A stretch of 64,000 bases of DNA from the sequence record MW250786; one strand, given 5' to 3'. Numbering within the stretch: the first letter of the stretch is position 1; every line of letters begins with the position of its first letter. The translations under genes were made by a program, and so were the position numbers. Shown here piece by piece: positions 1 to 64,000 of this stretch. The notes under the pieces are model-generated. The model did not search any database, was not told the origin of the DNA, and saw nothing but the letters and a program-made list of their open reading frames with translations. The DNA is from Escherichia phage UPEC06.

Positions 1-17
1 CTTGGAAATAACCTCAA

Positions 18-44
18 GGGAGCCTCGTGCTCCCTTTTCTTTTA
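18..44 (+). terminator. Rho-independent terminator closing an upstream + strand gene
   Basis: GGGAGC-ctcgt-GCTCCC hairpin followed by TTTTCTTTT; approx coords. Confidence 0.6.
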
Positions 45-102
45 ATTCTCTGGATATTATGATAAAATACGCTTATCGTCTAATTTTGGAGCAGGAGGAA
101 CA

Positions 103-1587
103 ATGGCGTCCAATTACGGTCTAACGGGTAGTGGATTTAACCTCCCGCCGATGGAAGACTTGATTCAGGAAACGAAGAAAACTTTCAAGAATGAATTTGG
201 TGAAGATTTCAATACCGAAAGTAACTCAGTTGCTGACAAACTCATTTCTATCTTTAACGAACGTGAATATCAACTCTGGTTGTTGATGGGTTCTGTTTAT
301 TACGCACAGACAATGCAAGGTGCAGAAGGTATTTACCTTGACGACCTTTTATCTAAGCGTGGTATTTATCGTAACGGGAAGACTCGAAGCACAGGTCAGG
401 TTCAGTTGACCATTGATTCCACTATCCCTTACAACATGATTTACTCTGCCTCTGCATACACCATCGACAACGATTATCGTCTATCTAACGATGTTCAGGT
501 TGCAGGAAACATTTTTGCTCAGGTCATCCGTGGTTCGGATCTTTCTGTCGGAAGTTACCGATTACAGATCCAGAACATCAATGATCAATCGATCAAGACC
601 ATGACATATCAATTGACAGCCACCACTGGTGCGCCTGTTATCGCATTCTTCTCTGCAATTAAAGATTTCATTGTGGAGAACACTATCCTGTCCAACCGTG
701 ATAAAATCATTATTGATTCCGTAGCCAACTCTATCCACATTGGGTATGATAGTAACAAGAACCTTATCGGCTTGTCAAGCAGAATCGATTTCCGTACTCA
801 ACCATTGGCAGGTACTAGAACTATCACAATGGATGTTAGAGCTACGGAGCCTGGTTTAACATCTCGTGATGCTTTCAGTGTTCGTGGAATAAGTCCGGTT
901 CCGGCGGGTTTCCTTGACTTGACGAACCTGATTGCATTCACCCCAGGGTCAGACGTAGAATCAGATAATGAATACCGTCTCCGTGCAATTGATGCAGTTA
1001 ACACAGGAAAGGCCACTCGTGCAGCGATCCTTTCTGCACTGCTGAACAAAGTTGAGGGTATAGAAAAGGTAAGGATCTTTGCAAACAATACCGACAAGAC
1101 TAACTCTGTTGGTGTACCTCCTTACTCCTTCATGCCTGTTGTTTACGGTGGTAACACTGCTGAAATCAGTCAGGTACTTTACGACACTATCGCGGGTTCC
1201 AACAATACGTCAGGGAGTACTTTCTACAATATCACCACTGAAGATGACCAAGTAGAAACAATCTGGCACACGAAGGCCCAAGCTCGTAACCTGAGTATGA
1301 GAATCAGCTATCGTGGAAGACCTCTTTCTGTTGTCGAAGAAACAACTATCTCAAATAGCTTGATTACTGCGATAAATGGGACTATTATAGCCGGAACTCT
1401 GTACAACGTTCAGTTGGTAGGTACAGTTATCAGTTCAACGGCATCATCTCGTTTCACTCAAGTTTTTGTTGAGATTAAGAACGTAGAAGAACCTGAGTCT
1501 TCCTATGTTGGAACAGATGTATCTGCCGATGTTACTGAAGTATTCGCCCTGTCCGCAGAGAATATTGAATTCCGTCAGATAGTTTAA
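103..1587 (+). CDS. putative baseplate protein (Baseplate-J/wedge-like)
   Basis: 494-aa ORF with GGAGG RBS, first of a same-strand structural block before fibre genes; family call from overall resemblance only. Confidence 0.45.
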   Translation: MASNYGLTGSGFNLPPMEDLIQETKKTFKNEFGEDFNTESNSVADKLISIFNEREYQLWLLMGSVYYAQTMQGAEGIYLDDLLSKRGIYRNGKTRSTGQVQLTIDSTIPYNMIYSASAYTIDNDYRLSNDVQVAGNIFAQVIRGSDLSVGSYRLQIQNINDQSIKTMTYQLTATTGAPVIAFFSAIKDFIVENTILSNRDKIIIDSVANSIHIGYDSNKNLIGLSSRIDFRTQPLAGTRTITMDVRATEPGLTSRDAFSVRGISPVPAGFLDLTNLIAFTPGSDVESDNEYRLRAIDAVNTGKATRAAILSALLNKVEGIEKVRIFANNTDKTNSVGVPPYSFMPVVYGGNTAEISQVLYDTIAGSNNTSGSTFYNITTEDDQVETIWHTKAQARNLSMRISYRGRPLSVVEETTISNSLITAINGTIIAGTLYNVQLVGTVISSTASSRFTQVFVEIKNVEEPESSYVGTDVSADVTEVFALSAENIEFRQIV

Positions 1588-1596
1588 GGAGAAAGA

Positions 1597-2238
1597 ATGG
1601 CAGAGGTTACAGAAAAGAAGGATGTTAACCACATCCATCCTCTGCCTGATTTCGTCAAAGGGGGTATTGATTATTTACCCCCTGAGGTCTTTGAGAATAA
1701 AGATAACATCCAAAAGGTCCTTGAGATCTTCTTGAAACGTCTTGAACTCATCGATCAGAAAGCTGTTGAACTGGCAGAGATGAGAACAATCATCAATGCA
1801 GAGGGCGACACTCTCGACGAGATAGGCAGACAAAATGGTATCTTCCGTAACGGATTGAATGACCCTGAGTACAGGGCTGTTATTATAATCCTTACAGGTA
1901 TCGGATCTAAAAGCGGAACAAGGTCTGAAATAATATCCACACTGAAGCAATTATTCGGCGAAGAGGGTGTGACTACCTACAAGGGTAGAAACTATCGTAT
2001 GGATATCAACATCTTCAACACCTGTGTGGAAGTTGAGCTTATTCTTGACCAAATACTTGATATGCTCCCTCTGGTGACTCACTTGCGAGTTGTGGAGAAT
2101 CAGGGATACCCGTTTGGATTTGAGGGTGACGAACAAGCATTTGGGTGGGCATCCGTCTACGACACTGATCGTACTGGCGCGGGTGGACTTGCAACTTTAG
2201 TTTATGTATCTGACGACGAAGACCCTTGGGGCTTTTAA
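1597..2238 (+). CDS. putative baseplate/tail-associated protein
   Basis: 213-aa ORF 10 nt after previous stop with AGGAG RBS; position between baseplate and fibre genes. Confidence 0.4.
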   Translation: MAEVTEKKDVNHIHPLPDFVKGGIDYLPPEVFENKDNIQKVLEIFLKRLELIDQKAVELAEMRTIINAEGDTLDEIGRQNGIFRNGLNDPEYRAVIIILTGIGSKSGTRSEIISTLKQLFGEEGVTTYKGRNYRMDINIFNTCVEVELILDQILDMLPLVTHLRVVENQGYPFGFEGDEQAFGWASVYDTDRTGAGGLATLVYVSDDEDPWGF

Positions 2239-2250
2239 TGGGAGAATTTA

Positions 2251-3885
2251 ATGGCTAGACCAACAACACCGATTGTTGTCTTTGCGGCACAAGATGTTAA
2301 CCTTCCTGGCACTGGAAGACCTAACAAATCAAAACCGATTGATGACCTTTTAGCGAAGGGCTATGACAAAGGACAAAAACCAGCGGCAGAGGAATTCAAC
2401 TATATTCTTCACCAATCTGGTGCTTGGCTTAACTGGATCGTAGAAGAGAAGTTCCCTGAAGTTGAAGAAGAATATAAGCGACTGATTCAGGAACTCGAAA
2501 CACGAGTAAACAATCAACTGGAAGTTATTCGTGAAGATGTTGCAAACGTAAGACAATCAGTTGCAACCTTGAGAACTTATGTAGAGCAAACTGTTGCAGA
2601 CATTCGTCGTGAGATCACTGCGGTTGATCAGCGTGTTACTCGTTTGTCTCAAGACTTGGATAATGCTGTTTCCAGATTAAACGCCCGTATTGATGAGCTT
2701 GAACCTCGTTTAGTTCCGATCGGTGCAATTCTTACTTGGGCAGGCCAAACACCTCCGGCGGGATTCTTGGAATGTAATGGACAGGTATACAGTACATCTC
2801 AAAACCCGAAACTTTATCAAGTCCTTGGTAGGAACGTAGTACCTGATTATCGTGGATTGTTCCTTCGTGGCTGGGCGCACGGATCTGGCGCTTACGATCC
2901 TGACTCTGGTCGTGCTTTGGGTTCTATTCAAGGTGATGCGATTCGAAACATTACTGGCGCGATGGGTTACGAAAGTATTCGTACTGACCACGGATATCGT
3001 GAGAGTGGTGCACTTTATACGCAATATAACTCAAACTCAGGTCCTGATCACGATCGTAAAAACCCAGCGGGTGATGTTCGATTTGATGCAAGCCGTGTTG
3101 TTCCGACTGCACCAGAAAACAGACCTAAGAACGTCGCAGTGATGTATATTATCAAGACTGATCAGGCACAAGGTACGGGAAGTCTGTCACCAACTGCACT
3201 TGTTACTACGCCGGACACTATTACAAACCGCGTAGGGTTTACTCAAGGGATTTCTGCTCAGGTTCTCCCTGCAAACTTGGCAAGTCAATACCCTGTGACG
3301 TGGACTTCTCAGAACGGTAATGTTGCAACAGTGGATAGTGCAGGTAACGTAAGATTAACTGGTCCAGGTGAAACTAACATTATCGCCTCTATCTCTACTG
3401 GTATCTCTGCCCAAGTTAAAATAGTTTCATATACACCACTGACAGCAATCAGTATCGGTAGCATACCTAGTGTAGAGGTTAATGATTCCGAGGTTATTCC
3501 TGTTAATAGAACACCTGCTAACTCTAACGAGCCTCTCGTGTATTCTACCAGTAATGCTAACGTCGCTGTTGTAACTCAAAGCGGTTACGTATCTGGTGTT
3601 TCTCCAGGTACAGCGGTAATAACAGTTCGTGGGTCTATCACAGGCATCCAAGCCACAAGACAGGTCACTGTAATTCCTGCAACGATTGTTCAGACCATAG
3701 AGGATGTTCGTTTAGGTCTTGAGCAACAGACGACAATGAATGGCGATGATTATACAAATCCTGTGCGTGCTCCGGCGGGTTGTGTTATTACTGGCGTTGT
3801 ATCAGCAGGTCTTGGGTTAAATCAAGGTTATTATAAACCGATCCAGAAGCGTATATCTGGCGTATGGGTAACGGTGGAGGGTTAA
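2251..3885 (+). CDS. tail fibre protein with phage tail-collar domain and C-terminal Ig-like (Big_2-type) repeats
   Basis: Motif LTWAGQTPPAGFLECNGQ...YQVLG...DYRGLFLRGW typical of tail-collar domain; N-terminal coiled-coil; C-terminal VTWTSQNGNVATVDSAGNV Ig-like repeats. Confidence 0.7.
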   Translation: MARPTTPIVVFAAQDVNLPGTGRPNKSKPIDDLLAKGYDKGQKPAAEEFNYILHQSGAWLNWIVEEKFPEVEEEYKRLIQELETRVNNQLEVIREDVANVRQSVATLRTYVEQTVADIRREITAVDQRVTRLSQDLDNAVSRLNARIDELEPRLVPIGAILTWAGQTPPAGFLECNGQVYSTSQNPKLYQVLGRNVVPDYRGLFLRGWAHGSGAYDPDSGRALGSIQGDAIRNITGAMGYESIRTDHGYRESGALYTQYNSNSGPDHDRKNPAGDVRFDASRVVPTAPENRPKNVAVMYIIKTDQAQGTGSLSPTALVTTPDTITNRVGFTQGISAQVLPANLASQYPVTWTSQNGNVATVDSAGNVRLTGPGETNIIASISTGISAQVKIVSYTPLTAISIGSIPSVEVNDSEVIPVNRTPANSNEPLVYSTSNANVAVVTQSGYVSGVSPGTAVITVRGSITGIQATRQVTVIPATIVQTIEDVRLGLEQQTTMNGDDYTNPVRAPAGCVITGVVSAGLGLNQGYYKPIQKRISGVWVTVEG

Positions 3886-3887
3886 TT

Positions 3888-4400
3888 ATGAGAATGAATA
3901 ACTTCAAGCTTTATACACCGGAAGTTAAATCTTTCGGAGAAGGAGTTCAGTATTTTCAGGATGATAAGGGTCGTGATTTCTACGACTCTCGTGCACTATT
4001 CAAAAAGAAATATGTTGTTTTCTTTGATGAGCATAATATTGTCCGTGGCTGGGCAAAGAGTGAAGAAGTTACCCGTCTTCACCCAGGTGGTTTATCTGTT
4101 GTGGATCTTAATACCCTCCCTAAAGATTTTTCTTTGCAAGGTGGTGTTTGGTCATTCAACGGAAAACAGGTAGTTAAGGCAGACTATGATCCTGCTTTTA
4201 GCACCGCTGCAAGAAAGGCTGGCATTCTGCAAGTGATCGGTTCTGTTATCGTTCCGCTTCAGGATGCTGTTGAATTGGGAGATGCTACAGATGATGAGCT
4301 TGAGAAGTATAACGATCTTCGTAAGATGAGAGTTAAAGTCATGCGTATCCCTGATAGCACCTCCCCTGGTGATATCGACTGGTCAGAGTTCACCTTTTAA
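3888..4400 (+). CDS. tail fibre assembly chaperone (Tfa-like)
   Basis: Resembles Tfa/P2 gpG N-region (FDEHNIVRGWAKSEEVTRLHPGGLSVVDL); start moved to ATG 3888 with GGTGGAGGG RBS, track start 3864 overlaps upstream gene. Confidence 0.6.
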   Translation: MRMNNFKLYTPEVKSFGEGVQYFQDDKGRDFYDSRALFKKKYVVFFDEHNIVRGWAKSEEVTRLHPGGLSVVDLNTLPKDFSLQGGVWSFNGKQVVKADYDPAFSTAARKAGILQVIGSVIVPLQDAVELGDATDDELEKYNDLRKMRVKVMRIPDSTSPGDIDWSEFTF

Positions 4401-4410
4401 CCTTAGATGA

Positions 4411-4428
4411 GTCGGGCTTCGGCCCGAC
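4411..4428 (+). other. GC-rich hairpin after fibre chaperone gene, no U-tract
   Basis: GTCGGGC-ttc-GGCCCGAC perfect stem directly after stop at 4400. Confidence 0.4.
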
Positions 4429-4439
4429 TATGGAGACTT

Positions 4440-4772
4440 ATGATTGTTGATATAATGGCAGTTCTTAAAGCACTTTGGGGTCTTTTAACATTTATTTTGC
4501 TGGGTGCACTAAAGATCTTTTACACCGACTTTAAAAAATTAGAGTCACGTCAAAGCGAGCTTGAAAAAGATGTTCTTCGTTTGAAGGAATCTGCGGTTAC
4601 TAAGGATAGTATCGATGCCATTCTTGACCGTAAGATAAAACATATCACTGATACGATCCAGGATATTAGGACCGATATCACAGATATGCGAAAGGAAGCA
4701 AAAGAAGAAAACCACGCTCTACAGAAGGATATTCGAGAATTACTAAACAAAATTATTGAGAACCGCAAATGA
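4440..4772 (+). CDS. membrane-anchored coiled-coil protein
   Basis: N-terminal hydrophobic helix then charged heptad-like region; start set to ATG 4440 with GGAGA RBS (track start 4407 lies in hairpin). Confidence 0.5.
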   Translation: MIVDIMAVLKALWGLLTFILLGALKIFYTDFKKLESRQSELEKDVLRLKESAVTKDSIDAILDRKIKHITDTIQDIRTDITDMRKEAKEENHALQKDIRELLNKIIENRK

Positions 4773-5227
4773 TTACAGCCATAATATATGGCATTTGTTT
4801 CGTAATCCTTGCTACTCGAAAAGAGAGTGGAACAAAGATAATGGCTGGGCTTTGCCTAGCCTATCTCGTATTGGAGAACCTGATCCTTTGGTTCTTCTCT
4901 ACGCAACAATATTTCGACATCACTCTTTATTTTAATGTTCTCTGGACATTGGATTCGATACTGCTTTTCACTATGGGTTGTACAGTGAAAGGATTACGAC
5001 AAAAACTTATCGTATGCCTAAGTATTCCGTTCATGCTTATTCAAGTGTTTGCAATCCAATATCCAGAATTGTTCCCCTTATGGGTTTACGAATTCGCTCT
5101 TAGAGACGCTCACAAATATTTCATAGAAACCTTTGTGTTCGTTTATTCTTGGAAGGATAATACCGTACCGGAATGGATAAGGACAGCAGTGGTGATATTT
5201 CTGGTGCTCATTGCCCATATGGTATGA
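4769..5227 (+). CDS. multi-pass membrane protein
   Basis: 152 aa with 4-5 hydrophobic segments; ATGA overlap with upstream stop. Confidence 0.5.
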   Translation: MITAIIYGICFVILATRKESGTKIMAGLCLAYLVLENLILWFFSTQQYFDITLYFNVLWTLDSILLFTMGCTVKGLRQKLIVCLSIPFMLIQVFAIQYPELFPLWVYEFALRDAHKYFIETFVFVYSWKDNTVPEWIRTAVVIFLVLIAHMV

Positions 5228-5249
5228 ACATTGATAATGAAGGTGATCT

Positions 5250-5510
5250 ATGTTAAAATTTCTCAAAGACCTCGTTACCTCTGCGGTGGAACCAGATAAA
5301 GCTTCCCATACAAAGTTTTGGTCTAACGTAGGTATGGCTGCTATGACTGCCGTCTTTCTATGGTATGGATTCAACAATACATTGCCTGAATGGTATGTGT
5401 GGCTTTATGCTCCTACGGTAGTGGCTCCACACCTTTTGAGTGATCTCATTAACCTCCGCTGGGGATTATCTTTGAAAAAAGATAAAGGCCCTTCTGACGA
5501 AAACAAGTAA
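5250..5510 (+). CDS. small membrane protein (holin-like topology)
   Basis: 86 aa, two hydrophobic segments, charged C-terminus, RBS-like sequence upstream. Confidence 0.45.
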   Translation: MLKFLKDLVTSAVEPDKASHTKFWSNVGMAAMTAVFLWYGFNNTLPEWYVWLYAPTVVAPHLLSDLINLRWGLSLKKDKGPSDENK

Positions 5511-5522
5511 GAGGAGAAAACT

Positions 5523-8500
5523 GTGTCGTCTAATACTGATATATTGGCACTGGTAAGTACCGAAGCAGATCTTGCTGTTGACCAGATCATTGAAGACTCT
5601 CGAAGACTTCATTTGATCGTCAACGGAACTGCAACAGAACAAGCTGTTACAGAAGATGGTAGCTTAATCCCTAGTGTACGTAAAGCGATAATTGATAACT
5701 TTTATTTTAAAACTCCACCGTTACCGTGGAGAAATGGAAGTTCAGTTATTGAATTCAATCAGTTATATGCATTTACCGATGTAAATGGCAACGTAACTTG
5801 GTGGTATGCCCCAGGTGCAACTACCAGCACTCCTGTCGTTATGCGAGACAGTCCAATCAACGACGGTAAGTTCAGACCTTTCTTCGATAAAGGTAACATT
5901 CAAGAAACTTACGCCCCTATCCTTTCCCCTGTTTTTCGTGGAAACCCTACTGTACCTCTTGCTGCTGAAGGTGATAACTCATTTACTATCGCGAACACAG
6001 CTTGGGTTAGTCGAGAAATAGAAAAAGTACGTGGTGAGGTTCTTGAAGAGTCCAGAGGTGAATTCCAAAACATTATCGTTGCAGATGATGCGAGTCTGAA
6101 AGATCTCTATGTAAGTGGAGAAACCATCTTCACTGGCGACAGGATCGCTGCTCTTGATGCCGAGTTATCTTTAAAAAGATTACGAATGACAGGGACAGAC
6201 GCAGAAATCGCATTTGAACAAAATGGCGTTCCACCCCAGGCAGGGTTAACAAAAAGAACAAATATCAAGCCTTTCCAAGTCACCACTGGTGTTGTTGATA
6301 CCGATAATATAACTGCGAGAGAGATCAAGGTTGGAAATACCTCTGTTTCCACGAATTCTCTTGATGTTGATGGATTCATGCAAGGTGACTATCTTCACTT
6401 AGAGGGTAATGCCAATAACGCAGAAGACCGCCCACAACTGATCGTTGACGGTATTGCGGAAATAAATACTCTTCGTGTGACGAACACCATTGAAGGATTG
6501 AAGGCTGACGTTGAAGGTCTGGATATTAATCCTAACAGCATTGTGGTTGAAAGAACTGCGGAGATTAAGGGAAATACAACCCTTGGTGCAGATCTTGCCG
6601 TTACTGGCAATACGGTATTGAAAAATGTAAGAATCGAAGGTACTCTCACGGGTGCTGGAATCGGTGTTGACGGGAAAGACATTTCCCCTCGTAATGTGAG
6701 TGCAACATCCGTTACTGTGGCAGAGAGCTTAAACATTACTGGACCTACTACGGCTTCCGGCGACGTTACGGTAAACAACCTGACGGTTAATGGAACACTC
6801 AGGGCCGATATCGACTTTGGAACTGCTGCTGTTGAATTCCAAGATCTGACTGTGACTAACAAGGCAACGATCAAGGATCTTGAAATCACCGGAAACCTGA
6901 CGGGAGTTACAGTCTCTGTTGATGGTGAAGCAATCTCCCCTTCTTCGGTGACAACCACAGGAAACATCGATGTTGGTAACAACATGCGTGTTCGTGGTGA
7001 TATTACTCTGGACGGTGAGTTAAGTATCCCAAGCTTAGATACTGGGGACATAACGGCTGCTGCAATTGATGGTGCGAGCCTCTCAGTTAGTGGCGACATT
7101 ACCGCAGGAACAACTTCGACCACAACGGTTAACAATCTTGTAGTCACAGGAACCACTACAGGAATCACTGTAACGGGCAATGTTGACGGACAAGACATTC
7201 TCCCATCCTCTGTAGAAACAACGTCTGTAGTGGCCTCTGAGAGAGTTACAACGGCAAACCTGACATCTACAGGTGACACTCAGGTAAATAACCTGACAAT
7301 TACTGGAACTGTAACAGGATTCGATGTAGATCTTACCGGAAAGGACATTCAGGTTAATACCTTGACGGTTACTCGCGGGTCAACTTTTGACGAGGTTACT
7401 GCTAATAACATAACCAACAATCAAAAGATTACCACAGTAGACCTTCAGGTTACTGGAAACCTGACGAATGCAGACGGTGAACAATTCTTTGCAAACGTCA
7501 CTGGTCAAGATATACTTCCTAATAGTGTGCAGTCTGCAACGTCTGTGAGAACTAAAACGCTACGTGTCGAAGAGACTAGCCTATTGGAAGGTGCTGTTAC
7601 CTTAAATGATGGTTTGACTATCACTGGTGGTAATATCACATCTGTTCAAGGTCAAGCAAGCTTCAATGACGTACAGGTATTTGGATCTCTTCTGGACGCG
7701 AATGGTAATGCCTTAGGGACAGCGGAAAGCATAAACGGTAAAGATATCTCTCCTCGTAGCGTTACTGCTCAAGTTGAGATTCAGACTACTGCAATTGTTG
7801 CTACAGGTCAAGCTGAAGTTGGTTCTTTGATTTCAACTGGACAAGTAATGGCAGGAAGCTTAGAGGTTTCAGGGATAGGTAATATTGGTCAGGTTATTAC
7901 CGACGACGTTCGTGCTGGAAAGGTAACTTCTGGTAACACCGTTATTACTCGTACTGTTGGATCTAGCGATCCTGCTCTTGAAGTTCGTGGACCAGGTGAG
8001 ATTCAGGGTGACCTTAATGTAACCGGAACTGTAACTGGTAACATTGACCTTAGCTCTCAAGACGTTAACGTTGCTTCAATGACCTCAACGGGAACAGTAA
8101 ATGCCCTTTCCATTGAGTCTCGTACATCGGTAACTGGATTGTCTGGTACATTCGGTGAAGATTATGAAGGTGCACCTACCTATGGTATAACTTCTCTTTC
8201 CGGCGCAAACATCAACAAGAACCTTCGAGTTGGTGGAAACCTGACTGTTGTTGGTAACATCTCTGGCAATATCGACTTATCTGGAAAGGCGATCGAGCCT
8301 GCATCTTTGTCTACCACGACAGCTACGTTAACGACGGCGAACATAACAGACCTGACTGTAACTGGTCAGTTTAATATCCCGACTGTACCGTTAAATGTTC
8401 AATCCCTTAGTTCTGAAAACGCTATTTCCGCAAGCAAGTTCAGCACCACACCAAAAGAAGTAAGCACCACCTCTTCTTCTTACATCCCAGACGGCTCAAC

Positions 8501-8756
8501 GAGCATATATAACGTAAACGTTATAAATGATGTTGAAGTGAAAGCGCCGATTGGCCTGTTGAGTTCAGGAAAAGGTGAGTCGGTATTCCTCTTCTTTGAA
8601 CAGGATGGTACTGGTGGACATGCGGTAACATTCGGATCGGAGTTTGTTGTGCATGGTACTGAAACCATCAAAACAGATGCAAACACTGTATCGGTAGTTA
8701 ACATGGTTTATCGTGGCAAAGGCCCATTGATTGACGTATTCATCACTCGTCGCTAA
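5523..8756 (+). CDS. long tail fibre protein with internal periodic repeats
   Basis: 1077 aa, GTG start after GAGGAG; many recurrences of GxDISPxSV...TGN.T.. units; Ser/Thr/Gly/Val/Asn-rich fibre-like composition; terminator follows. Confidence 0.75.
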   Translation: MSSNTDILALVSTEADLAVDQIIEDSRRLHLIVNGTATEQAVTEDGSLIPSVRKAIIDNFYFKTPPLPWRNGSSVIEFNQLYAFTDVNGNVTWWYAPGATTSTPVVMRDSPINDGKFRPFFDKGNIQETYAPILSPVFRGNPTVPLAAEGDNSFTIANTAWVSREIEKVRGEVLEESRGEFQNIIVADDASLKDLYVSGETIFTGDRIAALDAELSLKRLRMTGTDAEIAFEQNGVPPQAGLTKRTNIKPFQVTTGVVDTDNITAREIKVGNTSVSTNSLDVDGFMQGDYLHLEGNANNAEDRPQLIVDGIAEINTLRVTNTIEGLKADVEGLDINPNSIVVERTAEIKGNTTLGADLAVTGNTVLKNVRIEGTLTGAGIGVDGKDISPRNVSATSVTVAESLNITGPTTASGDVTVNNLTVNGTLRADIDFGTAAVEFQDLTVTNKATIKDLEITGNLTGVTVSVDGEAISPSSVTTTGNIDVGNNMRVRGDITLDGELSIPSLDTGDITAAAIDGASLSVSGDITAGTTSTTTVNNLVVTGTTTGITVTGNVDGQDILPSSVETTSVVASERVTTANLTSTGDTQVNNLTITGTVTGFDVDLTGKDIQVNTLTVTRGSTFDEVTANNITNNQKITTVDLQVTGNLTNADGEQFFANVTGQDILPNSVQSATSVRTKTLRVEETSLLEGAVTLNDGLTITGGNITSVQGQASFNDVQVFGSLLDANGNALGTAESINGKDISPRSVTAQVEIQTTAIVATGQAEVGSLISTGQVMAGSLEVSGIGNIGQVITDDVRAGKVTSGNTVITRTVGSSDPALEVRGPGEIQGDLNVTGTVTGNIDLSSQDVNVASMTSTGTVNALSIESRTSVTGLSGTFGEDYEGAPTYGITSLSGANINKNLRVGGNLTVVGNISGNIDLSGKAIEPASLSTTTATLTTANITDLTVTGQFNIPTVPLNVQSLSSENAISASKFSTTPKEVSTTSSSYIPDGSTSIYNVNVINDVEVKAPIGLLSSGKGESVFLFFEQDGTGGHAVTFGSEFVVHGTETIKTDANTVSVVNMVYRGKGPLIDVFITRR

Positions 8757-8758
8757 TA

Positions 8759-8785
8759 GAGGCCCTTCGGGGCCTTTTCTTTTTA
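8759..8785 (+). terminator. Rho-independent terminator after long fibre gene
   Basis: AGGCCC-ttcg-GGGCCT hairpin plus TTTTCTTTTT. Confidence 0.7.
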
Positions 8786-8795
8786 GGAGGACAAC

Positions 8796-10031
8796 ATGAT
8801 CCCTTTTCCAATTATTAATTTCGGTGGCAGTGTTCCACTACCTGTAGGCGTTACAATCAAGTATGCAGTAAGTACCAGCACCGGAAATATTTTTATTCTG
8901 CTTACCAATGGGCATCTATATGTAACTGGATCTAATTATCTAAACGGACTTGGTAAAACAGGGACCACAAATAATGCAACTTCGGGATGGTCACTTACTA
9001 ACACAGGTGTTGAAGAAGTTTATGAGGCAGGAACAGAAAGTACACTGTACGGCGGTGTGTGGGTTAAGAAAAATAATAACCACTATGAATATATCTCTGC
9101 TGTAATCTTCCCCACTGTTGACACAACTCTCCAAAACAGTTGGAACGTCTTGCCTGAATCTGCATACATTGTCGATGGCGTAAATATCTTATCTTCCGCA
9201 ATACAAATAGCCAGATCATACGCGATCCAGCCCGACGGCACTGTTTACAGACTTCTTCCAGAGGGACCTCAAGTAGCTTGGCCTGAGAAAACAAAATACC
9301 TGTATTTTGCAAACTATAATGCTATTCGTGTCGAGGTTGACGGAACTTTAAAATACCGAGGCGACAATGGTATAGATCAAGTGGCAGGCACTTCTGCCGG
9401 AACAACATTATCAACTTGGACAACCATCGGGGATTCTTCTGTAAGGTATATTAGGGCAAAATGTGCTCGTGGTCAAGTGGCTAACACGAGTGGCGGTTCA
9501 GGTGCTCAATCTATTGTACTTGTTGTTGCACAGAGGGAAGATGGGTCATGGGATGCAGTTGGATCGGCAGCAAGAGCAGGGATAAACTCAACCAACGTCC
9601 TCGGTCCTAATTTAGCACCTATGACAAGCATTCCTGCTGGAGTTGAAGTTTACCTAACTAACCAGATCAGTTATACAAACGCAAGTGTGAGCACTAGGGC
9701 AGCACTGCAAGTATTCATCTCTGACAGGGTTAATGGAGTTTATCAATCGACAGGTGGACAAGGTGGATACACATACTCCTTATTTAGAGATCTTCCTATA
9801 ACCACCAACGCAACATCTTTTGAAAGCATACATCAAGATATTATAGATGATGGCGGCATTCTCCATATGACTGGCTCATTGGCTGACACTTTCAAAGTGA
9901 TTGTTAGTGGTAATGGTAATCTTTACTGGACAGGGAGAGGTTACACAGGGGCTATGTACCCTGCTGACTTTACGGCCTCTAATACGATAGCTCAGAAGTT
10001 TAACTTGGAAGGTATAGTTATTCCAGCATAA
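8796..10031 (+). CDS. putative distal tail fibre / receptor-binding protein
   Basis: 411 aa, strong RBS AGGAGG, immediately after long fibre gene; no recognisable motif. Confidence 0.4.
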   Translation: MIPFPIINFGGSVPLPVGVTIKYAVSTSTGNIFILLTNGHLYVTGSNYLNGLGKTGTTNNATSGWSLTNTGVEEVYEAGTESTLYGGVWVKKNNNHYEYISAVIFPTVDTTLQNSWNVLPESAYIVDGVNILSSAIQIARSYAIQPDGTVYRLLPEGPQVAWPEKTKYLYFANYNAIRVEVDGTLKYRGDNGIDQVAGTSAGTTLSTWTTIGDSSVRYIRAKCARGQVANTSGGSGAQSIVLVVAQREDGSWDAVGSAARAGINSTNVLGPNLAPMTSIPAGVEVYLTNQISYTNASVSTRAALQVFISDRVNGVYQSTGGQGGYTYSLFRDLPITTNATSFESIHQDIIDDGGILHMTGSLADTFKVIVSGNGNLYWTGRGYTGAMYPADFTASNTIAQKFNLEGIVIPA

Positions 10032-10066
10032 AGAAAAGGCGCTCAAATGAGCGCCTTTATTTTTAT
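10032..10066. terminator. bidirectional terminator at convergent strand switch
   Basis: AAAGGCGCTC-aaat-GAGCGCCTTT hairpin flanked by A-run and T-run, between + gene ending 10031 and - gene ending 10080. Confidence 0.7.
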
Positions 10067-10079
10067 CTAAATTTTACGA

Positions 10080-11255
10080 TCAAAACGGAATATCGTCGTC
10101 AAAATCCATATCATCTACAGACATATTCACATGGCCTTCGATATCAGGTGTAGGTGAATCTTCTGCTGACGGAGTTAACTGCGGTTCCGGCTCAGATTTC
10201 TTTTCTTCTTGCTTAGGGGTTGAAGCCCCGTTACGGATCTTATCTTCCAACTGACAGATAAATCGGAAATTCTCTTCTGTTTTAGCAATAAACGTTTCAA
10301 TGTTATTACTTCCCCAACGGGCAGAAAGAATACCACACTGGCCTAAACGAGCACCAAAAGAATAATCATCCATAGATTTAAACTCTTCGCGAAGTTTTGC
10401 TTTAATGGAGTCCATCGCTGCAAGAACTTGCTCTACAACAATACCCTGATTTACGATCGTTTCATTCGGGAACATCGCATCTGTGATAGACAGTGCATTA
10501 CCTAAACGAATAGGCAGATCGTCTTTACCTTTACCTGAACGTGATCCTGTTCCAGTACTTGCACCTTTTGGACCGTAAGCTTTAAAGCCTGTAACCGTAC
10601 CATCATCTGAACGAACACCTGCAATACGACCACCTTCTGTAATCTGACCCGTCTGTTCATCAGTGAGGTTTACAGTAACTTCTGTGCCGTCTTCCAGCTT
10701 AACAACTACCTTATTGCCTTCGATAGATGTGATATCACCATAAATCTTCTTAGCTGCACCACCAGACGGCTTTTGCTGCTGTTGGGAACCATTTGATTGC
10801 TGCTGTTGCTGACGAGGCTCACGAGCACCGGATGCGTCAGTAATCTTGATACGTGCTTTCTTACCTTCCGTAGAAGAACCCTGACTACCATCTTGTTTGG
10901 TGTAGGTCTTGATAACAACAGGTAAGCGAATTTTCATACCTTCTTTAAGATCAGTGTAACCACCTTCAGGATTTTTAATCTGGAACTGATTCTCATACTT
11001 CAGGTTTTTAACTTCACCTTCACCAAAAGAAATCCAAGCCTGGTCTTCACCTTCTTTCAGAAGAACTGCATAGCGGTGGGTATTGTTAATGCTTTTTTGC
11101 TGACCTGTATTCTTATCTTTAAAGGTGGTAACGCGTGGACTACCATCTTCATTAATACGTTTAATGAGGATACGTTCAATCGTACCTGCTGCAATGTTTA
11201 CTGTGGTATCGGAAACAGCATCGTATACAGCATTGATAACTTTAACTTCAGACAT
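10080..11255 (-). CDS. single-stranded DNA-binding protein with acidic C-terminal tail
   Basis: C-terminus ...DDMDFDDDIPF matches the SSB acidic tip (DDDIPF); Gln/Gly-rich linker. Confidence 0.65.
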   Translation of the reverse strand: MSEVKVINAVYDAVSDTTVNIAAGTIERILIKRINEDGSPRVTTFKDKNTGQQKSINNTHRYAVLLKEGEDQAWISFGEGEVKNLKYENQFQIKNPEGGYTDLKEGMKIRLPVVIKTYTKQDGSQGSSTEGKKARIKITDASGAREPRQQQQQSNGSQQQQKPSGGAAKKIYGDITSIEGNKVVVKLEDGTEVTVNLTDEQTGQITEGGRIAGVRSDDGTVTGFKAYGPKGASTGTGSRSGKGKDDLPIRLGNALSITDAMFPNETIVNQGIVVEQVLAAMDSIKAKLREEFKSMDDYSFGARLGQCGILSARWGSNNIETFIAKTEENFRFICQLEDKIRNGASTPKQEEKKSEPEPQLTPSAEDSPTPDIEGHVNMSVDDMDFDDDIPF

Positions 11256-11338
11256 TTAAATCTCCTTTAACTATTGAACACACCACTTAAGGCCGAGAAA
11301 CTATATTACAACTAACTTATTTGAATTGCAAACAACTT

Positions 11339-11719
11339 TTAGAGATAAACTCGCTTAACTTTTTCATGAACATTATCAAACAAAGTGTTGATCATCTGCA
11401 AGTCTTTAATAAGTTCTTCCGTAAATTGTTCTTCTTTGTGAGCAAACACACGAGAACGGTCAATGTTTACGGGATCTGCACTTTGGTCACCAGACAGGTC
11501 GAAAATGTCGATACCAATACGAGCACGACCTTTTTCAATCTTATTCTCATCATCAATACCATAAACACTCATGATTTGCATTTCACGATCTTCTTCTTTG
11601 TTTGTATAGATGATCGTGGTATTCAGATTCTTAATGCCATCATAAATGTGGATATTACGTGTAGCTGAGATAGGAATCCAATCACCAACCAGATAATCTT
11701 TACCGTCGAAAATACTCAT
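11339..11719 (-). CDS. hypothetical protein
   Basis: 126-aa ORF with RBS in - strand gene array. Confidence 0.5.
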   Translation of the reverse strand: MSIFDGKDYLVGDWIPISATRNIHIYDGIKNLNTTIIYTNKEEDREMQIMSVYGIDDENKIEKGRARIGIDIFDLSGDQSADPVNIDRSRVFAHKEEQFTEELIKDLQMINTLFDNVHEKVKRVYL

Positions 11720-11773
11720 CTTCTTTCCTCTGTTGTTTAAGTGGGGCCATTATGCCCCAAGTAGTACTTTCTG

Positions 11774-12361
11774 TCAAGGACGTTTTGGTGGACTAACGAC
11801 ACCTTTTTTAGATAAAGGTAATTCGTCTGCATCTTTTCCACGAAGAGATTCTAGCCACTCATCTAAAGACAGGGGTACTTTACCATCACCTTTGGACCAC
11901 ACAGACAAGCAATACAGATCGTATGCAGATGGACCTCGATCACCTTTGTCACCATTCGGCCCTTTTAAGCTCTCCAACCAATCCTTTTCGTTCAGTGGGA
12001 TAGCACCTGGATCTTCTTGATGAAGAACTCTTAGGTATGTTTCATAAGCAGACTCTCCACGAGGACCCATTTGACCCTTCTCACCTTGTGGCCCTTTTGC
12101 ATAATCTGCGTACTTAGATTCCAGATATGCAGACTTCACACCTTCAGGGGCAACGGAAACCTTATACAATGACCAAGCTAACAGAGCTATCCAACAAGCA
12201 AACAGTGCAAGCGGATAAGGGATCATTGAAGTAAAGAATGACAGAGCTAAAATTACAACCTTGTTCTTGTGATTACGACGGAAAGCGATGATCACAGGGG
12301 CTAACCAGATAGCAAAGATAACCCACGCAGATAAGATAAACAACCAACTAATGTATTCCAT
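11774..12361 (-). CDS. membrane protein with short collagen-like G-X-Y repeats
   Basis: Two N-terminal hydrophobic segments; GPQGEKGQMGPRGES and GPNGDKGDRGPS triplet runs. Confidence 0.5.
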   Translation of the reverse strand: MEYISWLFILSAWVIFAIWLAPVIIAFRRNHKNKVVILALSFFTSMIPYPLALFACWIALLAWSLYKVSVAPEGVKSAYLESKYADYAKGPQGEKGQMGPRGESAYETYLRVLHQEDPGAIPLNEKDWLESLKGPNGDKGDRGPSAYDLYCLSVWSKGDGKVPLSLDEWLESLRGKDADELPLSKKGVVSPPKRP

Positions 12362-12549
12362 TAAGCCTCCTCGGTATCGTCTTTAAAGTAATCTAACATC
12401 CAACTTTCTACAGGGGTTGCATAGTAACCCGTTCGACCTTTCTTTTGAAACTCCATGATAATTTCATTTGCAATACCTTTTGTGATTGCGATCCCGATCA
12501 GTGCACCACCAGGTCCCATTACTGCATGTGAACTAAGATCATTACTCAT
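12361..12549 (-). CDS. hypothetical protein
   Basis: 62-aa ORF, start/stop abut neighbours. Confidence 0.35.
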   Translation of the reverse strand: MSNDLSSHAVMGPGGALIGIAITKGIANEIIMEFQKKGRTGYYATPVESWMLDYFKDDTEEA

Positions 12550-12841
12550 TTTTAACCCCCTTCATTTTATCTCTTAAACTTTGAGCATCCCACGTATAAC
12601 CTGAGGAGATACCTTTTTCACGTTCACTATCTTTGAACTTGCAAATTACAGATTTTGCTTCACCATCAACAACAACCGCATAACTGTTGTAATAATTGTG
12701 TTGCTTCTTGCAAAATTCGTGTAACTCCTTAACCTCTATTGGCATCAGAGAAGGTAGATTTTTGTATCGCTTTGTCTGATCATCTTCACCATCTCCGCAA
12801 CCAACAAGAAGAAGTATACATAAAATGATTAACCTTTTCAA
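12542..12841 (-). CDS. putative lipoprotein
   Basis: Signal peptide with lipobox-like LLVGC. Confidence 0.5.
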   Translation of the reverse strand: MKRLIILCILLLVGCGDGEDDQTKRYKNLPSLMPIEVKELHEFCKKQHNYYNSYAVVVDGEAKSVICKFKDSEREKGISSGYTWDAQSLRDKMKGVKNE

Positions 12842-12989
12842 TAGCTACCCCCAAAATATTTTGTAATCTCTACTGCAAATATTGTCCCAAGTATAAACCA
12901 TGTGGCACTTAGTACGTTGAAGGGTAAAAACCTTGATCCTGTAAGAGAAACCATAATGAAAAACGTTACAAAAATCTCTGGAGAAATCA

Positions 12990-13391
12990 TCATTGTTTGA
13001 TAGTCCCCTTGGCGATCATCTCGTCAAGTTCATCTTCCGCACGACACATAATCTGATAGATAGTCTCTGGATTGTTTAAGAATTCTGTGTACTTTTTGAT
13101 ACGACAAACTAAACGTGCACGAACTTTACGCTCACGGGCCACATGATTAAAGTAATGTCCCTTTTGTCTGTAGATCCAAGCATAATATACAGTTTTTGCT
13201 CTATTGCGATCACAACCTAAACGTTCAGCCAACAGAGTGTAAGGGTCATTATTAGTGGGACCAAACAAAAATATTTCTGCAAAACTTTCCTTCATGATAC
13301 GAGATTCTTCATCCGTGATTCGCGGACATTCTTCAGAACCGTAGCGTGGGGTTTTAGTGGCATTTGGCTTCTTAGGGTATACTTTACGCAT
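12990..13391 (-). CDS. hypothetical protein
   Basis: 133-aa basic ORF with RBS. Confidence 0.5.
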   Translation of the reverse strand: MRKVYPKKPNATKTPRYGSEECPRITDEESRIMKESFAEIFLFGPTNNDPYTLLAERLGCDRNRAKTVYYAWIYRQKGHYFNHVARERKVRARLVCRIKKYTEFLNNPETIYQIMCRAEDELDEMIAKGTIKQ

Positions 13392-13458
13392 TTCATCACT
13401 CCTCTAATTAAAACTCTTACTCCCGATGTGAGGAGCCTTTCGGCCCCTCTCTTAAATA

Positions 13459-14067
13459 TCAATCACAACTACTTGAAGAACTACTGCTGCTACTGTCAGA
13501 AGAATAACTATCATATGATGATGAGCTATCATACGAACTTGATCGACTTGAAGAACAGTAAGAACTTGAACTACTTGTACGATCTTCACTGGAGGACATT
13601 ACAGCAGCATACGTTGCCACACCACCTAAAGCTGCCACCTGAGGATCAACCTGGCTAGTTCCATATCCATTTGGAGAGTCGCTCATCTTACGTGGTGCTG
13701 CCCGACGTGCCTGATCAATATACTGTCGCTTTGCCTTCGGCGGTAATTTCTTACCTTGAGCATAGGACGGTAATTCAACGCCCTTCAGTTGTTCATTCAA
13801 AGGTTTCGGCGGTGTAGCCTGTGATTTTGGTCGTTCAACAGAGATATCAACAACCTTCATCGTCTTATCCTTGATGTTTACCCCAACCAGTACTTCATTT
13901 TCTTTTAATGGCTTTTCAAGATCGCGTGTTTCAACTGGACCAAATTTAACGCTTGCAGTTTCCTGACGTTGTTCGGCCTGCTTTGCAATATATTTGTCGA
14001 TCGCCGCAGTTTCTACTTCCAGCGGAATAAACAGTGATTTTACCCAAGCAACAAACTTCTTGATCAT
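13459..14067 (-). CDS. hypothetical protein with Ser-rich C-terminal tail
   Basis: 202 aa; C-terminal ~40 residues almost entirely Ser with Tyr/Asp/Cys. Confidence 0.5.
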   Translation of the reverse strand: MIKKFVAWVKSLFIPLEVETAAIDKYIAKQAEQRQETASVKFGPVETRDLEKPLKENEVLVGVNIKDKTMKVVDISVERPKSQATPPKPLNEQLKGVELPSYAQGKKLPPKAKRQYIDQARRAAPRKMSDSPNGYGTSQVDPQVAALGGVATYAAVMSSSEDRTSSSSSYCSSSRSSSYDSSSSYDSYSSDSSSSSSSSSCD

Positions 14068-14288
14068 ACTCTTTCTCCTTTTTCATCAATAACAATCAGT
14101 GGCTCAATAACTAAAAGACGTTGCTTCATAAGACTTTTTATAGTCTCATCAATGTCAGACAGAAGAATATCTTTTTGACCTTCTATCCAATTGAGTGCTG
14201 CCTTTTCTGAAACAAATGCAATACCTTCTTGACCAATATCCCATTCACAGAATACTTTATACACCATCATCCTCTCCCTTGTCAACAT
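14064..14288 (-). CDS. hypothetical protein
   Basis: 74-aa ORF, overlaps neighbours by 4 nt. Confidence 0.4.
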   Translation of the reverse strand: MLTRERMMVYKVFCEWDIGQEGIAFVSEKAALNWIEGQKDILLSDIDETIKSLMKQRLLVIEPLIVIDEKGERV

Positions 14289-14574
14289 TATTCGGATTCA
14301 GTTTCTTTTCTGCGGTCTTCAAAATAATATCCAGCTTTTCAATTTCCTTATGTAAAGGCTCAGATAATAACTTCTCACCAAAAAGCCAGAATTTCTTCAT
14401 GCCTTTCTTAACGCACTTCCCCATAAAGCCCGCGAGGTCTTCTAGTCGCCAAGCGATAAAACTAAATATTGCAGCTAAAAGGTGAATCACGGCCAGCAGT
14501 AAACGATGTGGGTTTAGTACAGCAAGGCACAGGATCATAAAGATTATTTTAGTAAATCCCCAAATAATTTTCAT
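14257..14574 (-). CDS. small membrane protein
   Basis: 105 aa, two hydrophobic helices. Confidence 0.4.
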   Translation of the reverse strand: MKIIWGFTKIIFMILCLAVLNPHRLLLAVIHLLAAIFSFIAWRLEDLAGFMGKCVKKGMKKFWLFGEKLLSEPLHKEIEKLDIILKTAEKKLNPNNVDKGEDDGV

Positions 14575-14957
14575 TCGTAATTAATCTCCACTTTAACAAT
14601 TTCACCAGTTTTATCATTGAATACTTCAATGTCATAGTATTCAACAATGCCTTCATCATCAAAAGAACTTTTTTGTTTGCAAGGTGATACCCAAAAACCG
14701 TGGATTACTGCCTCCTCAAGTCCGTCGGTATGTGATACAACACTCAATGTCGGGTAAGGAACCATAATAGGTTTTACCTCACCACAACCACACGTACAGC
14801 AAAATACTTCATCTTCTTCCAGTTGGTACAATCGCTTTTCTGGAACAAAGGTCAGATGCGCCAAAGGATATTTAGAGACGATAGCATTAATATAAGGTTT
14901 TCCTGCCAAGCTGTCAATAAATTCATTAAACTCTTTTCTATTTTTTGATAAACTCAT
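14571..14957 (-). CDS. hypothetical Cys-containing protein
   Basis: 128 aa, CCTCGCG cluster, overlapping stop/start. Confidence 0.45.
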   Translation of the reverse strand: MSLSKNRKEFNEFIDSLAGKPYINAIVSKYPLAHLTFVPEKRLYQLEEDEVFCCTCGCGEVKPIMVPYPTLSVVSHTDGLEEAVIHGFWVSPCKQKSSFDDEGIVEYYDIEVFNDKTGEIVKVEINYE

Positions 14958-15190
14958 CGAGTACCTCCAAAAATATTTAAAGCTTTAGAATAATCAATGT
15001 GACCTGGAACAGTGTGAGCCTCTTGTACAAGACATTCCCGACAAATACGTGACACAACTGTTGTCTTGATCTCTTCTGTATCGCAGAAGCGAGACAATAC
15101 TTTTGTAACTTGATTGCATTGAGTAATGACAAAATCATGTTTACAACTTGGTTTGTTTTCTTCAGTTTCTTTCTTTTTAAAAGGCCACAT
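14954..15190 (-). CDS. hypothetical Cys-rich protein (possible zinc ribbon)
   Basis: 78 aa with CxH...C...CxxC spacing. Confidence 0.4.
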   Translation of the reverse strand: MWPFKKKETEENKPSCKHDFVITQCNQVTKVLSRFCDTEEIKTTVVSRICRECLVQEAHTVPGHIDYSKALNIFGGTR

Positions 15191-15198
15191 GATGACTC

Positions 15199-15381
15199 CT
15201 ATTCTTCAACTATTTCATATTCATCTTTCAAGAGCATAAATTGATAGTCCTTGCCCTTATTCGCAATAATAGTACCAGACGCGCTTTCTTTTGTCACGAA
15301 AAGAATTGAATCTTTTTGGACACCGTAATACTTAAGTTGCTCAAGCAGTTTGGTCTTCGATTCTAAGATTTTGACTTTCAT
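15199..15381 (-). CDS. hypothetical protein
   Basis: 60-aa ORF, start overlaps upstream stop. Confidence 0.35.
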   Translation of the reverse strand: MKVKILESKTKLLEQLKYYGVQKDSILFVTKESASGTIIANKGKDYQFMLLKDEYEIVEE

Positions 15382-15638
15382 TAGATATCAATTACTACGA
15401 TTTCAAGCATTGAATTTTCAACAGCTTCCTTAAGCTCATCGTATACAATAATAGACCAATCATTATTAAGATTACCTTTGATCAGTTTAGCCACCTGTTC
15501 TAACGAAGTCACAAAAGGTGTGTCACATTCATTATTGGAAAGACTTAACTTTGTGTGCATAAAGCCATCATCATCGGCAGTTTGCCAAAATGAAACAAAT
15601 TCACCACTGACTTTATGTTTTGCTGAGTAAAATTTCAT
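15381..15638 (-). CDS. hypothetical protein
   Basis: 85-aa ORF in compact array. Confidence 0.4.
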   Translation of the reverse strand: MKFYSAKHKVSGEFVSFWQTADDDGFMHTKLSLSNNECDTPFVTSLEQVAKLIKGNLNNDWSIIVYDELKEAVENSMLEIVVIDI

Positions 15639-15809
15639 TTAATTGACCTCTTTCTTTCCGAGATACTCTTTAAGGATTTCGAAAAGTTCTTCAGCTTGGA
15701 TTTTGTCCATAATAACAGAATCTTCGGCATGGTAGATTTCGATAGTGTCGTCAAAGATTGCAACTTGTTTTTTGTCAAACTCTTCAGTTTCTTTTAAGAA
15801 TTTTTTCAT
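15639..15809 (-). CDS. hypothetical small protein (below track cut-off)
   Basis: 56-codon ORF read by eye, ATG with AAGGGG RBS, stop abuts next start. Confidence 0.35.
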   Translation of the reverse strand: MKKFLKETEEFDKKQVAIFDDTIEIYHAEDSVIMDKIQAEELFEILKEYLGKKEVN

Positions 15810-15830
15810 TTATTTATTCCCCTTAGTAGT

Positions 15831-16097
15831 TTATAACTTTTCTTTACCTAAAGTAAGATTGATCTCGAAAGCTTTTGTTGTAGCTTTGTCGTCTTCGTTG
15901 AAGAAATTAAATTGGACATAGCTCTCAGTCGAACTAACAGCCATACCTACAGAGACAGTTCCTTCTGGTACGAGATGCTTATATTCTTCTTTTAACACAA
16001 CGTCGTAAAAATACATCGTCCCACAATCAATTTCATCCCACCCATCAAAAGATTCGATGAAAGCTTTTTCAATACCAACTAAAGTCTTTTCTGACAT
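15831..16097 (-). CDS. hypothetical protein
   Basis: 88-aa ORF. Confidence 0.4.
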   Translation of the reverse strand: MSEKTLVGIEKAFIESFDGWDEIDCGTMYFYDVVLKEEYKHLVPEGTVSVGMAVSSTESYVQFNFFNEDDKATTKAFEINLTLGKEKL

Positions 16098-16120
16098 TAT
16101 ATTTTCCTCTTCGTTTCAAG

Positions 16121-16393
16121 TTAGATATAGTCTACACCAGCTTGTTCCAACAAGTCAAGCCTTAATTTAAGTTCTTTTTCACGATAGTCGGAAACAAGTT
16201 TATCCTTTTTCTTTTCTTCTTCTTCGAACTGGTCGAGTGGAAGAATACGAATAATGTGTTCTGCCTTCATGTAGGATGTTGATCCGATAAGCTGAACATT
16301 ACCATTTGGCAGCAGTCGGCCTTTGATCACCCGATAACGAGGAAACAGATCATATTTGACGATTGCTGTAACTGCCATATTACTCATGTGCAT
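16121..16393 (-). CDS. hypothetical protein
   Basis: 90-aa ORF. Confidence 0.4.
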   Translation of the reverse strand: MHMSNMAVTAIVKYDLFPRYRVIKGRLLPNGNVQLIGSTSYMKAEHIIRILPLDQFEEEEKKKDKLVSDYREKELKLRLDLLEQAGVDYI

Positions 16394-16757
16394 TCTCCAT
16401 GTCAGAAATTCGATCTTCTACCCAACCACGACGGTAAATGTTGAGGTAAGATTTACCTTTTGAACCATGATGGGCATATTCGTCAAAATCAAAATCGAAA
16501 GGTGTCTCGGTGTTAAGACCTGCGTCAAAGAATTGATTCTTCATTTCGAATTGCACTTTCATGTCTGGATCATTTTTACCCAGGAATGAGGACAAATTAA
16601 AACAAAGGCCAGCGCCTCGGTAAAAAGCACCATCTTTTGGTGCACCAATGTCTAACCATTTCTTATATTCCTTGTAGAAATTCAGAAGTTGCGGACTGCT
16701 TTTCATTTTGTTCTCCTCATTTGTTTTGATAGGACTACTATAACATAGTCCTATCAA
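16380..16757 (-). CDS. hypothetical protein
   Basis: 125-aa ORF with RBS. Confidence 0.45.
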   Translation of the reverse strand: MIGLCYSSPIKTNEENKMKSSPQLLNFYKEYKKWLDIGAPKDGAFYRGAGLCFNLSSFLGKNDPDMKVQFEMKNQFFDAGLNTETPFDFDFDEYAHHGSKGKSYLNIYRRGWVEDRISDMENAHE

Positions 16758-16839
16758 CTTGTATACTATTTAATTAAAGATTTTATGAATGCTTGGTAGG
16801 ACCCTTCTTTACATACCCATCTGGATAATAAAAATCATC

Positions 16840-17217
16840 TTATACTCCAAATGTGGATTTGATTTCAGCAATAACCTCATGCACATTGTTTTCGTTTACT
16901 TCAAATGTGTAGGACGTTGGTTTAAGGAACGTCTGAGGTGAAACATTAACAAAGAATTCAAATTCATCATCAAAAATTTCAAAGTATTTTCCCGGTGTTG
17001 ATTCTTGACTTTTGAAAACAGAACCATCTTCCATAGTAACAGAAGAAACAGATTTTTCACCAAGGGTGTATGTTTTTAACTCATCAACAACGAAACTAGG
17101 ACCGTGACGACGTAGTATTTCAACCATAGTTCGGTTGGCCCCGCAAATACCTGCCCGCTTAATAAATAACTCTTCACACCGAGGATTGAGAATATAAGTT
17201 TTTCCTACTTGCATCAT
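16840..17217 (-). CDS. hypothetical protein, paralogue family member 3
   Basis: MxVGKTYxLNP...HGPxF...EDG...E.EF.FF...ETI.xIKSTF shared with the two upstream genes. Confidence 0.55.
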   Translation of the reverse strand: MMQVGKTYILNPRCEELFIKRAGICGANRTMVEILRRHGPSFVVDELKTYTLGEKSVSSVTMEDGSVFKSQESTPGKYFEIFDDEFEFFVNVSPQTFLKPTSYTFEVNENNVHEVIAEIKSTFGV

Positions 17218-17227
17218 AACAACCCCC

Positions 17228-17587
17228 TTATGATAAGTTAAATGTGGATTTGATCAGGTCGATAGTTTCTTGTGCGTTTTGCTCAGATACTGACACCTGG
17301 ATAATTTTAAGATCACTGACCTCTTCGAAGTATTTGAACTCGGATTCACGAAGTTCAAAGTACATTGCCCCGCAGCCCACACTGAATGAATCACACCCTA
17401 CAGCACCATCTTCTGTTGTGATGTTATTAACATACATATCACCTTCGATCATACTCATGTTGTTAACAATAAATCGCGGCCCGTGCTCATCCAGAAAAGA
17501 AACAATCTCGTGATTGTAACTTGGGTCAGCCTTAATAAATTCTTCCACGAATTTTGGATTAAGTTTATAAGTTTTACCCACTTCCAT
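17228..17587 (-). CDS. hypothetical protein, paralogue family member 2
   Basis: Clear similarity to 17599-17973 product; AAGGAG RBS. Confidence 0.55.
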   Translation of the reverse strand: MEVGKTYKLNPKFVEEFIKADPSYNHEIVSFLDEHGPRFIVNNMSMIEGDMYVNNITTEDGAVGCDSFSVGCGAMYFELRESEFKYFEEVSDLKIIQVSVSEQNAQETIDLIKSTFNLS

Positions 17588-17598
17588 TTTTGTTCTCC

Positions 17599-17973
17599 TT
17601 ACGCTAGGTTAAAGGTAGCTTTAATCAAGTCTACGGTTTCTTGTGCATTACTACGAGAGACGGCAACTTGAACGATAACAGGATCTTCATCTTCCCCGAC
17701 TTCTTTAAAGAAGGGAAATTCACTCTCTGCAAGTTCAAAGTATACACCCTTGTTACATTCGCAGCCGTGAAGACTGTCACTACCTAAAGTACCATCTTCA
17801 AATATGACATTGTTAACGTATGTAACATTATCATAAACGTGGGTGGTGTTGACAACAAATTTAGGACCGTGTTTATAAAGAAGGTCAGCCAATTCTTGAT
17901 TGTAGCTAGGGTCCATATTGATAAAAGCTTTTTCTAAGTCTTGATTAAGAATGTAAGTTTTTCCGATTTCCAT
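17599..17973 (-). CDS. hypothetical protein, paralogue family member 1
   Basis: Start moved to ATG 17973 (MEIGKTYILNQ) with GAGGAG RBS; track N-extension lacks RBS. Confidence 0.55.
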   Translation of the reverse strand: MEIGKTYILNQDLEKAFINMDPSYNQELADLLYKHGPKFVVNTTHVYDNVTYVNNVIFEDGTLGSDSLHGCECNKGVYFELAESEFPFFKEVGEDEDPVIVQVAVSRSNAQETVDLIKATFNLA

Positions 17974-18047
17974 CTTTGTTCTCCTCTTCAGTTGATGGAT
18001 ACATCTTAGTTGATGTGGATATGTCTTGTCAATAGCTTTTTGCACAT

Positions 18048-18075
18048 AAAAGAAAACCACCCCGAAGGGTGGTTT
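18048..18075 (-). terminator. Rho-independent terminator after DNA polymerase gene
   Basis: AACCACCC-cgaa-GGGTGGTT hairpin followed by T-run on - strand. Confidence 0.65.
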
Positions 18076-18081
18076 AAATTA

Positions 18082-20736
18082 TCAGTGGCACGCCCCCCAG
18101 TTCATCCCTGTGAGGTATTCACCTGTTATGTGTACAGGAGATTTCATCATTCGTGCTGCTTGCTCTACACAACGAACAACCATCTCTCCAACTGGACAAT
18201 ACATGATCGTGTAGATTCCATTCTCATCAGGATCACACTTAAACTTCCCTTCTTTCACACAATGACCATCCAAGATCATTTTCTTAGCCAAGCAAGCTTC
18301 TACAAATTTCTTCGCGTCAGCTTCGTTGTCAAAGGTCCAAGTCTTCTTGAACTTGTGCGGCACTTCAAGCTGGTATTCATCATGATAGTAAATGATACGG
18401 CGAACACCCTCATCATACCAACCTTTCTTGACCAACTGCCAGTGCAGGAGGATACCCACCAAGTCAAACAGTGCAGCACCACCATTCTGCTGATAAGCAT
18501 TAAGCAATGAGTGTTTGGAACGAGTGTAGATCTTACGTCCATCAAGACCGTAGATGAATCGCTTACCGTTAGCTTCCCAAAACTTCTCTAATGCTTCTTT
18601 ACGACCTTTCAAGCCGATGTTGCTATCCCAGAATGCGTCGATTACTGCCTGGGCTTTCTCAAGAGTGATTCCCAGCATTGATGCAATCTTCGCCGCCTGC
18701 GCCCCGTACATGATTCCGTATGTCACGCCTTTACCTTCACCACGAGAAACCTTCTTCCCTGCCGCTTTGGTATACGCTTCTGCGTTTCGGGAGTGAGCAT
18801 CTCCAGATTCCATGATACGAAGATAAGCGCCACCATCGAAATCATACGCGCCCCATGCCGCGATCATACCTTCCAAGTTTGAACCGTCGATACCTACCTG
18901 ATATTTACCCTCGGAGGCTCTAAACAGTTCACGCATCTCTTTACCGAGAAGAACTTTCTCATCCGGCTTAGGTACGTTTGCTACGATCGTATGCTTACGA
19001 CGACCTGTGTTAGTTATTCCACTATAACGGGCCGGAAGTTTACCGTCAACCCGTAGACGTGGATGGTTAAGCCATCCGGTATCAACCTTCTCTTCTTTCA
19101 GTGGGTCAAGAACAGATCGTCGGTTACGTAAAGACAGCCATTTAACAATCTGTTTAGCCATTTCACCATCTACTCGCTCAAGGTTAGGGCAAAGACCCTG
19201 CTGATCCTTAAGTTGTGGAGATGTTGGTAATGCACGGGCTTTCTTACGGAAGAACTTGAACATCTTTTCTTTATCGGACCACTGTTTAGGGGTGATCGAT
19301 AAGCTTTTCAGAATCAGATCACGATACTCCGTCTGATCCAAATCTTCAATATATTGACGAACAATCAGGTCAACCTCACTATCTGGACGTTGTTTCTTGA
19401 ACTGATCTTTAGTTGCATCCTTTGTACGCCAAATTGTTGGAATCCACCCTGCATCACGGATCAGGAACTTCTTAACGTCGTCCTGGTTACCAATACGCAT
19501 CGGGATCATAATGTCCGGCATCTTTTGTTCTTTGATATCCATCAAAGCACGAGCCATATCTTCCGGCGGCAAAGGAACAAGCCCTTGCTGCTTAACGTTT
19601 TGTGCACGGATAAAATCACCCATTTTGGATTCATCTTCTACACCGTGTTCAACACAATACTTGATCGCGGCGGCAGTAAGAGATCCGTCAGCCTTAAACG
19701 GCTTACTTGGTGCACCTTTAAACTCTAATGCTTCCCAATTGATATTATAACCTAACTTCTCTAACCATTTCCAACCTGTACCGGAAAGAGATCCATCACC
19801 CTTGAAAGGCTTAGATGGGAATGTCGGTTGTGCTGATTTCGACATTTCTTTCTTCGGTAACTTAGGTTCAACCTCTAACTCAATGTCTGTCATCATCTTA
19901 TCGATACGATCACGGAGCTTGAGTGCTTTTTCTTCATCAAATGAAACACCCTGAATCTCTTGCTCAATCATCAGGTAGTCGGTCAGCATACCTCGACGCA
20001 AGGCATTCTTCCAGTTGATCATTTTAAACTTCTTCTGATCTTTGTCTGTTTCATCCTTAAACATGAAGCGTTTATCATCGGGCATGGATTCACAAGAGAT
20101 CTCTTTCATCAGAGCATCCCACACCATTTCGTTGATAATTACGTCTTCAATAATACGATCGCAATATTTCCAAAGTGGAAGGCCACGCCAATCTTCAATC
20201 GCCACTTTCTGGTTGGCTACTCGCATACCCCAAGCTTCAAGCCCGTGAGGGCCTACAGGCTTCATTTTACCTGTGACTGGGTTCTTTACCATCTCGGGAC
20301 AACCACGAGGCAGAGGGCGATCTGGATACAATGTACGAGACATTGACAGTGTATCAAAGATGGTCACTTGTTTACCATTAATCGTACCCATGCAACCAGG
20401 GTCTGCAAACATATCGTAAGTTGTTCCAAGCATCTTCTTAAACAACTGGAGGTCGTAGCCGAAGATGTTGTGGATAGCAATTGCCTTAGGCTCTGTGACA
20501 AACCATTCGTTTAATTCTTCAATAGTGCGAATCTTAAAGTTTTTACCTTTAGATTGGATAAATTTAACAGCTTGATCGTAACCTTCCCGTTGGGGATCAA
20601 GAAAGATGTTCCAGTTATCTTTTTTATACTCTTTAAACAGGACGCAGTGAATGAGATCAACCTCTGTCAACAGGCCGTTAGCTTCCGCATCTCCAATAAA
20701 TAAGCCTTTCATTTTTTCTCCTTCTTTAAACTCCAA
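18082..20736 (-). CDS. DNA polymerase, family A, with 3'-5' exonuclease domain
   Basis: Exo I-like FIGDAEANG; motif A-like VGIDGSNLEGMIAAW; motif B-like RGEGKGVTYGIMYGAQ; motif C-like YYHDEYQLEV. Confidence 0.85.
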   Translation of the reverse strand: MEFKEGEKMKGLFIGDAEANGLLTEVDLIHCVLFKEYKKDNWNIFLDPQREGYDQAVKFIQSKGKNFKIRTIEELNEWFVTEPKAIAIHNIFGYDLQLFKKMLGTTYDMFADPGCMGTINGKQVTIFDTLSMSRTLYPDRPLPRGCPEMVKNPVTGKMKPVGPHGLEAWGMRVANQKVAIEDWRGLPLWKYCDRIIEDVIINEMVWDALMKEISCESMPDDKRFMFKDETDKDQKKFKMINWKNALRRGMLTDYLMIEQEIQGVSFDEEKALKLRDRIDKMMTDIELEVEPKLPKKEMSKSAQPTFPSKPFKGDGSLSGTGWKWLEKLGYNINWEALEFKGAPSKPFKADGSLTAAAIKYCVEHGVEDESKMGDFIRAQNVKQQGLVPLPPEDMARALMDIKEQKMPDIMIPMRIGNQDDVKKFLIRDAGWIPTIWRTKDATKDQFKKQRPDSEVDLIVRQYIEDLDQTEYRDLILKSLSITPKQWSDKEKMFKFFRKKARALPTSPQLKDQQGLCPNLERVDGEMAKQIVKWLSLRNRRSVLDPLKEEKVDTGWLNHPRLRVDGKLPARYSGITNTGRRKHTIVANVPKPDEKVLLGKEMRELFRASEGKYQVGIDGSNLEGMIAAWGAYDFDGGAYLRIMESGDAHSRNAEAYTKAAGKKVSRGEGKGVTYGIMYGAQAAKIASMLGITLEKAQAVIDAFWDSNIGLKGRKEALEKFWEANGKRFIYGLDGRKIYTRSKHSLLNAYQQNGGAALFDLVGILLHWQLVKKGWYDEGVRRIIYYHDEYQLEVPHKFKKTWTFDNEADAKKFVEACLAKKMILDGHCVKEGKFKCDPDENGIYTIMYCPVGEMVVRCVEQAARMMKSPVHITGEYLTGMNWGACH

Positions 20737-20877
20737 CTAGACTAAAACAAAGCCCAGCCGGAGGTATTACCCTTCGGCTAGGTTATCAAAAGTGCAGGTA
20801 TCCTTCATCAATAAAGTAAAGCATAACTAAAATAGCGAATACCCCACCTAAGAAGATTAAACCCAGTAAAGTAGGCA

Positions 20878-21123
20878 TCAGTCTTCTATTACCTCAAATT
20901 CACTACTAAAAGCTACAATAGTCTCACCGTAGCCCATGTTCAATCGGGCAGTTGTAGGTTTGCCATTCCTAGATAGATAGTACACCCTCGCTTCGTAAAT
21001 GTCACCAACTTTTACACCGTAATCCTGTAGGTCTTTGTTATTGATATCTTTATTTTCAGCATTGATTATTCGAACACTGCTGATCTCTGAGTATACAGAA
21101 TTATCTTTCATAGGTATTACCAA
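20878..21123 (-). CDS. hypothetical protein
   Basis: 81-aa ORF. Confidence 0.4.
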   Translation of the reverse strand: MVIPMKDNSVYSEISSVRIINAENKDINNKDLQDYGVKVGDIYEARVYYLSRNGKPTTARLNMGYGETIVAFSSEFEVIED

Positions 21124-21605
21124 TCCTCTTCTGTTTGTTCATACTCGGAAGGGGTGATGAAGTAATTCTGACCCCGCTTGCACTGGTTGAAAGTCCCAAT
21201 ATACCAAGTGCCGATATCCATATTGATGAAAGTTTCTTCGTGAACAAGGATGAAATCAGCAAGATTATTGTCTGACCGTTGAGTTGCTAATAAAATATGC
21301 TCAAAATCTGCTAATGTCATGTTGTAACAGAAACCATCTTCGTCCTCCATAACCGCAACAACAGAACTACGCCCTTGAGTGAATTGACGAAACTGTAAAC
21401 GTAAATGACGATGTTCATGTTCATTCGTCTTCACCTTTTTCCGATTTTCGAAATATTCTTCGGAATAATTTGGATGCCTTAATTTCAGCTTTTCGATCTC
21501 TTCGGTAGAAAGAGCATCCTTATCCCAACCAGTAAACCATTTACCGTTATCATTAAATACCGCAGGGTATTTACGCTTACTCAAATCTTTAAACATTTGA
21601 ATCAT
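21117..21605 (-). CDS. hypothetical protein
   Basis: 162-aa ORF, overlapping neighbours. Confidence 0.5.
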   Translation of the reverse strand: MIQMFKDLSKRKYPAVFNDNGKWFTGWDKDALSTEEIEKLKLRHPNYSEEYFENRKKVKTNEHEHRHLRLQFRQFTQGRSSVVAVMEDEDGFCYNMTLADFEHILLATQRSDNNLADFILVHEETFINMDIGTWYIGTFNQCKRGQNYFITPSEYEQTEEDW

Positions 21606-21975
21606 CTCCTTCAGCTAGGCTACGAATATACTTGAAAATTTCTTCATGATCATTACCAAATGCAACATATCCATTTTCAGCATCAAGTCCATAATTATGC
21701 TCTATTTTCTCTAAAAAGCAATTTCCGTAAGTAATTTTTTCAACCAGGGGATCGGATTCTGAAAAACCCAACCCAAAAGCTTTCCAGTGCTCACGTTTAA
21801 GCTCCACGTATTCCCACGGTTTATCTCCATCGTGGAATAACACAAGGGTGTCTTGATCTTTCTTTTCTACATTGACATGACCATAAAATCCACTGGGCGA
21901 TTTGTTAAATTTCATAATCTTCTCCGTAAATATCTTTAATTTTTGAACTGAGGTATCCAGGATCGCTACCATCAT
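21589..21975 (-). CDS. hypothetical protein
   Basis: 128-aa ORF. Confidence 0.45.
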   Translation of the reverse strand: MMVAILDTSVQKLKIFTEKIMKFNKSPSGFYGHVNVEKKDQDTLVLFHDGDKPWEYVELKREHWKAFGLGFSESDPLVEKITYGNCFLEKIEHNYGLDAENGYVAFGNDHEEIFKYIRSLAEGDDSNV

Positions 21976-22237
21976 ACCACACTTCTACGAAAACCTTTTG
22001 GGAATCCTTCACGATCTTTGCCCCTGCTCTTTCAACCTCCTTGAAGAAAGATTGCAAGATGTGATCATCTAACAGGTTTACCCCATAAGCATCGTGGAGG
22101 GATTTTTCATCGTGAACATACACAACCATCTTACCATCATACGTAACTTGAATGTAATGGTCATCTTCCCAAGTAATAGCCGGAGAATCCGGCTCAAGCT
22201 TTGCAATAACACCAATAGTCAATCGGTTGTCACTCAC
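21905..22237 (-). CDS. hypothetical protein
   Basis: 110-aa ORF; overlaps neighbour by ~70 nt, start may be internal. Confidence 0.4.
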   Translation of the reverse strand: MSDNRLTIGVIAKLEPDSPAITWEDDHYIQVTYDGKMVVYVHDEKSLHDAYGVNLLDDHILQSFFKEVERAGAKIVKDSQKVFVEVWYDGSDPGYLSSKIKDIYGEDYEI

Positions 22238-23451
22238 TCTTTACCCCCTGCGATGCGTAACATTTGGATAGTTTTCTCCAGTTCTTTACGAGGTTTGGCA
22301 ACTAAACGACGTTCGTGTCGCTTCAGGAAGCCTTCTAAGAACTCTAACGGTTTAAAGGATAACACTTCCTGTACTGATTCGTCAACAGCATACTCTTTCT
22401 GGACCATACGATAAACCGGATTTTTTACAGTTACAGGAGTATAACCCTTACTGATCGCCATTTGGGTAACAACACGCTTCTTGCCATCGGTCCATGAGTC
22501 ATCGATCGGGAAAGAATCTTTGCCGTATTTTTCAGAGAATAACTTAACTGCTGTTTTTGTCAAGTCATCCTGATCCTCTTGTGACCGACTTTGACCCCAA
22601 TAATAGCCACCAGAGGTCTTAGCACGACGTTCTGAGAACAAAGCAAGGTCATCGTACTGCTCAAGAGCCAAACGCGCCAGAAGCTCGATATCGTCGCTTT
22701 CTGACAGTAGTCGGTTTGCTTCGTACTTAACCTCAAAAGTATTTGCACTATCACGATCACGGTCGAGAGTAAAAGCTTCCGGCTTAAAGTCATAATCGAA
22801 TTTAAAATTGCCTGGAACACGAGTAACGAACAGTCCATTTACAAACAGGTTGCAGTCACCACCTGTGATAGATCCATCCTCTTCTTCATTTTGGTATTCG
22901 TCCGCAGCATTATACAGTTTAGTATAAGCTTTGCCGCGATCATTCTGAATAACGACTGTACGTTCAGTGGTTGGCGCATAGTTATTCATAATTTCAGACA
23001 TAGCACAATGAGGGATGTTTTCAATGATCACAGTTACAGTATTTGAATCACGGCCTGACAAAGCCTTTTCATGGATATCTACCGCCAAAATATTCTGTTC
23101 GTATACTGTATCATAAACCATATTTGGAATCCAAAGATCATTACCATTTTCGATAACAATGTCTGCACCTTCACGAACAAGCACCAGAAGACCTACTTTC
23201 AGACCTTCACCAAACTTACCGATCTTGCTGTCATCATCACGTTTGGTTGAAACACCCATCAAAAGGCCGGAAACGGGAACAACACCGCCACGAGAGATGA
23301 TTGTGATCTTACCTTGATTACTATCATCTTTACTAAAATAAATATTGAAATCTTCTGTATCGATAGCATTTTGCATTAGTTCACGAGCACCTTGCCACCA
23401 TGACCAGTGACTGACGTAATTTTCAGTGATGCTCAATTTAATCTGTTTCAT
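22234..23451 (-). CDS. putative GHKL-type (Bergerat-fold) ATPase domain protein
   Basis: N-box-like RELMQNAIDT (ExxxNxxD) near N-terminus and Gly-rich IGKFGEGLKVG; motif-level only. Confidence 0.4.
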   Translation of the reverse strand: MKQIKLSITENYVSHWSWWQGARELMQNAIDTEDFNIYFSKDDSNQGKITIISRGGVVPVSGLLMGVSTKRDDDSKIGKFGEGLKVGLLVLVREGADIVIENGNDLWIPNMVYDTVYEQNILAVDIHEKALSGRDSNTVTVIIENIPHCAMSEIMNNYAPTTERTVVIQNDRGKAYTKLYNAADEYQNEEEDGSITGGDCNLFVNGLFVTRVPGNFKFDYDFKPEAFTLDRDRDSANTFEVKYEANRLLSESDDIELLARLALEQYDDLALFSERRAKTSGGYYWGQSRSQEDQDDLTKTAVKLFSEKYGKDSFPIDDSWTDGKKRVVTQMAISKGYTPVTVKNPVYRMVQKEYAVDESVQEVLSFKPLEFLEGFLKRHERRLVAKPRKELEKTIQMLRIAGGKE

Positions 23452-23463
23452 TTATTTGCCCTC

Positions 23464-24180
23464 TTATTTGTTGTATTGATAAATTGCTTCAGCCAAGCCC
23501 CGTGGGGTTAATGACCGGATCATCTTAGTTCTTGCTGACTTACCCCCCAACTTATTCTGCTGATCTGACCAACCAGGTGCAACAGGAACCGGAGAGGTTT
23601 TTGGAATTATAAACCCATTCCCTGTCCAAAGTCCAGTCTTTTTAGGATAAGCATCCCGTGGTTTAATGTACTGAGGAAAATAAGGGTTAACATCATTTAC
23701 CGGAAGATAACCACCATATTCCCAAGGGTTGAAATATACCGTAGGCTTTCGCCATTGTCCAGCTAAAACACTAACGGGGTTCTCGATCATGTAAGGACAA
23801 TCAAAAACAAATTCCGCAAGCCAAGCTGCAATCTTTGCAGTTCTTACCGCCTTGATCTGGAAGAAAGGATCTTTTGCTTTCTTTGATGCAAAGTGACGCG
23901 AACCACTGACAGCCATATCAGTACATGGAGGGTAGGCAAGGATCAGGTCCGGTGATGGCAATCCTAAGTTCTCTACATTTTCCATCCATTCAATATCGAT
24001 AAAAGCGTTAACGTAAGTGATGTTGGGATGAATTTCCTTTACACCTTCATAATCCCCGTGATCAGCATCGTCATAGTTGAAGCAGTAGCATTTGTGCCCT
24101 GCCTTCGCCCAGGGAAGAACATCAATCCCTGAACCAGAAAAGAGACTCCAGATAATCTTTTTATTCATCGTAGCATCCAA
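23464..24180 (-). CDS. short DNA cytosine-C5 methyltransferase-like protein (no obvious TRD)
   Basis: Motif I-like LFSGSGI (FxGxG), motif IV-like PPCT (PCQ variant), motif VI-like ENP; only 238 aa. Confidence 0.45.
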   Translation of the reverse strand: MDATMNKKIIWSLFSGSGIDVLPWAKAGHKCYCFNYDDADHGDYEGVKEIHPNITYVNAFIDIEWMENVENLGLPSPDLILAYPPCTDMAVSGSRHFASKKAKDPFFQIKAVRTAKIAAWLAEFVFDCPYMIENPVSVLAGQWRKPTVYFNPWEYGGYLPVNDVNPYFPQYIKPRDAYPKKTGLWTGNGFIIPKTSPVPVAPGWSDQQNKLGGKSARTKMIRSLTPRGLAEAIYQYNK

Positions 24181-24473
24181 ATAGTGGTTAATTTACAAAT
24201 ACACCAGAAAAGTCCGATCAGTGTAGCTAAAGTAATAACACAAGTCAATGCTATAGGTAAGAATATCGTCATAATCACTGCAAAGACTGAAATACCTATG
24301 CTTGCAATAAGATCCGGCACGAAATAGTGAAATGGATCTCTTGCCTTTTTAATGTTGTCCCATGTTATTACTACGGAGCTAAGGACGAGCCAGAATAAAA
24401 AGTACAAAATGCAAGGAAATAAAGTCATGTGTGACTTAACCATATCAAACCACATGTTGTAGAATTCAATCAT
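24165..24473 (-). CDS. small membrane protein
   Basis: 102 aa, 3 hydrophobic helices. Confidence 0.45.
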   Translation of the reverse strand: MIEFYNMWFDMVKSHMTLFPCILYFLFWLVLSSVVITWDNIKKARDPFHYFVPDLIASIGISVFAVIMTIFLPIALTCVITLATLIGLFWCICKLTTIWMLR

Positions 24474-24793
24474 TCAGTTTTCCTCGGTACAGATGCAATA
24501 ACAGCCTTTTCGACGAGATATACAATAAATCTCCCAATCCCTGCCAAAAGGAGAGCAAAGACTGTAAAAGGCAACCCATAAATAAGAACCAAAATCATCA
24601 ATCCAAAACAAGCGGAAAACAGGACTTCTGTGCCCAGCCACATCTTGGAGTAATTGATATAATTATGCCGCAATTTTAAAAACAGTCCAGCAATAGAACC
24701 TACAGAAAATATACCAATCAACCAAGGTGCGGTTACAAATTGACGGCTAAACGCCTCCCAAAAAACAAAAACATTAATGATTGCTTCGATCAT
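24470..24793 (-). CDS. small membrane protein
   Basis: 107 aa, 3 hydrophobic helices. Confidence 0.45.
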   Translation of the reverse strand: MIEAIINVFVFWEAFSRQFVTAPWLIGIFSVGSIAGLFLKLRHNYINYSKMWLGTEVLFSACFGLMILVLIYGLPFTVFALLLAGIGRFIVYLVEKAVIASVPRKTE

Positions 24794-25044
24794 AAACCAT
24801 ACCTCACTTCATATAAGAATTCATCAAGATCTTTACTGTCGTCTGAACCTTCTACTGTCAGTGGCATCAGATGTTCTTTAAGATAATAGCAAAGATTGCC
24901 GGAACTTGTTTCTACTAAACATGTTGTTTTGCAAACCATTTTAACCCTTACCGATAGTCCGGCATCTTCATGGCTGTGGACCATTGCAAGGCAACCATCG
25001 TAAAGCTTATCCTCATAAGGTAAGCAAGGATCTGGATTTTTCAT
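24790..25044 (-). CDS. hypothetical protein
   Basis: 84-aa ORF. Confidence 0.4.
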   Translation of the reverse strand: MKNPDPCLPYEDKLYDGCLAMVHSHEDAGLSVRVKMVCKTTCLVETSSGNLCYYLKEHLMPLTVEGSDDSKDLDEFLYEVRYGL

Positions 25045-25445
25045 TGGGAACCTTCCTCCTCTGCATATGCAATCTTAGTCATGTATTCAATACATTCACA
25101 CTGGACATTGTGGCTATTAAAAACAGCCTTGTCGTTGTAAATAACTTGCCAATAGTCAATGCTTTCAATTTCGGAAAGGTATGCAACACACTCCCCTTTT
25201 GGATTAATAAGTTCAACTCGATCAGTTTCTCGTAATTTCCAACCAGTAGGCAACTGAACAGCTTGTTCCTTAAAAATCATAATATCGTCACGGTGACCAG
25301 TAAATCTTTTAAATGCTCGCAGTAATTCTTTGTATTCACGATACTTCACATAGAGGCCATCCTCTGATTTTTCCATACGGGCTTCATTGATATTGCAATT
25401 ACCATCCATATCCCCAACAAGGTCATAACGATATACAGGTTTCAT
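25041..25445 (-). CDS. hypothetical protein
   Basis: 134-aa ORF. Confidence 0.45.
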   Translation of the reverse strand: MKPVYRYDLVGDMDGNCNINEARMEKSEDGLYVKYREYKELLRAFKRFTGHRDDIMIFKEQAVQLPTGWKLRETDRVELINPKGECVAYLSEIESIDYWQVIYNDKAVFNSHNVQCECIEYMTKIAYAEEEGSQ

Positions 25446-25654
25446 TTTTTAACTTTCTCCTTTTTCTCAGGTTTTACATCGCAAACTTTTTGTTGGTAAC
25501 TGATCGGTGTTACATAGCGCCACGTCTTTTTAAGGTTCTCAACGAGGATTCTCATTTGTTCCTCATCAGCACCCCAGCCTGCGGTATGTGCTATTTCATC
25601 AACACTCATTTGGCATTTAACATACCATCTTGTAACTGTCTTCGATTGTATCAT
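25442..25654 (-). CDS. hypothetical protein
   Basis: 70-aa ORF. Confidence 0.4.
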   Translation of the reverse strand: MIQSKTVTRWYVKCQMSVDEIAHTAGWGADEEQMRILVENLKKTWRYVTPISYQQKVCDVKPEKKEKVKK

Positions 25655-25680
25655 TAGTGTTTCCTTGAGGTCAAGAAATT

Positions 25681-25977
25681 TTATTCAATACCGAGTTCTT
25701 TTGCACTGTAAATATCGTTACCTTCATAACCTTTGTAGTAGATCAGAATATCTTTGACAATCTCTCCTGTCGGTCCGCTCCGGCGGGTACGTGGTCGTGG
25801 TGAGTTTACCAAATAAACTTCACGACGAGTATTTATTTTTGTTGTACGGTGACCTTCGACGAAGGTCAATGTTGTATATGCAGGAACCTTGACAAGAACC
25901 TCTACCTGGTCACCAGCCGTATTCTGTTGTTCATTTGCCATATCGTCTTTAACAACAGTAATCATAAGTTTGGTCAT
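25681..25977 (-). CDS. hypothetical protein
   Basis: 98-aa ORF. Confidence 0.4.
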   Translation of the reverse strand: MTKLMITVVKDDMANEQQNTAGDQVEVLVKVPAYTTLTFVEGHRTTKINTRREVYLVNSPRPRTRRSGPTGEIVKDILIYYKGYEGNDIYSAKELGIE

Positions 25978-25979
25978 TT

Positions 25980-26243
25980 TTATTCTCCCTTGTTCAATGT
26001 GGATACAAATTCGATATATGTTTCTGCATTTCGCTTATGGTAAATCCGAGGATAGCTGTCGGTTACTTTGCTGTATTTGATGTATCGCTCAAGCATACCG
26101 ACAATGCCACCAATGGAATGCACAACAACGCCTTCTTCACCAACAAAGGTAACAACCTCTACGAATGGACTATTGTCATAAGAGCGATTTACAATCAGGT
26201 CGCCGACTTCAAATTCGATTTTATCATTTTGTGAGTAGTGCAT
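25980..26243 (-). CDS. hypothetical protein
   Basis: Track ORF 25980-26663 trimmed to ATG 26243 (MHYSQND) with GGAGA RBS; longer form overlaps helicase and a terminator. Confidence 0.45.
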   Translation of the reverse strand: MHYSQNDKIEFEVGDLIVNRSYDNSPFVEVVTFVGEEGVVVHSIGGIVGMLERYIKYSKVTDSYPRIYHKRNAETYIEFVSTLNKGE

Positions 26244-26304
26244 TTGTTTCTCCTTTCTGTTTGGTATGGGAGAAGTATAGGGGAGTTTAGGAGGGGTGTC
26301 AATA

Positions 26305-26334
26305 GAAAAACCGCCCGAAGGCGGTTTATTTTTA
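26305..26334 (-). terminator. Rho-independent terminator after helicase exon
   Basis: AAACCGCC-cgaa-GGCGGTTT hairpin with T-runs on both strands. Confidence 0.65.
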
Positions 26335-26337
26335 GGA

Positions 26338-27444
26338 TCAGAAAGGCGCGTCATCGTCCCAATCATCCGGCTCTGTGTCCGGCACATCAGGAATATCACC
26401 TGCGGATTCAACGATACTTTGTTGCTCCCATGTAGGTTCTTCTGAAGGTTGTTCCATTTCTTCCATAACCTTCTTGATCTCTTCCTCTTGCTCACGCAGG
26501 AAGTTATCATCCGGCTCAGGAATATCTTCCTCTTTAATATCTGAACGAGTGAGATCACTGTTTTGTTCAGACAGAGGTTGAATCTCTGCTGCCTTAGGCT
26601 TGAAGTCTGGAGAACGATGATCATCTTCTGGATGAGCGGCATACCACTCACGAAGAGTTTCATAAGGACTCTCTAAGAAGCCCTCTGGCGGTTCCAGATA
26701 ATCACCCGTGTCAATGTCATAGAACACAGGGAATTTACCAGCACGACCGTGTTTACGGTCATCCAGAATAACAAAGTAAGAAGTGTTACGTTGTTTCATC
26801 GGGAGTTCTGGATCTTTGTTACGTTCAATACCCCACATATAATAAGTGTTTCGCATCATTGCACGACTGCCAGCAAACTGCGCTGACTGGACTTGACCAC
26901 CAAATTCATGAGGCTTGCCAGATTCAGGCTTATTAAGGTGACAGAAGCAATAATAAGTAAAGCCAAGTTCTTTTGCCAGCTTAGAGATCTCATCCGAGAA
27001 TCGTTCCAGTTCCTGGTTAGCTTCGGAAGCACTCATACCTTGCACAAGACGAGTGATCGGGTCAATAAAGATATCTTCACAACCTTCTACAATCACTGCG
27101 TGACGGATAGCACCTTTCAGTTCATCCCATACTGCACGACCATAGTTGTTATAATAGATGACACTATCACCAACCTCATCTGTAGCTTTGATCAGTTCTT
27201 CTTGCTTAAAGTAGCCACGTTGCCCTTCAAATACTTCATTACCCCAAATGTCACGGAAAGTTCCATCTTCTTGAGGAATCATTACCTTTTCTGCGTTAAC
27301 AAAGTCTTTATGATAACGCTTACCTGCGATCTTTTTACAGGTAATTTCGTTCTCTTCTTCAAACTTAAACACCGCAGCTTTTGACTTCTCAATACCCGTG
27401 ATGTGTTCAACCATTTGGTTAAGAAGTTCAGACTTGCCCATTTT
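26338..27444 (-). CDS. primase-helicase, exon 2 (T7 gp4-like DnaB-family helicase domain, acidic C-terminal tail)
   Basis: Begins at Walker A (K)MGKSELLNQ; CFCHLNKPESGKPHEFGG...ALMRNTYYMWGIERNK resembles T7 gp4 helicase motifs; ends DDWDDDAPF; no own ATG/RBS, track start is TTG two codons after a stop. Confidence 0.6.
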   Translation of the reverse strand, partial: KMGKSELLNQMVEHITGIEKSKAAVFKFEEENEITCKKIAGKRYHKDFVNAEKVMIPQEDGTFRDIWGNEVFEGQRGYFKQEELIKATDEVGDSVIYYNNYGRAVWDELKGAIRHAVIVEGCEDIFIDPITRLVQGMSASEANQELERFSDEISKLAKELGFTYYCFCHLNKPESGKPHEFGGQVQSAQFAGSRAMMRNTYYMWGIERNKDPELPMKQRNTSYFVILDDRKHGRAGKFPVFYDIDTGDYLEPPEGFLESPYETLREWYAAHPEDDHRSPDFKPKAAEIQPLSEQNSDLTRSDIKEEDIPEPDDNFLREQEEEIKKVMEEMEQPSEEPTWEQQSIVESAGDIPDVPDTEPDDWDDDAPF

Positions 27445-28200
27445 CACCGTTATGTTCAGCAAGGTTCGCTACTCCTTGCCCGTTCTCTAAGAACTGCTAC
27501 ATGTCCCCATGCAGACCAGACTATATCTTCAACCCGTAAAACAGGTGCTATGCACTTCGAGCCGCTTGGCCCTACTCTACTCGGTTCAAGAGCTTTGCTC
27601 TTGCCTTTCGATAGTCGTTGCTCCTTCCTCTCAACCGCTTTGTAATCTCTCGAACTGTATCGCGATGAATACCAAAATATTGTGCAATTTCTTTCTGAAG
27701 CATGGTTGTTTTAATGACCATATCATAAACTTCTTTTTCGAAATCATCATCGAATCGGTTTGGGTTTCTTCTTCCCGCTTTCCAACCGTGATCAACATTT
27801 TGCTTTGTAGTCATCCATTCTAGATTACTATCTGCGTTATTTTTCCTGTCTCTATCTTTATGATTAACGACAGGTAGATTATAAGGATTTTCTACATAAT
27901 GTTCAGCCACAAGTTGATGTATAAATCTCCTAGTGACCTTACCATTCTTACTTAATGAAACTCTTAGATACCCTGCACTATTCGTGTCTGGCTTTAGTTT
28001 CTTAAGTTTTCGGTACACATCTCCGCGTCTGGTAATTATGTATTGTTCAAAACCCTTTATTCTTTTCATTTCAACCTCCCTTTTAATGATAACAAAGAGG
28101 TTGAGAGGCTTGGATCAGGATTATCTGTTCTAGACTTCCCCTGAATTCACATAGTATTTAGTCGAGGCATTACTGCCAAGGCTGGCTAGACTTAATGTTT
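27445..28200 (-). mobile_element. putative group I intron (~756 nt) carrying an HNH homing endonuclease ORF
   Basis: Upstream exon ends in U; intron nt 15-20 GCCAGC can pair with exon GCUGGU (P1 with U.G); intron ends in G; phase-0 join restores Walker A; internal HNH ORF. Confidence 0.55.
27572..28069 (-). CDS. HNH homing endonuclease
   Basis: HNH motif VVNHKDRDRKNNADSNLEWMTTKQN, basic helical C-terminus, strong GGGAGG RBS; lies inside putative intron. Confidence 0.7.
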   Translation of the reverse strand: MKRIKGFEQYIITRRGDVYRKLKKLKPDTNSAGYLRVSLSKNGKVTRRFIHQLVAEHYVENPYNLPVVNHKDRDRKNNADSNLEWMTTKQNVDHGWKAGRRNPNRFDDDFEKEVYDMVIKTTMLQKEIAQYFGIHRDTVREITKRLRGRSNDYRKARAKLLNRVE

Positions 28201-29136
28201 ACCAGCACCGATGAAGTAACCTTCACCTGGACGACGACCCAAGGTAAGCTTGGTCATGGTGGGCCAAGGGAACTTCTTGCCGAGTTTAGGGATCTCATGT
28301 GCCTTTTCGCGGAACTGTGAATAAGTCGAGAAACCATCAGGCACATATTCTTTTGGCTTCATTGCAGCCCAAAACAACTGATCAGAAAGACCTTTGTTAT
28401 ACATATCGCAAGGGTCCATATCTTCTGGAATATCCACGACCTTCATTTGTGGAATTACAGAGTATACCGCTGCAACTGCATCTTTACCTTTCATGATCCC
28501 TTTGGCCTTCTCTGCTTCTGTCGCACGGTCAGCATCGAAAGCTACGATAATCTCTTCAAACTTACTCAGAAGCTTATAGTTATTCTTCTGTGATAAGTTT
28601 TGCACGGCATTTGATGTACCGTTAGAGATAGATACAACTGTGAAGTTTGGTTTACGGGTGGAACCATCCTTCGGTTTGTACTTCTCTGTCAATACCTGCC
28701 ACAAGATTGCAGCATCGTATTCACCTTCAGTGATAAAGATCATACGTTTGGAAGACTTATTTGCACCTTCCAGCCCAAACATATCACAAGCCACAGATTG
28801 GAAACCAATAGTTGTAAAGTGACCTTTCTGTTGCTTAGGGATCGTAAGATCACGCTTCTTAAAACCTACAACCTTACCTTCCAATGTGTACGGAAAATAA
28901 TGCGCCTCTGGTGTCATACCGTCTTTAGCTGACAACTTGGTACGAATACCAAATCGTTTAGCTGTCTTTTCGTCGATACCACGCTCAGGGATACTTTTAC
29001 ACGGATAAGTCAATACGTCTTCAACTGTTTCTTCCACACGAGACACACCACCACCATAATTACGTGCTACTGAAGCTTTAGGATTTTTATGTCCAAACTT
29101 ATAACCGCCAAACAGACTTTCGCCAATAGTGCTCAT
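28201..29136 (-). CDS. primase-helicase, exon 1 (TOPRIM primase domain)
   Basis: TOPRIM motifs IFITEGEYDAAIL and IIVAFDADRATE; C-terminal KLTLGRRPGEGYFIGAG resembles the DnaB/gp4 segment before Walker A; no N-terminal Cys4 zinc ribbon. Confidence 0.6.
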
Positions 29137-29293
29137 TACTGCTCCTTGATCATTGTCGCCAAATAAATAGTGTTACCGTTTGAATTAATACCTGTTGTTA
29201 CAGGACCAATCAATTTATAACCGTAATCGTAATGCTTCAGTATAAATTTTTGAAGAGCCAATAGATTTGTATATGATAAGATCTTAACGTCCA

Positions 29294-29569
29294 TCAAAAA
29301 CCTCCAGTTTCTTCATTAAATGCCTGACGTACTTGTGCATCACGGACACGTTCTTCAATACAACGATACACTACTTCATAAGGGATATCAAGAGCAATTT
29401 CTTCACCATCTTCATAAACAGTGATTGAAAAAATATCTAAGTAATCTTCGGCATCCCAATCTGACTCCGCATTTGGAATACCTTTGTACATAACAACCTC
29501 TGCTTCAACAACTACCTCTTTACCGATTGCCTTATGAAAATGTGTGAATTCGAAGTTTACTGTACGCAT
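29294..29569 (-). CDS. hypothetical protein
   Basis: 91-aa acidic ORF. Confidence 0.4.
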   Translation of the reverse strand: MRTVNFEFTHFHKAIGKEVVVEAEVVMYKGIPNAESDWDAEDYLDIFSITVYEDGEEIALDIPYEVVYRCIEERVRDAQVRQAFNEETGGF

Positions 29570-29605
29570 TTTATTTTCTCCTGATAATTTATATTTATTT
29601 ACTGC

Positions 29606-29797
29606 TTACTTTTTGGAAATGATATGTTCTTCACGAACTTGAAGCTTAGTGCCATCTTTCATCTCGACAAGGTAGGCATTGCAAAGAATGTATTCTTGCA
29701 GCATCAAGATCTTACCATCACCTTTCTTACCGTACTTTTCGCCAATCTGATCGAAGCTTACATCATCATTGATTGCGTATTTGAACACATTATTCAT
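29606..29797 (-). CDS. hypothetical protein
   Basis: 63-aa ORF. Confidence 0.35.
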   Translation of the reverse strand: MNNVFKYAINDDVSFDQIGEKYGKKGDGKILMLQEYILCNAYLVEMKDGTKLQVREEHIISKK

Positions 29798-30225
29798 GCG
29801 TATTCAACCTCACTGATCATTTCAAAACCATCATTTTGGATCAGTGTTTTAACAAAGCCGATATTACCTTCTTCTATGTTTCTGTGCAACCACATATAGC
29901 CTTCAGCACAATAAACATTGACACCATAGCCAAGTTTAGCTGCTCGTTCAAAATCACCGTTTTCTTTCTTAACTAAACAACGAACCATCTTTTTCATCAG
30001 TCTTTCCCCCTTGTGTTCAGGAACAACGTGTTTATTGATTACTTTAACAATACGTTCCCGTAATTGTTGTGTATGACCATATTTTGAAAAAGTCTCCATG
30101 ATCTCACCAATATGCTTACTGAATAGGTGAGGTGGGATTTTTAACTTTCCAAGTTGATCCATATCATTCCTCAATAATCTCAAGTTTACCGTTGATAGTG
30201 TACAACGTAGTTGCTTTATCTTCAA
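29794..30225 (-). CDS. hypothetical protein
   Basis: 143-aa ORF, overlapping stop/start. Confidence 0.45.
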   Translation of the reverse strand: MKIKQLRCTLSTVNLRLLRNDMDQLGKLKIPPHLFSKHIGEIMETFSKYGHTQQLRERIVKVINKHVVPEHKGERLMKKMVRCLVKKENGDFERAAKLGYGVNVYCAEGYMWLHRNIEEGNIGFVKTLIQNDGFEMISEVEYA

Positions 30226-30388
30226 TGGCTTTTAAAGCCTGAATGACAGAATCATAAAACTGTTCAGATTCCTTAACTTCTTGTTTGCACTTCTGGATAT
30301 GATCAGCACTAATGTCGCGAAGACTCAGCAGTTGTGCACGGTTCAGTACAGATAGGTCTACAGAAAAATCATCAACTTTAAAACTCAT
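30164..30388 (-). CDS. hypothetical protein
   Basis: 74-aa ORF; overlaps neighbour by ~60 nt. Confidence 0.35.
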   Translation of the reverse strand: MSFKVDDFSVDLSVLNRAQLLSLRDISADHIQKCKQEVKESEQFYDSVIQALKAIEDKATTLYTINGKLEIIEE

Positions 30389-30470
30389 CTATAATCTCCT
30401 TGTTTGTGTTCAGTTACTTTATCATTTTAAGATAAAGATGCAACAAGTTTATTGCATCTTTTTGAATTAT

Positions 30471-31829
30471 TTATTGATCCTTGAAGATACTGGGGAACTT
30501 CTCATGATAGAAGTTTACAACATCTTGGTCAACAATGATATCTTTTACTCGTAAGCGTTTCAAAAGGCGAAGACCTTCTACACTCGTGGCACGGGAGAGC
30601 ATAACATATGCTTGACCAGGTGTGAAAGTACCAAAGCCGAGATCGATGTTTACCTTACCTAAAGTTAAACCTTGTGCCTTGTGACCAGTGATCGCATAGC
30701 CCAACTTGAATGGGTATTGAATGTATTCACCAATAGATTTATCAACAAGAACAGTCTTTTCAACCATCTTCTTGATCATCTTTTTAGTCCCGTCCGGCAT
30801 ATCAACCTCTTCCTCTTCAAGCATCATCTTTTTCTCAGGTACTTGAGCAACGTTGTTCCATGTTGCAGGGCCAATTGGGACCATTTTACCATCAATATCT
30901 ACAACAACGAAGGTTTTTGCGATACGACGAACAATACCAACTGTACCATTGACATAATCAGGGACTTTCTTCTTCTGATCATTATCGTTAACGACAATCA
31001 TCACTTTAAGACCTTCCTTAAGGAAAAGTTTTTCATTGACTGGACGTTCAACAAATTCACCAGTAATACGAGCATTGAACTCATGCTGTTCAGCATTAAT
31101 CTTTGCATATTCTTTGTTGTTGATCTCTTCTGCCAGCTTGTTCGTGGTAGTTAAAGTTACTGCCCCGTCAAGTGGACGACCAAAGCAACGCTGGTTAAAG
31201 AAGTTAACGGCATCAGGGATGTTTTTCCCGATACGAATATTGTTCAGGTGTTCTGCAAACACTGGATCACTTTGGCGATGAACTTTAGGGAGATAAGCAT
31301 AGGTCAGATTCAAAGATTCCCAAGTTTCGCACCCAAAAGGAATTTCTTTCCCGTGCAGTTCACGGAACAAAGGAACCTCTTCTTTCTTAAGTACAGGCTT
31401 GATCTGGAAACCGTCACCAAACATGATGATCTGGAGTCCACCAAAAGGCTTATCGGATTTACGATGGTGGCGAAGTTTCATATCGATTTCTTTCAGTTTG
31501 TCACTTCGAGTCATGCCGATCTCATCAAACACGATACCATCGAGTGCATCAGATGCCATAAGCATAGCTGCCTTTTTAGATTTTGCCTTATAATCCTCAG
31601 ATGTTGTAACCCCAAATGTCAAACCAAAGGCTTTGTGGGTGGTAACACCACGAATGTTTAATGATGCTACACCTGTTGGTCCAACGAACAAGAAACTATC
31701 GGCAAAGAAATCACGAAGTGCTGCGATCATCATACTTTTGCCACTACCACCAGGTCCAGTGATAAAAACGTTTTCACCATTCATGATTGCTTGCATCGCT
31801 GCTTCGTTACCGATCACTGTCTTAGTCAT
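30471..31829 (-). CDS. SF1 DNA helicase, Dda/RecD-like
   Basis: Walker A FITGPGGSGKS, Walker B IVFDEIGM, HRQSD-type motif. Confidence 0.7.
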   Translation of the reverse strand: MTKTVIGNEAAMQAIMNGENVFITGPGGSGKSMMIAALRDFFADSFLFVGPTGVASLNIRGVTTHKAFGLTFGVTTSEDYKAKSKKAAMLMASDALDGIVFDEIGMTRSDKLKEIDMKLRHHRKSDKPFGGLQIIMFGDGFQIKPVLKKEEVPLFRELHGKEIPFGCETWESLNLTYAYLPKVHRQSDPVFAEHLNNIRIGKNIPDAVNFFNQRCFGRPLDGAVTLTTTNKLAEEINNKEYAKINAEQHEFNARITGEFVERPVNEKLFLKEGLKVMIVVNDNDQKKKVPDYVNGTVGIVRRIAKTFVVVDIDGKMVPIGPATWNNVAQVPEKKMMLEEEEVDMPDGTKKMIKKMVEKTVLVDKSIGEYIQYPFKLGYAITGHKAQGLTLGKVNIDLGFGTFTPGQAYVMLSRATSVEGLRLLKRLRVKDIIVDQDVVNFYHEKFPSIFKDQ

Positions 31830-32019
31830 TATTTAGTTCCTCATATTCATATGGGTAGAGTAGATATCCTTTGTTGTCTTTTAGTGCTACAGCTATAACA
31901 CTCTCAAGGTAAAAATCATCGTCATAGTGCATTTCTTCAATTACAAGAATATCACCTTTCTTTGGATGATCATCGCGATCACTGAAATCATTTAGTAGTT
32001 TTATTTTTACGTTTTTCAT
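31822..32019 (-). CDS. hypothetical protein
   Basis: 65-aa ORF. Confidence 0.35.
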   Translation of the reverse strand: MKNVKIKLLNDFSDRDDHPKKGDILVIEEMHYDDDFYLESVIAVALKDNKGYLLYPYEYEELNND

Positions 32020-32200
32020 ATAACATCTCCGCTGCTACAAGGGATAAGATCATTGCCATATACATTACAATGGAAGTCACACTGATCTGAATGAAAACCT
32101 CATCGGTTACATGATCAAAGTAAGCATTCTTTACATATCTTACGCCCACGAGCCAAAATACCATTACTACAGCAAATGTCAGTATCATACGTTTTATCAT
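31988..32200 (-). CDS. small two-TM membrane protein (holin candidate)
   Basis: 70 aa, two hydrophobic helices, charged C-terminus, directly downstream of cell-wall hydrolase gene. Confidence 0.45.
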   Translation of the reverse strand: MIKRMILTFAVVMVFWLVGVRYVKNAYFDHVTDEVFIQISVTSIVMYMAMILSLVAAEMLYEKRKNKTTK

Positions 32201-32712
32201 TTCTTTTTCTCCTCTTTATCTTTATAAAAGATGTGATTTTCTATGGTAACTGTTCTTTTCAGAAGTTTACGCCACACAGGCTTAACCTTCTTAGTGTGAT
32301 AATACAAAGATCCATGCGTTGGGTCAAACCTTTTATACAAAACCTCATTATTTTTTATCTTATGTACAAACTTAGAGATGCTGAGCGCACCCTCCCAGGA
32401 GTCTTTATCTGTTATGCTATAAGAGGATTTAGTTAATGTCCATGAAAACTGAGAGGCTTGATACACAACTCCTTTCATTGTTCTCGGGAATTTATCATTT
32501 TTCATCCGATTCATTGTAACGAAGGCAACAGCCATTTGACCATTTATCGTCTCGCCTCGGGACTCCATATAGACATTACAGGCTAAGGCATTTACAGAAT
32601 TATCCTTTTTCGTACATTTATGAATAACCTTCTGTGCTCTCTCTTTGGCATAAGTGACGCCTGGTGCCAGAGACAGAGTACAAATCAAACCACATAAAAC
32701 TAATTTTTTCAT
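32197..32712 (-). CDS. secreted cell-wall hydrolase (SleB/Hydrolase_2-like), endolysin candidate
   Basis: N-terminal signal peptide; NALACNVYMESRGETINGQMAVAFVTMNRM resembles the SleB-type hydrolase core. Confidence 0.5.
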   Translation of the reverse strand: MKKLVLCGLICTLSLAPGVTYAKERAQKVIHKCTKKDNSVNALACNVYMESRGETINGQMAVAFVTMNRMKNDKFPRTMKGVVYQASQFSWTLTKSSYSITDKDSWEGALSISKFVHKIKNNEVLYKRFDPTHGSLYYHTKKVKPVWRKLLKRTVTIENHIFYKDKEEKKK

Positions 32713-32758
32713 TTTCCCTCCAATTGAGGACCCAGCTTATCACTGGGTCACCCTCTTG

Positions 32759-33145
32759 TCAACTACCTTCGATATGCTTCTGAATTTGATCAGCAATACC
32801 TTTCCACAAACCATTAAGGAAAGGGTTGCTTGTGATGACTTCGCCCAACCAGGGGCCATACAGGCGGTATACGTAGTCATCTGTGATCGCATAGATACTT
32901 CCATCACGTACAGCAAGACCACGTACAAGGGAGGTTGTTACACGACGACCTGCAAACCCCGTCTTTTGGTATTCCAGTTCAGAATGTTCAATATAACCTA
33001 CCAGACTTACCAGATTTTGAGTTCCATCAATTTCAAACCCGCATTTCTTTTCGAGGTCTTCTGAAATCGTACTAACCCCTTCCAGTGCAAAGTTACCACC
33101 GAATTTTAGGCCATACTTAGCTGCCAGTTTATCGTGTGCTGTCAT
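32759..33145 (-). CDS. hypothetical protein
   Basis: 128-aa ORF. Confidence 0.45.
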   Translation of the reverse strand: MTAHDKLAAKYGLKFGGNFALEGVSTISEDLEKKCGFEIDGTQNLVSLVGYIEHSELEYQKTGFAGRRVTTSLVRGLAVRDGSIYAITDDYVYRLYGPWLGEVITSNPFLNGLWKGIADQIQKHIEGS

Positions 33146-33336
33146 TTTACACTTTCCTTGATCAGTTGTTCAAAAGTTTCAACATCCTGAGTGATATGTG
33201 CTGTACTTCCATCACGGAAGACAACAACTGTAGTTTCTTCACCAAAATGATTACCTTGACGAAAGAGAAGAATCTCATCTACACGCAGAGCAACTTTAAG
33301 ACCACCTTCACCTGACAGATTTGCTTTTACGAACAT
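33142..33336 (-). CDS. hypothetical protein
   Basis: 64-aa ORF. Confidence 0.35.
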   Translation of the reverse strand: MFVKANLSGEGGLKVALRVDEILLFRQGNHFGEETTVVVFRDGSTAHITQDVETFEQLIKESVK

Positions 33337-33527
33337 TATAAACCTCCCATACTACGAAGAATAACATCTTTCATACGAATAAGAATTTCATTCTTATCCA
33401 CCTCAGGAAAAATTTCAACCAGTTTAATAAGTAAACTTCTTCCACTTTTATACTCGCCCGATCTTGCAAGGTGCAGAACAGTTCTTGCAAACTCTAACTC
33501 GTCTAAAGGTACTTTTCCTTCAACCAC
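33336..33527 (-). CDS. hypothetical protein
   Basis: 63-aa ORF. Confidence 0.35.
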   Translation of the reverse strand: MVEGKVPLDELEFARTVLHLARSGEYKSGRSLLIKLVEIFPEVDKNEILIRMKDVILRSMGGL

Positions 33528-33781
33528 TCCGCAGCCTCCTTTAAGTTATCAAACACCTTATAAGCAACACCTGTATATTCCGAACTCCAATCGTCACTTG
33601 GATCATAATCCTCGTTAATTTCTTCTACATCGACATGATACTTATTTTCGTAGTCCTTTTCAACAAGAATACGAAGATCATGGTAAACAGATGCTTCAAC
33701 TTGGTCTGCTATTTTATCAAAGTAATCTCGATCTGTCATCTTTATACCCCGCAACGTTGGAGAAAAGCTTCGCAAATGCAC
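33503..33781 (-). CDS. hypothetical protein
   Basis: 92-aa acidic ORF. Confidence 0.4.
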   Translation of the reverse strand: MHLRSFSPTLRGIKMTDRDYFDKIADQVEASVYHDLRILVEKDYENKYHVDVEEINEDYDPSDDWSSEYTGVAYKVFDNLKEAAEWLKEKYL

Positions 33782-33993
33782 AAAAAATCTTCTTTTTCTA
33801 CATTCTTGATATCCATACCGATCTCTTTAAAAAGTTTAGGAAGATCAAGAGCCTTCGCGTCCTTTTCTAACTTGAAGTAGCCGTTCTTATCATACGGAAT
33901 TTTTTGGAGGAATAGAACATCTGGATTATCAGAGCCTTTTGTTTTTGTTGCTAGGTAATCATAAATATCTTCACGAGGTACTGGCTTCTTCAT
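33742..33993 (-). CDS. hypothetical protein
   Basis: 83-aa ORF. Confidence 0.4.
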   Translation of the reverse strand: MKKPVPREDIYDYLATKTKGSDNPDVLFLQKIPYDKNGYFKLEKDAKALDLPKLFKEIGMDIKNVEKEDFLCICEAFLQRCGV

Positions 33994-33994
33994 A

Positions 33995-34426
33995 TTATTC
34001 TCCTGTTAAATTTAACTTATCGCCTTTCCTCATTTCAAGAAAGGCTTTCAAATCTCCAAACTTGGTTTCAATAAATGCCGAACCTGCTGGGGCTTTGTTA
34101 TAATCCCAGTTATCTTTGGCCTCGTCAATATCACCATGTAGGTTCGTGAACTCATTTTTGAACTCGCGCACAGACCACTTGACAGAACGATGACGAGTAG
34201 GGATGTAGTTGGAAACAGAGGCATAACTAAGTCGCTTCTGAACCTCATCAATAATACCCTTTACCTTCAACTCGAACAACTTCCGAAACACGGGGTGGAT
34301 AAGGTCCTCAGGGGCATCTACATACACACGAGTAAGCCCAGGGTGGTGATTGAAGCTGACCTCAATCTTGTTGCGACTCTTACCTTCCCGTACTGTTACC
34401 ATATATTTACCGATTTCAAATTTCAT
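33995..34426 (-). CDS. hypothetical protein
   Basis: 143-aa ORF. Confidence 0.45.
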   Translation of the reverse strand: MKFEIGKYMVTVREGKSRNKIEVSFNHHPGLTRVYVDAPEDLIHPVFRKLFELKVKGIIDEVQKRLSYASVSNYIPTRHRSVKWSVREFKNEFTNLHGDIDEAKDNWDYNKAPAGSAFIETKFGDLKAFLEMRKGDKLNLTGE

Positions 34427-34469
34427 CTATAAAGCCCTCTCTGTTTCCAATGAGGGCAGAATACATGAC

Positions 34470-34664
34470 TTACTCTACCGAGTCAACCGTTTCAACAAAG
34501 ATAATGTTACCATATTTCAGCTTACGGCGGTTGTCACCTTTGTGGGTGTGGTCCACAGGGTTAAATGATCCAATATCATTGGAATGTTTCCAGCCAGATT
34601 TAACAGAAAACTGCTTAACAACAGCAGCAAAATCTTCCGGCTTTAACTCAATCATATGCTCCAT
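34470..34664 (-). CDS. hypothetical protein
   Basis: 64-aa ORF. Confidence 0.35.
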   Translation of the reverse strand: MEHMIELKPEDFAAVVKQFSVKSGWKHSNDIGSFNPVDHTHKGDNRRKLKYGNIIFVETVDSVE

Positions 34665-34751
34665 TACATACTCCTTTCATAAGAAATTTCTCTATAGGGG
34701 CTTCATAGAGTAAAACCCCTATTGATTAAGATAGAACCTATTATCAGTTAT

Positions 34752-35141
34752 TTACTCGTCAACAACTTTCCAACTCCAAAGATAACCATCTTTAGGCATA
34801 GTGGAACCTTTAACAAATATCATTTCGTCATAAAGATCATTTTCGTTAGGCAAATCTTCTAGGAGTTTAAACTCAACATTGTTATACTCATTATAGATGA
34901 TTTGTGCACGGAGTTTCTTGCCTACCTTAATGGAGTTAGTTTCTGATCGAACACATTCAATAATGTATCCCTTTTCATAAGAAATTTCTTCACGAGATAC
35001 CTTATAGACCTTGACCAACGCAGGAAATTCCTTTTGTATTTTCAAAGCTGTATGCTGCGCTTCTTGTTCACTATCATAGCCCTTGAAAAATTTAAAAACT
35101 TCACCTTCCCACTTGATCCAGACTTCATATTCTTTTTCCAT
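34752..35141 (-). CDS. hypothetical protein
   Basis: 129-aa ORF. Confidence 0.45.
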   Translation of the reverse strand: MEKEYEVWIKWEGEVFKFFKGYDSEQEAQHTALKIQKEFPALVKVYKVSREEISYEKGYIIECVRSETNSIKVGKKLRAQIIYNEYNNVEFKLLEDLPNENDLYDEMIFVKGSTMPKDGYLWSWKVVDE

Positions 35142-35151
35142 GTATTACCTC

Positions 35152-35469
35152 TTAAGAAATAAGTTGGATTTTTGGACCTTTTTCTTTTTCTGCTTGACGC
35201 AGGCGTTCACGAACGTAGAGTTCGATATCGGTTGGTCGCCACAATTCAACCATAACCACATCAAAACGATTTTCGTGAGCACCAGGTTGTTTATTCATGT
35301 GGCTTGCCATCAGATCTGCACTCTCTTGATCAGCAAATACAGCTTTTGCGACAATTGCTTTACCGTCTTCAGTTTGTCCCATACTCATGCTTGGGATGTT
35401 GTGACCTGCATCATTATCACGAATAGCAAACACAAGAGTAGTTTCAGCATTTTTCAGAAAGTCAGTCAT
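35152..35469 (-). CDS. hypothetical protein
   Basis: 105-aa ORF. Confidence 0.45.
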   Translation of the reverse strand: MTDFLKNAETTLVFAIRDNDAGHNIPSMSMGQTEDGKAIVAKAVFADQESADLMASHMNKQPGAHENRFDVVMVELWRPTDIELYVRERLRQAEKEKGPKIQLIS

Positions 35470-35683
35470 TAATAATCTCCACGTCAGAATTGATATCAGT
35501 TTTATAAAACAGTCCCAGAGTTTCTGCGACCTCTATGAAAACAGCATCCCCAGATACAACTGCATCAGAGGTTGCGTATACTTTATTATAAATCGGCTGG
35601 CCTGTAAAGTCATAATCAACAACATATTTAAACTTTTGGCCTTTCTTTACATCACGGGCTTTGATCAGCTTAACATTAATCAT
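35462..35683 (-). CDS. hypothetical protein
   Basis: 73-aa ORF. Confidence 0.4.
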   Translation of the reverse strand: MINVKLIKARDVKKGQKFKYVVDYDFTGQPIYNKVYATSDAVVSGDAVFIEVAETLGLFYKTDINSDVEIIND

Positions 35684-36371
35684 CGGTACTCCCTATTTGT
35701 AATGGTACAATACCTAAAGCTTCCAGGCCTGCCTCTACAACCTTACGATTTACAGAAGCTTCGAACTCTGCTTGTGCTTTCGCCTTAACAACCTCGGAGT
35801 TTTCCTTAAACACGTTGATCGCATGTTGAGTGATATCCGGCAGCTTTGAATGAACACGAGTGATCTTATTCTTAAGTTCAGTCAATTCTTTCTTTGTTGC
35901 CTTACCTTTCTCAATAAGTTGCTGGACTTCAATTACGGCTTCCAGATGGTCCTTTAAAAGATCTTTTAAGTCTTTATCCACGTTCAAGCCGATCATGTCA
36001 GAACTATTTTGTTGTCCCTCAATACCAGGAACATATCCATCGCCCTTGATATATCTTAATGTGATTGGTACGCCTTGTCCACTATGGGATGCCACTAACT
36101 CTGCCCATTGGTAAGATGTTAATTCAATCTCAATGATACGAGAGTTTCGTGACGTATAATAAGACGGCAAACCATAAGAGATCTCCTGGTATGCGGTATC
36201 AATACGTAAACAAACACGTTGATTGTGTGTGGTGTCTGATCCGAACATTTCCACATTCCCACCAGTTGGGTGAGTGATTGATGCCAACCCATAAGCTGGG
36301 TGTGTCTGGATTACACGCTCAAATACTCCAGCTTCAGATAATTTTACTTCGGGCTTCATTACGTTTCTCAT
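35676..36371 (-). CDS. hypothetical protein
   Basis: 231-aa ORF, C-terminal half Lys/Glu-rich helical. Confidence 0.5.
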   Translation of the reverse strand: MRNVMKPEVKLSEAGVFERVIQTHPAYGLASITHPTGGNVEMFGSDTTHNQRVCLRIDTAYQEISYGLPSYYTSRNSRIIEIELTSYQWAELVASHSGQGVPITLRYIKGDGYVPGIEGQQNSSDMIGLNVDKDLKDLLKDHLEAVIEVQQLIEKGKATKKELTELKNKITRVHSKLPDITQHAINVFKENSEVVKAKAQAEFEASVNRKVVEAGLEALGIVPLQIGSTDD

Positions 36372-36379
36372 AAAATCCC

Positions 36380-36580
36380 CTATTTTATTTTTACAATGTA
36401 TTTAGAAGTTCTTCGGATTCTTTGGGTCCTTGTCCAAGTTGGGTCAACATACTCTATTTCTGCCAGACCCTTACTCGGGATGATTCTGGTGATAATCCCC
36501 TTAAATATAGTTTTACGATCGTCATATGTAAAAGCTACTTTGTCACCAACTTTGATCTCTGTACCCATTAAATCTTTCAA
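36380..36580 (-). CDS. hypothetical protein
   Basis: 66-aa ORF. Confidence 0.35.
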   Translation of the reverse strand: MKDLMGTEIKVGDKVAFTYDDRKTIFKGIITRIIPSKGLAEIEYVDPTWTRTQRIRRTSKYIVKIK

Positions 36581-36584
36581 ATCA

Positions 36585-36809
36585 TCAACCCCGTCTTTCT
36601 TTCAATTCCTGTAAGAACAACTCATCAGCAAGATTATTTAAACTTTCTGCCAGATTGCGAGCTTGTTCACGAGTGACACGAATACCAACAGAATCACAAC
36701 CTTCGCGATCACAATAGTCAATACCAATCAGAATTTTACCTTTTTCAGTTGAAGGGGTGATGTTAATTTCTGCCTGATAATCTACGCCAATATCCTGGAA
36801 TATCATCAT
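36585..36809 (-). CDS. hypothetical protein
   Basis: 74-aa ORF. Confidence 0.35.
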   Translation of the reverse strand: MMIFQDIGVDYQAEINITPSTEKGKILIGIDYCDREGCDSVGIRVTREQARNLAESLNNLADELFLQELKERRG

Positions 36810-36963
36810 TTTGTATATACCTCTTGTATTTCTGCAATTAATGTTTCAGAGGAACTGGCAATCTCTGCTCGGATTTCCTCTGCTTTTTCTTTGTCTTCAA
36901 ATAAGGTCGGATGAATTTGAGCATCCTCTCCACAATGTAGACACAGTATAGCATAATACTTCA

Positions 36964-37326
36964 TCACTTATTACCTTTTTCTTCTTCATGTGGCTTAACA
37001 ATAATCTCTTCAATAATTTTAGGATCGATGTTTCTAGTATACATAAAAGTATAAAGCGCCGTTTTCAAAGCTGCACGTTTACCATAATAATGCCCTGTGA
37101 TACCGTTCTGTTTTGACAGTTTATAAATCTCTACCATTTTGCTTTCAACTTCTTCGTTGGAGATCTTAACATACTCCACTGCTGACATTTGCTCGATAAA
37201 TATTGCATCGAGGCCGTACAATTTGATATCTCGTTCAACGTATTCTTTGAATCGCTGCCATTCTGCCTCGTCTTTAATAAGATCTGCAATTTTAAAGATT
37301 ACTGGATGCTTGTTTGATTTAGTCAT
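36964..37326 (-). CDS. hypothetical protein
   Basis: 120-aa ORF. Confidence 0.45.
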   Translation of the reverse strand: MTKSNKHPVIFKIADLIKDEAEWQRFKEYVERDIKLYGLDAIFIEQMSAVEYVKISNEEVESKMVEIYKLSKQNGITGHYYGKRAALKTALYTFMYTRNIDPKIIEEIIVKPHEEEKGNK

Positions 37327-37381
37327 TTATTTCCCCTTGTTTGTTTTGATAGGGTCATATTACATGACCCTTGATATGGTG

Positions 37382-37639
37382 TCAACTAAAAATTAAAGAA
37401 ACAACGTGATAAATTACCTGAGGAACAATGATCAGAAAGTATAGATCAACAAACCCTGAGATAAAGTGATAAGCCTTCAGCTTTGTACGTTTACCTTTGT
37501 AAAAATCAGAGGCGATTTTGAAATATTTATAAAGAGTTCTTACAAATGCAAAACCGATCAATCCTAATCCAGTAAGAACCACAACAAACACTGAAAACTG
37601 TACGTCAGCACTAAAAACACCAACAATAAGATCTAACAT
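37382..37639 (-). CDS. small membrane protein
   Basis: 85 aa, two hydrophobic helices. Confidence 0.4.
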   Translation of the reverse strand: MLDLIVGVFSADVQFSVFVVVLTGLGLIGFAFVRTLYKYFKIASDFYKGKRTKLKAYHFISGFVDLYFLIIVPQVIYHVVSLIFS

Positions 37640-37914
37640 TAAATTTCCTCCAAATCAGATTCTACGATATAGATGCCTGGTGAAACTCTATAAGCCCAAG
37701 TGTTAAAAGTACAAGAATACATAATTCCTTTTACTTTGTAAGTTTTATTTGCAAACTGGCTTACAGGGTTAGTGACTTTCACCATTGTGTCACTTGCAAA
37801 CTTAGGCATACCGTGCTTTGAAATTGCTTCACGATCAACTTTGTAAACATCCCTCCCAAAGAACTTTTCTAGTGGGCAAAGATTATTCTCAAAATCAGTA
37901 CCCATAGTCAACAT
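37639..37914 (-). CDS. hypothetical protein
   Basis: 91-aa ORF. Confidence 0.4.
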   Translation of the reverse strand: MLTMGTDFENNLCPLEKFFGRDVYKVDREAISKHGMPKFASDTMVKVTNPVSQFANKTYKVKGIMYSCTFNTWAYRVSPGIYIVESDLEEI

Positions 37915-38161
37915 CTCCTGTAATTACCGAAGTGCTTTTCTTTGTCTTACCATTTGAAGTCTTGATATGAGTATCTGCATGAGGACAATACACCACATTC
38001 AGACTCATATCTCCTGGGTTAGCTTTGAGACGATAAATCTTACAACCTGCCTCTTTCATTTCTTGCGGTAAAATGTAATTAGTAGTCTTATCGACAACAC
38101 CCTTTTGATCACAACCGGAAATGAAACATATCATAAAAATCGCAGCAATAATCTTTTTCAT
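37895..38161 (-). CDS. putative lipoprotein
   Basis: Signal peptide with lipobox-like FISGC. Confidence 0.45.
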   Translation of the reverse strand: MKKIIAAIFMICFISGCDQKGVVDKTTNYILPQEMKEAGCKIYRLKANPGDMSLNVVYCPHADTHIKTSNGKTKKSTSVITGDVDYGY

Positions 38162-38508
38162 TTTACCTCCATCATAAATACTTTAACTTTTCGTACCTCT
38201 AATCTTACTTTATTAGAGCCTTGAAGTCTATTTCTTTTTTCAATTGCGTCATTAATGTCGCCATAGAAGTAGTGATCCTTACCTATTGTTGGTATTCCAT
38301 TGCCGCCTTGCATAGCCAGTGTATACATTTCTTTTCCACCTTGCAACCCTTTTGATACTTTTTCTTCAAAATATTTATTGAATTGGGTTGGTGAAGTGTC
38401 AATTTCTACATCATCTTCCCATCCCATAACTTTATCCCAAAAACGGTCAATCTTGTCAAGAACTTTGTTACTAATCTTTTTAATCTTCTTCAACATAATC
38501 TTCCCCAT
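38158..38508 (-). CDS. hypothetical protein
   Basis: 116-aa basic ORF. Confidence 0.4.
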   Translation of the reverse strand: MGKIMLKKIKKISNKVLDKIDRFWDKVMGWEDDVEIDTSPTQFNKYFEEKVSKGLQGGKEMYTLAMQGGNGIPTIGKDHYFYGDINDAIEKRNRLQGSNKVRLEVRKVKVFMMEVK

Positions 38509-38968
38509 TATTTATTTGGATACCGAAACGATTTTCATTTGAAGAAAAGAAACCCATCTTCATCCGATCAATCTCGTGTTTCATAACTTCCTGCATCGTT
38601 AATTTAAGGATTTCTTTGTTTAATTTTGGCTTAACTTCACGGAGCTTGTCAAGAAGTTTTTCCATTTCTTCTTTTACTTTTTCTTCCTCATTTTCTATCT
38701 CTAATTGGTCCATTGCATCTTTACAAACACAGCAATGGCCCACAACTCTTAAAATATGATTTTGTATAGGTAATGCTTTTCTTCCACAATACCCACAAAC
38801 AATAGACCCACCGGAGTTTCGAGCATCCACTGTCAATGTAGGTTTGGCCCCTTCTGCCTGAGAATTCCAAGTCTTTTTGCCTTGATAATCAAACATAAAG
38901 AATTCGTAGGATCTTTCATCAACGTGATCTTCGAGCATATGTAAAGTTCTTGTATTGAAATGTTTCAT
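38480..38968 (-). CDS. hypothetical Cys-rich protein (possible zinc-binding)
   Basis: 162 aa with CGYCGRK...HCCVCK cluster; first gene of - strand block at divergent promoter region. Confidence 0.45.
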   Translation of the reverse strand: MKHFNTRTLHMLEDHVDERSYEFFMFDYQGKKTWNSQAEGAKPTLTVDARNSGGSIVCGYCGRKALPIQNHILRVVGHCCVCKDAMDQLEIENEEEKVKEEMEKLLDKLREVKPKLNKEILKLTMQEVMKHEIDRMKMGFFSSNENRFGIQINNGEDYVEED

Positions 38969-39004
38969 TTTTAAACCCTCGTTGTTTGTATGAGCTAACT
39001 ATAC

Positions 39005-39018
39005 GAGAACTTGAGAGG
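39005..39018. promoter_or_regulatory. GAGAACTTGAGAGG motif copy in divergent promoter region
   Basis: Same 14-mer as the iteron-like repeats at 47.94-48.11 kb; lies between divergent genes at 38968 and 39089. Confidence 0.4.
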
Positions 39019-39088
39019 AAGATCAATACTTGATTTGTATTTTATTTTCATTATACTGTGCACATCTAAAACAAGAAGGGGATAAGAA

Positions 39089-39652
39089 ATGAGTCAAGAT
39101 AAAGAGTTAGCCATTGCGATATCCGTAGCTGCTTCTGCCCATGTTGACCAAGTAGATAAAGGGGGGAATATCTATATTCTTCATCCTTTGCAGGTGATGC
39201 AAACATTGCAGCAAAAGGGAAGGGAAGATTTAATGGCAGCAGGAGTTTTGCATGATGTGATTGAAGATACTGAAATCACTATGGAACACCTCTTTAAAAA
39301 GGGGATTTCAGAAAGAACCTTAGTGATTGTCGATGCAGTGACAAAGAAACGTAAGCAATCTTCATCTGATTACCTAGAGGGGATTTTAGAGAGTGAGGGT
39401 GCTTGTCATGTTAAGCTTGCGGATCTTAAACACAACTTAGATATTCTGCGAACTTGTAGCACCACAGAAAAAGACTTGCAACGGGTCAGGAAGTATGTAA
39501 CAATGCACTTGTTGATTACGGAGATGGTTGATTGGTATGAAAGTATCGGAAGGTATCTCGATTATTGTGATTCTTTTGCCTATTGTAGCTATCTCGACGA
39601 ACGTAAAGAATTTGTTCAGAAACTTATTAAAAAATGGAAGGAGTTTAAATGA
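39089..39652 (+). CDS. HD-domain phosphohydrolase, SpoT/RelA-hydrolase-like (putative (p)ppGpp hydrolase)
   Basis: Signature AAGVLHDVIEDT with upstream His; 187 aa consistent with a stand-alone hydrolase domain. Confidence 0.55.
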   Translation: MSQDKELAIAISVAASAHVDQVDKGGNIYILHPLQVMQTLQQKGREDLMAAGVLHDVIEDTEITMEHLFKKGISERTLVIVDAVTKKRKQSSSDYLEGILESEGACHVKLADLKHNLDILRTCSTTEKDLQRVRKYVTMHLLITEMVDWYESIGRYLDYCDSFAYCSYLDERKEFVQKLIKKWKEFK

Positions 39653-40182
39653 AAAAGGTATTAAGTATCGAACCTTTCACAACAACATACTTTGACGATT
39701 TGGAACGTTACGGTGATTATGGGGTACAAGACGCTGATGGTTGGAAAGAATTCCCTGAAGAAACAAAAGGCCACATTACAAAGTTAGGTTGTAAGATTAA
39801 TGGATCTGAACCAAAAGGTGTTTACACCATGTTTTCTTTCCTTGAAGCTATGAATCCTACATACAAGGGGGATAGACAATTTGGTTTTTCTTTTGCATCA
39901 TTCCTTACTTGTAGTTGTGGTCATGGTGGTTGTGCGGGCTATCATGATAATGTGGTTATTCGACGTAAAAAGAATACCGTGATGGTCATGGGTAAAAAGG
40001 AAGATGGTTATGACGAAGGTGTTGTATTGACAGGTGAATCTGTTGTATACTTCGATAAAAAGCAGTGGGACGGTGTTCTAGAACACTACCTTAAACTCTT
40101 CAAAGAAAGTCCTGATGGTGTTTTTGAAGATGCGGGTTTTATGTTTACTGGTCGTTGGGGGACTAAAAATTTTTCAAAATAA
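39649..40182 (+). CDS. hypothetical protein
   Basis: 177-aa ORF, ATGA overlap with upstream gene. Confidence 0.5.
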   Translation: MKKVLSIEPFTTTYFDDLERYGDYGVQDADGWKEFPEETKGHITKLGCKINGSEPKGVYTMFSFLEAMNPTYKGDRQFGFSFASFLTCSCGHGGCAGYHDNVVIRRKKNTVMVMGKKEDGYDEGVVLTGESVVYFDKKQWDGVLEHYLKLFKESPDGVFEDAGFMFTGRWGTKNFSK

Positions 40183-40252
40183 TTTAAAAACTTGTTGACT
40201 TAAGAAATAGAAAAGATATACTTATCACATCAAAAACAAGAGGAGATATAAA

Positions 40253-41482
40253 ATGCAAGAAACTTATCAACGTATGGACCAAACCATGTTCAAAAAACGT
40301 ATCAGTGTTCGTGATATGGAATCACTGATTCGCCTGGGGGCTTCCATCGGAAAGACCGTATTCTTTTTTGGTGGTGCTGGTCTTGGTAAGTCTGAAAAAG
40401 TAAAACAGATCGCTGATTCCATGTTCCCACATCGTGTAGGTAATAACCTTTGTGATGTTCGTCTGTCGGATAAAGAGCCACAAGATATCGCAGGTATTCC
40501 GATTCCGATCTCTTATCCAGATCCGAAAACTGGTAAAGAAGTCACTCGTACCGTATACGCAGTTCCAAACTTTTGGCCTACTGATCCTGATTGGGAAGGT
40601 ATCGTGTTCCTGGATGAACTGCCAAATGCACCATTGGGCACTCAGCACTCTGCATATCAGGTTATTCTTGATCACGTTGCAGGTGAGCATAAGTTCCCGA
40701 AAGGTACTGTGTTTGTAGGTGCAGGTAACCGTGATACTGATGGAGCAGGGACTACTTCTATGCCTGGTCCATTGGTTAACCGTATGATCATTGCAGAAGT
40801 TGATTATAATCTGGATGTGTGGATCGAAGACTATGCGATTCCGTTCCGTCTGCACCCGAACATTATTGGTTTCTTGAAGCAGTTTCCAGAGCATTTCTAT
40901 ACTGGTGACGTAGAAAACCGAAGTACTCCGGTTTATTCATCTCCTCGTCAATGGAAAACAGCATCTGACATTCTGTACAAGTATGATGCGGGTGAGATTA
41001 ATGAATTTATCGCAGAGGTTGCTCTTGCAGGTACAGTTGGTGAAGGCTTGGAAGTACAGATCCTTGCTTATCACTTACGTGCTAAAGAACTTCCACCTAT
41101 TGAAGATATCTTCAGTGGTGCAGTGGAAGAACATAAACTTGATCGCAGCAAGAACGACCTTGTTTACGTACTGGCACAAACTGGCCTTCGTCGCATGGAA
41201 GATGAAGTGATGGATAATGATATGCCGGATGATAAGTTCCTTGAACGTGCAGGTAACTTCCTTACGTTCATGTACAATAACTATTATGCGAACAACAAGG
41301 ATACGATGATTGCTTTGATCTTGGGCGTGTTCCGTGGTCCAAACGATAAGCCATCTATCTTGACTGTTAACCCGAAACGTCAGAAAATGATTCCGCTTAT
41401 GCGTAAGAGTTGCCCGACTGTTTCTGCCGCAGTTATGGAATACATGACTCGCTATGGTCAACTGATTAAAGAATTCGAATAA
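40253..41482 (+). CDS. MoxR-like AAA+ ATPase (CobS/RavA-type)
   Basis: Walker A FFGGAGLGKS, Walker B IVFLDELPNA, sensor-like VFVGAGNR; RBS AGAGGAG. Confidence 0.65.
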   Translation: MQETYQRMDQTMFKKRISVRDMESLIRLGASIGKTVFFFGGAGLGKSEKVKQIADSMFPHRVGNNLCDVRLSDKEPQDIAGIPIPISYPDPKTGKEVTRTVYAVPNFWPTDPDWEGIVFLDELPNAPLGTQHSAYQVILDHVAGEHKFPKGTVFVGAGNRDTDGAGTTSMPGPLVNRMIIAEVDYNLDVWIEDYAIPFRLHPNIIGFLKQFPEHFYTGDVENRSTPVYSSPRQWKTASDILYKYDAGEINEFIAEVALAGTVGEGLEVQILAYHLRAKELPPIEDIFSGAVEEHKLDRSKNDLVYVLAQTGLRRMEDEVMDNDMPDDKFLERAGNFLTFMYNNYYANNKDTMIALILGVFRGPNDKPSILTVNPKRQKMIPLMRKSCPTVSAAVMEYMTRYGQLIKEFE

Positions 41483-41562
41483 TCTCTTGACAACGAAAAA
41501 CAGTTAACTTAATATAAGGGCATCTCGAAAGAGGTGTCCTTTTTTAATTTGGAGAAAATGAA

Positions 41563-43095
41563 ATGGCAAAACTGACGATTGAAGAAAGTAACATGATTGA
41601 AATGCAAGTCTCTGAAGCGGAACGTATCATTGAGGCTGCTAGTCTACAACTGATGCGTTTTAAACCCTTCTACGGGGTGATGCTTTCGTCTATGCCTGTT
41701 AAAAAGGCAACTGAGTGGTGCAGTACAATGGCGACTGATGGACGCAACCTATACTATCATCCAGAATTCATTGCAGGTATGACAGAAGAACGTAAAAAAT
41801 TAGTACTCGATCGACTTTCCAAATCTGAGTCCGATCCTAAAAAGCTTAAAGAGGCAACTGAATTTATTAATGTTTTTTATCGACGGAAGACCGCTCGTGA
41901 AGTTGCACTTATTCTTGAGCATGAATGTGATCATGTGATCTCTGATCACGCCTCTCGCGGTAAAGGATTTAATCATGAACTTTACAACATTGCAGCGGAT
42001 CATCGTATCAATACAACGGCTGTGCTTATTCACCAGAAAGGGGATGAGTTAGGTAAAGCCTGGTTCCCTGCCGGAGAGAGAACGGTATTTGATAAGAATG
42101 CTGAATTTGGATTTATGGCCTGGTCTTATTGTGACTTCCGATTCAAAGATATGTATACAGAGCAAATCTATGAAATCTTAAATAAAGAGCAGGACGATAA
42201 AGAAAAATCCAAAGGGGAAGGTTCTGGAAGTGGAAAAGGAGATGGTGAAGAAGGTGATCAAGGCCGTAAAGGTGTTGATCAGCACATGGACCCAAATGGT
42301 GATCCAGAAGATTCAGAAGATGATAGTATCGAAGATGCACTCGGAATCGACCGTAAAGCGAAACCTAAGCAAACAGCAGAGGAACGCCAATATAACGATG
42401 GGGTTATGCGTCGAGCCATTGAGAATGCCGTACAGGCAGCAGGAAGCGGTGCACCGGAAGATGCACGACGTTTTGTAGAGGCGGCAGGTAAACCAAAGAT
42501 TAACTATCTTCGTTTGTTGCGTAAAACTATTGAACGTCTGTTCAAAGATGATGTATCATATCGTCGTTTGTCACGCCGTAGTCACTCGTTAACTCGGACT
42601 CTCCGTAGCTCAGGTTACTTGTCTGGACGACAAACAATTGGTTTACCATCAAAGAATAAACAGAAGACTATCCGTGCAGGTGTTTTCTTTGATGTGTCGG
42701 GATCATTTAACGATGAACTGTTAAGACCAACAATGCGTGAGATTCGTGGATTGTGTAATCTTTACGACGAGTTTGAGGTCACGATGGCTTGCTGGTCAAC
42801 AAAGGTTGGTAACATTGAAACGTATACGAAGAAGAATGTGAATGAGATTGCTAACTATAAGATCAAGACCACATTTGGTACGGATGTTTCTTGTGTGTTT
42901 GAAGCATTAGATGAAATGAAAGACCCTATGGATCAGATCATCATCTATACTGACGGTTACTTTGCTGATGTATCCCAAAAGAAAGATTGGGCCAAAAAGT
43001 ATGGTAAGAATGTTCTTTGGATCATCCTGGGTCGTGGGTCTTCGTTCAATCCACCTTTTGGTAAAGCCATTGATTTTGACAAGTATCTTAAATAA
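41563..43095 (+). CDS. vWA-domain protein with N-terminal HExxH metallopeptidase-like motif (DUF2201-like MoxR partner)
   Basis: HExxH in ALILEHECDHVISDH; MIDAS-type DxSxS in VFFDVSGSF; acidic Gly/Glu/Asp-rich linker; directly downstream of AAA+ gene. Confidence 0.6.
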   Translation: MAKLTIEESNMIEMQVSEAERIIEAASLQLMRFKPFYGVMLSSMPVKKATEWCSTMATDGRNLYYHPEFIAGMTEERKKLVLDRLSKSESDPKKLKEATEFINVFYRRKTAREVALILEHECDHVISDHASRGKGFNHELYNIAADHRINTTAVLIHQKGDELGKAWFPAGERTVFDKNAEFGFMAWSYCDFRFKDMYTEQIYEILNKEQDDKEKSKGEGSGSGKGDGEEGDQGRKGVDQHMDPNGDPEDSEDDSIEDALGIDRKAKPKQTAEERQYNDGVMRRAIENAVQAAGSGAPEDARRFVEAAGKPKINYLRLLRKTIERLFKDDVSYRRLSRRSHSLTRTLRSSGYLSGRQTIGLPSKNKQKTIRAGVFFDVSGSFNDELLRPTMREIRGLCNLYDEFEVTMACWSTKVGNIETYTKKNVNEIANYKIKTTFGTDVSCVFEALDEMKDPMDQIIIYTDGYFADVSQKKDWAKKYGKNVLWIILGRGSSFNPPFGKAIDFDKYLK

Positions 43096-43104
43096 GGGGG
43101 ATCT

Positions 43105-43476
43105 TTGAGCGAGTATACTTACAAGTTATCAGTTGGTAGGCGTGGTGTAGTTATGACTATCAACATGATTAATGAAAGTGCGGAGGCTGTAAAATGGTGG
43201 GCCTCCACCTTTAACGGGAAAGGTTTTACTTTATCTCGCCATAAGATTGGATCAGGAAAGCCGATAGATCTTGTAAAGGAAGACACTTTCCTGTATCCTG
43301 ATCGTATTGCTGATGAAGATATTGATTTCCTGTCTGCTACGGTTGGTAGTCTGTTAGATGAGGAGCCAGATATTGTAAGGTTGCTCTCTTTGCTTACCGC
43401 AATGTGGTCAGCAGGTCATGATGAGGAAAGTATGCATACGATGGTAAGGAATACGTTGAGACGTTGGTCTAAGTAA
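43105..43476 (+). CDS. hypothetical protein
   Basis: 123-aa ORF; track start is TTG, alternative in-frame ATG at ~43153. Confidence 0.4.
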   Translation: MSEYTYKLSVGRRGVVMTINMINESAEAVKWWASTFNGKGFTLSRHKIGSGKPIDLVKEDTFLYPDRIADEDIDFLSATVGSLLDEEPDIVRLLSLLTAMWSAGHDEESMHTMVRNTLRRWSK

Positions 43477-43796
43477 CAACATTTCCTTTATGCCCATTTA
43501 GGCATACAATACTATATTAGATGATAAACCCCTCAACCTGCTCGGTTGCTTCGACGGGGTTTATATATCTATTAAAAAATTAACCACACTCACATTCGTT
43601 CGGTACTTAATTTTTTAAGTCACCACAAAATTGTGTTGACACCACAATCAAACAGGTGTAGAGTTAACAAGAGAAGGAAAGTTAATTGGATAAGTTTTAC
43701 ATATACTGTCTAACATTGGGATTGATCTTCATGATTGTTGGATCAGTGGGTAAAGTTTTACTCAATAGTTTTGGAATTTATTAAGAGGAGATCGTA

Positions 43797-44039
43797 ATGA
43801 GAGTACGTCAACATCGTGGTACATTGATCGAAAGTTTGAAAACTGTTAAACAGATTGAAGGTACAAAACAAGCTCTTGTGGATCATATCAACAAAGAGTT
43901 AGGTAAACCGTTTAACTTCTCTGTTGATTCGATCAGCATTGTGGAAAAAGGAGTTGATGAGCGTATCAACTGGAACAACCATCTGATCCTGATTGATGGA
44001 TTTGGTGTATTTGGTTATTGTGATCAACATCCTGTTTAA
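43797..44039 (+). CDS. hypothetical protein
   Basis: 80-aa ORF with AGGAG RBS. Confidence 0.45.
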   Translation: MRVRQHRGTLIESLKTVKQIEGTKQALVDHINKELGKPFNFSVDSISIVEKGVDERINWNNHLILIDGFGVFGYCDQHPV

Positions 44040-44159
44040 GAGGTGGTTATGGCTATTAAATGGTGGTTGTTTGTAGTTCCTGCAAATGATAATGCAGGCG
44101 GTGATGGTAAACGTGCAGTCGCACAAACCTATGTCTATGGTCGTCATTAAGGAGTTATT

Positions 44160-44567
44160 ATGGATGCTTTTTTGAGTATTGTGTTTGCACTGACAGTGGT
44201 TGATTGGGTATTTATCGGTATCTATCTACTCTGTATTCCTTTTGTGATCTGGTTTTACATTGACCTTTTGGCAGGTACTGGCAAAGTAACTGGAATGGAC
44301 TACTTCATGTTTGTTGTTGTGATTCTCATGGGGCCTTTAGCCTTGTTGTCTTTCCTTATTGCAAACATTGTGGTAAGAGGGGGCGCTATCAAACAAACTG
44401 TTCTTTTAAAGGTGAGTAGAACTGATATTGGTAAGAAGATCATTGTCTGGAACATTACACGTAAGCTTAAAAAGACCAATACCAAATGGGTTAATCCTTT
44501 AGAACGAGCCGTTCAGAAACGTCACAAAGTCTTATTGGAGAGAAAACATGGGAAACGAAATCCGTAA
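44160..44567 (+). CDS. membrane protein
   Basis: 135 aa, 3 hydrophobic helices then basic tail. Confidence 0.45.
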   Translation: MDAFLSIVFALTVVDWVFIGIYLLCIPFVIWFYIDLLAGTGKVTGMDYFMFVVVILMGPLALLSFLIANIVVRGGAIKQTVLLKVSRTDIGKKIIVWNITRKLKKTNTKWVNPLERAVQKRHKVLLERKHGKRNP

Positions 44568-44708
44568 AATCAAGTGGAAGTTTTGGGAATACGCATTGGT
44601 TGTCGCTGGATATCTTTTCGGCTACAATCATGAGGTATACTATGGCGTAAAGCATAATCGAAACATGGCGTACTTCGCGTGGAAGTTTCCAGAGCGTAAG
44701 GAAAAGAA

Positions 44709-45230
44709 ATGAAAGTCACAGAAAGCTTAGTTAAAAAGGTTCGAATAGAAGAACTCCAGGAAGAAAGGCTCGATCCTATCGAGGTTATCATTGAGAACTA
44801 TGATAATGGTAGAGGTAAGATCATAATCACCTCCGGCGGTGAGTCCTGGGTAGGCCAATGGAATGCGATGGGAGGGAGTGTAGAATCCTTTATCCAACGT
44901 GTCGATAATGACTACCTCATAGGGTGTATGGGGCGAGCACCTAAGTTCATTGAAGATAAAGATCAGGACCCTGTTTTCATTAAGAAGATGATCTTGAAGC
45001 AACGCCGGACCGATTCAATAACTAAAGGGCAGGCGAGATGGGCTTGGGATTATACGGAGACGTTTGCCCCTGACCGTGATCATATCCTTCATGGGGTTCC
45101 TTTTGCGCTTCAACCCCTGAGGGAGTTAGAAGAACCTTGGTATCTGGACTGGCCCACAAAAATCAATACAGATTATACTTATCAAAGTAAAATCCTGGAT
45201 GTTGTTCGTAAAGTAATAAAGCCAAATTAA
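44709..45230 (+). CDS. hypothetical protein
   Basis: 173-aa ORF with RBS. Confidence 0.5.
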   Translation: MKVTESLVKKVRIEELQEERLDPIEVIIENYDNGRGKIIITSGGESWVGQWNAMGGSVESFIQRVDNDYLIGCMGRAPKFIEDKDQDPVFIKKMILKQRRTDSITKGQARWAWDYTETFAPDRDHILHGVPFALQPLRELEEPWYLDWPTKINTDYTYQSKILDVVRKVIKPN

Positions 45231-45305
45231 TCACAAGAAGGGGTTGACGAGTGTCGCCCCTTGATTTAAACTTCAGTTATCGAAAGAAAGAGAGGAATCT
45301 AGATA

Positions 45306-45521
45306 ATGACTAAGCTTGTAACTTACGTGTTCGAAGGTGATGCTGTACCAACTGAATTTTTTGAAGATGTTTACAGCAATGATCGTGGAGTGGAACCTTT
45401 AAAGGTTTTACTTGTTGATGTTACCAACTATGGTGATGATATCGAAGTCACAGTGCAAGGAACAACCCAACAAGTCATTGATGAACGTATGAAGTATTGG
45501 GCACTGTTGCTGAAAAAATAA
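45306..45521 (+). CDS. hypothetical protein
   Basis: 71-aa acidic ORF with RBS. Confidence 0.4.
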   Translation: MTKLVTYVFEGDAVPTEFFEDVYSNDRGVEPLKVLLVDVTNYGDDIEVTVQGTTQQVIDERMKYWALLLKK

Positions 45522-45552
45522 AAAGTTATTTTAAATTACATAGGAGAAAGAA

Positions 45553-46173
45553 ATGGCTATCTATGCAAAACTGAAAGAAAGTAAGAAAAGTTATTTTATT
45601 TCAATGGACCCATCTAACCGACGTATGATTGAAAATCATGGTGATCGCTTCATTGTACGACCTTCCGAGAATAACGATTCTTACTTACGTCCGGTGGGTC
45701 CACGTATTGAGGGTCAGTTCTTAACATCCCGAGATATCGAAGAGTATTTTACATTCTTCCCTGAATGGTCAGCAGAGTCAGCAGAATACATCGTTAACCT
45801 AGCGATCCCAAGGGGTAGCGTTGCTATTGATGATCAGTATCTGCTGGGGGATAAATGGGGTGACTACAAGATCAAAACAAGTCATCCAAATATGTGGCGA
45901 CTGTATAACTCCGATAATCCTGACGATTATGTTATGCTTAAGCAAAGTAATTTGGAGAAATACTTCACCTTACAGGAAGATAGCTTAAAGAAAGCATTGG
46001 CTAAGTTTGACAATTACACACCTGCACCTGTAGAAAAAGAACAGGAAGTTGTAGATACGGATGTTTTTGAATTGAAGATTAAACGCACAGTAAGGGTTAA
46101 GGATGCAGAAATCACAGAGGACAATCTGGATCAGTTCATTGCACAGCTTACTAAACTGGTTAAAGGAGAATAA
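45553..46173 (+). CDS. hypothetical protein
   Basis: 206-aa ORF with AGGAGA RBS. Confidence 0.5.
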   Translation: MAIYAKLKESKKSYFISMDPSNRRMIENHGDRFIVRPSENNDSYLRPVGPRIEGQFLTSRDIEEYFTFFPEWSAESAEYIVNLAIPRGSVAIDDQYLLGDKWGDYKIKTSHPNMWRLYNSDNPDDYVMLKQSNLEKYFTLQEDSLKKALAKFDNYTPAPVEKEQEVVDTDVFELKIKRTVRVKDAEITEDNLDQFIAQLTKLVKGE

Positions 46174-46176
46174 AAG

Positions 46177-46491
46177 ATGATTATCGATCAAAGAACGCAA
46201 GTAGTTATTGACAAGACTTTCAGTGTACGTAAAAGTATCATTGCAGACATTAGTCTTGAGCGTATGACCGAAGAGGGTATTGATACTTCTGTAAACTACC
46301 CCTTGATGGAAGAAGACTTCCTACGTAAAATTATGAAACAGGGTTTTACCGACCATGTTCAGATAGAGACGAACAAAGATATGTGGTTAGTCTTTAAACT
46401 GTCTGCCGATACTGATCACGAACAAGAATTCAATGCGGCATTGGCCTGGATTCTTAAATACTGTGATGACAATGACCTAGAGGTAATGTAA
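46177..46491 (+). CDS. hypothetical protein
   Basis: 104-aa ORF, 3 nt after previous stop. Confidence 0.45.
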   Translation: MIIDQRTQVVIDKTFSVRKSIIADISLERMTEEGIDTSVNYPLMEEDFLRKIMKQGFTDHVQIETNKDMWLVFKLSADTDHEQEFNAALAWILKYCDDNDLEVM

Positions 46492-46718
46492 TGTACAAGC
46501 TTCCAAAGAACTTTCGATTCTATCGTGATCTGAAATTAAAGACTGTACTGTTTGTCGAGAATTTAGAGTTGGAGGAGTTTTATGGTTTTGAATGGTATGA
46601 AGGGGATATGGGAGAGATGAACCTCAAGAATGTTCTCGAATTTTGGGGCAATGATGATGGGGAAGGATACAGCCCCACTCCAAAACACGAGCTTTCCCTT
46701 GTTGAGATCAGAGACTAA
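46491..46718 (+). CDS. hypothetical protein
   Basis: 75-aa ORF, overlapping stop/start. Confidence 0.4.
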   Translation: MYKLPKNFRFYRDLKLKTVLFVENLELEEFYGFEWYEGDMGEMNLKNVLEFWGNDDGEGYSPTPKHELSLVEIRD

Positions 46719-46823
46719 CAAAATAAGGGGTCTAAACAGGCCCCTGTAAGCATAAACAAGTACAAGACGATAAATGACCTTACCAAAGATAAAAGGTCCT
46801 CACAAACGCATACAGGAGCTTAC

Positions 46824-47642
46824 ATGGCCTACCGTAAATTTGACCCACTGATCATTTATGAAGTTGTCCCAATGAGTATAGCCAACCCTCATGGTTTGCA
46901 ATCACCTACTCCACTTGATCATAAAACAATGATCAGGAATGCAGAGTACACTTTAAGAGATCTAGAGAATGAGGAGATTGAAAGTGCTGTGCATGGGTTG
47001 AAAGACCTGATCCGTGAACTTGATACGGATGATTCTGTTCAAGAATATATTGAAAAGTCAGAGGCACTAATCACGAAGTTTCATGAATACCGCACTAAGG
47101 TATCTCGTATTCTTGATGAAGCTTTTGATCCTTCATTAAAAGACCCGATAAAGGATGACAAAGCAATACTCTTGCTTAGTCAAATAGCTGACGCTACTGA
47201 CAACATGGACCCTGGTTTTGTAAGAGCTGATCATACCTGTGTAGATCAGTTTCCTTTAGCTTATCTTAAATCCAAAAAGGCATTCGGTAGTCTGGCTTTT
47301 GTCTGGGAGTATGAGAAAGATTCCCTTACTCGTTACATCAATCGGGTAGGTAAGAAAGATATTTCAGTTACATTGAACATCTTCTCTGACGGTTCTTTGA
47401 TGGTTCATAACAACTGGACAAAAGAAAGTATCCTCTTTGGTAAAGAAAGAGATCAGAAATTTAAACTGGTAAACTATATCCGTTTCGCAACAGAGGATAG
47501 TAAAATGGGTAAGTCATTTAAAGAGGAGGACTTTAAAACTTTCTTTGAAGACTGGCTTTCCCCAACAGAAGAAGAGATCCAACTATTCAAAGCTGTGAAT
47601 GGGGATGTTTCGTTCGACCTGTACACACTCTTTAACGAGTGA
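46824..47642 (+). CDS. hypothetical protein
   Basis: 272-aa ORF with AGGAG RBS; last gene before repeat region. Confidence 0.5.
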   Translation: MAYRKFDPLIIYEVVPMSIANPHGLQSPTPLDHKTMIRNAEYTLRDLENEEIESAVHGLKDLIRELDTDDSVQEYIEKSEALITKFHEYRTKVSRILDEAFDPSLKDPIKDDKAILLLSQIADATDNMDPGFVRADHTCVDQFPLAYLKSKKAFGSLAFVWEYEKDSLTRYINRVGKKDISVTLNIFSDGSLMVHNNWTKESILFGKERDQKFKLVNYIRFATEDSKMGKSFKEEDFKTFFEDWLSPTEEEIQLFKAVNGDVSFDLYTLFNE

Positions 47643-47770
47643 TATTTGTTCGCTGAAACAAATTCAAATTTCAGATCCAAAATATATTTGAGATATTTCC
47701 CTGTGATATTTGTTTCATGGGGAATTTTCAGATTTCAATTTGAAATTCTATTTGAGATAAATTTAAGACT
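47641..47770. repeat. short direct repeats (GATATTTGTT, AAATTTCAGAT, TATTTGAGATA, each x2)
   Basis: Interleaved direct repeats in AT-rich non-coding DNA; approx coords. Confidence 0.5.
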
Positions 47771-47938
47771 CCTGCCACCGTGCCCCCTCCATACTGTGTC
47801 ATTCCTGCATACCTGCACCACTAGATCAACTTAGTTGATGCCCCTTCTTACAGACTCACCCTCCAGATTCAATACGTTACTGTTCCAGTATACCTGTGAT
47901 ACAAAGCAAACATACGACACTAGTGACCAAAATAATTT

Positions 47939-48106
47939 GAGAACTTGAGGGGTTTTTCATTTTTAAGATCGTAACCTGAAAGCTGTTCACGAGAACTTGA
48001 GAGGTTTTTCGATACAGCGATTAGGAACTTGAGAGGTTTTTCATTTTTGAGTTTGCATTTGAAATTGAGAACTTGAGCTACAGGCCAGATACTTGAGGGG
48101 TTTTTC
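47939..48106. repeat. iteron-like direct repeats, 4 full and 1 partial copy of GAGAACTTGAGRGGTTTTTC
   Basis: Copies at ~47939, 47991, 48024, 48067 (partial), 48088 with irregular spacing. Confidence 0.65.
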
Positions 48107-48469
48107 AAATTTCAGTTTCATTTCAAAATTGAAAAATTTTTTATATGCACAAAAATATAGGGCTTGTCAAGGTCTTTGATAAGAAATTTTCAGGAGGTGA
48201 GAATTATTCTCATTTGCAGAATAACGGGCAGGGGTGGTGATTGCTTCGTGAAACCGTCCTCATCACCATGAATATATAATAGCACCGTTTTTGATTAGAA
48301 AGCAACAACATTTTAAAAATATTTTTCGGTAAATTTTGGGCGAGCTACCGGCGATCCACCTTACAACCTGGCGGCGATGCCTGGTATGTTAGCCCCGCCT
48401 TTACGCCGTGGGGATGGCGATTGTTTTCCTATGTAAGCATTATGGCCCCTGGCGGGGCCGTTGTCAACA

Positions 48470-48754
48470 TTATTTTTTATCTTCTTGCCAAGTAAGAACG
48501 CCTAACCAAAAATACACGTCGCCCTTAGCGTTCGGTGGTATCTTGCTTTCTTTCCCGCCAGCACACGCCCAAAGGTAACCATCGGTAAACGTATCAAGGT
48601 AGTCCATATCTTCCACCTTTCGATCCGCCAGGTTAAGGATAGTATTAACGTCTAAGCCTGTTGCGCTTGCTACCTGGTAGACCGTGCCACCTTGCCAGCC
48701 TAACGAGTGCATAAGATGCAAAGTAGTAGTAGTAGTAGTGGTGATGGTAGTCAT
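48470..48754 (-). CDS. hypothetical protein in locally GC-rich island
   Basis: 94-aa ORF; N-terminal poly-Thr encoded by (ACT)n-type repeat; only - strand ORF in this region. Confidence 0.4.
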   Translation of the reverse strand: MTTITTTTTTTLHLMHSLGWQGGTVYQVASATGLDVNTILNLADRKVEDMDYLDTFTDGYLWACAGGKESKIPPNAKGDVYFWLGVLTWQEDKK

Positions 48755-48947
48755 AGTATCGCCCTTTCTTCTGTTGTGCGCCCTGGTTGGCGCGGTAAAA
48801 AGACTATAAATGATCTTCCTTTATATAGCAAGGAAAAAGAAATTAAAAAAGATTAAAAATAATGTTGACGTAGTGAATCTGGTAGCGTAGTATTCATCTC
48901 ATCGAACGGCGACATGCCAACAAGTAAACAAATAAAAGGGCAACAAA

Positions 48948-49133
48948 ATGAATAAAAGAATTACAAACGTAAATCCTGGCGAACGTTTCCAACATGAGGG
49001 GCATTTGCACACTGTAGTAAGCAACAAGGAGCATACTGTAAGAGTTAATCGAAATATCTTGCAATTACGTGATCGTTTTGGTATCGTACAGACTTACACT
49101 TTCGAAGCAAATAAAACAGTTAAAACTTTCTGA
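48948..49133 (+). CDS. hypothetical small protein
   Basis: 61-aa ORF after TTGACG/TAGTAT promoter-like pair. Confidence 0.45.
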   Translation: MNKRITNVNPGERFQHEGHLHTVVSNKEHTVRVNRNILQLRDRFGIVQTYTFEANKTVKTF

Positions 49134-49144
49134 GGATTTTTAAA

Positions 49145-49480
49145 ATGGCACTAGTCACTAAGTATTTCATTGAAGGCCAGCAAGCGGCGCAACAAGGTTA
49201 CAGCCGTGTTACTCGTTACAAGAAAGAAGAAAACAAGGTTGAATTTTTCAAAGGGTATGACAGTGTAAACCGTGATGCAATGGTCCTACGCTTCGAATCC
49301 GATCCAGTGGGCAAGCCTGTTACCTCTTACCAGGCATCACCGCAGATTGTTTATGTGGGGACTGTTAAAGAATGCAACGACAAATTGATCACATTGAAAC
49401 AATCGGATCGTGCTGGTTACTTTGTTGTTTACACTGCCGATGGTAAGCCTTACCAGTACGAAAGCAAATATTTTAAATAA
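49145..49480 (+). CDS. hypothetical protein
   Basis: 111-aa ORF with RBS. Confidence 0.5.
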   Translation: MALVTKYFIEGQQAAQQGYSRVTRYKKEENKVEFFKGYDSVNRDAMVLRFESDPVGKPVTSYQASPQIVYVGTVKECNDKLITLKQSDRAGYFVVYTADGKPYQYESKYFK

Positions 49481-49486
49481 AAAGTA

Positions 49487-49543
49487 TTGACAGAAAGAAA
49501 GAAGTAGATTAAATTATACCACGTAACGCCGCAATCGTGCGGC
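49487..49543 (+). promoter_or_regulatory. promoter-stem-loop cassette (TTGACA-17-TAAATT + leader hairpin)
   Basis: -35 TTGACA, 17-nt spacer, -10 TAAATT, then GCCGCA-atcg-TGCGGC hairpin; approx coords. Confidence 0.6.
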
Positions 49544-49570
49544 AATAAAAACTGATAGGAATTGAACAAA

Positions 49571-49783
49571 ATGGCTAAAATCATCATTAAAAAATCCCGT
49601 GTATCTTCTGTTGCTCGCGTCGAAATGGTAAACACTATGCCAGGTTACCGGACTCGCGAGGAAGCCCGAAGCGTTGCAAAACAGATTAAAGCCCGTGGCT
49701 TAACTGTAAGTGCACCGACCAAAACACAAGAAGGATGGAAGGTATCTATTAAATCCGGTACACTGTCGATCAATAAACACTAA
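49571..49783 (+). CDS. hypothetical small basic protein
   Basis: Track ORF starts at TTG 49562; in-frame ATG 49571 follows RBS. Confidence 0.5.
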   Translation: MAKIIIKKSRVSSVARVEMVNTMPGYRTREEARSVAKQIKARGLTVSAPTKTQEGWKVSIKSGTLSINKH

Positions 49784-49846
49784 TAGCCAAAACATTAACG
49801 GGGCAAATTTGCCCCTCACTAAATAACATTATCCAGGAGTATTAAC

Positions 49847-50005
49847 ATGACTAGCCAAAACACTAACATTGAAAAAATCAACATTACGAAAGAGCGTAAA
49901 GCATGGAATGAAACATTGAATCTCAAAGGTAAGAAGCTGAATAAAACTAAACGCGATCGCAGTACAAAGCGGGCCTTTTGTGAATTTACAGCGGATCAAG
50001 AATGA
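49847..50005 (+). CDS. hypothetical small basic protein (below track cut-off)
   Basis: 52-codon ORF read by eye after GGGGCAAATTTGCCCC hairpin and GGAG RBS; stop overlaps next start. Confidence 0.35.
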   Translation: MTSQNTNIEKINITKERKAWNETLNLKGKKLNKTKRDRSTKRAFCEFTADQE

Positions 50006-50301
50006 TGATTAAAGTTATTGCACTTACTGCTTTATTGTGTATGCCGTTTTTGGCGCACGGTACTAAGTTTTACGGTGCTAACTTGATAGATTGTAAAGCT
50101 CATATGCTGGACCATGAAACAGGTAATAAATTTGTTAAGCCCTTCCAGATCAATCCGGCGGCATTTGTTGACGGTGTTTTATATCAGGAAGGTAAAGCCA
50201 CTACGCTGATAATGCACTATGATCCAACAACAAAGAAAGGTAGTCTATCAATCCAGGTTGGAGAGGTGGAAGAGTTTTCCGGTGAAATAGTCTGTAATTA
50301 A
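50002..50301 (+). CDS. secreted small protein
   Basis: 99 aa with N-terminal signal peptide MMIKVIALTALLCMPFLAHG. Confidence 0.5.
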   Translation: MMIKVIALTALLCMPFLAHGTKFYGANLIDCKAHMLDHETGNKFVKPFQINPAAFVDGVLYQEGKATTLIMHYDPTTKKGSLSIQVGEVEEFSGEIVCN

Positions 50302-50307
50302 TATCTT

Positions 50308-50339
50308 GAGGCCCGTCATTGTACGGGCCTTTTTCTTTT
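50308..50339 (+). terminator. Rho-independent terminator
   Basis: GAGGCCCGT-cattgt-ACGGGCCT hairpin plus TTTTCTTTT. Confidence 0.7.
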
Positions 50340-50549
50340 ATGAAAATAATATTGAAAATGTTGTTGACAGTGACAACAAAAAGCGTAGAATGTATCACAT
50401 CAGGACGGGGCAACATAAGTAGACAACTTGTAAGTCGTAAGAAAACCAAGTGACCGTCAAAAATAGCTTGAAATGAAACATAAATAGTAATAAGATACTT
50501 ACATCGAAGGCGGGAATATCTCCCGATTCACAAATAAGAGAGAAATATT

Positions 50550-50822
50550 ATGGCATCATATAGCGCAACAATGATCGTAACGGGCACAACTGGTAAACCT
50601 ATGAGCGGTGGCGGATCATTCGCTAACATCAATATTGACGGGCGTTTATCCCTGGATGCCGCGATCGCCGTAGCGCAAGAAACATTTAAGAAAGAATGTA
50701 TTTTCAACAAGCAAGAGTATCTAGGCTTCGCTATTGAGAAAACTACTCGTTTTGTTGACTATAACAACCCTTTGATGGTTGATACTAACCTAAAAGCGAA
50801 AGATGTAGATTTCTTATTGTAA
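50550..50822 (+). CDS. hypothetical protein
   Basis: 90-aa ORF after promoter-like TTGACA and CGGGA-atatc-TCCCG leader hairpin. Confidence 0.5.
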   Translation: MASYSATMIVTGTTGKPMSGGGSFANINIDGRLSLDAAIAVAQETFKKECIFNKQEYLGFAIEKTTRFVDYNNPLMVDTNLKAKDVDFLL

Positions 50823-50867
50823 GTAATTGACAGCGGCAAGATTTACGAATTTTGTAGCAAATAGTAC

Positions 50868-50926
50868 TTGCAAAGTAATTAGATTAACGTATAATGTTTT
50901 ACATCGAGAGCGGCAATAGTGCCGCC
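50868..50926 (+). promoter_or_regulatory. promoter-stem-loop cassette (TTGCAA-16-TATAAT + GCGGCAATAGTGCCGC hairpin)
   Basis: Consensus -10 TATAAT with conserved leader hairpin ~15 nt downstream; approx coords. Confidence 0.6.
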
Positions 50927-50948
50927 TCACATCAAAGAGATTAAAATT

Positions 50949-51176
50949 ATGGCTATCCTTATTGTTCGTGTATCCGGTACAGTTGGTAACTCCCAAGTTG
51001 TGGCGGTTGTAACCAGCAAAAACATAAATGAGGCAAGCAATGTATTAAACAGATGGGCCGTTGCTAATTTTGGTGAGTGGTCAAGTGTTGAGTATATCGA
51101 ATCTTACCAGGTGCCAACTATTAGCCTAACCGATCTCAATGTTGATCGCTTGTTATGCCTGGATGAATTGATTTAA
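50949..51176 (+). CDS. hypothetical protein
   Basis: Start set to ATG 50949 (MAILIV) after RBS; track N-extension overlaps the hairpin. Confidence 0.5.
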   Translation: MAILIVRVSGTVGNSQVVAVVTSKNINEASNVLNRWAVANFGEWSSVEYIESYQVPTISLTDLNVDRLLCLDELI

Positions 51177-51260
51177 AAAGTAATTGCAAAGTAAGTCGAA
51201 TAAAGTATAATACATTACATCACGGGGAGAAATTATTATCCCCAGTAAGAGGAAACTAAA

Positions 51261-51404
51261 ATGAAAACTTGTCAGTGTGGTAAAAAGTCTATTGCTGGTC
51301 TGCGTCGCGGTGTTGCTTTATGCCAGTATCATTACAATACTCAAGTATGGGGTAAAATGTGGGCTGACCAGGTTGAAGCAGCAAAGAAAGCAAAAAATAG
51401 TTGA
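51261..51404 (+). CDS. hypothetical small Cys-containing protein (below track cut-off)
   Basis: 47-codon ORF read by eye after promoter/hairpin and GAGGA RBS. Confidence 0.35.
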   Translation: MKTCQCGKKSIAGLRRGVALCQYHYNTQVWGKMWADQVEAAKKAKNS

Positions 51405-51457
51405 CAGCAAGAAGAAAAAGAGTAAACTGTATTACGTAGGGCGGCAATAGCGCCGCC
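51401..51457 (+). promoter_or_regulatory. promoter-stem-loop cassette (TTGACA-16-TAAACT + GGGCGGCAATAGCGCCGCC hairpin)
   Basis: As other cassettes; approx coords. Confidence 0.55.
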
Positions 51458-51478
51458 ACATCAAAGAGAGAAATCAAA

Positions 51479-51697
51479 ATGGCTAATATCCGCACCGTGT
51501 TAAAAAATGCAAAAGAAGTTTTATTTTCTGACGATGAATATTTTAATCGCAATATCAAAGGTGTTCGGAACATCGAGGACGTAAAGGATTTATTTGGAAT
51601 CAAAGGTAACGTATATCGTAAAGGATTGCACGGTAATAATTTTGAATATAAATTAGCTGATAGTGATTATAATTTTACACTAACAATCATTAGTTGA
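51479..51697 (+). CDS. hypothetical protein
   Basis: 72-aa ORF after cassette. Confidence 0.5.
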   Translation: MANIRTVLKNAKEVLFSDDEYFNRNIKGVRNIEDVKDLFGIKGNVYRKGLHGNNFEYKLADSDYNFTLTIIS

Positions 51698-51790
51698 AAG
51701 TTTTATCACAGCACTATTGACTTAAGCGGATAGTGCTGGAATAATAACTTTTATCAAGTACTACAAATCAAACAAAGAGAGAATACAATC

Positions 51791-52030
51791 ATGGCTAATA
51801 ACAAAACTTTCAACGGTCACAAAAACAAAACTCATTGGAATGTTTCCTTGTGGATTAATAACGATATATCACTGTATCGATTGGCTAAAGATTTCATCGC
51901 CGATAATACTAATCGTTATGATGCGGCCCGCCACATGATGTTATTTTTAGAACAAATTGGACAAGATAAAACACCGGACGGCTTCAAATATAGTACCACT
52001 GCAATCCGTGCCGCGATGGTTGGAATGTAA
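51791..52030 (+). CDS. hypothetical protein
   Basis: 79-aa ORF with AAAGAGAGA RBS. Confidence 0.5.
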   Translation: MANNKTFNGHKNKTHWNVSLWINNDISLYRLAKDFIADNTNRYDAARHMMLFLEQIGQDKTPDGFKYSTTAIRAAMVGM

Positions 52031-52043
52031 AAAGAAAAAGTAG

Positions 52044-52100
52044 TTGACATAAACAAGCAAAACAAGTAAATTAATCACATCAAGCGGGGAATGGCCCCGC
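52044..52100 (+). promoter_or_regulatory. promoter-stem-loop cassette (GTAGTTGACA-17-TAAATT + GCGGGGAATGGCCCCGC hairpin)
   Basis: As other cassettes; approx coords. Confidence 0.6.
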
Positions 52101-52124
52101 TAAAAAAGAAGAGAGAGAAATCAA

Positions 52125-52460
52125 ATGGGCTTTTTATCTATCGTACAGGCTAACTTCGAAAATGATTTTATTGCTCAAGTTATCAACATTGACAAAGGTA
52201 TCCCAAATATCAATTTTGGTTTCAATAGTGGTGGTTATGAGAGATACCAGTATTTTGTAACTGACGATGGAAGTGTTTTAGGTATCAATACGGTGATGGC
52301 TAATATCCAAAACATTAATTTCAATGATCCCGATGAGCGCTCATTCTATATCGTCGGTGTCCAGGTGAACTACAATGATGACTCTTTAATCGATGATTAC
52401 ACTGGCGAGACGTTAGAAAGTGCTTACAGTGACGAATCAGAAGAAGAAGAAGAAGAATAA
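52125..52460 (+). CDS. hypothetical acidic protein
   Basis: 111 aa, C-terminal SDESEEEEEE. Confidence 0.5.
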   Translation: MGFLSIVQANFENDFIAQVINIDKGIPNINFGFNSGGYERYQYFVTDDGSVLGINTVMANIQNINFNDPDERSFYIVGVQVNYNDDSLIDDYTGETLESAYSDESEEEEEE

Positions 52461-52474
52461 GATTAAAAAAGTAG

Positions 52475-52532
52475 TTGACTGAAAGACTACAAAGAAGTAA
52501 GATAATTAACGAATAGGGGGAACATCTCCCCC
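52475..52532 (+). promoter_or_regulatory. promoter-stem-loop cassette (GTAGTTGACT-17-TAAGAT + GGGGGAACATCTCCCCC hairpin)
   Basis: As other cassettes; approx coords. Confidence 0.6.
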
Positions 52533-52558
52533 GTAAACAAAAGAAAGAGAGATTAAAA

Positions 52559-52741
52559 ATGACAGAACTGATTGCAACTACAAAGATCGAAGGCGTTAAC
52601 GATGTTACTTTGTCCTATGATCCTTCTACTCTGGTTTATGTTGTGAAATATGGCAGAATGATCGCAGAACTTGATTGCATTGATGAGGCTTTCGAAAAAT
52701 ATTTCGAACTTATCAATATTGCTTATGATGACTACCGTTAA
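52559..52741 (+). CDS. hypothetical protein
   Basis: 60-aa ORF after cassette. Confidence 0.45.
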   Translation: MTELIATTKIEGVNDVTLSYDPSTLVYVVKYGRMIAELDCIDEAFEKYFELINIAYDDYR

Positions 52742-52771
52742 CATACAACGCAAAAATAGAAAGGTGATAAA

Positions 52772-52981
52772 ATGATCAATGAAAAAACAATCAATGACGT
52801 TCGAGAGGAAGTTTTAGCCGTTGCCGTAGAATCTGGCGCACGTCAGGCATTTTGGAAAGCTACTGATCTTTACCCTGAACAAGCTGAAAATATTTTAAAC
52901 CAGGTCAGCGTTAAACTCGAAGAGATGGGCAAAGTCAAAACAAGTGAGCGCCTCGACCAAATCATTAAAGAAAGTTTTTGA
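52772..52981 (+). CDS. hypothetical protein
   Basis: 69-aa ORF with AAAGGTGA RBS. Confidence 0.45.
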   Translation: MINEKTINDVREEVLAVAVESGARQAFWKATDLYPEQAENILNQVSVKLEEMGKVKTSERLDQIIKESF

Positions 52982-53045
52982 TTGACTTTTAACATTGCCC
53001 CTATTAGTATTCAGGGGCAAGATTAAAAGAAACAAGGACACAAAG

Positions 53046-53357
53046 ATGAACGATATTGTTAGTATCATAGGTTTACTGGGTATAGGCTACGTCGCCACAT
53101 CAATTACGATGAGTTACTTCAATAAAAGGCGTGATAAAATGTTTTGTTACTTTGAATACCGTTACCGTGGTAAGGTTGGATCATCCCGTGACTATGGTCC
53201 GATGTTAGAGATTGATGCGGTTGGCGCTATGCAGTATCGCCAGTCACTAGGGGCTGAAATAATTTTTGAAGTGTACCGCAGTACAGAAGAAGAGATCCAC
53301 GACATTATTGACGAGCGTCAATATTACCACGAACAACAAACTAAACGCAGGGCTTAA
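53046..53357 (+). CDS. hypothetical membrane-anchored protein
   Basis: Start set to ATG 53046 (MNDIVS); N-terminal hydrophobic helix. Confidence 0.45.
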   Translation: MNDIVSIIGLLGIGYVATSITMSYFNKRRDKMFCYFEYRYRGKVGSSRDYGPMLEIDAVGAMQYRQSLGAEIIFEVYRSTEEEIHDIIDERQYYHEQQTKRRA

Positions 53358-53507
53358 CATATGACTAATACAAACCGACAAAAAATCATCAAAACTAAAA
53401 AACTTGATTTCAATACTTATCAAGAATGCAAGAAGAAAGTAAAAGAAAAGCGAGAGAACAAGCGGCACGAATGGATCACCAATACAATCGATCTTTAATA
53501 ACAATCT

Positions 53508-53531
53508 AAGCCCATTATGTGGGCTTTTTCT
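53508..53531 (+). terminator. Rho-independent terminator
   Basis: AAGCCCA-ttatg-TGGGCTT hairpin plus TTTTCTT. Confidence 0.6.
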
Positions 53532-53545
53532 TATGGAGAACAGAC

Positions 53546-53773
53546 ATGATTAATATTCTTTCACTGACAGAAGTGATCCGTTTCCTCAAAAACAACGCCC
53601 TGGGGACTTCTATAACGTATCTAATCCCGCAAGGTAAAGATTATGCCAGCGTTACACGTTCAATCACCGCTACGGCTTCCAGGGAAGAAATAAAGGTCAG
53701 CGTAAGCCAATTGTTGATTGTTGATCCATCATCTTGCGAGACTATCCAGGCGGTGAAGATAATTAGAAAATAA
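53546..53773 (+). CDS. hypothetical protein
   Basis: Start set to ATG 53546 (MINILS) after GGAGAA RBS. Confidence 0.45.
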   Translation: MINILSLTEVIRFLKNNALGTSITYLIPQGKDYASVTRSITATASREEIKVSVSQLLIVDPSSCETIQAVKIIRK

Positions 53774-53858
53774 TTTAAAAAACTTCTTGCATCCATTATT
53801 GAGGGGGTGTATATTAGTTTCATCAAGACGAGATAAAGATAACCCAAAGGTGATTATT

Positions 53859-54152
53859 ATGTTATACGAAGTTTTTGCTGGATTTTGTTTTTATGGTGCT
53901 GCCGCCGTTCGCCAGTGTGATGATTATGTGGTTGAGTCATTTGATGATCCTTTGGCGTGTGAGATTGTTACTACGGCATACGAGCAAGATCGCCGTTGGA
54001 TTAATCCGGCCTGTATCGCATCGCCTGAGGTTGAACCTATGCCGGAAGGTGAGGAATTAACAGAGGAAGACTTGCAAGAAGTAAAAGAAGTTATGAGCTA
54101 CATGATTGATAATCTGGACGCTGAAAACTTACAACGTGCATTGCAAAAATAA
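53859..54152 (+). CDS. hypothetical acidic protein
   Basis: Start set to ATG 53859 (MLYEVF) after AAAGGTGA RBS. Confidence 0.45.
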   Translation: MLYEVFAGFCFYGAAAVRQCDDYVVESFDDPLACEIVTTAYEQDRRWINPACIASPEVEPMPEGEELTEEDLQEVKEVMSYMIDNLDAENLQRALQK

Positions 54153-54165
54153 TTTGAAAAAGTAG

Positions 54166-54223
54166 TTGACTGAAAGCAACAAAACAAGTAAATTATTCAC
54201 ATCAGGCGGGGAATGGCCCCGCC
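54166..54223 (+). promoter_or_regulatory. promoter-stem-loop cassette (GTAGTTGACT-17-TAAATT + GGCGGGGAATGGCCCCGCC hairpin)
   Basis: Near-identical to the cassette at 52044; approx coords. Confidence 0.6.
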
Positions 54224-54238
54224 AAACAAAAAGAGATT

Positions 54239-54619
54239 ATGAAAATGGCTAAAAATACTAACGTTTGTGATTACGCTGACCTCGTTACTCTGAATGCAGA
54301 TTCTAAAATCAACTTGTCAGATGTGGAAGCGGTACACGTCCTGGCACGCCGTTGGTTCCAACAATCCTACGGTAATACATATTTTTCTTTAAGTGTAGAC
54401 GTGGAGATCGCTGGTAAATTGGTTGAAGTGGTTAGCGTGCCGTTCAAATATGGATATGGTGACCATTTCGATACCGTGGCACTGGAAGAATTTAGCAAGG
54501 TTATCAACCTGGAAGGAAAGGAGTTTTCAGAGTATAGTTACCTTTCCCGTTTTTGCCGTGACAATAACATCCCTGTTTATTCGAACGCTGTTGATGTTAA
54601 ACGCAAAAAAGATATGTGA
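54239..54619 (+). CDS. hypothetical protein
   Basis: 126-aa ORF after cassette (ATG 54239 or 54245). Confidence 0.5.
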   Translation: MKMAKNTNVCDYADLVTLNADSKINLSDVEAVHVLARRWFQQSYGNTYFSLSVDVEIAGKLVEVVSVPFKYGYGDHFDTVALEEFSKVINLEGKEFSEYSYLSRFCRDNNIPVYSNAVDVKRKKDM

Positions 54620-54706
54620 TTATTATTGACAGCACACAAAAAACAAGTAAATTGTATCACATAGAAAGCGGGAACACTTCCCGCTTATATCCTAAAGGTA
54701 AGAGAA

Positions 54707-54958
54707 ATGTTCGAACAAATCAAAACTACAACGGCTAACGTAACGGGTACAGTATCTCACTTCATTAGTGATGAATCGCGGGGCGTTCCTTATTGTGCGG
54801 TGCATGTAAACAAAAATGGCGACTACTGGTTAACGGCGTATGGATCTTATTCTTTCGGACGTAGTGCACACCAAAAGATCCTGGATAAAGTGCAGCCAAC
54901 GGGTAAAAATATTACCGCTGAAATGTTTAATAAATCACTTGCAAAGTTAAAAGCGTAA
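54707..54958 (+). CDS. hypothetical protein
   Basis: 83-aa ORF after TTGACA/TAAATT promoter and GCGGGAACACTTCCCGC hairpin. Confidence 0.5.
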   Translation: MFEQIKTTTANVTGTVSHFISDESRGVPYCAVHVNKNGDYWLTAYGSYSFGRSAHQKILDKVQPTGKNITAEMFNKSLAKLKA

Positions 54959-55259
54959 AGTATAATATATCACATCAGGCGGGGAGTGTTTCCCCGTCAC
55001 AAAATGAAAGGTTAACAAAATGAAAGCAAGCATGATGGTAGCGACTGTAAACATTATCATTGGTAACGGAACTGGACACCACGAAATCATAAAAAACAAG
55101 GCTTACTCTATTAGCTCCCTCAAAAACGACATGCGTTTATCTTTGGGCCAAATCCGCGCTTACTTTCGTGAAGGCTATCAGAAAAAAGTAGCAAATTAAT
55201 AGTTGACGCAAAGGTCATTTTAATTTAATCTATAACAAATCGACAAATGAGGCATAATC

Positions 55260-55562
55260 ATGTTTACCAAAGCAAATGAGTATTTCTTTTTAGATTCACT
55301 TGACGAAAGTATCTTTGTAGCTATGGGCAAAAAGTCAATGGTCTTTAAACGCAAAAAAGATAATGGTGACTTTGAAGATAGCGAAGCCGTGCTAACAGTC
55401 AAGGAAGGTAAAGAACCTGCTACGTCTGTTTTAATCTATACCTTGACCAACGGCGGTGAAGTTATCGCATCAGGTAGTAGCCATCCGATCCCAAAATCGG
55501 AAGTGAACACTGTAATTATTGGTTTTGTTGCAGCTTGTTTCTACGAGGAAAAAAGCAAATGA
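55260..55562 (+). CDS. hypothetical protein
   Basis: 100-aa ORF after TTGACG promoter-like site. Confidence 0.5.
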   Translation: MFTKANEYFFLDSLDESIFVAMGKKSMVFKRKKDNGDFEDSEAVLTVKEGKEPATSVLIYTLTNGGEVIASGSSHPIPKSEVNTVIIGFVAACFYEEKSK

Positions 55563-55723
55563 ATCCGCAAAATTTATCTTATGTAAATTGGCCCAATAAG
55601 GCTGAGAAGAAAGAAAACTTGAAACGTCTGGTTAACTTTTATCGTGAAGCTGATCATAGTAAAGTAACAGCGGTTAAAATGGCAAAGCGCCACCTTAACA
55701 AGCCAGGTACTAAACTAATTTAA
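55559..55723 (+). CDS. hypothetical small basic protein
   Basis: Start set to ATG 55559 (MNPQN), ATGA overlap with upstream stop. Confidence 0.4.
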   Translation: MNPQNLSYVNWPNKAEKKENLKRLVNFYREADHSKVTAVKMAKRHLNKPGTKLI

Positions 55724-55794
55724 AAACTTGTTGACGTTGGCTTGTGCCGTACCTATAATGGACGGCATAGGCAAACGAAATAGGATTTATAGAA

Positions 55795-56001
55795 ATGAAA
55801 AAGAAAATTGTATATAACTTTGTTAGCTTTATTGCGACTACCCTCCTGGCTATTGCAGGGCTATCTTTAATCGTCGCCGTAGGATCTTTGTTTCCTGGGG
55901 CAATAGGTATTAGCATAGCTTTCGCTGCATTGTCTGTTTTTACAGGCTATGCAGGGATTAAAGTTATTTACTGGTCAGAAGATTATAAATATTCAAACTA
56001 A
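55795..56001 (+). CDS. small two-TM membrane protein
   Basis: 68 aa, two hydrophobic helices; after TTGACG-N-TATAAT promoter. Confidence 0.5.
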   Translation: MKKKIVYNFVSFIATTLLAIAGLSLIVAVGSLFPGAIGISIAFAALSVFTGYAGIKVIYWSEDYKYSN

Positions 56002-56391
56002 ATTGAGGTGTAAGGTGTATAAATTATTGGCCTGGGAAACAGAATCATCGTCACCGATCAGCCGGACCTTTTTTGATTTGTGCACGGCTTACAAGCTGGC
56101 AAAGGGAGGATATCATAAGGCCCAGATCATTGATGAATTTAATGTTATCCTTTATGAATTTTAATTAATTCATGCACTTAAAAGAAAGTTATAAAAAGTT
56201 TTAAAAAGTAGTTGCAACAAACATTGGGTAGTAGTATAGTACTTTCAACGGGGCGAGATAGCCCAAAACGAAAAAACTTGAAAGGTGATTATCATGATGG
56301 CAATTTTCTTAGTTTCTCTTCTGGTCGCTGTATGTTCTGCCACTGCTGCCGCTGTACTTTACGATACACGTTACAATGAGGAATAATAAAA

Positions 56392-56610
56392 ATGAATATT
56401 GTCAACATTACAGGAAAAACTGAACTCCTTAAAAATCTTGCACCAGGTGAATCAACTGTATGGATCTGTAACAATGGAGAAGTAGAAAAACAGATGAGAT
56501 TGTTTACCGCCATTTGTTGTCGGCTGAATATGAAGGTCACACAAATCCGATCGATGATTGTTAGTGTGGGAAACATTCCGACTGAATGCATAATTCTTAC
56601 AAAGATTTAA
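56392..56610 (+). CDS. hypothetical protein
   Basis: 72-aa ORF. Confidence 0.45.
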   Translation: MNIVNITGKTELLKNLAPGESTVWICNNGEVEKQMRLFTAICCRLNMKVTQIRSMIVSVGNIPTECIILTKI

Positions 56611-56686
56611 AAATAGCTTTACAACAACGATAAAATCAGTACAATACAAATCAGGCAATAAAGCCGACTAAAGAAAGGTAAAGACC

Positions 56687-56926
56687 ATGCAAACTATTAT
56701 CACTAAATTTCTTCCTCCTACTAATACCCGTGGCGCTCGCATCAAAGCAAAATGTTGGTTGACAGATATCACTATCGCCTATCCGGTAGCCGAGATCAAC
56801 GAAGCCCATAAACTGGCGGCAGAAGTGTTAATTACAAAATTGAAGATGACAACAGATATTGATTGGAATATCGTTGCAAGCGGTGAAACACCGGACGGCA
56901 GCGGCTACGCTTTCATTATCAAATAA
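56687..56926 (+). CDS. hypothetical protein
   Basis: 79-aa ORF with RBS. Confidence 0.45.
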   Translation: MQTIITKFLPPTNTRGARIKAKCWLTDITIAYPVAEINEAHKLAAEVLITKLKMTTDIDWNIVASGETPDGSGYAFIIK

Positions 56927-56935
56927 TCATAAAGC

Positions 56936-56954
56936 GGCGGGAATAGTTCCCGCC
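56936..56954 (+). other. intercistronic leader stem-loop (GCGGGAA-tag-TTCCCGC) without promoter
   Basis: 8-bp GC-rich stem between stop of upstream ORF and RBS of next ORF; same family as promoter-linked hairpins. Confidence 0.5.
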
Positions 56955-56980
56955 TTATTAAAGAGAAAAGAGAAGATATC

Positions 56981-57259
56981 ATGACTATTACTAAATTATC
57001 CACCGAAGAGATCACCAACATTCTGACTACTAATCTTGGAGATTGGAAGCGTGAAGCTGATTTGCAAGCAACCTGTAAACTGAATACAGAGCTAACATCA
57101 GACGATATTGAAACGATCGTCCATGCTGATTTCTATGATGCTTTGCATGATGATTCTATCGTCCTTGAAACGTTGTTAGATAATGCCTGGATCAATCCCG
57201 ATTTGGCGGCGTATGGTCATAGCGCCTTTGTTACTATCCACAATATTTATAACCGTTAA
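56981..57259 (+). CDS. hypothetical protein, paralogue of 58733-59011 product
   Basis: MTITKLSTEEITNILTTNLGDWKREADLQ aligns with MTIAKLSAEEIEQVLTTNLEQWKREADIQ. Confidence 0.55.
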   Translation: MTITKLSTEEITNILTTNLGDWKREADLQATCKLNTELTSDDIETIVHADFYDALHDDSIVLETLLDNAWINPDLAAYGHSAFVTIHNIYNR

Positions 57260-57269
57260 GAGGTGATAA

Positions 57270-57533
57270 GTGGCCCTTTCAACAACAAATAAAGTAATTG
57301 GTGTTATCCCTGGGAGATCAATCAAGGTTGGCGATCTCATACGCTTACAAGTTGCTTCCTTTCCTGGTCCGGCTTATGATTTTTGTCATACCGTTGCGAT
57401 TCAAGAGAATCCGCATGATGTTAACCTCATGGTGATTTGGTACAAGCTGGCAAATGGTCAACTTTGCGAGGATATCATAGGGAAAGATGAGGCGTTCAAT
57501 ATTATGTACCAAAACGGCCCGCTAACGGCCTAA
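57270..57533 (+). CDS. hypothetical protein, paralogue of 59255-59482 product
   Basis: GTG start with AAGAGGTGA RBS; shared PxYDFC...VIWY...DIxGxDE pattern. Confidence 0.5.
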   Translation: MALSTTNKVIGVIPGRSIKVGDLIRLQVASFPGPAYDFCHTVAIQENPHDVNLMVIWYKLANGQLCEDIIGKDEAFNIMYQNGPLTA

Positions 57534-57630
57534 AACGGCGAAAGTATGCAATCACCTTACTTGATACTATTCTACGCCCTGGCTTATCCTGGGGCTTTTG
57601 ATTGGGGTAGAAAATAATTCGAAAAAGTAG

Positions 57631-57687
57631 TTGACGGCAATTAACACTATGGTAAAGTGTACCCCGTAGGGCGGCAATAGCGCCGCT
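57631..57687 (+). promoter_or_regulatory. promoter-stem-loop cassette (GTAGTTGACG + GGGCGGCAATAGCGCCGCT hairpin)
   Basis: As other cassettes; approx coords. Confidence 0.55.
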
Positions 57688-58045
57688 CACTGAAAAAGGG
57701 TAAAATCATGTTAGAAAAAATTTTCACGGTTGTAATCTTAGGTTTAACATTCTTTGTAGGAGTAACTGCAACGATGGCTAATATGATTTTATCTTTCAAT
57801 GGTATTGGTTAAGAGGAAACAACAAATGAAAACTTTCAACGCAACAGCCTCAACAATTGGCTATATTATTACAGTACAGGCCGTGGATCTGGTAGCGGCG
57901 GCAAACAAGATTAAAAAAATGATTCCGACAGATAGCAAATTTTCCGTATGGGAAGTCAAATAATCCTTGACAGTAATTTATTATCTGGTAAAGTCTATTA
58001 TGTAGGGCGGCAATAGTGCCGCTGATAACCGAAGAGAAACAACAA

Positions 58046-58219
58046 ATGATCCCAACTATCTTTTACATATCTCGCAAAGGCATCAACATCCATTGGATGG
58101 AAGATTTAGAGCAAGCTATAGAGTATGCCCGTGGTCGTGTCGCTATCGGCGGCGTAGATATCACCGTTACCGATGAGAACGGGATCGAGTATTATAACAG
58201 CGAAGAAGAAGACTACTAA
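58046..58219 (+). CDS. hypothetical small protein
   Basis: Start set to ATG 58046 (MIPTIF) after promoter, GGCGGCAATAGTGCCGC hairpin and RBS. Confidence 0.45.
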   Translation: MIPTIFYISRKGINIHWMEDLEQAIEYARGRVAIGGVDITVTDENGIEYYNSEEEDY

Positions 58220-58263
58220 TCAACAGGGCGGCAAGAATGCCGCCATATAAAGGAATAAATGAA

Positions 58264-58650
58264 ATGAAACAAGAAATCATCAATACAATTATCGACGGTT
58301 ACAAAGAAGCCTTTATTTTCGCTGAATCAGCAACGGATCAGTACGGGGAGCATATCGATAACCTTGATCCTTATGACTTCTCCCAGGACGCAAACGACCG
58401 GATCGCCCAGGATGTAACAGCCTTCATTAATGCCAATATCGCCGTTATATCTGAGGCAATGTCTGACGGTGCAACAGCGATCCAGATAGGGAATGATTTA
58501 CATCTTACACGCAACGGTCACGGCGTAGGATTTTGGGATCGTCCTGAGATATACACCACGGATACGGGTAACCGTTTGAGTAATGCCGCTAAATTAATGC
58601 CTAACGTGTCAGCTTACATTGGGAAAGATAATCTGATTTATATTGAATAA
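58264..58650 (+). CDS. hypothetical protein
   Basis: Start set to ATG 58264 (MKQEII) after RBS; track start 58237 lies in loop of hairpin GGGCGGCAAGAATGCCGCC. Confidence 0.45.
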   Translation: MKQEIINTIIDGYKEAFIFAESATDQYGEHIDNLDPYDFSQDANDRIAQDVTAFINANIAVISEAMSDGATAIQIGNDLHLTRNGHGVGFWDRPEIYTTDTGNRLSNAAKLMPNVSAYIGKDNLIYIE

Positions 58651-58656
58651 AAAGTA

Positions 58657-58712
58657 TTGACAAGCTGAATCAACCTGATAAGATGTATCACATAGGGGCG
58701 ACAAGCGCCCCG
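58657..58712 (+). promoter_or_regulatory. promoter-stem-loop cassette (TTGACA-16-TAAGAT + GGGGCGACAAGCGCCCC hairpin)
   Basis: As other cassettes; approx coords. Confidence 0.55.
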
Positions 58713-58732
58713 CCTAACAGAGAGATAGAATC

Positions 58733-59011
58733 ATGACCATCGCCAAATTATCCGCTGAAGAAATCGAACAAGTGTTAACTACTAACCTGGAACAATGGAA
58801 ACGTGAGGCAGATATACAATCAGCACAATGGCTTAACGAGAAGTTAACACCGGATGATCTGAGTAAGATTATAGATCCTCAATTCTATGAAGATATTCAC
58901 GACACGGCGTTATCCGTTGAGGATGTACTCGATAAGCATTACATTGCTACTGATTTGCAGGTTTACGGGCGTAAAAACTTTATTACTATTCACGACATTT
59001 ACAATAACTAA
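58733..59011 (+). CDS. hypothetical protein, paralogue of 56981-57259 product
   Basis: See 56981-57259. Confidence 0.55.
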   Translation: MTIAKLSAEEIEQVLTTNLEQWKREADIQSAQWLNEKLTPDDLSKIIDPQFYEDIHDTALSVEDVLDKHYIATDLQVYGRKNFITIHDIYNN

Positions 59012-59046
59012 GGGCGGCAACGCCCTACAACTAAAAGGGTAATATT

Positions 59047-59241
59047 ATGACGTTAGCAACATGTACCGGATCAAAAATTGCTTGCTTTGAGTTTATGGAA
59101 GACTACCACACGACCGCAATCACTAACCAATATATTACAGTGATCACGCGTGACGGTATCGCCTGGCATGTTCCGGTTTATGATGGGGATACCTATGAAG
59201 TCACCGATAGCGACGGCAATACAGCTATCTTTGTTGTCTAA
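59047..59241 (+). CDS. hypothetical protein
   Basis: 64-aa ORF after GGGCGGCAACGCCC hairpin and RBS. Confidence 0.45.
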   Translation: MTLATCTGSKIACFEFMEDYHTTAITNQYITVITRDGIAWHVPVYDGDTYEVTDSDGNTAIFVV

Positions 59242-59254
59242 GGGGGGAAACACT

Positions 59255-59482
59255 ATGCACAATAACATCATTACCGATCGTGCCGCTACTATGCGCCCTG
59301 GCGATCGGGCACGTTTACAGATCGGCGCTTATCCGTTCCCTACTTATGACTTTTGCAAAGTAACCGCTATCGAAAACAATCCGTTCGAACCTGATACCGT
59401 GATCGTATGGTATGAAGGAAGAGGTAATAAATTTGAAGACATTTTGGGGCGAGATGAGTTATTGAATATTCTACGTTATTAA
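59255..59482 (+). CDS. hypothetical protein, paralogue of 57270-57533 product
   Basis: Start set to ATG 59255 (MHNNII) after AAGGGGGG RBS. Confidence 0.5.
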   Translation: MHNNIITDRAATMRPGDRARLQIGAYPFPTYDFCKVTAIENNPFEPDTVIVWYEGRGNKFEDILGRDELLNILRY

Positions 59483-59600
59483 TCGCCGTCTAACAGCCTT
59501 AAGCCTGTTAAGCTATGCAACCCCCTACCTTGTCCAATCGTCGCGCCCTGGTTTATGCTGGGGCGTTCTACGTTACAGCAAAATAATTTTAAAAATACGC

Positions 59601-59659
59601 TTGACGCTCGCCAGGTGAGCGGGTATATTTTATCACGTAGGGCGGCAATAGTGCCGCTC
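59601..59659 (+). promoter_or_regulatory. promoter-stem-loop cassette (TTGACG-17-TATATT + GGGCGGCAATAGTGCCGCT hairpin)
   Basis: As other cassettes; approx coords. Confidence 0.6.
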
Positions 59660-59679
59660 ACTGAAAAAGGTAAATCAGC

Positions 59680-59871
59680 ATGAAAACTATCACCTATCTG
59701 GAATCGAATAATAAATTTTTTGCCCCTGTTGATGAAATCATCGAAGCCCTGGCAAACGGTGAGGGTGTAAATGGCTTGCCTCATGCTCAATTAGTCGGAC
59801 TTGTCAAGGCAAACAAAGAATTAGCCTACTATGTAGAAAACTTTGAAACAGCAGTTATATTTACAAAATAA
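59680..59871 (+). CDS. hypothetical protein
   Basis: 63-aa ORF after cassette. Confidence 0.45.
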   Translation: MKTITYLESNNKFFAPVDEIIEALANGEGVNGLPHAQLVGLVKANKELAYYVENFETAVIFTK

Positions 59872-59951
59872 AGGTTGTATTCATTCCGCAACTGGTTTAT
59901 ATTATTTGTGTAGGGCGGCAATAGTGCCGCTCACTGACTGGAGCTATCATT

Positions 59952-60353
59952 ATGGCCTTTACAATCACCTCTTACACTGACGTTGCCAACATTGCTAAAA
60001 CTTTCGGCCCTGAAGCCCTTAAGTATGCGGTATCCAATGGTAAACTAACGAAAGAGCAATGTTACCTGATTGGAAGCTGTAAACGTTGGGCGGCATCTCG
60101 TAACATCGAGATTGAAAACGTAAATGATGGTAACATCGAGTATAGCGTTGATGCAGTATTCAAGGCCGTGTATTTGGGCGGTATCTATAATACCAACCTT
60201 AATGATGTGCGTATCGTTCGCACTGGTTTTGGGGCTTATGATGTTCCAGTTCGCGAAGCTATGGAAAAAGGTTATATTAATCCAGCTATTTTAAGTATGA
60301 TCATGACTGAGGCCAAAGAACGTAACGAAGTACGGGCCATCCTGGGCCTGTAA
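59952..60353 (+). CDS. hypothetical protein
   Basis: 133-aa ORF after GTAGGGCGGCAATAGTGCCGCTCACTGA element. Confidence 0.5.
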   Translation: MAFTITSYTDVANIAKTFGPEALKYAVSNGKLTKEQCYLIGSCKRWAASRNIEIENVNDGNIEYSVDAVFKAVYLGGIYNTNLNDVRIVRTGFGAYDVPVREAMEKGYINPAILSMIMTEAKERNEVRAILGL

Positions 60354-60451
60354 TGAAATATTAACAGAAAACTATTGACACGGATCGTCAATATGCTAAT
60401 ATTTATCACGTAGGGCGGCAATGGTGCAGCCCACTGGAAAAGGTAAAAATC

Positions 60452-60697
60452 ATGTACCAGACAACTAAAATTGGCAATATCTATCACGATCCTAAAAACT
60501 CACGCGGTACAGCCTGGATCAAGATGCCCAACAACGTTTGGTACTATGCATTAAAAGGCAATACCTTGATGGGCAATCGTTGGAAGTGGATTAAAGAAAA
60601 TAACAACATTATTAACGATGAAAAAATCCAAGAAATGGTAGCAACGGGTAAGGTTGTAATGCAAGAAAACACCGACCGCCTTACTCGTCAATTTTAA
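60452..60697 (+). CDS. hypothetical protein
   Basis: 81-aa ORF after TTGACA promoter and degenerate hairpin. Confidence 0.45.
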   Translation: MYQTTKIGNIYHDPKNSRGTAWIKMPNNVWYYALKGNTLMGNRWKWIKENNNIINDEKIQEMVATGKVVMQENTDRLTRQF

Positions 60698-60706
60698 TAT
60701 CAATAA

Positions 60707-60722
60707 GGGGCGGCAACGCCCC
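60707..60722 (+). other. intercistronic stem-loop with GNRA-type loop (GGGGCG-GCAA-CGCCCC)
   Basis: 6-bp GC stem, GCAA tetraloop, between ORFs and upstream of RBS. Confidence 0.5.
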
Positions 60723-60745
60723 ACCTCGACCAAAGAGAAACAATA

Positions 60746-60952
60746 ATGAGTATTGCAGCGATTAGCTCATCCGACATTAAAAAGGCTTTATCTGTGTTGC
60801 GCTATCACCACCACAGGAAAGTAATCAACGATGAGAGCTATCTAGATTCATCGTTAGAAAGCGATACGTTGGAAGCCATTTCAAAATTATCCGATTTACA
60901 TAAACGCATGACCGAAAGCAACCGATCCGACTTCATAGGGGGCGAAATATGA
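60746..60952 (+). CDS. hypothetical protein
   Basis: 68-aa ORF. Confidence 0.45.
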   Translation: MSIAAISSSDIKKALSVLRYHHHRKVINDESYLDSSLESDTLEAISKLSDLHKRMTESNRSDFIGGEI

Positions 60953-61209
60953 GCATTGCAATGTTAATTAATGCGGTAGAAGAGGCAAAAGCATTAAAGC
61001 TATGTGTTGAACTGATTGATCAACCAGGCGGCGATCTCCTTGTCCAAATTTATCCCCAAAAGGATTATTCTGGCGCTTATAGTTGGTGCTACTCTGACAC
61101 GTTCGGACAAGTAGACATTAAAGCAATAACATCGTTTATCAACAGGGCCATACTTGAGCAAACGATAGAGATTAACGGAATGTTAAAAACACCCTGGCAC
61201 ATTTACTAA
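60949..61209 (+). CDS. hypothetical protein
   Basis: 86-aa ORF, ATGA overlap. Confidence 0.45.
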   Translation: MSIAMLINAVEEAKALKLCVELIDQPGGDLLVQIYPQKDYSGAYSWCYSDTFGQVDIKAITSFINRAILEQTIEINGMLKTPWHIY

Positions 61210-61216
61210 GTTCGAT

Positions 61217-61246
61217 AAAAGGGCTTGACTTGTTCGGCCCTTTTTT
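61217..61246 (+). terminator. Rho-independent terminator
   Basis: AGGGC-loop-GCCCT stem followed by TTTTTT. Confidence 0.55.
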
Positions 61247-61385
61247 GCTATTCTTATCAAACGGGCGGCAACTGGGGACAGGGGAAGGTAATCACCGGAA
61301 GACTTTGGCATATACTGATAGTAAATAACTATTAATACTCACCAAAAATAAAATAAAATTTATTAAATCTTTACAATTCTACGTA

Positions 61386-61680
61386 TTGACACCGGATCAC
61401 CGTTATATTATTATTTATCTCGTAGGGCAGCGAAGCAGTGATGCAAAGTAGTTACTCTATGATGTAAGTTCTGAGAAGTCGAATCCGATAAAGTATCAGA
61501 AAGTTTCTAAGTTTTCGAATCGTCCAGATGAAAAAGGCTGGCAAGTGTTGAGAAAGGGCACGTTGAGTAAGTCCCGAAAAGGGGCGCTCTTAGACACCTT
61601 CTACTGAGATTGCGATCAAAGTGTTAAACTGTGAGAAACAAAAAGAGTACCAGGAAAGAAAAAAAAAAGTTAAAAAGATT
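61386..61680 (+). other. promoter-driven non-coding leader / candidate small RNA locus
   Basis: TTGACA-N17-TATTAT promoter-like pair, then ~250 nt with no ORF above ~10 codons before the next promoter at ~61684. Confidence 0.3.
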
Positions 61681-61755
61681 ATTGACACAAAAGTAAGTTT
61701 TGTACTATTATCTATCTCGTAGGGCAAACATTCAAAACATTAAAAAGGGTACAAA

Positions 61756-62031
61756 ATGTTACAGCTTAACGCTAAATTAGACAAAGAAATCACTGAGTTT
61801 TGGGATATGGTAGTAGCTACAGATGTAGACGGTGTAGCAAGTCCTTACCTCAATAACATCGAGTATCACAATGTTGCAGCTATGAATGCAGAATATGCAG
61901 AAGAAGGCGGCGCGGATAAGTTTGCTAAAAGCAACGGTTTCACTGATGCTAATGATATGATGCAATCAGTATTGTGGCAAGCCCAGGAAGATTTTGAAGA
62001 AAAAACACTTGAATTCGCCAGACGTTCATAA
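61756..62031 (+). CDS. hypothetical acidic protein
   Basis: 91-aa ORF after TTGACA-N-TATTAT promoter-like pair. Confidence 0.5.
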   Translation: MLQLNAKLDKEITEFWDMVVATDVDGVASPYLNNIEYHNVAAMNAEYAEEGGADKFAKSNGFTDANDMMQSVLWQAQEDFEEKTLEFARRS

Positions 62032-62086
62032 TAGAATAATCAAACGGGCCGAGAGGCCCACTAACTGACCTAACAGGATTAATATC

Positions 62087-62356
62087 ATGAATCGCATCGA
62101 TCAGCTTAAAGTAGTTCAGCATATGGCTTACCGTATCCTTGAAGTCCAGAAGGGTAGCAAAAAAGAAGTATGCGAGAAAGCGTACAAGGTATTCAGCCAT
62201 AAATCTGACGATTGGAAATTACAGAAAGTTAAAAAGGCCGATATCCTGGGCTACCTTGAGGATGAGATCCGCCTTGCGGAGCAAAAACAGATTCGTCGTG
62301 ATGAGGCAGAACATAACCAGGCCTGGCAGGAGTGGTTTAAAGGGTATACTAAGTAA
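62087..62356 (+). CDS. hypothetical protein
   Basis: 89-aa ORF with RBS. Confidence 0.5.
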   Translation: MNRIDQLKVVQHMAYRILEVQKGSKKEVCEKAYKVFSHKSDDWKLQKVKKADILGYLEDEIRLAEQKQIRRDEAEHNQAWQEWFKGYTK

Positions 62357-62487
62357 TACTAAAACAGGGGCCATATGGCCCCTTTGTAAATATCCAATTA
62401 ATTTACAATTCTCCCTATTGACAGGCTAGTCAGTTTTGCACTATAGTTAAGTTCCTGGCAGCAAACAACAAAACAAAGGACAACAGC

Positions 62488-62907
62488 ATGAACATCAAAT
62501 CAAATAATCCGGCATACTCTTTCGATAACGCTTTTTGTCACGGTAGCGCCGCCAAAGGTTTTGAAATTGATGGTAAACTGGTTATCGTCAATGTTGATGG
62601 GGAAGAGGTTGCAGTTTATCCAGTGGCAGACGTTAAAAGCCGTTTACAGTGCCGCATGGACGTTAACGAATATCGCCTTGATCCGGTTCGTGTAGTTGCC
62701 TTAGTCCTGGAAGAAGAAATTAAAGCAATGCAGCATAGCAACAAGTTTATCGGTGATGCACAGGACAACATGAAAGTAAGCCGCCACAAAGTTAATGAAG
62801 CACTGAAAGATTTTGGCTTTAAAGACCTAGTTATTAAACGTGATGAAAAATTCCGCTTTCGTAATGATCTGGCAAATCGCTACTATGAAATCTATGAAGC
62901 ACTTTAA
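62488..62907 (+). CDS. hypothetical protein
   Basis: 139-aa ORF after TTGACA promoter-like site. Confidence 0.5.
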   Translation: MNIKSNNPAYSFDNAFCHGSAAKGFEIDGKLVIVNVDGEEVAVYPVADVKSRLQCRMDVNEYRLDPVRVVALVLEEEIKAMQHSNKFIGDAQDNMKVSRHKVNEALKDFGFKDLVIKRDEKFRFRNDLANRYYEIYEAL

Positions 62908-62920
62908 GAGGTAAGACAAC

Positions 62921-62947
62921 AAAGGGCCGCTATTGCGGCCTTTATTA
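62921..62947 (+). terminator. Rho-independent terminator ending the small-ORF array
   Basis: AAAGGGCCGC-tatt-GCGGCCTTT hairpin plus TTTATTAT. Confidence 0.65.
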
Positions 62948-63151
62948 TATCCATCGGCGTGACTCTCCCAACTCTATTAATCCCCTCCCTCATTTGGATC
63001 ATCCTACTCTATCCAACCCTTCTAACTTACTTTACCCATCAATCTAATCAGCTTCCTGAATCTCTCCTATAAAAATCAAAACTAACCTGATAGCTTACCA
63101 CAACAAAACACACAAAGAAAGAACTATTTTGCCCACAAAGAAAGCAGTTTT

Positions 63152-63790
63152 AAAGAGATACCATTGCCAGAGTATGGAGGTGGCGCGACCGTAGGGAGCG
63201 ACACTATAAAACGAGTATACCCCTCCTACCGCTATGCGGTCATCGGTGATAACCGATAACATACTGTTATCTGTTCTCTTCGTTTCCTCGTTTTATAGTG
63301 TCTACTTATAGTAATCTTTTATCCTTTGTCAATACATTATCGAAGATAATATTGAATTATTTAATGCTTTGTTAGTAATTATTTATGCATGGATACTGAT
63401 TATGTATGCAATAAGGATGCAATGGGAAGGCCGTTAGTGTGACCACACAAAGAGGCTGTAGGGTACACAAAGAGGCCGTAAAAGGCTGTATTTGCCCACA
63501 GAATGAACAAGTAAGCAGGGCGGTACGCCAGTTTGCTAGACAAAACTCTCTTCTCTCTTCTCTCCCCAAATAAATTTTTTCTTGCTTTTATTGCCAGAGT
63601 ATGGCGGGGCGCTCAGGCTATTGATGGCCCTGATGGAGTCGCTCCTGCACAGTTGGGATAGTTCATCGTTGGATAGTCACAAGTTGGTATTATTCTTCCC
63701 ACTAGTTGGAACAGGCCAGAACTGGCGGGGCTTGGAGTCGCTCCACTTGTTGGGCGGAAGAAGGGCGCTTGCAGTGCGTATAAGTTGTAT
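63152..63790. repeat. dispersed imperfect repeats in terminal non-coding region
   Basis: ATTGCCAGAGTATGG at ~63152 and ~63590 with a variant GCCAGAACTGGCGGGG at ~63713; GGAGTCGCTCC x2; CACAAAGAGGCYGTA x2 at ~63445-63480. Confidence 0.4.
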
Positions 63791-64000
63791 TATGTTAAAT
63801 GCAGATCGAAATCGGTATTCTAAATCAGATTCAGAAGTCAATAGAAATCTTTAACTTTATTGTTGGGGTAGCACAACATTTTTCTTGACAAGTCGAATCA
63901 AAGATGTATTGCGGATTGAAAATAAATGAAGATAATGCTTGACTTCTTGGATATTTTGAAAACATCGGACCCCCTCTCCCTCCCCCACGGTCGCCGTGCC

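What the first reader, a model, noticed from the sequence alone, without database searches (positions are those of the whole stretch)
4407..5510. Three membrane-protein genes embedded among tail fibre genes
Between the fibre chaperone and the long fibre gene lie a membrane-anchored coiled-coil protein (4440-4772), a multi-pass membrane protein (4769-5227) and an 86-aa two-TM protein (5250-5510). Membrane proteins inside a fibre module are unusual; they could be lysis components (T4 holin t is fibre-adjacent), superinfection-exclusion proteins or fibre-anchoring factors. A GC-rich hairpin without a U-tract (4411-4428) precedes them.
Basis: inference. Interest (0 to 1): 0.35.

Follow-up and report, generated by a model that had tools for sequence, protein, structure and literature searches.

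The report
Probable lysis genes among fibre genes
Three small membrane-protein genes sit between the tail-fibre genes of this rV5-like phage; they are conserved, are not detected in virions of a relative, and the third belongs to a family that occupies the hole-forming (holin) position in other phages' lysis cassettes, so it is a testable candidate for the holin that rV5-like phages have lacked.

Summary
Three co-oriented genes lie between the fibre chaperone and the long fibre gene: A (4440-4772), B (4769-5227) and C (5250-5510). A stable hairpin without a U-tract (4410-4429) precedes them.

The window is a Vequintavirinae myophage. The order chaperone-A-B-C-fibre is conserved across its genera. 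In rV5 itself, B is replaced by a fibre paralogue. All three genes are under purifying selection. In the relative CB7, virion mass spectrometry found the flanking structural proteins but none of the three.

- **C** is an N-in/C-in two-helix protein (phrog_1322). It belongs to a large family. In Mu-like and other small phages, its members sit directly after endolysins of at least five unrelated enzyme families and before Rz-like spanins, which is the holin slot.
- **A** is an N-out/C-in membrane-tethered cytoplasmic coiled coil. It has the architecture of the Mu gp25 releasin, but homology was not shown.
- **B** is a confident six-helix membrane bundle with no known relatives.

Best reading (about 0.5): a late lysis-control cassette with C as the holin and A and B as modulators. 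Rivals are fibre-assembly factors, superinfection exclusion, and a second holin candidate beside a SleB-like hydrolase at 31988-32712. Interest is moderate.

The parts
3864..4400 (+). Tail-fibre assembly chaperone (context; upstream neighbour of the cassette)
   Evidence: Pfam Caudo_TAP 2.4e-11. phrog_136 3.7e-40. Its CB7 homologue was not detected in virions.
4410..4429 (+). Stable GC-rich hairpin with a UUCG loop and no U-tract, in the chaperone-A intergenic region. Possibly a partial attenuator or mRNA-stabilising element that sets the dosage of A-B-C (inferred).
   Evidence: -17 kcal/mol, z -3.4, and 0 of 200 shuffles fold as well. A hairpin of different sequence sits at the same position in phiTE and CB7; it is absent in PVP-SE1 and Av-05. 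The terminator scan does not call it.
4440..4772 (+). Gene A: 110-aa single-pass membrane protein. Predicted N-out/C-in, with an ~80-residue cytoplasmic coiled coil.
   Evidence: phrog_5345 1.3e-35. In all 15 family members the N-tail carries 0 K/R and 1-3 D/E, and 2-5 K/R follow the TM segment; heptad periodicity is present. Always follows the chaperone. 17 synonymous to 0 non-synonymous changes.
4769..5227 (+). Gene B: 152-aa six-helix integral membrane protein. Translationally coupled to A through an ATGA overlap.
   Evidence: phrog_7451 1.4e-61. AF2 pLDDT 91.4, pTM 0.83, six helices. No significant PDB match. Only uncharacterised viral look-alikes with TM 0.64-0.69. D62 and E120 are invariant. 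No match in rV5-like genomes.
5250..5510 (+). Gene C: 86-aa two-helix membrane protein, N-in/C-in, with a mixed-charge C-terminal tail. Candidate holin.
   Evidence: phrog_1322 2.1e-29. 171 representative clusters in the family. A profile built only from large-myovirus members scores the lysis-cassette members at 35-52 bits. Homologues lie directly downstream of M15_4, M15_3, GH19, Amidase_2, GH24 and C93 hydrolases and upstream of Rz-like spanins. Topology from charge counts and the AF2 model.
5523..8756 (+). Long tail-fibre gene with a GTG start (context; downstream neighbour)
   Evidence: phrog_4549 7.6e-249. The CB7 homologue was confirmed in virions by MS.
8758..8777 (+). First terminator-like hairpin with a T-tract downstream of the cassette, so A-B-C are probably co-transcribed with the fibre gene
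   Evidence: Terminator scan.
31988..32200 (-). Rival holin candidate: a 70-aa two-TM protein with a basic C-tail. It overlaps the stop of the SleB-like hydrolase.
   Evidence: Sequence. Positional equivalent of CB7_82, which was proposed as a class II holin in PMC7344957.
32197..32712 (-). SleB-like cell-wall hydrolase with an N-terminal signal-peptide-like segment. It is the only hit in the PHROG 'lysis' category among the 44 window ORFs of 105-330 aa between 10 and 64 kb that were scanned.
   Evidence: NCBIfam spore_SleB 2.5e-17. phrog_938 endolysin 3.1e-26. 58% identical to CB7_83. Present in 1269 phage records.

Best explanation
A-B-C is a conserved, non-structural, late-expressed membrane-protein cassette that controls host lysis. 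It is carried inside the tail-fibre operon.

**Proposed mechanism**
1. The three genes are transcribed with the fibre genes. No terminator-like hairpin with a T-tract lies between the cassette and position 8758. The hairpin at 4410-4429 may reduce or stabilise the downstream message. This step is inferred.
2. C inserts in the inner membrane as an N-in/C-in helical hairpin and accumulates there. At a critical level it permeabilises or depolarises the membrane. That lets the soluble endolysin (encoded outside the window) reach the cell wall, and the spanin pair near the terminase then disrupts the outer membrane. C's holin role is inferred from the position of its homologues in lysis cassettes. 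It has not been shown.
3. A is a membrane-tethered cytoplasmic coiled coil. B is a six-helix membrane protein translationally coupled to A. Both are proposed to modulate when or how C fires, as antiholin-like or releasin-like accessories. B is dispensable in the rV5 lineage. This step is the weakest.
For: **Real, conserved genes**
- Purifying selection on all three.
- The order chaperone-A-B-C-fibre holds in all 24 non-rV5 Vequintavirinae-type loci examined besides the window.
- An A-like/B-like/C-like trio is also present in Aeromonas Plateaulakevirus.

**Probably not virion components**
- CB7 mass spectrometry found CB7_29, 30, 31, 36 and 37, but not 32-35.

**C occupies the holin slot elsewhere**
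- Ralstonia RS138: late activator, endolysin, C-family gene, Rz-like spanin.
- Pseudomonas Bise: Mor, M15 endolysin, C-family gene, then a spanin with an embedded lipoprotein.
- In 80 IMG/VR loci, 22 have a peptidoglycan hydrolase as the ORF directly upstream. These hydrolases belong to Peptidase_M15_4/VanY, Peptidase_M15_3, Glyco_hydro_19, Amidase_2, Phage_lysozyme and Peptidase_C93.
- The downstream ORF is usually a 130-225-aa protein with an N-terminal TM segment.
- Homology is solid: 35-52 bits with a profile built only from large-myovirus members, and reciprocal tblastn hits.

**C has holin-like form**
- 86 aa, two helices, N-in/C-in by charge counts, hydrophilic charged tail.

**The subfamily lacks an identified holin**
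- The rV5 paper found no holin homologue and nominated gp129 by TM count only (PMC3606486).
- The CB7 paper calls holin identification difficult (PMC7344957).
- All experimentally confirmed holins are expressed from late transcripts (PMC9239132).

**Link between A and C**
- At least 18 of the small-phage cassettes also carry an 80-150-aa protein with an N-terminal TM segment and a coiled coil.
- Some of these match Mu gp25 (5e-7 to 6e-3), and the A-family profile ranks this class highest among about 430 neighbouring ORFs.
- The Mu gp25 releasin has the same N-out/C-in architecture (PMC9239132).

**Precedent (own knowledge):** T4 holin t follows fibre chaperone gene 38, and T7 holin 17.5 follows fibre gene 17.
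Against: - No endolysin or spanin is adjacent in this genome.
- C matches no curated holin family in Pfam or NCBIfam.
- C is unusually conserved for a holin: 60-85% identity across genera, more than the flanking fibres.
- C-family genes also occur outside lysis cassettes, for example in Stenotrophomonas Mendera and in long three-TM forms on 120-150 kb contigs.
- A second plausible holin sits next to the SleB-like hydrolase at 31988-32200.
- A always follows the fibre chaperone, even where C lies elsewhere (phi92-like and Phapecoctavirus phages). That pattern fits a fibre-related role equally well.
- A's homology to DUF2730 failed: no hmmscan hit and hhalign probability of 25-69% over short stretches.
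- C's helices are only weakly hydrophobic.
- Small membrane proteins are easily missed by virion mass spectrometry.
- No experiment exists on any of the three proteins.
Confidence: 0.5

Rival explanations
1. The three proteins are membrane-associated assembly or attachment factors for the tail fibres. They would be a platform at the inner membrane on which the chaperone and fibres are matured or joined to baseplates. They are non-structural because they are left behind.
For: - The cassette never leaves the fibre/baseplate module despite rearrangements.
- A always directly follows the chaperone.
- In rV5 the B position is taken by a fibre paralogue.
- A's long coiled coil would face the cytoplasm, where fibres assemble.
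- The chaperone CB7_32 is likewise absent from CB7 virions.
Against: - C homologues sit in lysis cassettes of phages whose fibre genes are far away.
- The proteins are conserved independently of highly variable fibres and receptors.
- To my knowledge, no known fibre-assembly pathway needs integral membrane proteins.
Confidence: 0.17
2. The cassette is a superinfection-exclusion or membrane-protection module that blocks DNA entry or receptor access for competing phages.
For: - From my own knowledge, small inner-membrane proteins next to receptor-binding genes are often exclusion factors (T5 llp, cor of T1/phi80-like phages, T4 imm and sp).
- PHROGs files phrog_1322 under 'moron, auxiliary metabolic gene and host takeover'.
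Against: - No match to any PADLOC defence model.
- None of the three sequences shows a lipoprotein signal.
- Conservation is independent of host genus and receptor: E. coli, Klebsiella, Pectobacterium, Cronobacter and Aeromonas.
- In Mu-like phages the C homologue lies in the late lysis cassette behind Mor/C.
- Another window ORF (11774-12361, minus strand) looks more like an Imm-type protein. This rests on memory and was not tested.
Confidence: 0.1
3. The true holin is the 70-aa two-TM protein at 31988-32200 (minus strand), next to the SleB-like hydrolase. C-family proteins would then be accessory lysis regulators or unrelated membrane proteins.
For: - The 70-aa ORF overlaps the hydrolase stop.
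- It has two TM segments and a strongly basic C-tail.
- PHROGs calls the hydrolase an endolysin.
- The CB7 authors proposed the positional equivalent CB7_82.
Against: - The pair lies in the leftward replication-gene block, not a late operon. Confirmed holins are late genes.
- The hydrolase carries a signal-peptide-like N-terminus and may not need a holin.
- The SleB-like protein is an accessory 'cell wall hydrolase' in T5-like phages, which have a separate endolysin (own knowledge for T5).
- The small ORF is not detectably conserved even with CB7.
- The two candidates are not mutually exclusive.
Confidence: 0.15
4. A is the inner-membrane spanin subunit (Rz-like).
For: - Weak PHROG hits to Rz-like spanins at E about 2e-3.
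- An N-terminal TM segment followed by a coiled coil.
Against: - The charge distribution predicts N-out/C-in, the opposite of Rz.
- No embedded or adjacent lipoprotein ORF was seen; the only overlapping ORF, at 4756-4935, has no lipobox.
- A separate Rz/Rz1 pair near the terminase is reported as conserved in Certrevirus, rV5 and PVP-SE1.
Confidence: 0.03

Closest known systems
Class II holins (for example S21 of phage 21), and the fibre-adjacent holins T4 t and T7 gp17.5
   Same: - C is small (86 aa), has two helices, is N-in/C-in and has a hydrophilic charged tail.
- It sits in a late structural operon next to fibre genes, as T4 t and T7 17.5 do (own knowledge).
- Its homologues sit between endolysin and spanin.
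   Different: - No sequence match to any curated holin family.
- No dual-start motif was evident.
- It is much more conserved than typical holins.
- Hole formation has not been tested.
Uncharacterised lysis-cassette membrane proteins of Mu-like phages (Ralstonia RS138 ORF27, the Pseudomonas Bise 80-aa protein); phrog_1322; distant Pfam DUF2644
   Same: - True homologues of C, scoring 35-52 bits.
- Shared signature: SHTKxWxN(I/V)G ... SK(F/L)(I/L)SxR(W/Y)G.
   Different: - Those genes lie in classic cassettes behind Mor/C.
- The window gene lies in a fibre module, with A and B upstream.
- Only 7 of 86 relatives touch DUF2644, and the window protein does not.
Mu gp25 releasin (DUF2730; PMC9239132)
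   Same: - A has the same design: a very short acidic periplasmic N-tail, one TM segment, K/R at the junction and a helical cytoplasmic domain of about 80 aa.
- Proteins of this design accompany C-family genes in Mu-like cassettes.
   Different: - No DUF2730 hit for any of 16 A-family members.
- hhalign probability of 25%.
- A's cytoplasmic domain is charge-neutral rather than anionic.
- A is not within five genes of an endolysin.
PVP-SE1 gp44/43/42, phiTE 238-240, CB7 33-35, rV5 gp31/gp29 (published 'hypothetical membrane proteins')
   Same: - Orthologues in the same order and position.
   Different: - None. These are the same genes, annotated only as membrane proteins with no function assigned.

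Membership tests
Holin (functional class), for C | Small integral membrane protein with at least one TM segment and a hydrophilic, charged C-terminus | tested here: met
   86 aa. AF2 helices at 20-41 and 47-71. The N-region is net positive, the loop net negative and the tail carries 5 K/R and 3 D/E. Hydrophobicity is only moderate.
Holin (functional class), for C | [quoted passage not shown] | tested here: not met
   In the window, C lies between B and a fibre gene. The feature is met for homologues in RS138, Bise and 22 IMG/VR loci.
Holin (functional class), for C | Expressed from a late transcript | not testable with these tools
   Inferred only. C is co-oriented with the baseplate and fibre genes, and no terminator-like site with a T-tract lies between it and 8758.
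Holin (functional class), for C | Lethal membrane permeabilisation that can be triggered prematurely by depolarisation | not testable with these tools
   Needs expression plus dinitrophenol/cyanide triggering, as done in PMC9239132.
Curated holin families (Pfam Phage_holin_*, NCBIfam holins), for C and B | Significant profile match | tested here: not met
   No holin family at E<=1 for C, for B, or for 20 and 86 C relatives.
phrog_1322 / C family | Profile match over the full length, with the conserved SHTKxW...LRWG signature | tested here: met
   E 2.1e-29 over residues 1-81. All 86 sampled relatives are phrog_1322. Signature seen.
Pfam DUF2644, for C | Profile match | tested here: not met
   The window protein has no hit at E<=1. 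Only 7 of 86 distant relatives hit, with a best E-value of 6.3e-5.
Releasin / DUF2730 (Mu gp25), for A | N-terminal TM segment with N-out/C-in topology and a basic junction | tested here: met
   In all 15 family members the N-tail has 0 K/R and at least 1 D/E, and 2-5 K/R lie within 15 residues after the TM segment. This is a prediction by the positive-inside rule only.
Releasin / DUF2730 (Mu gp25), for A | Sequence membership of PF10805 | tested here: not met
   hmmscan of 16 A-family members at E<=10 lists no DUF2730 hit. hhalign against a gp25-type alignment gives probability 25%. phmmer with gp25 against A members gives E 0.1-3.
Releasin / DUF2730 (Mu gp25), for A | Gene within about five genes downstream of the endolysin | tested here: not met
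   A follows the fibre chaperone. No endolysin lies nearby.
i-spanin (Rz-like), for A | N-in/C-out topology with a periplasmic coiled coil, plus a partner outer-membrane lipoprotein gene embedded, overlapping or adjacent | tested here: not met
   The predicted topology is the opposite. The listed overlapping ORFs show no lipobox. The PHROG Rz-like hits are only E about 2e-3. A separate spanin pair is reported in relatives.
Virion structural protein, for A, B and C | Detected in purified particles | tested here: not met
   Published CB7 ESI-MS/MS lists 26 virion proteins, including both flanking fibre proteins but not CB7_33-35. Caveat: small membrane proteins are hard to detect. The part of the rV5 list I read does not name gp29 or gp31, and parts 2-3 were not read.
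Anti-phage defence / superinfection exclusion models | Match to a known defence or exclusion protein model | tested here: not met
   PADLOC gave no hit for B or C and only a chance-level hit for A.
phrog_7451 (and precomputed Pfam PF26221), for B | Full-length profile match | tested here: met
   phrog_7451 at 1.4e-61 over residues 1-152. All 38 database relatives carry a precomputed PF26221 hit. That model is absent from the Pfam copy I could scan, and I could not establish its name.

The most novel reading that the evidence does not exclude
phrog_1322 (the C family) is an unrecognised, very widespread holin family with at least 171 clusters at 50% identity. It would supply the missing holin of Vequintavirinae, Stephanstirmvirinae and Plateaulakevirus. 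It would work with a membrane-tethered cytoplasmic coiled-coil partner (A here, gp25-like proteins in Mu-like phages) as a recurrent two-part lysis-timing device. B would be a lineage-specific third component.
Probability: 0.3. Interest if true: 0.6.

Novelty: new variant of a known kind. Interest (0 to 1): 0.45.

Why it matters
rV5-like, PVP-SE1-like and phi92-like myophages are among the most often isolated and most used therapeutic coliphages. Their genome papers report no confident holin.

This work ties a universally conserved 86-aa protein in their fibre module to the endolysin-X-spanin slot of Mu-like phages. That turns an annotation gap into a one-gene experiment.

If confirmed, it would:
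- add a new holin family to the annotation databases;
- explain how lysis timing is set in these phages;
- give a second setting in which to study releasin-like tethered coiled-coil proteins.

If refuted, the cassette remains a conserved non-virion membrane module of the fibre operon with no known function. That would be interesting for fibre assembly in its own right.

Tried and rejected
- **Curated family scans.** Pfam, NCBIfam and PADLOC scans of A, B and C gave only coiled-coil noise or nothing.
- **A as a DUF2730 releasin homologue.** This was tested three ways and homology was not shown:
  - hmmscan of family members;
  - phmmer and hmmsearch against cassette neighbours;
  - hhalign against two gp25-position alignments.

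  Even those two control alignments do not recognise each other. Only 2 of 10 members of the 'YVRREDxIR' group touch DUF2730, at E 0.024.
- **A as an i-spanin.** Rejected on topology and on the lack of a lipoprotein partner.
- **Fold searches with the confident B model.** These gave only generic helical-bundle similarity:
  - Foldseek against PDB, best E 0.6;
  - uncharacterised viral proteins in BFVD.

  The afdb50 library was not available.
- **Genome context of distant C relatives by exact-protein look-up.** Only contigs of about 5 kb or less came back, most under 2 kb. The broad 86-sequence alignment was too diverse for a pattern scan. A narrower alignment worked.
- **B outside the large-myovirus lineage.** B-family members were not found.
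- **Literature checks.**
  - CRISPRi-ART included the rV5-like phage EdH4 but gave no data on these genes.
  - The phage Tn-seq preprint concerns phiKZ.
  - UE-M6 holin is an unrelated podovirus protein.
  - PVP-SE1 and phi92 primary papers are not held.
- **Promoter-like matches upstream of B and C.** They are no more frequent than in shuffled sequence, 18 found against 22 expected, so I do not interpret them.
Full report
**What the window is.** The region 3800-5700 is 96% identical in DNA to Escherichia phages A5-4, A7_1, A73, W70 and vB_EcoM-LTH01. These are 137-145 kb myophages filed under Vequintavirinae. At the protein level the nearest annotated relatives are Certrevirus phages: phiTE, CB7 and CR3.

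- ORF listing and sequence show three co-oriented genes: A at 4440-4772 (110 aa), B at 4769-5227 (152 aa) and C at 5250-5510 (86 aa).
- They lie between a Caudo_TAP fibre chaperone (3864-4400) and a 1077-aa fibre gene (5523-8756).
The annotated, conserved start is 4440, which is preceded by GGAG.
- The stop of A overlaps the start of B (ATGA). C and the fibre gene each have their own Shine-Dalgarno sequence.
- Each protein matches its own PHROG family at 1e-35 to 1e-61.
- Against near-identical relatives the changes are almost all synonymous (A 17:0, B 12.5:4.5, C 14:1 against each of two near-identical relatives). Against phiTE, pN is 0.12-0.23 while pS is saturated. These are real genes under purifying selection.
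- The hairpin is real: an 8-bp stem with a UUCG loop, -17 kcal/mol, z -3.4.
- phiTE and CB7 carry a hairpin of different sequence at the same spot. PVP-SE1 and Av-05 have none.
- The first terminator-like hairpin with a T-tract downstream is at 8758-8777, after the fibre gene.

**Anatomy of the proteins.**

*Protein A*
- It has a 4-8-residue N-tail carrying only acidic charges, then one hydrophobic segment, then 2-5 Lys/Arg within 15 residues. This holds in all 15 family members examined.
- The rest is a heptad-periodic charged helix of about 80 residues.
- By the positive-inside rule this gives N-out/C-in, so the coiled coil is cytoplasmic.

*Protein B*
- It models with high confidence (pLDDT 91.4, pTM 0.83) as six helices.
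- It has invariant membrane-embedded Asp62 and Glu120.
- The viral structure library returns uncharacterised 146-161-aa proteins with TM 0.64-0.69.

*Protein C*
- It models as a short N-terminal helix plus two long helices (pLDDT 73).
- The N-region is net positive, the inter-helix loop is net negative, and an invariant Arg follows helix 2.
- This gives an N-in/C-in hairpin with a hydrophilic tail of mixed charge.

**Conservation and context in large myophages.**
- The order wedge, fibre, chaperone, A, B, C, fibre is kept in all 24 non-rV5 Vequintavirinae-type loci I compared with the window. These cover Seunavirus (PVP-SE1), Certrevirus, Avunavirus, Mydovirus-like and metagenomic contigs.
- C is the best conserved of the three (60-85% identity), more so than the flanking fibres.
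- In rV5 the order is fibre gp33, chaperone gp32, A (gp31), fibre paralogue gp30, C (gp29), fibre gp28. B is therefore replaced by a second short fibre.
- B is not detectable by tblastn in rV5-like genomes.
- In phi92-like and Phapecoctavirus phages, C lies between a lateral fibre and the baseplate wedge. An A-like protein again follows the chaperone, 3.7 kb away.
- Aeromonas Plateaulakevirus has A-like and C-like genes, with an unannotated B-like ORF between them.
- All published annotations call these proteins hypothetical or membrane proteins.

**Are they virion proteins?**
- The CB7 paper (PMC7344957) reports ESI-MS/MS of purified virions. It found 26 proteins, including CB7_29, 30, 31, 36 and 37, which flank the cassette. 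It did not find the chaperone CB7_32 or CB7_33-35.
- The rV5 proteome is shallow at 19 proteins, and the parts I read do not name gp29 or gp31.
The usual caveat applies that small membrane proteins are under-detected.

**The key lead: C belongs to a lysis-cassette family.**
- A profile of C relatives retrieves 171 representative clusters from a 1.8-billion-protein library.
- The shared signature is SHTKxWxN(I/V)G ... SK(F/L)(I/L)SxR(W/Y)G. Some members carry an extra N-terminal TM segment.
- All 86 sampled members are phrog_1322, and 7 weakly touch Pfam DUF2644.

*Cultured phages*
- In Ralstonia RS138 the member lies between the late activator/endolysin and the Rz-like spanin.
- In Pseudomonas Bise it lies between Mor plus a Peptidase_M15_4 endolysin and a spanin that carries an embedded lipobox ORF.

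*IMG/VR contigs*
- A pattern scan gave 204 loci, of which 80 were kept.
- In 22 of the 80 the ORF directly upstream is a recognisable peptidoglycan hydrolase, and in 2 more one lies two ORFs downstream.
- Pfam confirms Peptidase_M15_4/VanY, Peptidase_M15_3, Glyco_hydro_19, Amidase_2, Phage_lysozyme and Peptidase_C93.
- The downstream ORF is typically a 130-225-aa protein with an N-terminal TM segment, often with the CGLDADGLRLW motif.

*Strength of the inference*
- A small two-TM protein that travels with endolysins of many unrelated enzyme classes is the classic signature of a holin.
- The link to the window protein is not a stretch. A profile built only from large-myovirus members scores the cassette members at 35-52 bits, and tblastn is reciprocal.

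**Why this matters for the subfamily.**
- The rV5 paper found a lysozyme (gp89) but no holin homologue. It nominated gp129 purely on having two TM segments.
- The CB7 paper found a spanin pair next to the terminase, conserved in rV5 and PVP-SE1. It called holin identification difficult and nominated CB7_82.
- The BASEL annotators noted that holins could not always be found, and they left the C homologues as hypothetical.
- The Mu lysis paper stresses that all experimentally confirmed holins are expressed from late transcripts. C fits this by position. The rival below does not.

**What about A?**
- In the Mu-like cassettes, an 80-150-aa protein with an acidic N-tail, one TM segment and a coiled coil commonly lies one to three genes after the C-family gene.
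- Some of these match Mu gp25, the DUF2730 releasin, at 5e-7 to 6e-3.
- Another group shares a YVRREDxIR motif, and 2 of its 10 members weakly touch DUF2730.
- Mu gp25 is an N-out/C-in membrane-tethered cytoplasmic protein needed to release its SAR endolysin. DUF2730 proteins also accompany soluble endolysins (PMC9239132).
- A has the same design, and the A-family profile ranks exactly this class first among about 430 neighbouring ORFs. The E-values are only 0.008-0.3.
- hmmscan and hhalign do not establish homology.
- I therefore claim resemblance in architecture and in company, not membership.
- A's invariable position after the chaperone equally suits a fibre-related role.

**The rival inside the window.**
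- A SleB-like hydrolase (32197-32712, minus strand) has a signal-peptide-like N-terminus. A 70-aa two-TM ORF with a basic tail (31988-32200) overlaps its stop.
- Among the 44 window ORFs of 105-330 aa between 10 and 64 kb that I scanned, this hydrolase is the only hit in the PHROG 'lysis' category.
- The pair lies in the leftward block with polymerase, primase/helicase and methylase genes.
- The hydrolase is probably exported without a holin.
- Homologous 'cell wall hydrolases' occur in 1269 phage records. These include rV5-likes (next to rIIA) and T5-likes, which have a different endolysin.
- I rate this pair as a genuine second candidate that does not exclude C.

**Verdict.**
- The cassette is a conserved, apparently non-virion membrane module already visible, but unexplained, in published genomes.
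- The best-supported mechanism is lysis control, with C as the holin. Confidence is about 0.5 for the cassette and somewhat higher for C alone.
- A and B are accessory by inference.
- This is a new variant of a known kind. Interest is moderate, because it makes the missing-holin question for a major group of therapeutic phages directly testable.

Noticed in passing
window 31988-32712 (- strand): A SleB-like cell-wall hydrolase with a signal-peptide-like N-terminus. A 70-aa two-TM ORF with a basic tail overlaps its stop. This is a second endolysin/holin-like pair, located in the replication-gene block.
   Followed up: partly
window 11774-12361 (- strand): A 195-aa protein. Its N-terminal TM region carries a motif (WLAPVIIAFRRNHKNK...ALLAWSL) that reminds me of T4 Imm-type superinfection-immunity proteins; this rests on memory and was not tested. 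Collagen-like GPQGEKGQMGPRGES and GPNGDKGDRGPS repeats follow. It has weak PHROG tail-fibre hits.
   Followed up: no
window 4410-4429 vs L004/L007 (phiTE, CB7): The intergenic hairpin is kept at the same position with a different stem sequence (GTCGGGC/GCCCGAC versus GGCCGGG/CCCGGCC). This suggests selection on the structure. PVP-SE1 and Av-05 lack it.
   Followed up: partly
L006 (rV5) 7216-8259: In rV5 a second short tail-fibre paralogue (gp30; 42% identical to gp33 according to PMC3606486) occupies exactly the slot that gene B holds in other genera.
   Followed up: partly
L010 (Aeromonas phage 2L372X) about 5511-5951: An unannotated ORF of about 146 aa, multi-pass and B-like, lies in the gap between the annotated A-like (075) and C-like (074) genes.
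   Followed up: partly
window 16840-18060 (- strand): Three tandem paralogous genes all match phrog_622 (unknown function).
   Followed up: no
window 10035-10058: A perfect bidirectional terminator-like hairpin (10 bp, T-tracts on both sides). It lies between the rightward structural block and the leftward early block. A further terminator-like site is at 16-36.
   Followed up: no
window 27572-28069 (-), 23464-24180 (-), 39089-39652 (+), 28192-29136 (-): An HNH endonuclease, a DNA methyltransferase, an HD-type phosphohydrolase and a primase/helicase fragment, identified by PHROGs in the scan for lysis genes.
   Followed up: no
B (window 4769-5227) and A (4440-4772): B has invariant acidic residues inside its helices (D62 and E120; also E36). 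A has a near-invariant Lys10 at the outer end of its TM segment. A charge pairing between the two translationally coupled proteins is possible.
   Followed up: no
L077-L106 (IMG/VR contigs of 120-150 kb): A long (158-167 aa) three-TM form of the C family occurs in large, apparently human-associated phage contigs among very small ORFs. No recognisable hydrolase is nearby.
   Followed up: no
window 6395-7279 (- strand): A 294-aa antisense ORF lies inside the long fibre gene. It is probably a by-product of the repetitive composition of the fibre gene rather than a real gene.
   Followed up: no

What the first reader, a model, noticed from the sequence alone, without database searches (positions are those of the whole stretch)
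5523..8756. Long tail fibre built from many internal near-repeats
The 1077-aa protein repeats units of the form ...VTGNLTG..V.VDG(K/E)DISP.SV.ATSVTVAE.LNITG... at least 8 times, consistent with a modular beta-structure shaft. At the DNA level such repeats allow in-frame recombination that could change fibre length. The antisense 294-aa ORF across 6395-7279 is best read as an artefact of this repetitive composition.
Basis: seen in the sequence. Interest (0 to 1): 0.35.

Follow-up and report, generated by a model that had tools for sequence, protein, structure and literature searches.

The report
Known phage long tail fibre gene
This is the already-annotated long tail fibre gene of an E. coli myovirus, whose shaft is built from nine old, diverged copies of a ~38-residue motif. 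It is an ordinary feature of phage fibres, and its DNA is no longer repetitive enough to recombine.

Summary
The ORF 5523-8756 (+, GTG start, 1077 aa, 112 kDa) is real. Its product is identical to GenBank QUL77297.1, 'putative tail fiber protein 2' of Escherichia phage UPEC06. It is the orthologue of the long tail fibre of Pectobacterium phage phiTE (PDB 9CUY chain g, E 1e-233) and of W70_107, a protein detected in virions by mass spectrometry.

The internal repeats are real. Nine copies of a ~38-aa motif (...L.VTG.LTG..V.VDGKDI.P.SV...) lie 49-106 aa apart between aa 310 and 936, and each scores well above shuffled controls.

Repeat number tracks fibre length across the family. Relatives of 1064-1094 aa carry 7-9 copies and those of 722-793 aa carry 4-5. 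phiTE-type fibres lack exactly the block aa 505-810, which holds four units, and that block looks like an old duplicate of aa 345-503.

The longest exact direct repeat in the gene is 12 nt, which is what codon shuffling gives. All 11 sequences in the protein's 90%-identity cluster are 1077 aa.

The antisense ORF 6395-7279 is a compositional artefact. It is interrupted in phage A5-4 and in more distant relatives.

Verdict: already known and ordinary. The shaft fold could not be modelled here.

The parts
5523..8756 (+). Long tail fibre (LTF) gene, 1077 aa, 112.2 kDa, pI 4.3, no Cys
   Evidence: ORF. Exact match to QUL77297.1, phage UPEC06. phiTE LTF 9cuy_g at E 1e-233. PHROG 4549. Purifying selection in the sense frame: 189 of 225 substitutions versus A5-4 fall at codon position 3, giving 172 synonymous and 36 non-synonymous codon changes.
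5510..5516 (+). Ribosome-binding site AGAGGAG, 6 nt before the GTG start
   Evidence: Read directly from the sequence. The same start is annotated in A5-4, LTH01 and CR8.
5523..6062 (+). N-terminal baseplate-attachment region (aa 1-~180): helix 7-34, small beta domain 63-121, helix 160-177
   Evidence: The most conserved part of the protein: aa 1-130 are 53-99% identical to the aligned homologues (70% or more in 25 of 33), against 25-50% for the shaft in homologues below about 55% overall identity. The AF2 model has pLDDT 60-80 here and matches the modelled N-terminal chains 9cuy_g/h/i. In phiTE, residues 14-171 are modelled bound to wedge and sheath-initiator proteins. Residues 12-117 are 43% identical to the N-termini of colanidase tailspikes in other myoviruses.
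6450..6563 (+). Repeat unit 1 core (aa 310-347)
   Evidence: HMM domain; leave-one-out score 19.2 bits.
6606..6719 (+). Repeat unit 2 core (aa 362-399)
   Evidence: 25.8 bits.
6858..6971 (+). Repeat unit 3 core (aa 446-483)
   Evidence: 34.5 bits.
7125..7238 (+). Repeat unit 4 core (aa 535-572)
   Evidence: 28.6 bits. Absent from phiTE/CB7-type fibres.
7272..7385 (+). Repeat unit 5 core (aa 584-621)
   Evidence: 33.7 bits. Absent from phiTE/CB7-type fibres.
7437..7550 (+). Repeat unit 6 core (aa 639-676)
   Evidence: 22.4 bits. Absent from phiTE/CB7-type fibres.
7671..7784 (+). Repeat unit 7 core (aa 717-754)
   Evidence: 17.2 bits. Absent from phiTE/CB7-type fibres.
7989..8102 (+). Repeat unit 8 core (aa 823-860)
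   Evidence: 13.8 bits, the weakest copy. Absent from the 722-aa homologue P0031.
8217..8330 (+). Repeat unit 9 core (aa 899-936)
   Evidence: 25.2 bits.
8403..8753 (+). C-terminal head (aa ~961-1077), a compact all-beta domain and the presumed distal binding tip
   Evidence: The only other confidently modelled part: pLDDT 83-91 from about aa 975. Homologues fall into two identity classes, 56-59% and 33-39%. It aligns with the C-terminus of the phiTE LTF. A binding function is inferred, not shown.
8758..8787 (+). Terminator-like GC hairpin plus T tract just after the stop codon
6395..7279 (-). Antisense 294-aa ORF: a non-coding artefact
   Evidence: It lies in the antisense frame whose third codon positions coincide with those of the sense frame. 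In that frame, stops need a sense Tyr, His or Gln codon. The sense region aa 291-586 has 0 Tyr, 1 His and 3 Gln. Codon-shuffled genes give a longest antisense open stretch of 191 +/- 53 codons, and 5-8% reach >=294. The ORF is split into 147+146 codons in A5-4 and broken differently in L003, L004 and CR8.
2251..3885 (+). Short tail fibre gene (544 aa), the partner fibre in the same module
   Evidence: 9cuy_c 'Short tail fiber' at E 3e-202. Pfam Collar and Big_2 domains.
3864..4400 (+). Tail fibre assembly protein gene (Caudo_TAP); relatives annotate a 170-aa product
8796..10031 (+). 411-aa virion protein of unknown role, immediately downstream
   Evidence: PHROG 15692. The W70_106 orthologue (44 kDa) was detected in virions. 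No PDB relative was found.

Best explanation
The gene encodes the long tail fibre of a Septuagintavirus-type (Vequintavirinae) E. coli myovirus. By homology with phiTE, three chains form one fibre.

[quoted passage not shown] Residues ~300-960 form a long all-beta shaft assembled from nine diverged copies of a ~38-residue motif, separated by beta-rich spacers of variable length. The last ~115 residues form a compact beta head at the distal end, which most likely makes the contact with the host or with another virion component.

The shaft grew by in-frame duplication of one or several units long ago. One block (aa 505-810, four units) resembles aa 345-503 and is absent from the shorter phiTE/CB7 fibres. 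The copies have since diverged so far that the DNA no longer offers a substrate for homologous recombination between units.

Shown: gene, homology, repeats, unit-number differences, and virion location in a 93%-identical relative. Inferred: trimer state, beta-helical shaft, attachment mode, and receptor binding by the head.
For: - Identity and homology.
- phiTE structure and description of its LTF (trimer; N-terminal bundle, globular domain and short beta-helix modelled for residues 14-171; an extended beta-helix of 512 A predicted by AlphaFold3). The neighbouring 544-aa gene is the phiTE short tail fibre, so 9cuy_g is the LTF by elimination.
- Virion protein: W70_107, 112 kDa, 996 spectra, matching the 112.2 kDa computed here.
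- Repeats.
- Unit number against length.
- Old block duplication: Smith-Waterman score 198, z = 11.8.
- All-beta secondary structure in the shaft. Beta-strand-like residue alternation.
- Strong purifying selection in the sense frame.
Against: - The shaft fold was not obtained here. The AF2 monomer gives pLDDT <50 for aa 323-924. A linker-fused three-copy construct of aa 300-449 gave mean pLDDT 40 and pTM 0.24.
- In phiTE only residues 14-171 are experimental. The rest is prediction fitted to low-resolution density.
- No receptor is known for this phage group. Flagellar binding is only suggested by analogy with Certrevirus.
- For phiTE the authors propose that the distal LTF bends back and touches another fibre, so the head may not be a receptor-binding tip.
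Confidence: 0.85

Rival explanations
1. The repeats are a currently active length-switching device. Recombination between repeat units at the DNA level generates fibre-length variants within phage populations.
For: Whole-unit differences exist between lineages, with 9, 5 and 4 units. A multi-unit duplication is detectable. The shaft shows mosaic patches between close relatives.
Against: The longest exact direct repeat is 12 nt, equal to the codon-shuffled expectation. Units are 37% identical in nucleotides on average and 52% at most, and TRF finds nothing. All five genomes at 93-96% identity have a 3234-nt gene. All 11 sequences of the 90% cluster are 1077 aa. Relatives at 68-71% identity are 1077 and 1080 aa. 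The mosaic patches are exchanges at homologous positions with length unchanged.
Confidence: 0.04
2. The protein is a single-chain bactofilin-like or tailspike-like beta-helix (one helix per chain, possibly enzymatic) rather than an intertwined trimeric fibre shaft.
For: There is a weak Pfam Bactofilin hit (E 0.024), and PF04519 is recorded for several homologues. One rV5-type relative is annotated 'polymer-forming cytoskeletal protein', and others carry a glycosidase domain distally. Weak Foldseek hits go to left-handed beta-helix enzymes and tailspikes (E > 0.1).
Against: The Bactofilin score of 15.3 bits is below the 27.9-bit cut-off. A single-chain beta-helix is normally predicted confidently by AF2 as a monomer, but here the shaft has pLDDT <50, as expected for an obligate oligomer. 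No enzyme domain is detected. phiTE chains g, h and i form a trimer.
Confidence: 0.08
3. The antisense ORF 6395-7279 is a real overlapping gene.
For: It is 294 codons long with a GTG start and is intact in LTH01. Only 5-8% of codon-shuffled controls reach this length.
Against: It is interrupted by a stop in A5-4 (93% nt identity) and not conserved in L003, L004 or CR8. Its length follows from the near absence of Tyr, His and Gln in the sense protein there. Its product is a low-complexity mirror of the sense repeats.
Confidence: 0.02

Closest known systems
Long tail fibre of Pectobacterium phage phiTE (gene phiTE_241; PDB 9CUY/9MJN chains g-i; Pfam PF26208 Phage_phiTE_241_N + PF26209 Phage_phiTE_241_C)
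   Same: Colinear homology over the N-terminal 516 aa and the C-terminal 266 aa (E 1e-233). The gene neighbourhood is the same: baseplate J-like, short tail fibre, assembly protein, three small membrane proteins, LTF, ~410-aa protein. The repeat motif is the same.
   Different: 793 aa with 5 repeat units, against 1077 aa with 9. The block aa 505-810 is missing in phiTE. The host differs (Pectobacterium against E. coli). Flagellotropism is known for phiTE only.
W70_107 / A5-4_248 tail fibre of Septuagintavirus phages (Microbiol Spectr 2024, PMC11370258)
   Same: 93% nt and 96% aa identity, the same length, and the same locus. Shown to be an abundant virion protein by MS. The identical protein is deposited as QUL77297.1 of phage UPEC06.
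   Different: Only point differences and two mosaic patches in the shaft.
rV5-type lateral tail fibre with glycosidase domain (Vequintavirus, e.g. Bas54 MaxBurger) and 'long tail fiber proximal subunit' of jumbo phages (CBB, PBECO4 group)
   Same: rV5-type proteins share the N-terminal anchor and the first repeat units (aa 6-496, 31% identity). Jumbo-phage proteins share shaft-like sequence over about aa 170-1077 (26-28% identity).
   Different: The distal parts and lengths differ (1374-1869 aa), and so does virion context. No T4 gp34 structure appears in the PDB sequence search.
Bactofilin beta-helix (PF04519)
   Same: A short-period, Gly- and Thr-rich beta pattern, with a weak profile match at aa 354-453.
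   Different: The score is below Pfam's threshold. This is a virion fibre, not a cytoskeletal polymer.

Membership tests
phiTE_241-type long tail fibre (PF26208 + PF26209; PHROG 4549) | Significant sequence match to the family along both the N- and C-terminal parts | tested here: met
   phmmer against 9cuy_g: E 1e-233, query 1-516 and 812-1077. PHROG 4549 at E 7.6e-249. PF26208 and PF26209 are recorded for all close homologues. The local Pfam copy lacks these two models, so the query itself could not be scored against them.
phiTE_241-type long tail fibre (PF26208 + PF26209; PHROG 4549) | Conserved position in the baseplate/fibre module, next to the short tail fibre and its assembly protein | tested here: met
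   Window genes: 103-1587 Baseplate_J; 2251-3885 matching the phiTE short tail fibre; 3864-4400 Caudo_TAP. The order is the same in L003, L004 and CR8.
phiTE_241-type long tail fibre (PF26208 + PF26209; PHROG 4549) | Physical component of the virion, attached to the baseplate as a trimer | not testable with these tools
   Shown for orthologues only: W70_107 by MS and phiTE by cryo-EM.
Trimeric beta-helical fibre shaft | Elongated intertwined all-beta fold of the repeat region | tested here: inconclusive
   The AF2 monomer gives pLDDT <50 for aa 323-924. The linker-fused trimer of aa 300-449 gives mean pLDDT 40, all-beta strands but no confident packing. The only prior support is the AlphaFold3 prediction for phiTE.
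Bactofilin (PF04519) | Score at or above Pfam's gathering threshold | tested here: not met
   15.3 bits against a 27.9-bit cut-off.
Recombinogenic tandem-repeat (contingency-type) locus | Repeats conserved at the DNA level, long enough for homologous or slipped-strand recombination, with length polymorphism among close relatives | tested here: not met
   Longest exact repeat 12 nt, equal to the shuffle expectation. TRF finds none. Length is identical in all close relatives.

The most novel reading that the evidence does not exclude
Repeat-unit number (4, 5 or 9 units, and other numbers in the 1170-1210-aa and jumbo-phage relatives) may be an adaptive 'reach' setting of the fibre. On this reading it is tuned in each phage lineage to the depth of the host's surface layer or to flagellar binding against cell-surface binding. 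The mosaic patches seen in the shaft (6573-7323, 7173-7473) would then reflect ongoing exchange of shaft modules between co-infecting relatives. The evidence does not exclude this, but nothing here tests it.
Probability: 0.15. Interest if true: 0.35.

Novelty: already known. Interest (0 to 1): 0.12.

Why it matters
The practical value is limited. The result confirms that the annotation is right and maps which parts of the fibre are anchor, shaft units and head. It shows that the shaft tolerates removal or addition of whole units: natural variants carry 4, 5 and 9. That is useful to anyone engineering fibre length or swapping heads in Septuagintavirus or Certrevirus phages. It also removes a spurious antisense ORF and a wrong expectation of repeat-driven instability.

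Tried and rejected
- Self-BLASTP returned no off-diagonal hits. It was replaced by window scoring with shuffles and a leave-one-out HMM test.
- TRF and DNA repeat finding found only short matches at chance level.
- The local Pfam scan found no family above threshold. The relevant models PF26208 and PF26209 are not in that copy.
- The AF2 full-length monomer gave usable N-terminal and C-terminal domains only.
- A three-copy construct of aa 300-449 joined by 40-residue Gly/Ser linkers, with a 13-sequence alignment, was meant to mimic the trimer. It gave low confidence and is inconclusive.
- Foldseek against the PDB returned only the phiTE N-terminal chains as significant. The beta-helix enzymes and tailspikes at E > 0.1 were disregarded.
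- Foldseek against BFVD returned the identical protein, phiTE and other fibre proteins. The many ~110-column matches were not mapped to a domain.
- Residue-class autocorrelation found no fixed short period, only a beta-strand-like alternation.
- Synonymous/non-synonymous counts cannot separate the sense and antisense frames here, because their third positions coincide. Interruption of the antisense ORF in relatives was used instead.
Full report
**What is there.** The window carries an ORF at 5523-8756 on the + strand with a GTG start, encoding 1077 aa. An AGAGGAG ribosome-binding site lies 6 nt upstream. A GC-rich hairpin with a T tract follows directly after the stop. The product is 112.2 kDa, acidic (pI 4.3) and free of cysteine.

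**Origin.** The DNA is 93-96% identical over its full length to one gene in five E. coli myoviruses of the subfamily Vequintavirinae: LTH01, A5-4, A7_1, W70 and A73. In all five the gene is exactly 3234 nt. The protein sequence is identical to GenBank QUL77297.1, 'putative tail fiber protein 2' of Escherichia phage UPEC06. It is listed at 100% identity to BFVD entry A0A8T8L773. The gene is therefore already deposited and annotated as a tail fibre.

**What the protein is.**
- It matches PHROG 4549 'tail fiber protein' at E 7.6e-249.
- It matches one solved entry, chain g of PDB 9CUY/9MJN (793 aa), at E 1e-233. That entry is the baseplate of Pectobacterium phage phiTE.
- The neighbouring 544-aa gene (2251-3885) matches the chain named 'Short tail fiber' in the same entry at E 3e-202. 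The paper models two fibres only, so chain g is the long tail fibre (LTF).
- The phiTE LTF is described as a trimer with an N-terminal helical bundle, a globular domain, a short beta-helix and a short helical bundle. Residues 14-171 are modelled. [quoted passage not shown] The rest is predicted by AlphaFold3 as a highly extended beta-helix, 512 A in all.
- Relatives of the protein carry the Pfam families Phage_phiTE_241_N and Phage_phiTE_241_C. The local Pfam copy does not hold these, which explains the empty Pfam result.
- In phage W70 (92.8% nt identity here), the orthologue W70_107 (112 kDa) was found in purified virions with 996 spectra. The orthologues of the 544-aa and 411-aa neighbours (59 and 44 kDa) were found too (masses).

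**The repeats.**
- A relaxed motif search finds the core G-x-D-I-x-P-x-S-V nine times.
- In 30-residue self-comparison the best off-diagonal score is 74, and 22 diagonals reach 45. In 100 shuffles of the whole protein or of its core, the maximum was 55-60 and the mean number of such diagonals was 0.18-0.28.
- An HMM built from eight copies recognises the ninth at 13.8-34.5 bits in every leave-one-out round. The best score in 200 shuffled cores was 8.2 bits.
- Unit cores start at aa 310, 362, 446, 535, 584, 639, 717, 823 and 899.
- The spacing is irregular, 49-106 aa. These are conserved ~38-residue modules separated by beta-rich spacers of variable length, not a strict period.
- A longer colinear similarity joins aa 345-503 to aa 507-700 (Smith-Waterman score 198, z = 11.8). 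This is the trace of an old duplication of several units at once.

**Length in relatives.**
- Among 65 homologues, the repeat HMM finds 7-9 copies in the 1064-1094-aa proteins that are at least 45% identical to this one, and 6 in two more distant 1073-aa proteins. It finds 4-5 copies in the 722-793-aa proteins.
- The phiTE/CB7 type lacks one block, aa 505-810, which holds exactly four units.
- A 722-aa variant lacks one further unit. A 790-aa variant has deletions at other places.
- The N-terminal 130 residues are the most conserved part: 53-99% identical to the aligned homologues, and 70% or more in 25 of 33. The shaft is about 25-50% identical in the homologues below about 55% overall identity. 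The C-terminal head falls into two identity classes.

**DNA-level recombination is not supported.**
- The units share on average 37% of nucleotides, and at most 52%.
- The longest exact direct repeat in the gene is 12 nt. Codon-shuffled versions of the gene give 11.5 on average and up to 15.
- Tandem Repeats Finder reports nothing relevant, and the repeat finder only reports short 60-84% matches.
- Length is invariant in every close relative: five genomes, 11 cluster members, and 1077 and 1080 aa at 68-71% identity.
- What does occur is exchange at homologous positions. A5-4 drops to 79-88% identity at 6573-7323 between flanks of 95-100%. The window differs from LTH01 at 7173-7473, where A5-4 and LTH01 agree.

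**The antisense ORF.** ORF 6395-7279 lies in the antisense frame whose third codon positions coincide with those of the sense frame. There, a stop needs a sense Tyr, His or Gln codon. The sense protein has 0 Tyr, 1 His and 3 Gln in aa 291-586. Codon-shuffled genes give a longest antisense open stretch of 191 +/- 53 codons, and 5-8% reach 294. The ORF is cut in two in A5-4 and is not kept in three more distant relatives, whereas the sense ORF is intact in all. Of the 225 substitutions against A5-4, 189 fall on sense third positions.

**Structure.** The AF2 monomer model is confident only for the N-terminal region (pLDDT 60-80) and the C-terminal ~100 residues (83-91). The shaft is below 50. The N-terminal part matches the three phiTE chains. 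A three-copy, linker-joined construct of aa 300-449 gave all-beta strands but mean pLDDT 40. The beta-helical trimer therefore remains an inference from phiTE.

**Verdict.** This is a known, annotated structural gene with an ordinary repeat architecture, and interest is low.

Noticed in passing
window 4407-4772, 4769-5227, 5250-5510 (+): Three small predicted membrane-protein genes sit between the tail-fibre assembly gene and the long tail fibre gene. The first has weak Rz-like spanin PHROG hits. The second corresponds to Pfam Phage_phiTE_239 in relatives. The trio is syntenic in L003, L004 and CR8. Their role inside a structural module is unexplained.
   Followed up: partly
window 6573-7323 and 7173-7473: There are mosaic divergence patches inside the fibre shaft. 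Identity to A5-4 is 79-88% at 6573-7323 against 95-100% in the flanks. Identity to LTH01 is 89-90% at 7173-7473, where A5-4 and LTH01 are 97-100% alike. This suggests allelic exchange between related phages without length change.
   Followed up: partly
window 8796-10031 (+): A 411-aa protein of unknown function (PHROG 15692, with a weak N-terminal match to a 'regulator of chromosome condensation' PHROG). Its W70 orthologue is a virion protein by MS, and no PDB sequence relative was found. It may relate to the unmodelled 'third fibre' of phiTE, but this was not tested.
   Followed up: partly
window 10035-10058: A perfect 10-bp-stem hairpin with T tracts on both strands lies between the convergent 411-aa gene and the minus-strand gene 10080-11255. 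It looks like a bidirectional terminator.
   Followed up: no
window 8403-8753 (aa 961-1077): Among homologues that are about 50% identical overall, the C-terminal head falls into two classes: 56-59% and 33-39% identity to this protein. This is the pattern expected if heads are exchanged between fibres.
   Followed up: no
window 5556-5873 (aa 12-117): The N-terminal ~105 residues are 43% identical to the N-termini of 'colanidase tailspike' proteins of Phapecoctavirus-type phages, and 38-48% identical to proteins of Vibrio, Aeromonas and Klebsiella phages. This is a widely shared baseplate-adaptor module fused to unrelated distal parts.
   Followed up: no
whole window: The exact fibre protein belongs to Escherichia phage UPEC06 (QUL77297.1, 143,140-bp contig). 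However, the best nucleotide match in the 'phages' collection is only 95.9% (LTH01). The source genome appears to be absent from that collection.
   Followed up: no

What the first reader, a model, noticed from the sequence alone, without database searches (positions are those of the whole stretch)
11774..12361. Membrane protein with collagen-like G-X-Y stretches
The 195-aa product has two N-terminal hydrophobic helices followed by short collagen-like triplet runs (GPQGEKGQMGPRGES and GPNGDKGDRGPS). Collagen-like repeats are normally found in phage fibre or structural proteins; here they sit in a membrane protein within the replication block.
Basis: seen in the sequence. Interest (0 to 1): 0.25.

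Follow-up and report, generated by a model that had tools for sequence, protein, structure and literature searches.

The report
Imm-like membrane protein with collagen stalk
This is a real phage gene for an inner-membrane protein whose membrane part resembles the phage T4 Imm protein (which stops a second phage from injecting DNA) and which carries a short collagen-like stalk, predicted to lie in the periplasm, ending in a strictly conserved peptide; it most likely shields the infected cell from rival phages, but nobody has tested it.

Summary
ORF 11774-12361 (minus strand, 195 aa) is a real gene. It is the Escherichia phage UPEC06 protein QUL77301.1 (Vequintavirinae, Septuagintavirus-type), annotated "hypothetical".

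- **Membrane domain:** two membrane helices flank a basic loop (RRNHKNK).
- **G-X-Y runs:** there are two, of 5 and 4 triplets.
- **Imm link:** the membrane domain is a distant relative of T4 Imm (Pfam PF14373). The support is sub-threshold Pfam hits, hhalign at 85%, and best Foldseek matches to phage Imm proteins.
- **Topology:** charge distribution predicts that both ends lie in the periplasm.
- **Family plan:** Imm-like domain, collagen-like run, 0-2 inserted fibre-type modules (SAYExY...EWLESLKG), then an invariant tail (GKDADE[IL]PLSK.GV plus basic residues). Only this clade has two modules.
- **Context:** the gene sits in one conserved position in Certrevirus and Septuagintavirus phages, usually just after a small lipoprotein gene. 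Its W70 orthologue was not among the virion proteins found by mass spectrometry.

Best reading: an early, probably trimeric, Imm-type superinfection-exclusion protein. The function is inferred, not shown. I rate it a new variant of a known kind, of moderate interest.

The parts
11774..12361 (-). Complete coding sequence, 195 aa plus stop codon (11774-11776). Identical to Escherichia phage UPEC06 QUL77301.1.
12366..12372 (-). Ribosome-binding site GAGGAGG, 4 nt before the ATG. The ATG (12359-12361) overlaps the TAA of the upstream 62-aa ORF by one base, which suggests translational coupling.
   Evidence: read directly from the sequence; ORF ends
12281..12355 (-). Membrane helix 1 (aa about 3-27), including the conserved W19 and the P22-x-x-I-A26 motif.
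   Evidence: hydropathy; AF2 helix 2-28 with pLDDT about 90; invariant columns
12260..12280 (-). Basic loop RRNHKNK (aa 28-34), predicted cytoplasmic.
   Evidence: across 55 family members the loop averages 3.9 K+R (net +3.3). The N-terminal 8 aa have no K/R (net -1.1). The 14 aa before the G-X-Y run are net -0.1.
12164..12259 (-). Membrane helix 2 (aa about 35-66), long and kinked at P48-Y-P50.
   Evidence: Together with helix 1 and the loop it matches T4 Imm (hhalign) and Imm structure models.
12095..12163 (-). Juxtamembrane linker (aa 67-89). It contains KSAYLESKYADYAKG, possibly a degenerate half-module. This is the most variable stretch among close relatives (A5-4 has a 5-aa deletion here).
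   Evidence: AF2 helix 76-87 at low confidence
12050..12094 (-). Collagen-like run 1, GPQGEKGQMGPRGES (5 triplets, aa 90-104).
11963..12052 (-). Fibre-type module 1, SAYETYLRVLHQEDPGAIPLNEKDWLESLK (aa 104-133).
   Evidence: AF2 predicts two short helices (105-115 and 125-132)
11927..11962 (-). Collagen-like run 2, GPNGDKGDRGPS (4 triplets, aa 134-145).
11840..11929 (-). Fibre-type module 2, SAYDLYCLSVWSKGDGKVPLSLDEWLESLR (aa 145-174).
   Evidence: AF2 helices 146-156 and 166-173
11777..11839 (-). Family-invariant C-terminal tail GKDADELPLSKKGVVSPPKRP (aa 175-195).
   Evidence: P182, S184 and G187 are invariant, and G175, D177, A178, D179, E180, L183 and V188 are at least 90% conserved, in 21 sequences. 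The motif is present in 56 of 58 family sequences.
12542..12841 (-). Upstream 99-aa lipoprotein gene (lipobox LLVGC, conserved Cys pair). A homologue lies immediately upstream in 5 of the 10 related loci aligned and one small ORF away in 3 more. Possible partner; not shown to interact.

Best explanation
The gene encodes an inner-membrane protein made by the phage inside the infected cell, probably early in infection.

**Membrane domain.** Its N-terminal two-helix domain is a divergent member of the T4 Imm (superinfection immunity) fold. It inserts with the basic loop in the cytoplasm and both ends in the periplasm.

**Stalk.** The periplasmic part is a short stalk that probably assembles as a trimer. 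It has 9 collagen-like G-X-Y triplets split into two runs. Two helical spacer modules of about 30 aa interrupt the runs. These are the same module that phage fibres use between collagen-like segments.

**Tail.** The stalk holds out an invariant, basic C-terminal peptide (DADELPLSKKGVV..KRP).

**Proposed action.** Like T4 Imm and other inner-membrane exclusion proteins (HK97 gp15, P22 SieA), it blocks transfer of DNA from a second, related phage across the periplasm and inner membrane. The stalk and tail would engage either the incoming tail tip or DNA conduit, or a host envelope component that the conduit needs. The conserved neighbouring lipoprotein may work with it.

**Shown:** the gene is real and under purifying selection; the domain plan; conservation of the G-X-Y run and the tail; similarity to Imm; the charge pattern; the orthologue was not detected in the virion.

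**Inferred:** the topology, trimer formation, early expression and the exclusion function.
For: **Imm link**
- Pfam PF14373 matches the window protein at E 6.5e-4.
- 11 of 21 family members match at E<=0.01, the best at 1.2e-5.
- Several members carry precomputed PF14373 hits, and the SSBI34 member carries PF14373 plus PF01391.
- phrog_1039 'immunity to superinfection' matches at 2e-5.
- hhalign of the family against T4 Imm gives probability 85%, E 6.6e-6, over 58 columns covering both helices.
- The best non-self Foldseek hits in BFVD are the Imm proteins of Serratia phage PS2 (TM 0.79, rmsd 1.7 A, 59 columns) and Aeromonas phage pIS4-A.
- UniRef already labels the CR8 and PBES02 homologues 'Superinfection immunity protein'.

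**Topology**
- N-tail: 0 K/R. Loop: +3.3 net. After helix 2: -0.1 net. Measured over 55 members.

**Collagen-like stalk**
- A G-X-Y run is present in 58 of 58 members, with 3-13 triplets.
- X positions are P 35%, K 21%, E 13%, R 11%. Y positions are D 28%, P 13%, K 11%. From my own knowledge, this is typical of bacterial and phage collagen-like sequences that lack hydroxyproline.

**Module**
- It recurs up to 17 times per protein in fibre-like proteins, and in tail-fibre, minor-tail and capsid-fibre genes of unrelated phages.

**Tail**
- It is invariant across about 35% overall sequence identity.

**Not a virion protein**
- The orthologue W70_103 is absent from the 28 W70 virion proteins found by mass spectrometry. 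The neighbouring W70_106 and W70_107 are present (PMC11370258).

**Context**
- The gene keeps a fixed position in the non-structural leftward block, among small membrane and lipoprotein genes, in all loci examined.
- T4 imm likewise sits between replication genes 42 and 43.

**Precedent**
- Inner-membrane proteins that block DNA entry by acting on the incoming tail or conduit are described in PMC3594210 and PMC10883804.
Against: - No experiment exists for any family member.
- The window protein itself is below the Pfam gathering score for both PF14373 (20 vs 27.9 bits) and PF01391 (16.4 vs 27.2).
- Similarity between short hydrophobic domains can be inflated by composition.
- The mechanism of T4 Imm itself is unknown, so 'works like Imm' says little about how it works.
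- Stalk length varies about four-fold within the family, which argues against a fixed-distance ruler.
- Runs of 4-5 triplets are short for a stable triple helix.
- The monomer AF2 model of the stalk has low confidence. A linked pseudo-trimer prediction gave pLDDT 42, which is uninformative.
- PADLOC has no match.
- Expression timing is not known.
Confidence: 0.45

Rival explanations
1. It is a lysis-timing protein: a holin, or an antiholin-like sensor. Such a protein is small and membrane-embedded, accumulates in the inner membrane, and either forms the lethal hole or regulates it through its periplasmic domain, as T4 holin T and antiholin RI do.
For: - It is a small phage protein with two membrane helices and a charged, basic C-terminal end.
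- T4 Imm has been said to resemble a holin (review PMC6832632).
- I found no holin annotated for Septuagintavirus phages, and their lysis genes are reported to be dispersed (PMC12942863).
Against: - There is no Pfam or PHROG holin match. The only holin hit by Foldseek has E 3.2.
- No endolysin gene is adjacent.
- The gene lies in the non-structural block rather than with late genes.
- Class II holins have both ends in the cytoplasm (my own knowledge). Here the charge pattern puts both ends outside.
- A conserved collagen-like stalk and an invariant terminal peptide have no counterpart in known holins.
Confidence: 0.12
2. It is an envelope-remodelling or tethering protein of the infected cell, with no role in exclusion. 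The stalk and tail would bind peptidoglycan, the neighbouring lipoprotein, or a host machine such as the flagellar motor. The aim would be to stabilise the envelope or switch off a host function. It could also be one half of a spanin-like complex that bridges the periplasm.
For: - A lipoprotein gene is conserved just upstream and often overlaps in reading frame, which recalls inner-membrane/outer-membrane lipoprotein pairs.
- The family is restricted to the Certrevirus/Septuagintavirus clade. That clade's members are reported to use flagella as receptor (PMC11370258).
- Membrane- or lipid-anchored bacterial proteins also use the same module as a stalk. One example is a lipoprotein with modules and an HtrA-like protease, P0018.
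Against: - An Rz-like spanin pair is annotated elsewhere in the closely related KEC4 genome (PMC12942863). Neither this gene nor the lipoprotein falls in a spanin PHROG.
- The gene order (lipoprotein first) and the two-helix anchor differ from i-spanins.
- The shortest stalks (4 triplets, about 3.4 nm) cannot bridge a periplasm that is 18-25 nm wide (width from PMC10883804).
- Nothing links the tail peptide to any host target.
Confidence: 0.15
3. It is a virion fibre or other structural protein, and the hydrophobic N-terminus is an assembly or signal element.
For: The collagen-like runs and the SAYE...EWLESLKG module are otherwise typical of fibre, minor-tail and capsid-fibre proteins. The gene lies about 1.7 kb from the convergent tail-fibre genes.
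Against: - The orthologue W70_103 is not among the 28 virion proteins detected, while its neighbours W70_106 and W70_107 are.
- It is on the opposite strand from the fibre genes, in the non-structural block, separated from them by a bidirectional terminator-like hairpin.
- The N-terminus has no basic n-region of the kind a signal peptide has, and it matches the Imm fold.
- Most family members are only 103-127 aa with no distal domain.
- In Septuagintavirus genomes the module occurs only in this gene (one place per record; only here in the window).
Confidence: 0.03
4. The G-X-Y runs are a chance or low-complexity feature of a fast-evolving small membrane protein and have no structural role.
For: The runs are short (5 and 4 triplets). 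The Pfam Collagen score is below threshold.
Against: - The shuffle test gives P = 3e-5.
- A run is present at the same place in 58 of 58 homologues despite only about 35-45% identity.
- Longer members pass Pfam Collagen.
- Glycine positions 90, 93 and 96 are invariant.
- The variable part has dN/dS 0.23.
Confidence: 0.01

Closest known systems
T4 Imm, superinfection immunity protein (Pfam PF14373, Imm_superinfect)
   Same: - Both are phage-encoded, with two long membrane helices around a short basic loop and a P-x-x-I-A-x-x-R type motif.
- Both genes lie among replication and early genes (T4 imm sits between genes 42 and 43).
- Profile and fold similarity are reported.
   Different: - T4 Imm is 83 aa, with only about 19 residues after helix 2. 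This protein has 129 residues there, forming a collagen-like stalk, two fibre-type modules and a conserved tail.
- Helix 2 is longer and kinked by prolines.
- The window protein scores below the Pfam threshold.
- No exclusion phenotype has been tested.
Bacterial and phage collagen-like proteins (Pfam PF01391; streptococcal Scl1/Scl2; collagen-like segments of phage tail fibres)
   Same: - Uninterrupted G-X-Y triplets rich in Pro at X and in charged residues.
- Weak matches to the Scl2/SclB, Scl1/SclA and Lcl models.
- The same [G-X-Y]n-SAYExY...EWLxSLKG alternation is seen in phage fibre proteins.
   Different: - The runs are far shorter: 9 triplets in two runs here and 3-13 in the family, against tens to hundreds.
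- The protein is anchored in the inner membrane by an Imm-like domain, not cell-wall anchored or part of a virion.
- There is no globular head domain, only a 20-aa peptide.
- Triple-helix formation is not shown.
Inner-membrane superinfection-exclusion proteins that block DNA entry (HK97 gp15, P22 SieA, lactococcal Sie2009)
   Same: Proposed mode of action. These are small phage-encoded membrane proteins that leave adsorption intact and interfere with the incoming tail or periplasmic DNA conduit (PMC3594210, PMC10883804).
   Different: - I found no sequence relationship to any of them.
- Those proteins are expressed from prophages. This phage group is described as lytic.
- None of them is known to carry collagen-like repeats.
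- This is a resemblance in proposed function only.
T4 holin T and antiholin RI (membrane-anchored lysis proteins with periplasmic domains)
   Same: They are small phage inner-membrane proteins with a functional periplasmic C-terminal part that responds to events in the periplasm (my own knowledge; review PMC6832632).
   Different: There is no sequence or fold match. The number of membrane helices differs. This gene is not next to lysis genes.

Membership tests
Imm_superinfect (Pfam PF14373, T4 Imm family) | The sequence matches the family HMM at or above the curated gathering score (27.9 bits). | tested here: not met
   The window protein scores 20.0 bits, E 6.5e-4, covering only aa 18-43. 11 of 21 relatives match at E<=0.01. 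Six relatives carry a precomputed PF14373 hit. The family as a whole is therefore borderline-positive, but this sequence is sub-threshold.
Imm_superinfect (Pfam PF14373, T4 Imm family) | Two membrane helices joined by a short basic loop, alignable to T4 Imm over both helices. | tested here: met
   hhalign of family vs T4 Imm: probability 84.8%, E 6.6e-6, 58 columns. AF2 gives helices at pLDDT about 90. Foldseek top non-self hits are two phage Imm models.
Imm_superinfect (Pfam PF14373, T4 Imm family) | Confers exclusion of superinfecting phage at the DNA-entry step. | not testable with these tools
   Needs plating, adsorption and DNA-injection assays with the cloned gene.
Collagen triple-helix repeat proteins (Pfam PF01391) | Uninterrupted G-X-Y repeats that match the HMM at the gathering score (27.2 bits). 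| tested here: not met
   The window protein scores 16.4 bits, because its 9 triplets are split 5 + 4. Relatives with 10-13 uninterrupted triplets carry a precomputed PF01391 hit.
Collagen triple-helix repeat proteins (Pfam PF01391) | Glycine at every third position, conserved in register across homologues, with a Pro- and charge-rich X/Y composition. | tested here: met
   G90, G93 and G96 are invariant. A run is present in 58 of 58 members. Composition is given. The shuffle test gives P = 3e-5.
Collagen triple-helix repeat proteins (Pfam PF01391) | Forms a trimeric triple helix. | tested here: inconclusive
   The monomer AF2 model leaves the runs as low-confidence coil. A linked pseudo-trimer of the CR3 homologue gave mean pLDDT 41.9. 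This needs CD, cross-linking or a true multimer prediction.
Phage tail-fibre / virion fibre proteins | Present in the virion. | tested here: not met
   The orthologue W70_103 is absent from the published list of 28 W70 virion proteins (PMC11370258). This is absence of detection, not proof of absence.
Phage tail-fibre / virion fibre proteins | Encoded in the structural (late) module and carrying a distal receptor-binding or attachment domain. | tested here: not met
   The gene is on the opposite strand from the fibre genes, in the non-structural block. There is nothing after the stalk except a 21-aa peptide.
Holins | Match to a holin family, or adjacency to an endolysin gene. | tested here: not met
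   No holin family in Pfam or PHROGs. The neighbours are not lysis enzymes.
Holins | Lethal hole formation on expression. | not testable with these tools
   Needs an induction experiment.
Two-component spanins (Rz/Rz1 type) | An inner-membrane subunit with a single N-terminal helix and a periplasmic coiled coil, followed by or embedding a short outer-membrane lipoprotein gene. | tested here: not met
   This protein has two helices and a collagen-like rather than coiled-coil ectodomain. The lipoprotein gene lies upstream, not downstream. An Rz-like pair is reported elsewhere in the related KEC4 genome.

The most novel reading that the evidence does not exclude
The family is a structurally new class of superinfection-exclusion device. 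An Imm-type membrane anchor trimerises through a collagen-like stalk in the periplasm. It presents three copies of an invariant peptide that plug or mis-engage the three-fold-symmetric tail tip or DNA conduit of an incoming related phage. Stalk length and the membrane-proximal part would be reshuffled by recombination, including capture of fibre-type spacer modules, as part of phage-versus-phage competition. A more speculative variant is that the target is the host flagellar apparatus, which this phage clade is reported to use for entry. As far as I know, it would also be the first collagen-like triple helix anchored to the inner membrane in a Gram-negative periplasm.
Probability: 0.2. Interest if true: 0.65.

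Novelty: new variant of a known kind. Interest (0 to 1): 0.4.

Why it matters
How T4 Imm blocks DNA entry has been unknown for decades, partly because Imm is little more than two membrane helices with nothing to hold on to. This family joins the same kind of anchor to a periplasmic stalk and an invariant 20-residue peptide. That gives an obvious bait for finding the partner, whether an incoming tail component or a host envelope protein, and natural length variants to test.

It would also be an unusual place for a collagen-like helix: anchored to the inner membrane in the periplasm.

The practical importance is modest. Phages of this group are considered for biocontrol and therapy, and exclusion genes affect how phages behave in cocktails.

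Tried and rejected
1. **PDB sequence searches.** The whole protein and a 24-sequence profile of the module found nothing meaningful. Foldseek of the model against PDB also found nothing.
2. **Linked pseudo-trimer AF2 run.** I joined three copies of the CR3 homologue with GGGGS linkers and a 12-row alignment, to test trimer and triple-helix formation. Mean pLDDT was 41.9, which is uninformative.
3. **PADLOC and NCBIfam.** There was no defence-family match, and only weak collagen-adhesin matches.
4. **Capture of the module from the phage's own fibre genes.** Rejected. The module and runs of at least 4 G-X-Y triplets occur nowhere else in the window, apart from one short run at 42244-42279. Septuagintavirus genomes show only one place per record.
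5. **Recent internal duplication of the two modules.** Rejected. They are only about 50% identical at the DNA level and there are no tandem repeats.
6. **Positive selection on the variable central part.** Not supported. dN/dS is 0.23, while dS is 0.63 against 0.09-0.15 in the flanks. That pattern fits a recombinant mosaic segment.
7. **Tail motif in other proteins.** The extra hits of the profile search are plain collagen-like proteins without the tail.
8. **Literature.** Searches for Imm_superinfect, for collagen-like plus superinfection, and of the Vequintavirinae and Septuagintavirus papers found no description of this gene. The 1993 T4 Imm topology paper is not held.
9. **Three membrane-protein genes at 4407-5510 as spanin or holin candidates.** PHROGs gives no lysis annotation for them.
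Full report

Yes. ORF 11774-12361 on the minus strand starts with ATG and encodes 195 aa. It has a GAGGAGG ribosome-binding site 4 nt upstream. Its start overlaps the stop of the preceding 62-aa ORF.

Hydropathy shows two hydrophobic stretches, at about residues 3-27 and 35-66, around the basic loop RRNHKNK. The two G-X-Y runs are exactly as quoted: aa 90-104 (5 triplets) and aa 134-145 (4 triplets).

I shuffled the C-terminal 125 residues 200,000 times. A run of at least 5 triplets appeared with P = 0.0011, and two runs of at least 4 with P = 3e-5.

**2. Where the window comes from**

The region is 94-96% identical to Escherichia phages vB_EcoM-LTH01, A5-4, A73, W70 and A7_1 (Vequintavirinae; genus Septuagintavirus). 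The protein is identical to QUL77301.1 of Escherichia phage UPEC06. Every GenBank record calls it 'hypothetical protein'.

**3. The family**

An exhaustive HMMER search found 383 cluster representatives at E<=0.001. Almost all of them are long fibre-like proteins that match only residues about 85-180, often many times over (up to 17 stretches).

A few short proteins share the whole plan. Profile searches and tblastn enlarged this set to about 50 protein clusters and 28 GenBank phages:
- Certrevirus phages: CR3, CR8, CR9, PBES02, Pectobacterium phages, KaOmega and Enterobacter phages.
- Salmonella phage SSBI34.
- The Septuagintavirus group.

The alignments show a fixed design:

(a) **N-terminal two-helix domain.** It has invariant P22, A26, N33, I37 and P48, and near-invariant W19, R29 and H31.

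(b) **A short hydrophobic beta-like linker** (for example SPEVMVVQ or EPQYVYVP).

(c) **A G-X-Y run that is always present.** It has 3 to 13 triplets in 58 of 58 sequences. The modes are 4, 8 and 10 triplets.

(d) **Optionally one or two inserted modules** of the form SAYExY...(about 15 aa)...EWLESL[KR]G.

(e) **An invariant tail**, G[KR]DA[DE]E[IL]PLSK.GV, followed by basic residues. It is present in 56 of 58 sequences.

It clearly fails: the register is the most constant feature after the anchor and the tail. The window protein is the extreme member. My pattern count put two modules in three sequences (the window protein, P0001 and P0002, all from its own clade), one in eight (it missed P0195, which also has one), and none in the rest.

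**4. The membrane domain is Imm-like**

- Pfam Imm_superinfect matches the window protein below threshold (20 bits against 27.9).
- 11 of 21 relatives match at E<=0.01.
- Six relatives carry precomputed PF14373 hits. The SSBI34 member carries PF14373 plus PF01391.
- phrog_1039 'immunity to superinfection' matches at 2e-5.
- I retrieved T4 Imm. hhalign of the family against it gives 85% probability over 58 columns spanning both helices.
- AlphaFold2 models the domain with pLDDT about 90.
- The best non-self Foldseek hits among viral models are Imm proteins of Serratia phage PS2 (TM 0.79, rmsd 1.7 A) and Aeromonas phage pIS4-A.
- UniRef already names the CR8 and PBES02 homologues 'Superinfection immunity protein'.

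I conclude that the domain is a divergent relative of the Imm fold. By the curated threshold, however, this particular sequence is not a formal member.

**5. Topology (inferred)**

Across 55 members:

| Segment | K+R | Net charge |
|---|---|---|
| First 8 residues | none | -1.1 |
| Loop | mean 3.9 | +3.3 |
| 14 residues before the G-X-Y run | mean 1.1 | -0.1 |

By the positive-inside rule, the loop is cytoplasmic and both termini are periplasmic. The stalk and tail would therefore lie in the periplasm.

**6. The stalk**

The triplets are rich in Pro at X (35%) and in K/E/R at X and D/K at Y. From my own knowledge, this is the composition of bacterial and phage collagen-like sequences, which are stabilised by charge pairs rather than hydroxyproline.

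The inserted module is a widespread spacer:
- It alternates with G-X-Y runs in tail-fibre, minor-tail and capsid-fibre proteins of Pseudomonas, Ralstonia, Mycobacterium, Klebsiella, Xylella and Listeria phages.
- It occurs in bacterial lipoprotein-anchored proteins, such as an HtrA-like protease on a module stalk.
- It has no Pfam model and no PDB sequence match.
- AF2 predicts two short helices per module, at low confidence.

Trimer formation is inferred from the collagen-like repeats and the fibre context. My attempt to test it with a linked pseudo-trimer was uninformative.

If the stalks are triple-helical, at 0.286 nm per residue they would span about 3.4 nm for 4 triplets. The window protein would reach about 7.7 nm plus its two modules.

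**7. Evolution**

Against LTH01 the protein is the most diverged of 11 neighbouring genes (90.8% identity, against 92.5-100%). All changes fall in residues 59-136. That segment has dS 0.63 and dN/dS 0.23, while the flanks have dS 0.09-0.15 and no amino-acid change.

This is the signature of a recombinant (mosaic) central segment under purifying selection, not of relaxed or positive selection. The two modules are only about 50% identical at the DNA level and there are no tandem repeats, so they are not a recent duplication. The module was not copied from the phage's own fibre genes.

**8. Context**

In every locus examined the gene sits in the same place, at the distal end of the leftward non-structural block. 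It is followed within one to four genes by a DUF7325 gene. Then comes a protein of about 390-420 aa (not seen on the two shortest contigs). In every locus long enough to show it, convergent phiTE_241-type tail-fibre genes follow.

It is usually preceded by:
- a 49-51-aa ORF (hydrophobic in the window copy), and
- a lipoprotein of about 95 aa with two conserved cysteines. A homologue of this lipoprotein lies immediately upstream in 5 of the 10 loci aligned and one small ORF away in 3 more.

The window clade has an extra 62-aa ORF between the lipoprotein gene and this gene. The DUF7325 gene and this gene occur in exactly the same 28 GenBank phages.

The W70 orthologue (W70_103) is not among the 28 virion proteins found by mass spectrometry, whereas the adjacent W70_106 and W70_107 are (PMC11370258).

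**9. What it most likely does**

The Imm-like anchor, the predicted periplasmic exposure, the non-virion status and the company of other small envelope proteins all point the same way. So does precedent: T4 imm itself lies between replication genes, and inner-membrane proteins such as HK97 gp15 and P22 SieA block DNA entry by acting on the incoming tail or conduit (PMC3594210, PMC10883804).

I therefore favour a superinfection-exclusion protein that acts at the periplasm/inner-membrane step, with the stalk presenting the invariant peptide.

My confidence by layer:

| Claim | Confidence |
|---|---|
| Real inner-membrane protein with Imm-like anchor | about 0.85-0.9 |
| Periplasmic, trimeric collagen-like stalk | about 0.6 |
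| Exclusion function | about 0.45 |

Rivals are a holin or antiholin (0.12), an envelope tether or host-machine inhibitor, including a spanin-like pairing with the lipoprotein (0.15), a virion fibre protein (0.03) and chance (0.01). An Rz-like spanin pair is reported elsewhere in the related KEC4 genome.

**10. Novelty and score**

No paper in the searchable library describes this gene. Automated pipelines have tagged a few homologues with the Imm and/or Collagen domains.

What is new is the architecture: an Imm-type anchor, a collagen-like stalk of variable length, optional fibre-type modules and an invariant tail. Its restriction to one phage clade at one conserved position is also new.

I rate it a new variant of a known kind, with interest 0.4. 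It is a curious and experimentally tractable handle on Imm-type exclusion, but the function is unproven.

Noticed in passing
window 10080-11255 (-): This 391-aa protein (phrog_4477, unknown function) ends in ...DDMDFDDDIPF. From my own knowledge, the last nine residues are the same as the C-terminal tip of E. coli SSB, which recruits SSB-binding proteins. It may be a phage single-strand-binding or recruiting protein that mimics the host tip.
   Followed up: partly
window 11749-11777 (-) and 10035-10058: A near-consensus sigma-70-type promoter (TTGACA-17 nt-CATAAT, 11 of 12 matches) overlaps the stop codon of the studied gene, just upstream of the DUF7325 gene. A perfect 10-bp bidirectional terminator-like hairpin separates the convergent leftward and fibre blocks.
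   Followed up: no
window 11339-11719 (-): The DUF7325 (PF24011) gene occurs in exactly the same 28 GenBank phage genomes as the Imm-collagen gene, and always one to four genes downstream of it. This could be a functional link or simply shared ancestry.
   Followed up: partly
window 12542-12841 (-); also 12838-12993 and 12361-12549: A 99-aa lipoprotein (lipobox LLVGC, two conserved cysteines) is conserved just upstream of the Imm-collagen gene across the family. In several relatives the residue after the lipid-modified Cys is Asp, which in E. coli retains lipoproteins in the inner membrane (my own knowledge). A 51-aa hydrophobic ORF flanks it in the window (49-51-aa ORFs hold the same position in relatives), and this clade also has an extra 62-aa ORF. 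Together they look like a small envelope-directed cassette.
   Followed up: partly
protein aa 104-174 (window 11840-12052); P0003, P0018, P0031, P0067: The module of about 30 aa, [G-X-Y]n-SAYExY...EWLxSLKG, is very common. A single query hit 383 cluster representatives, with up to 17 copies per protein. It occurs in phage fibre proteins and in bacterial lipoprotein-anchored enzymes. Yet it has no Pfam model and no solved structure by sequence search.
   Followed up: partly
window 4407-5510 (+): Three small membrane-protein genes (121, 152 and 86 aa) lie between the tail-fibre assembly gene and the 1077-aa fibre gene. The first has one membrane helix followed by a long charged helical region. 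PHROGs gives no lysis annotation for them.
   Followed up: partly
window 11954-12187 (codons 59-136 of the gene): Against phage LTH01 this segment has synonymous divergence of 0.63, compared with 0.09-0.15 in the rest of the gene. That marks a recombination mosaic inside the gene.
   Followed up: yes
window 42244-42279 (+): This is the only other run of at least 4 G-X-Y triplets in the window (GEEGDQGRKGVD), inside the 510-aa ORF 41563-43095. It is probably chance.
   Followed up: no
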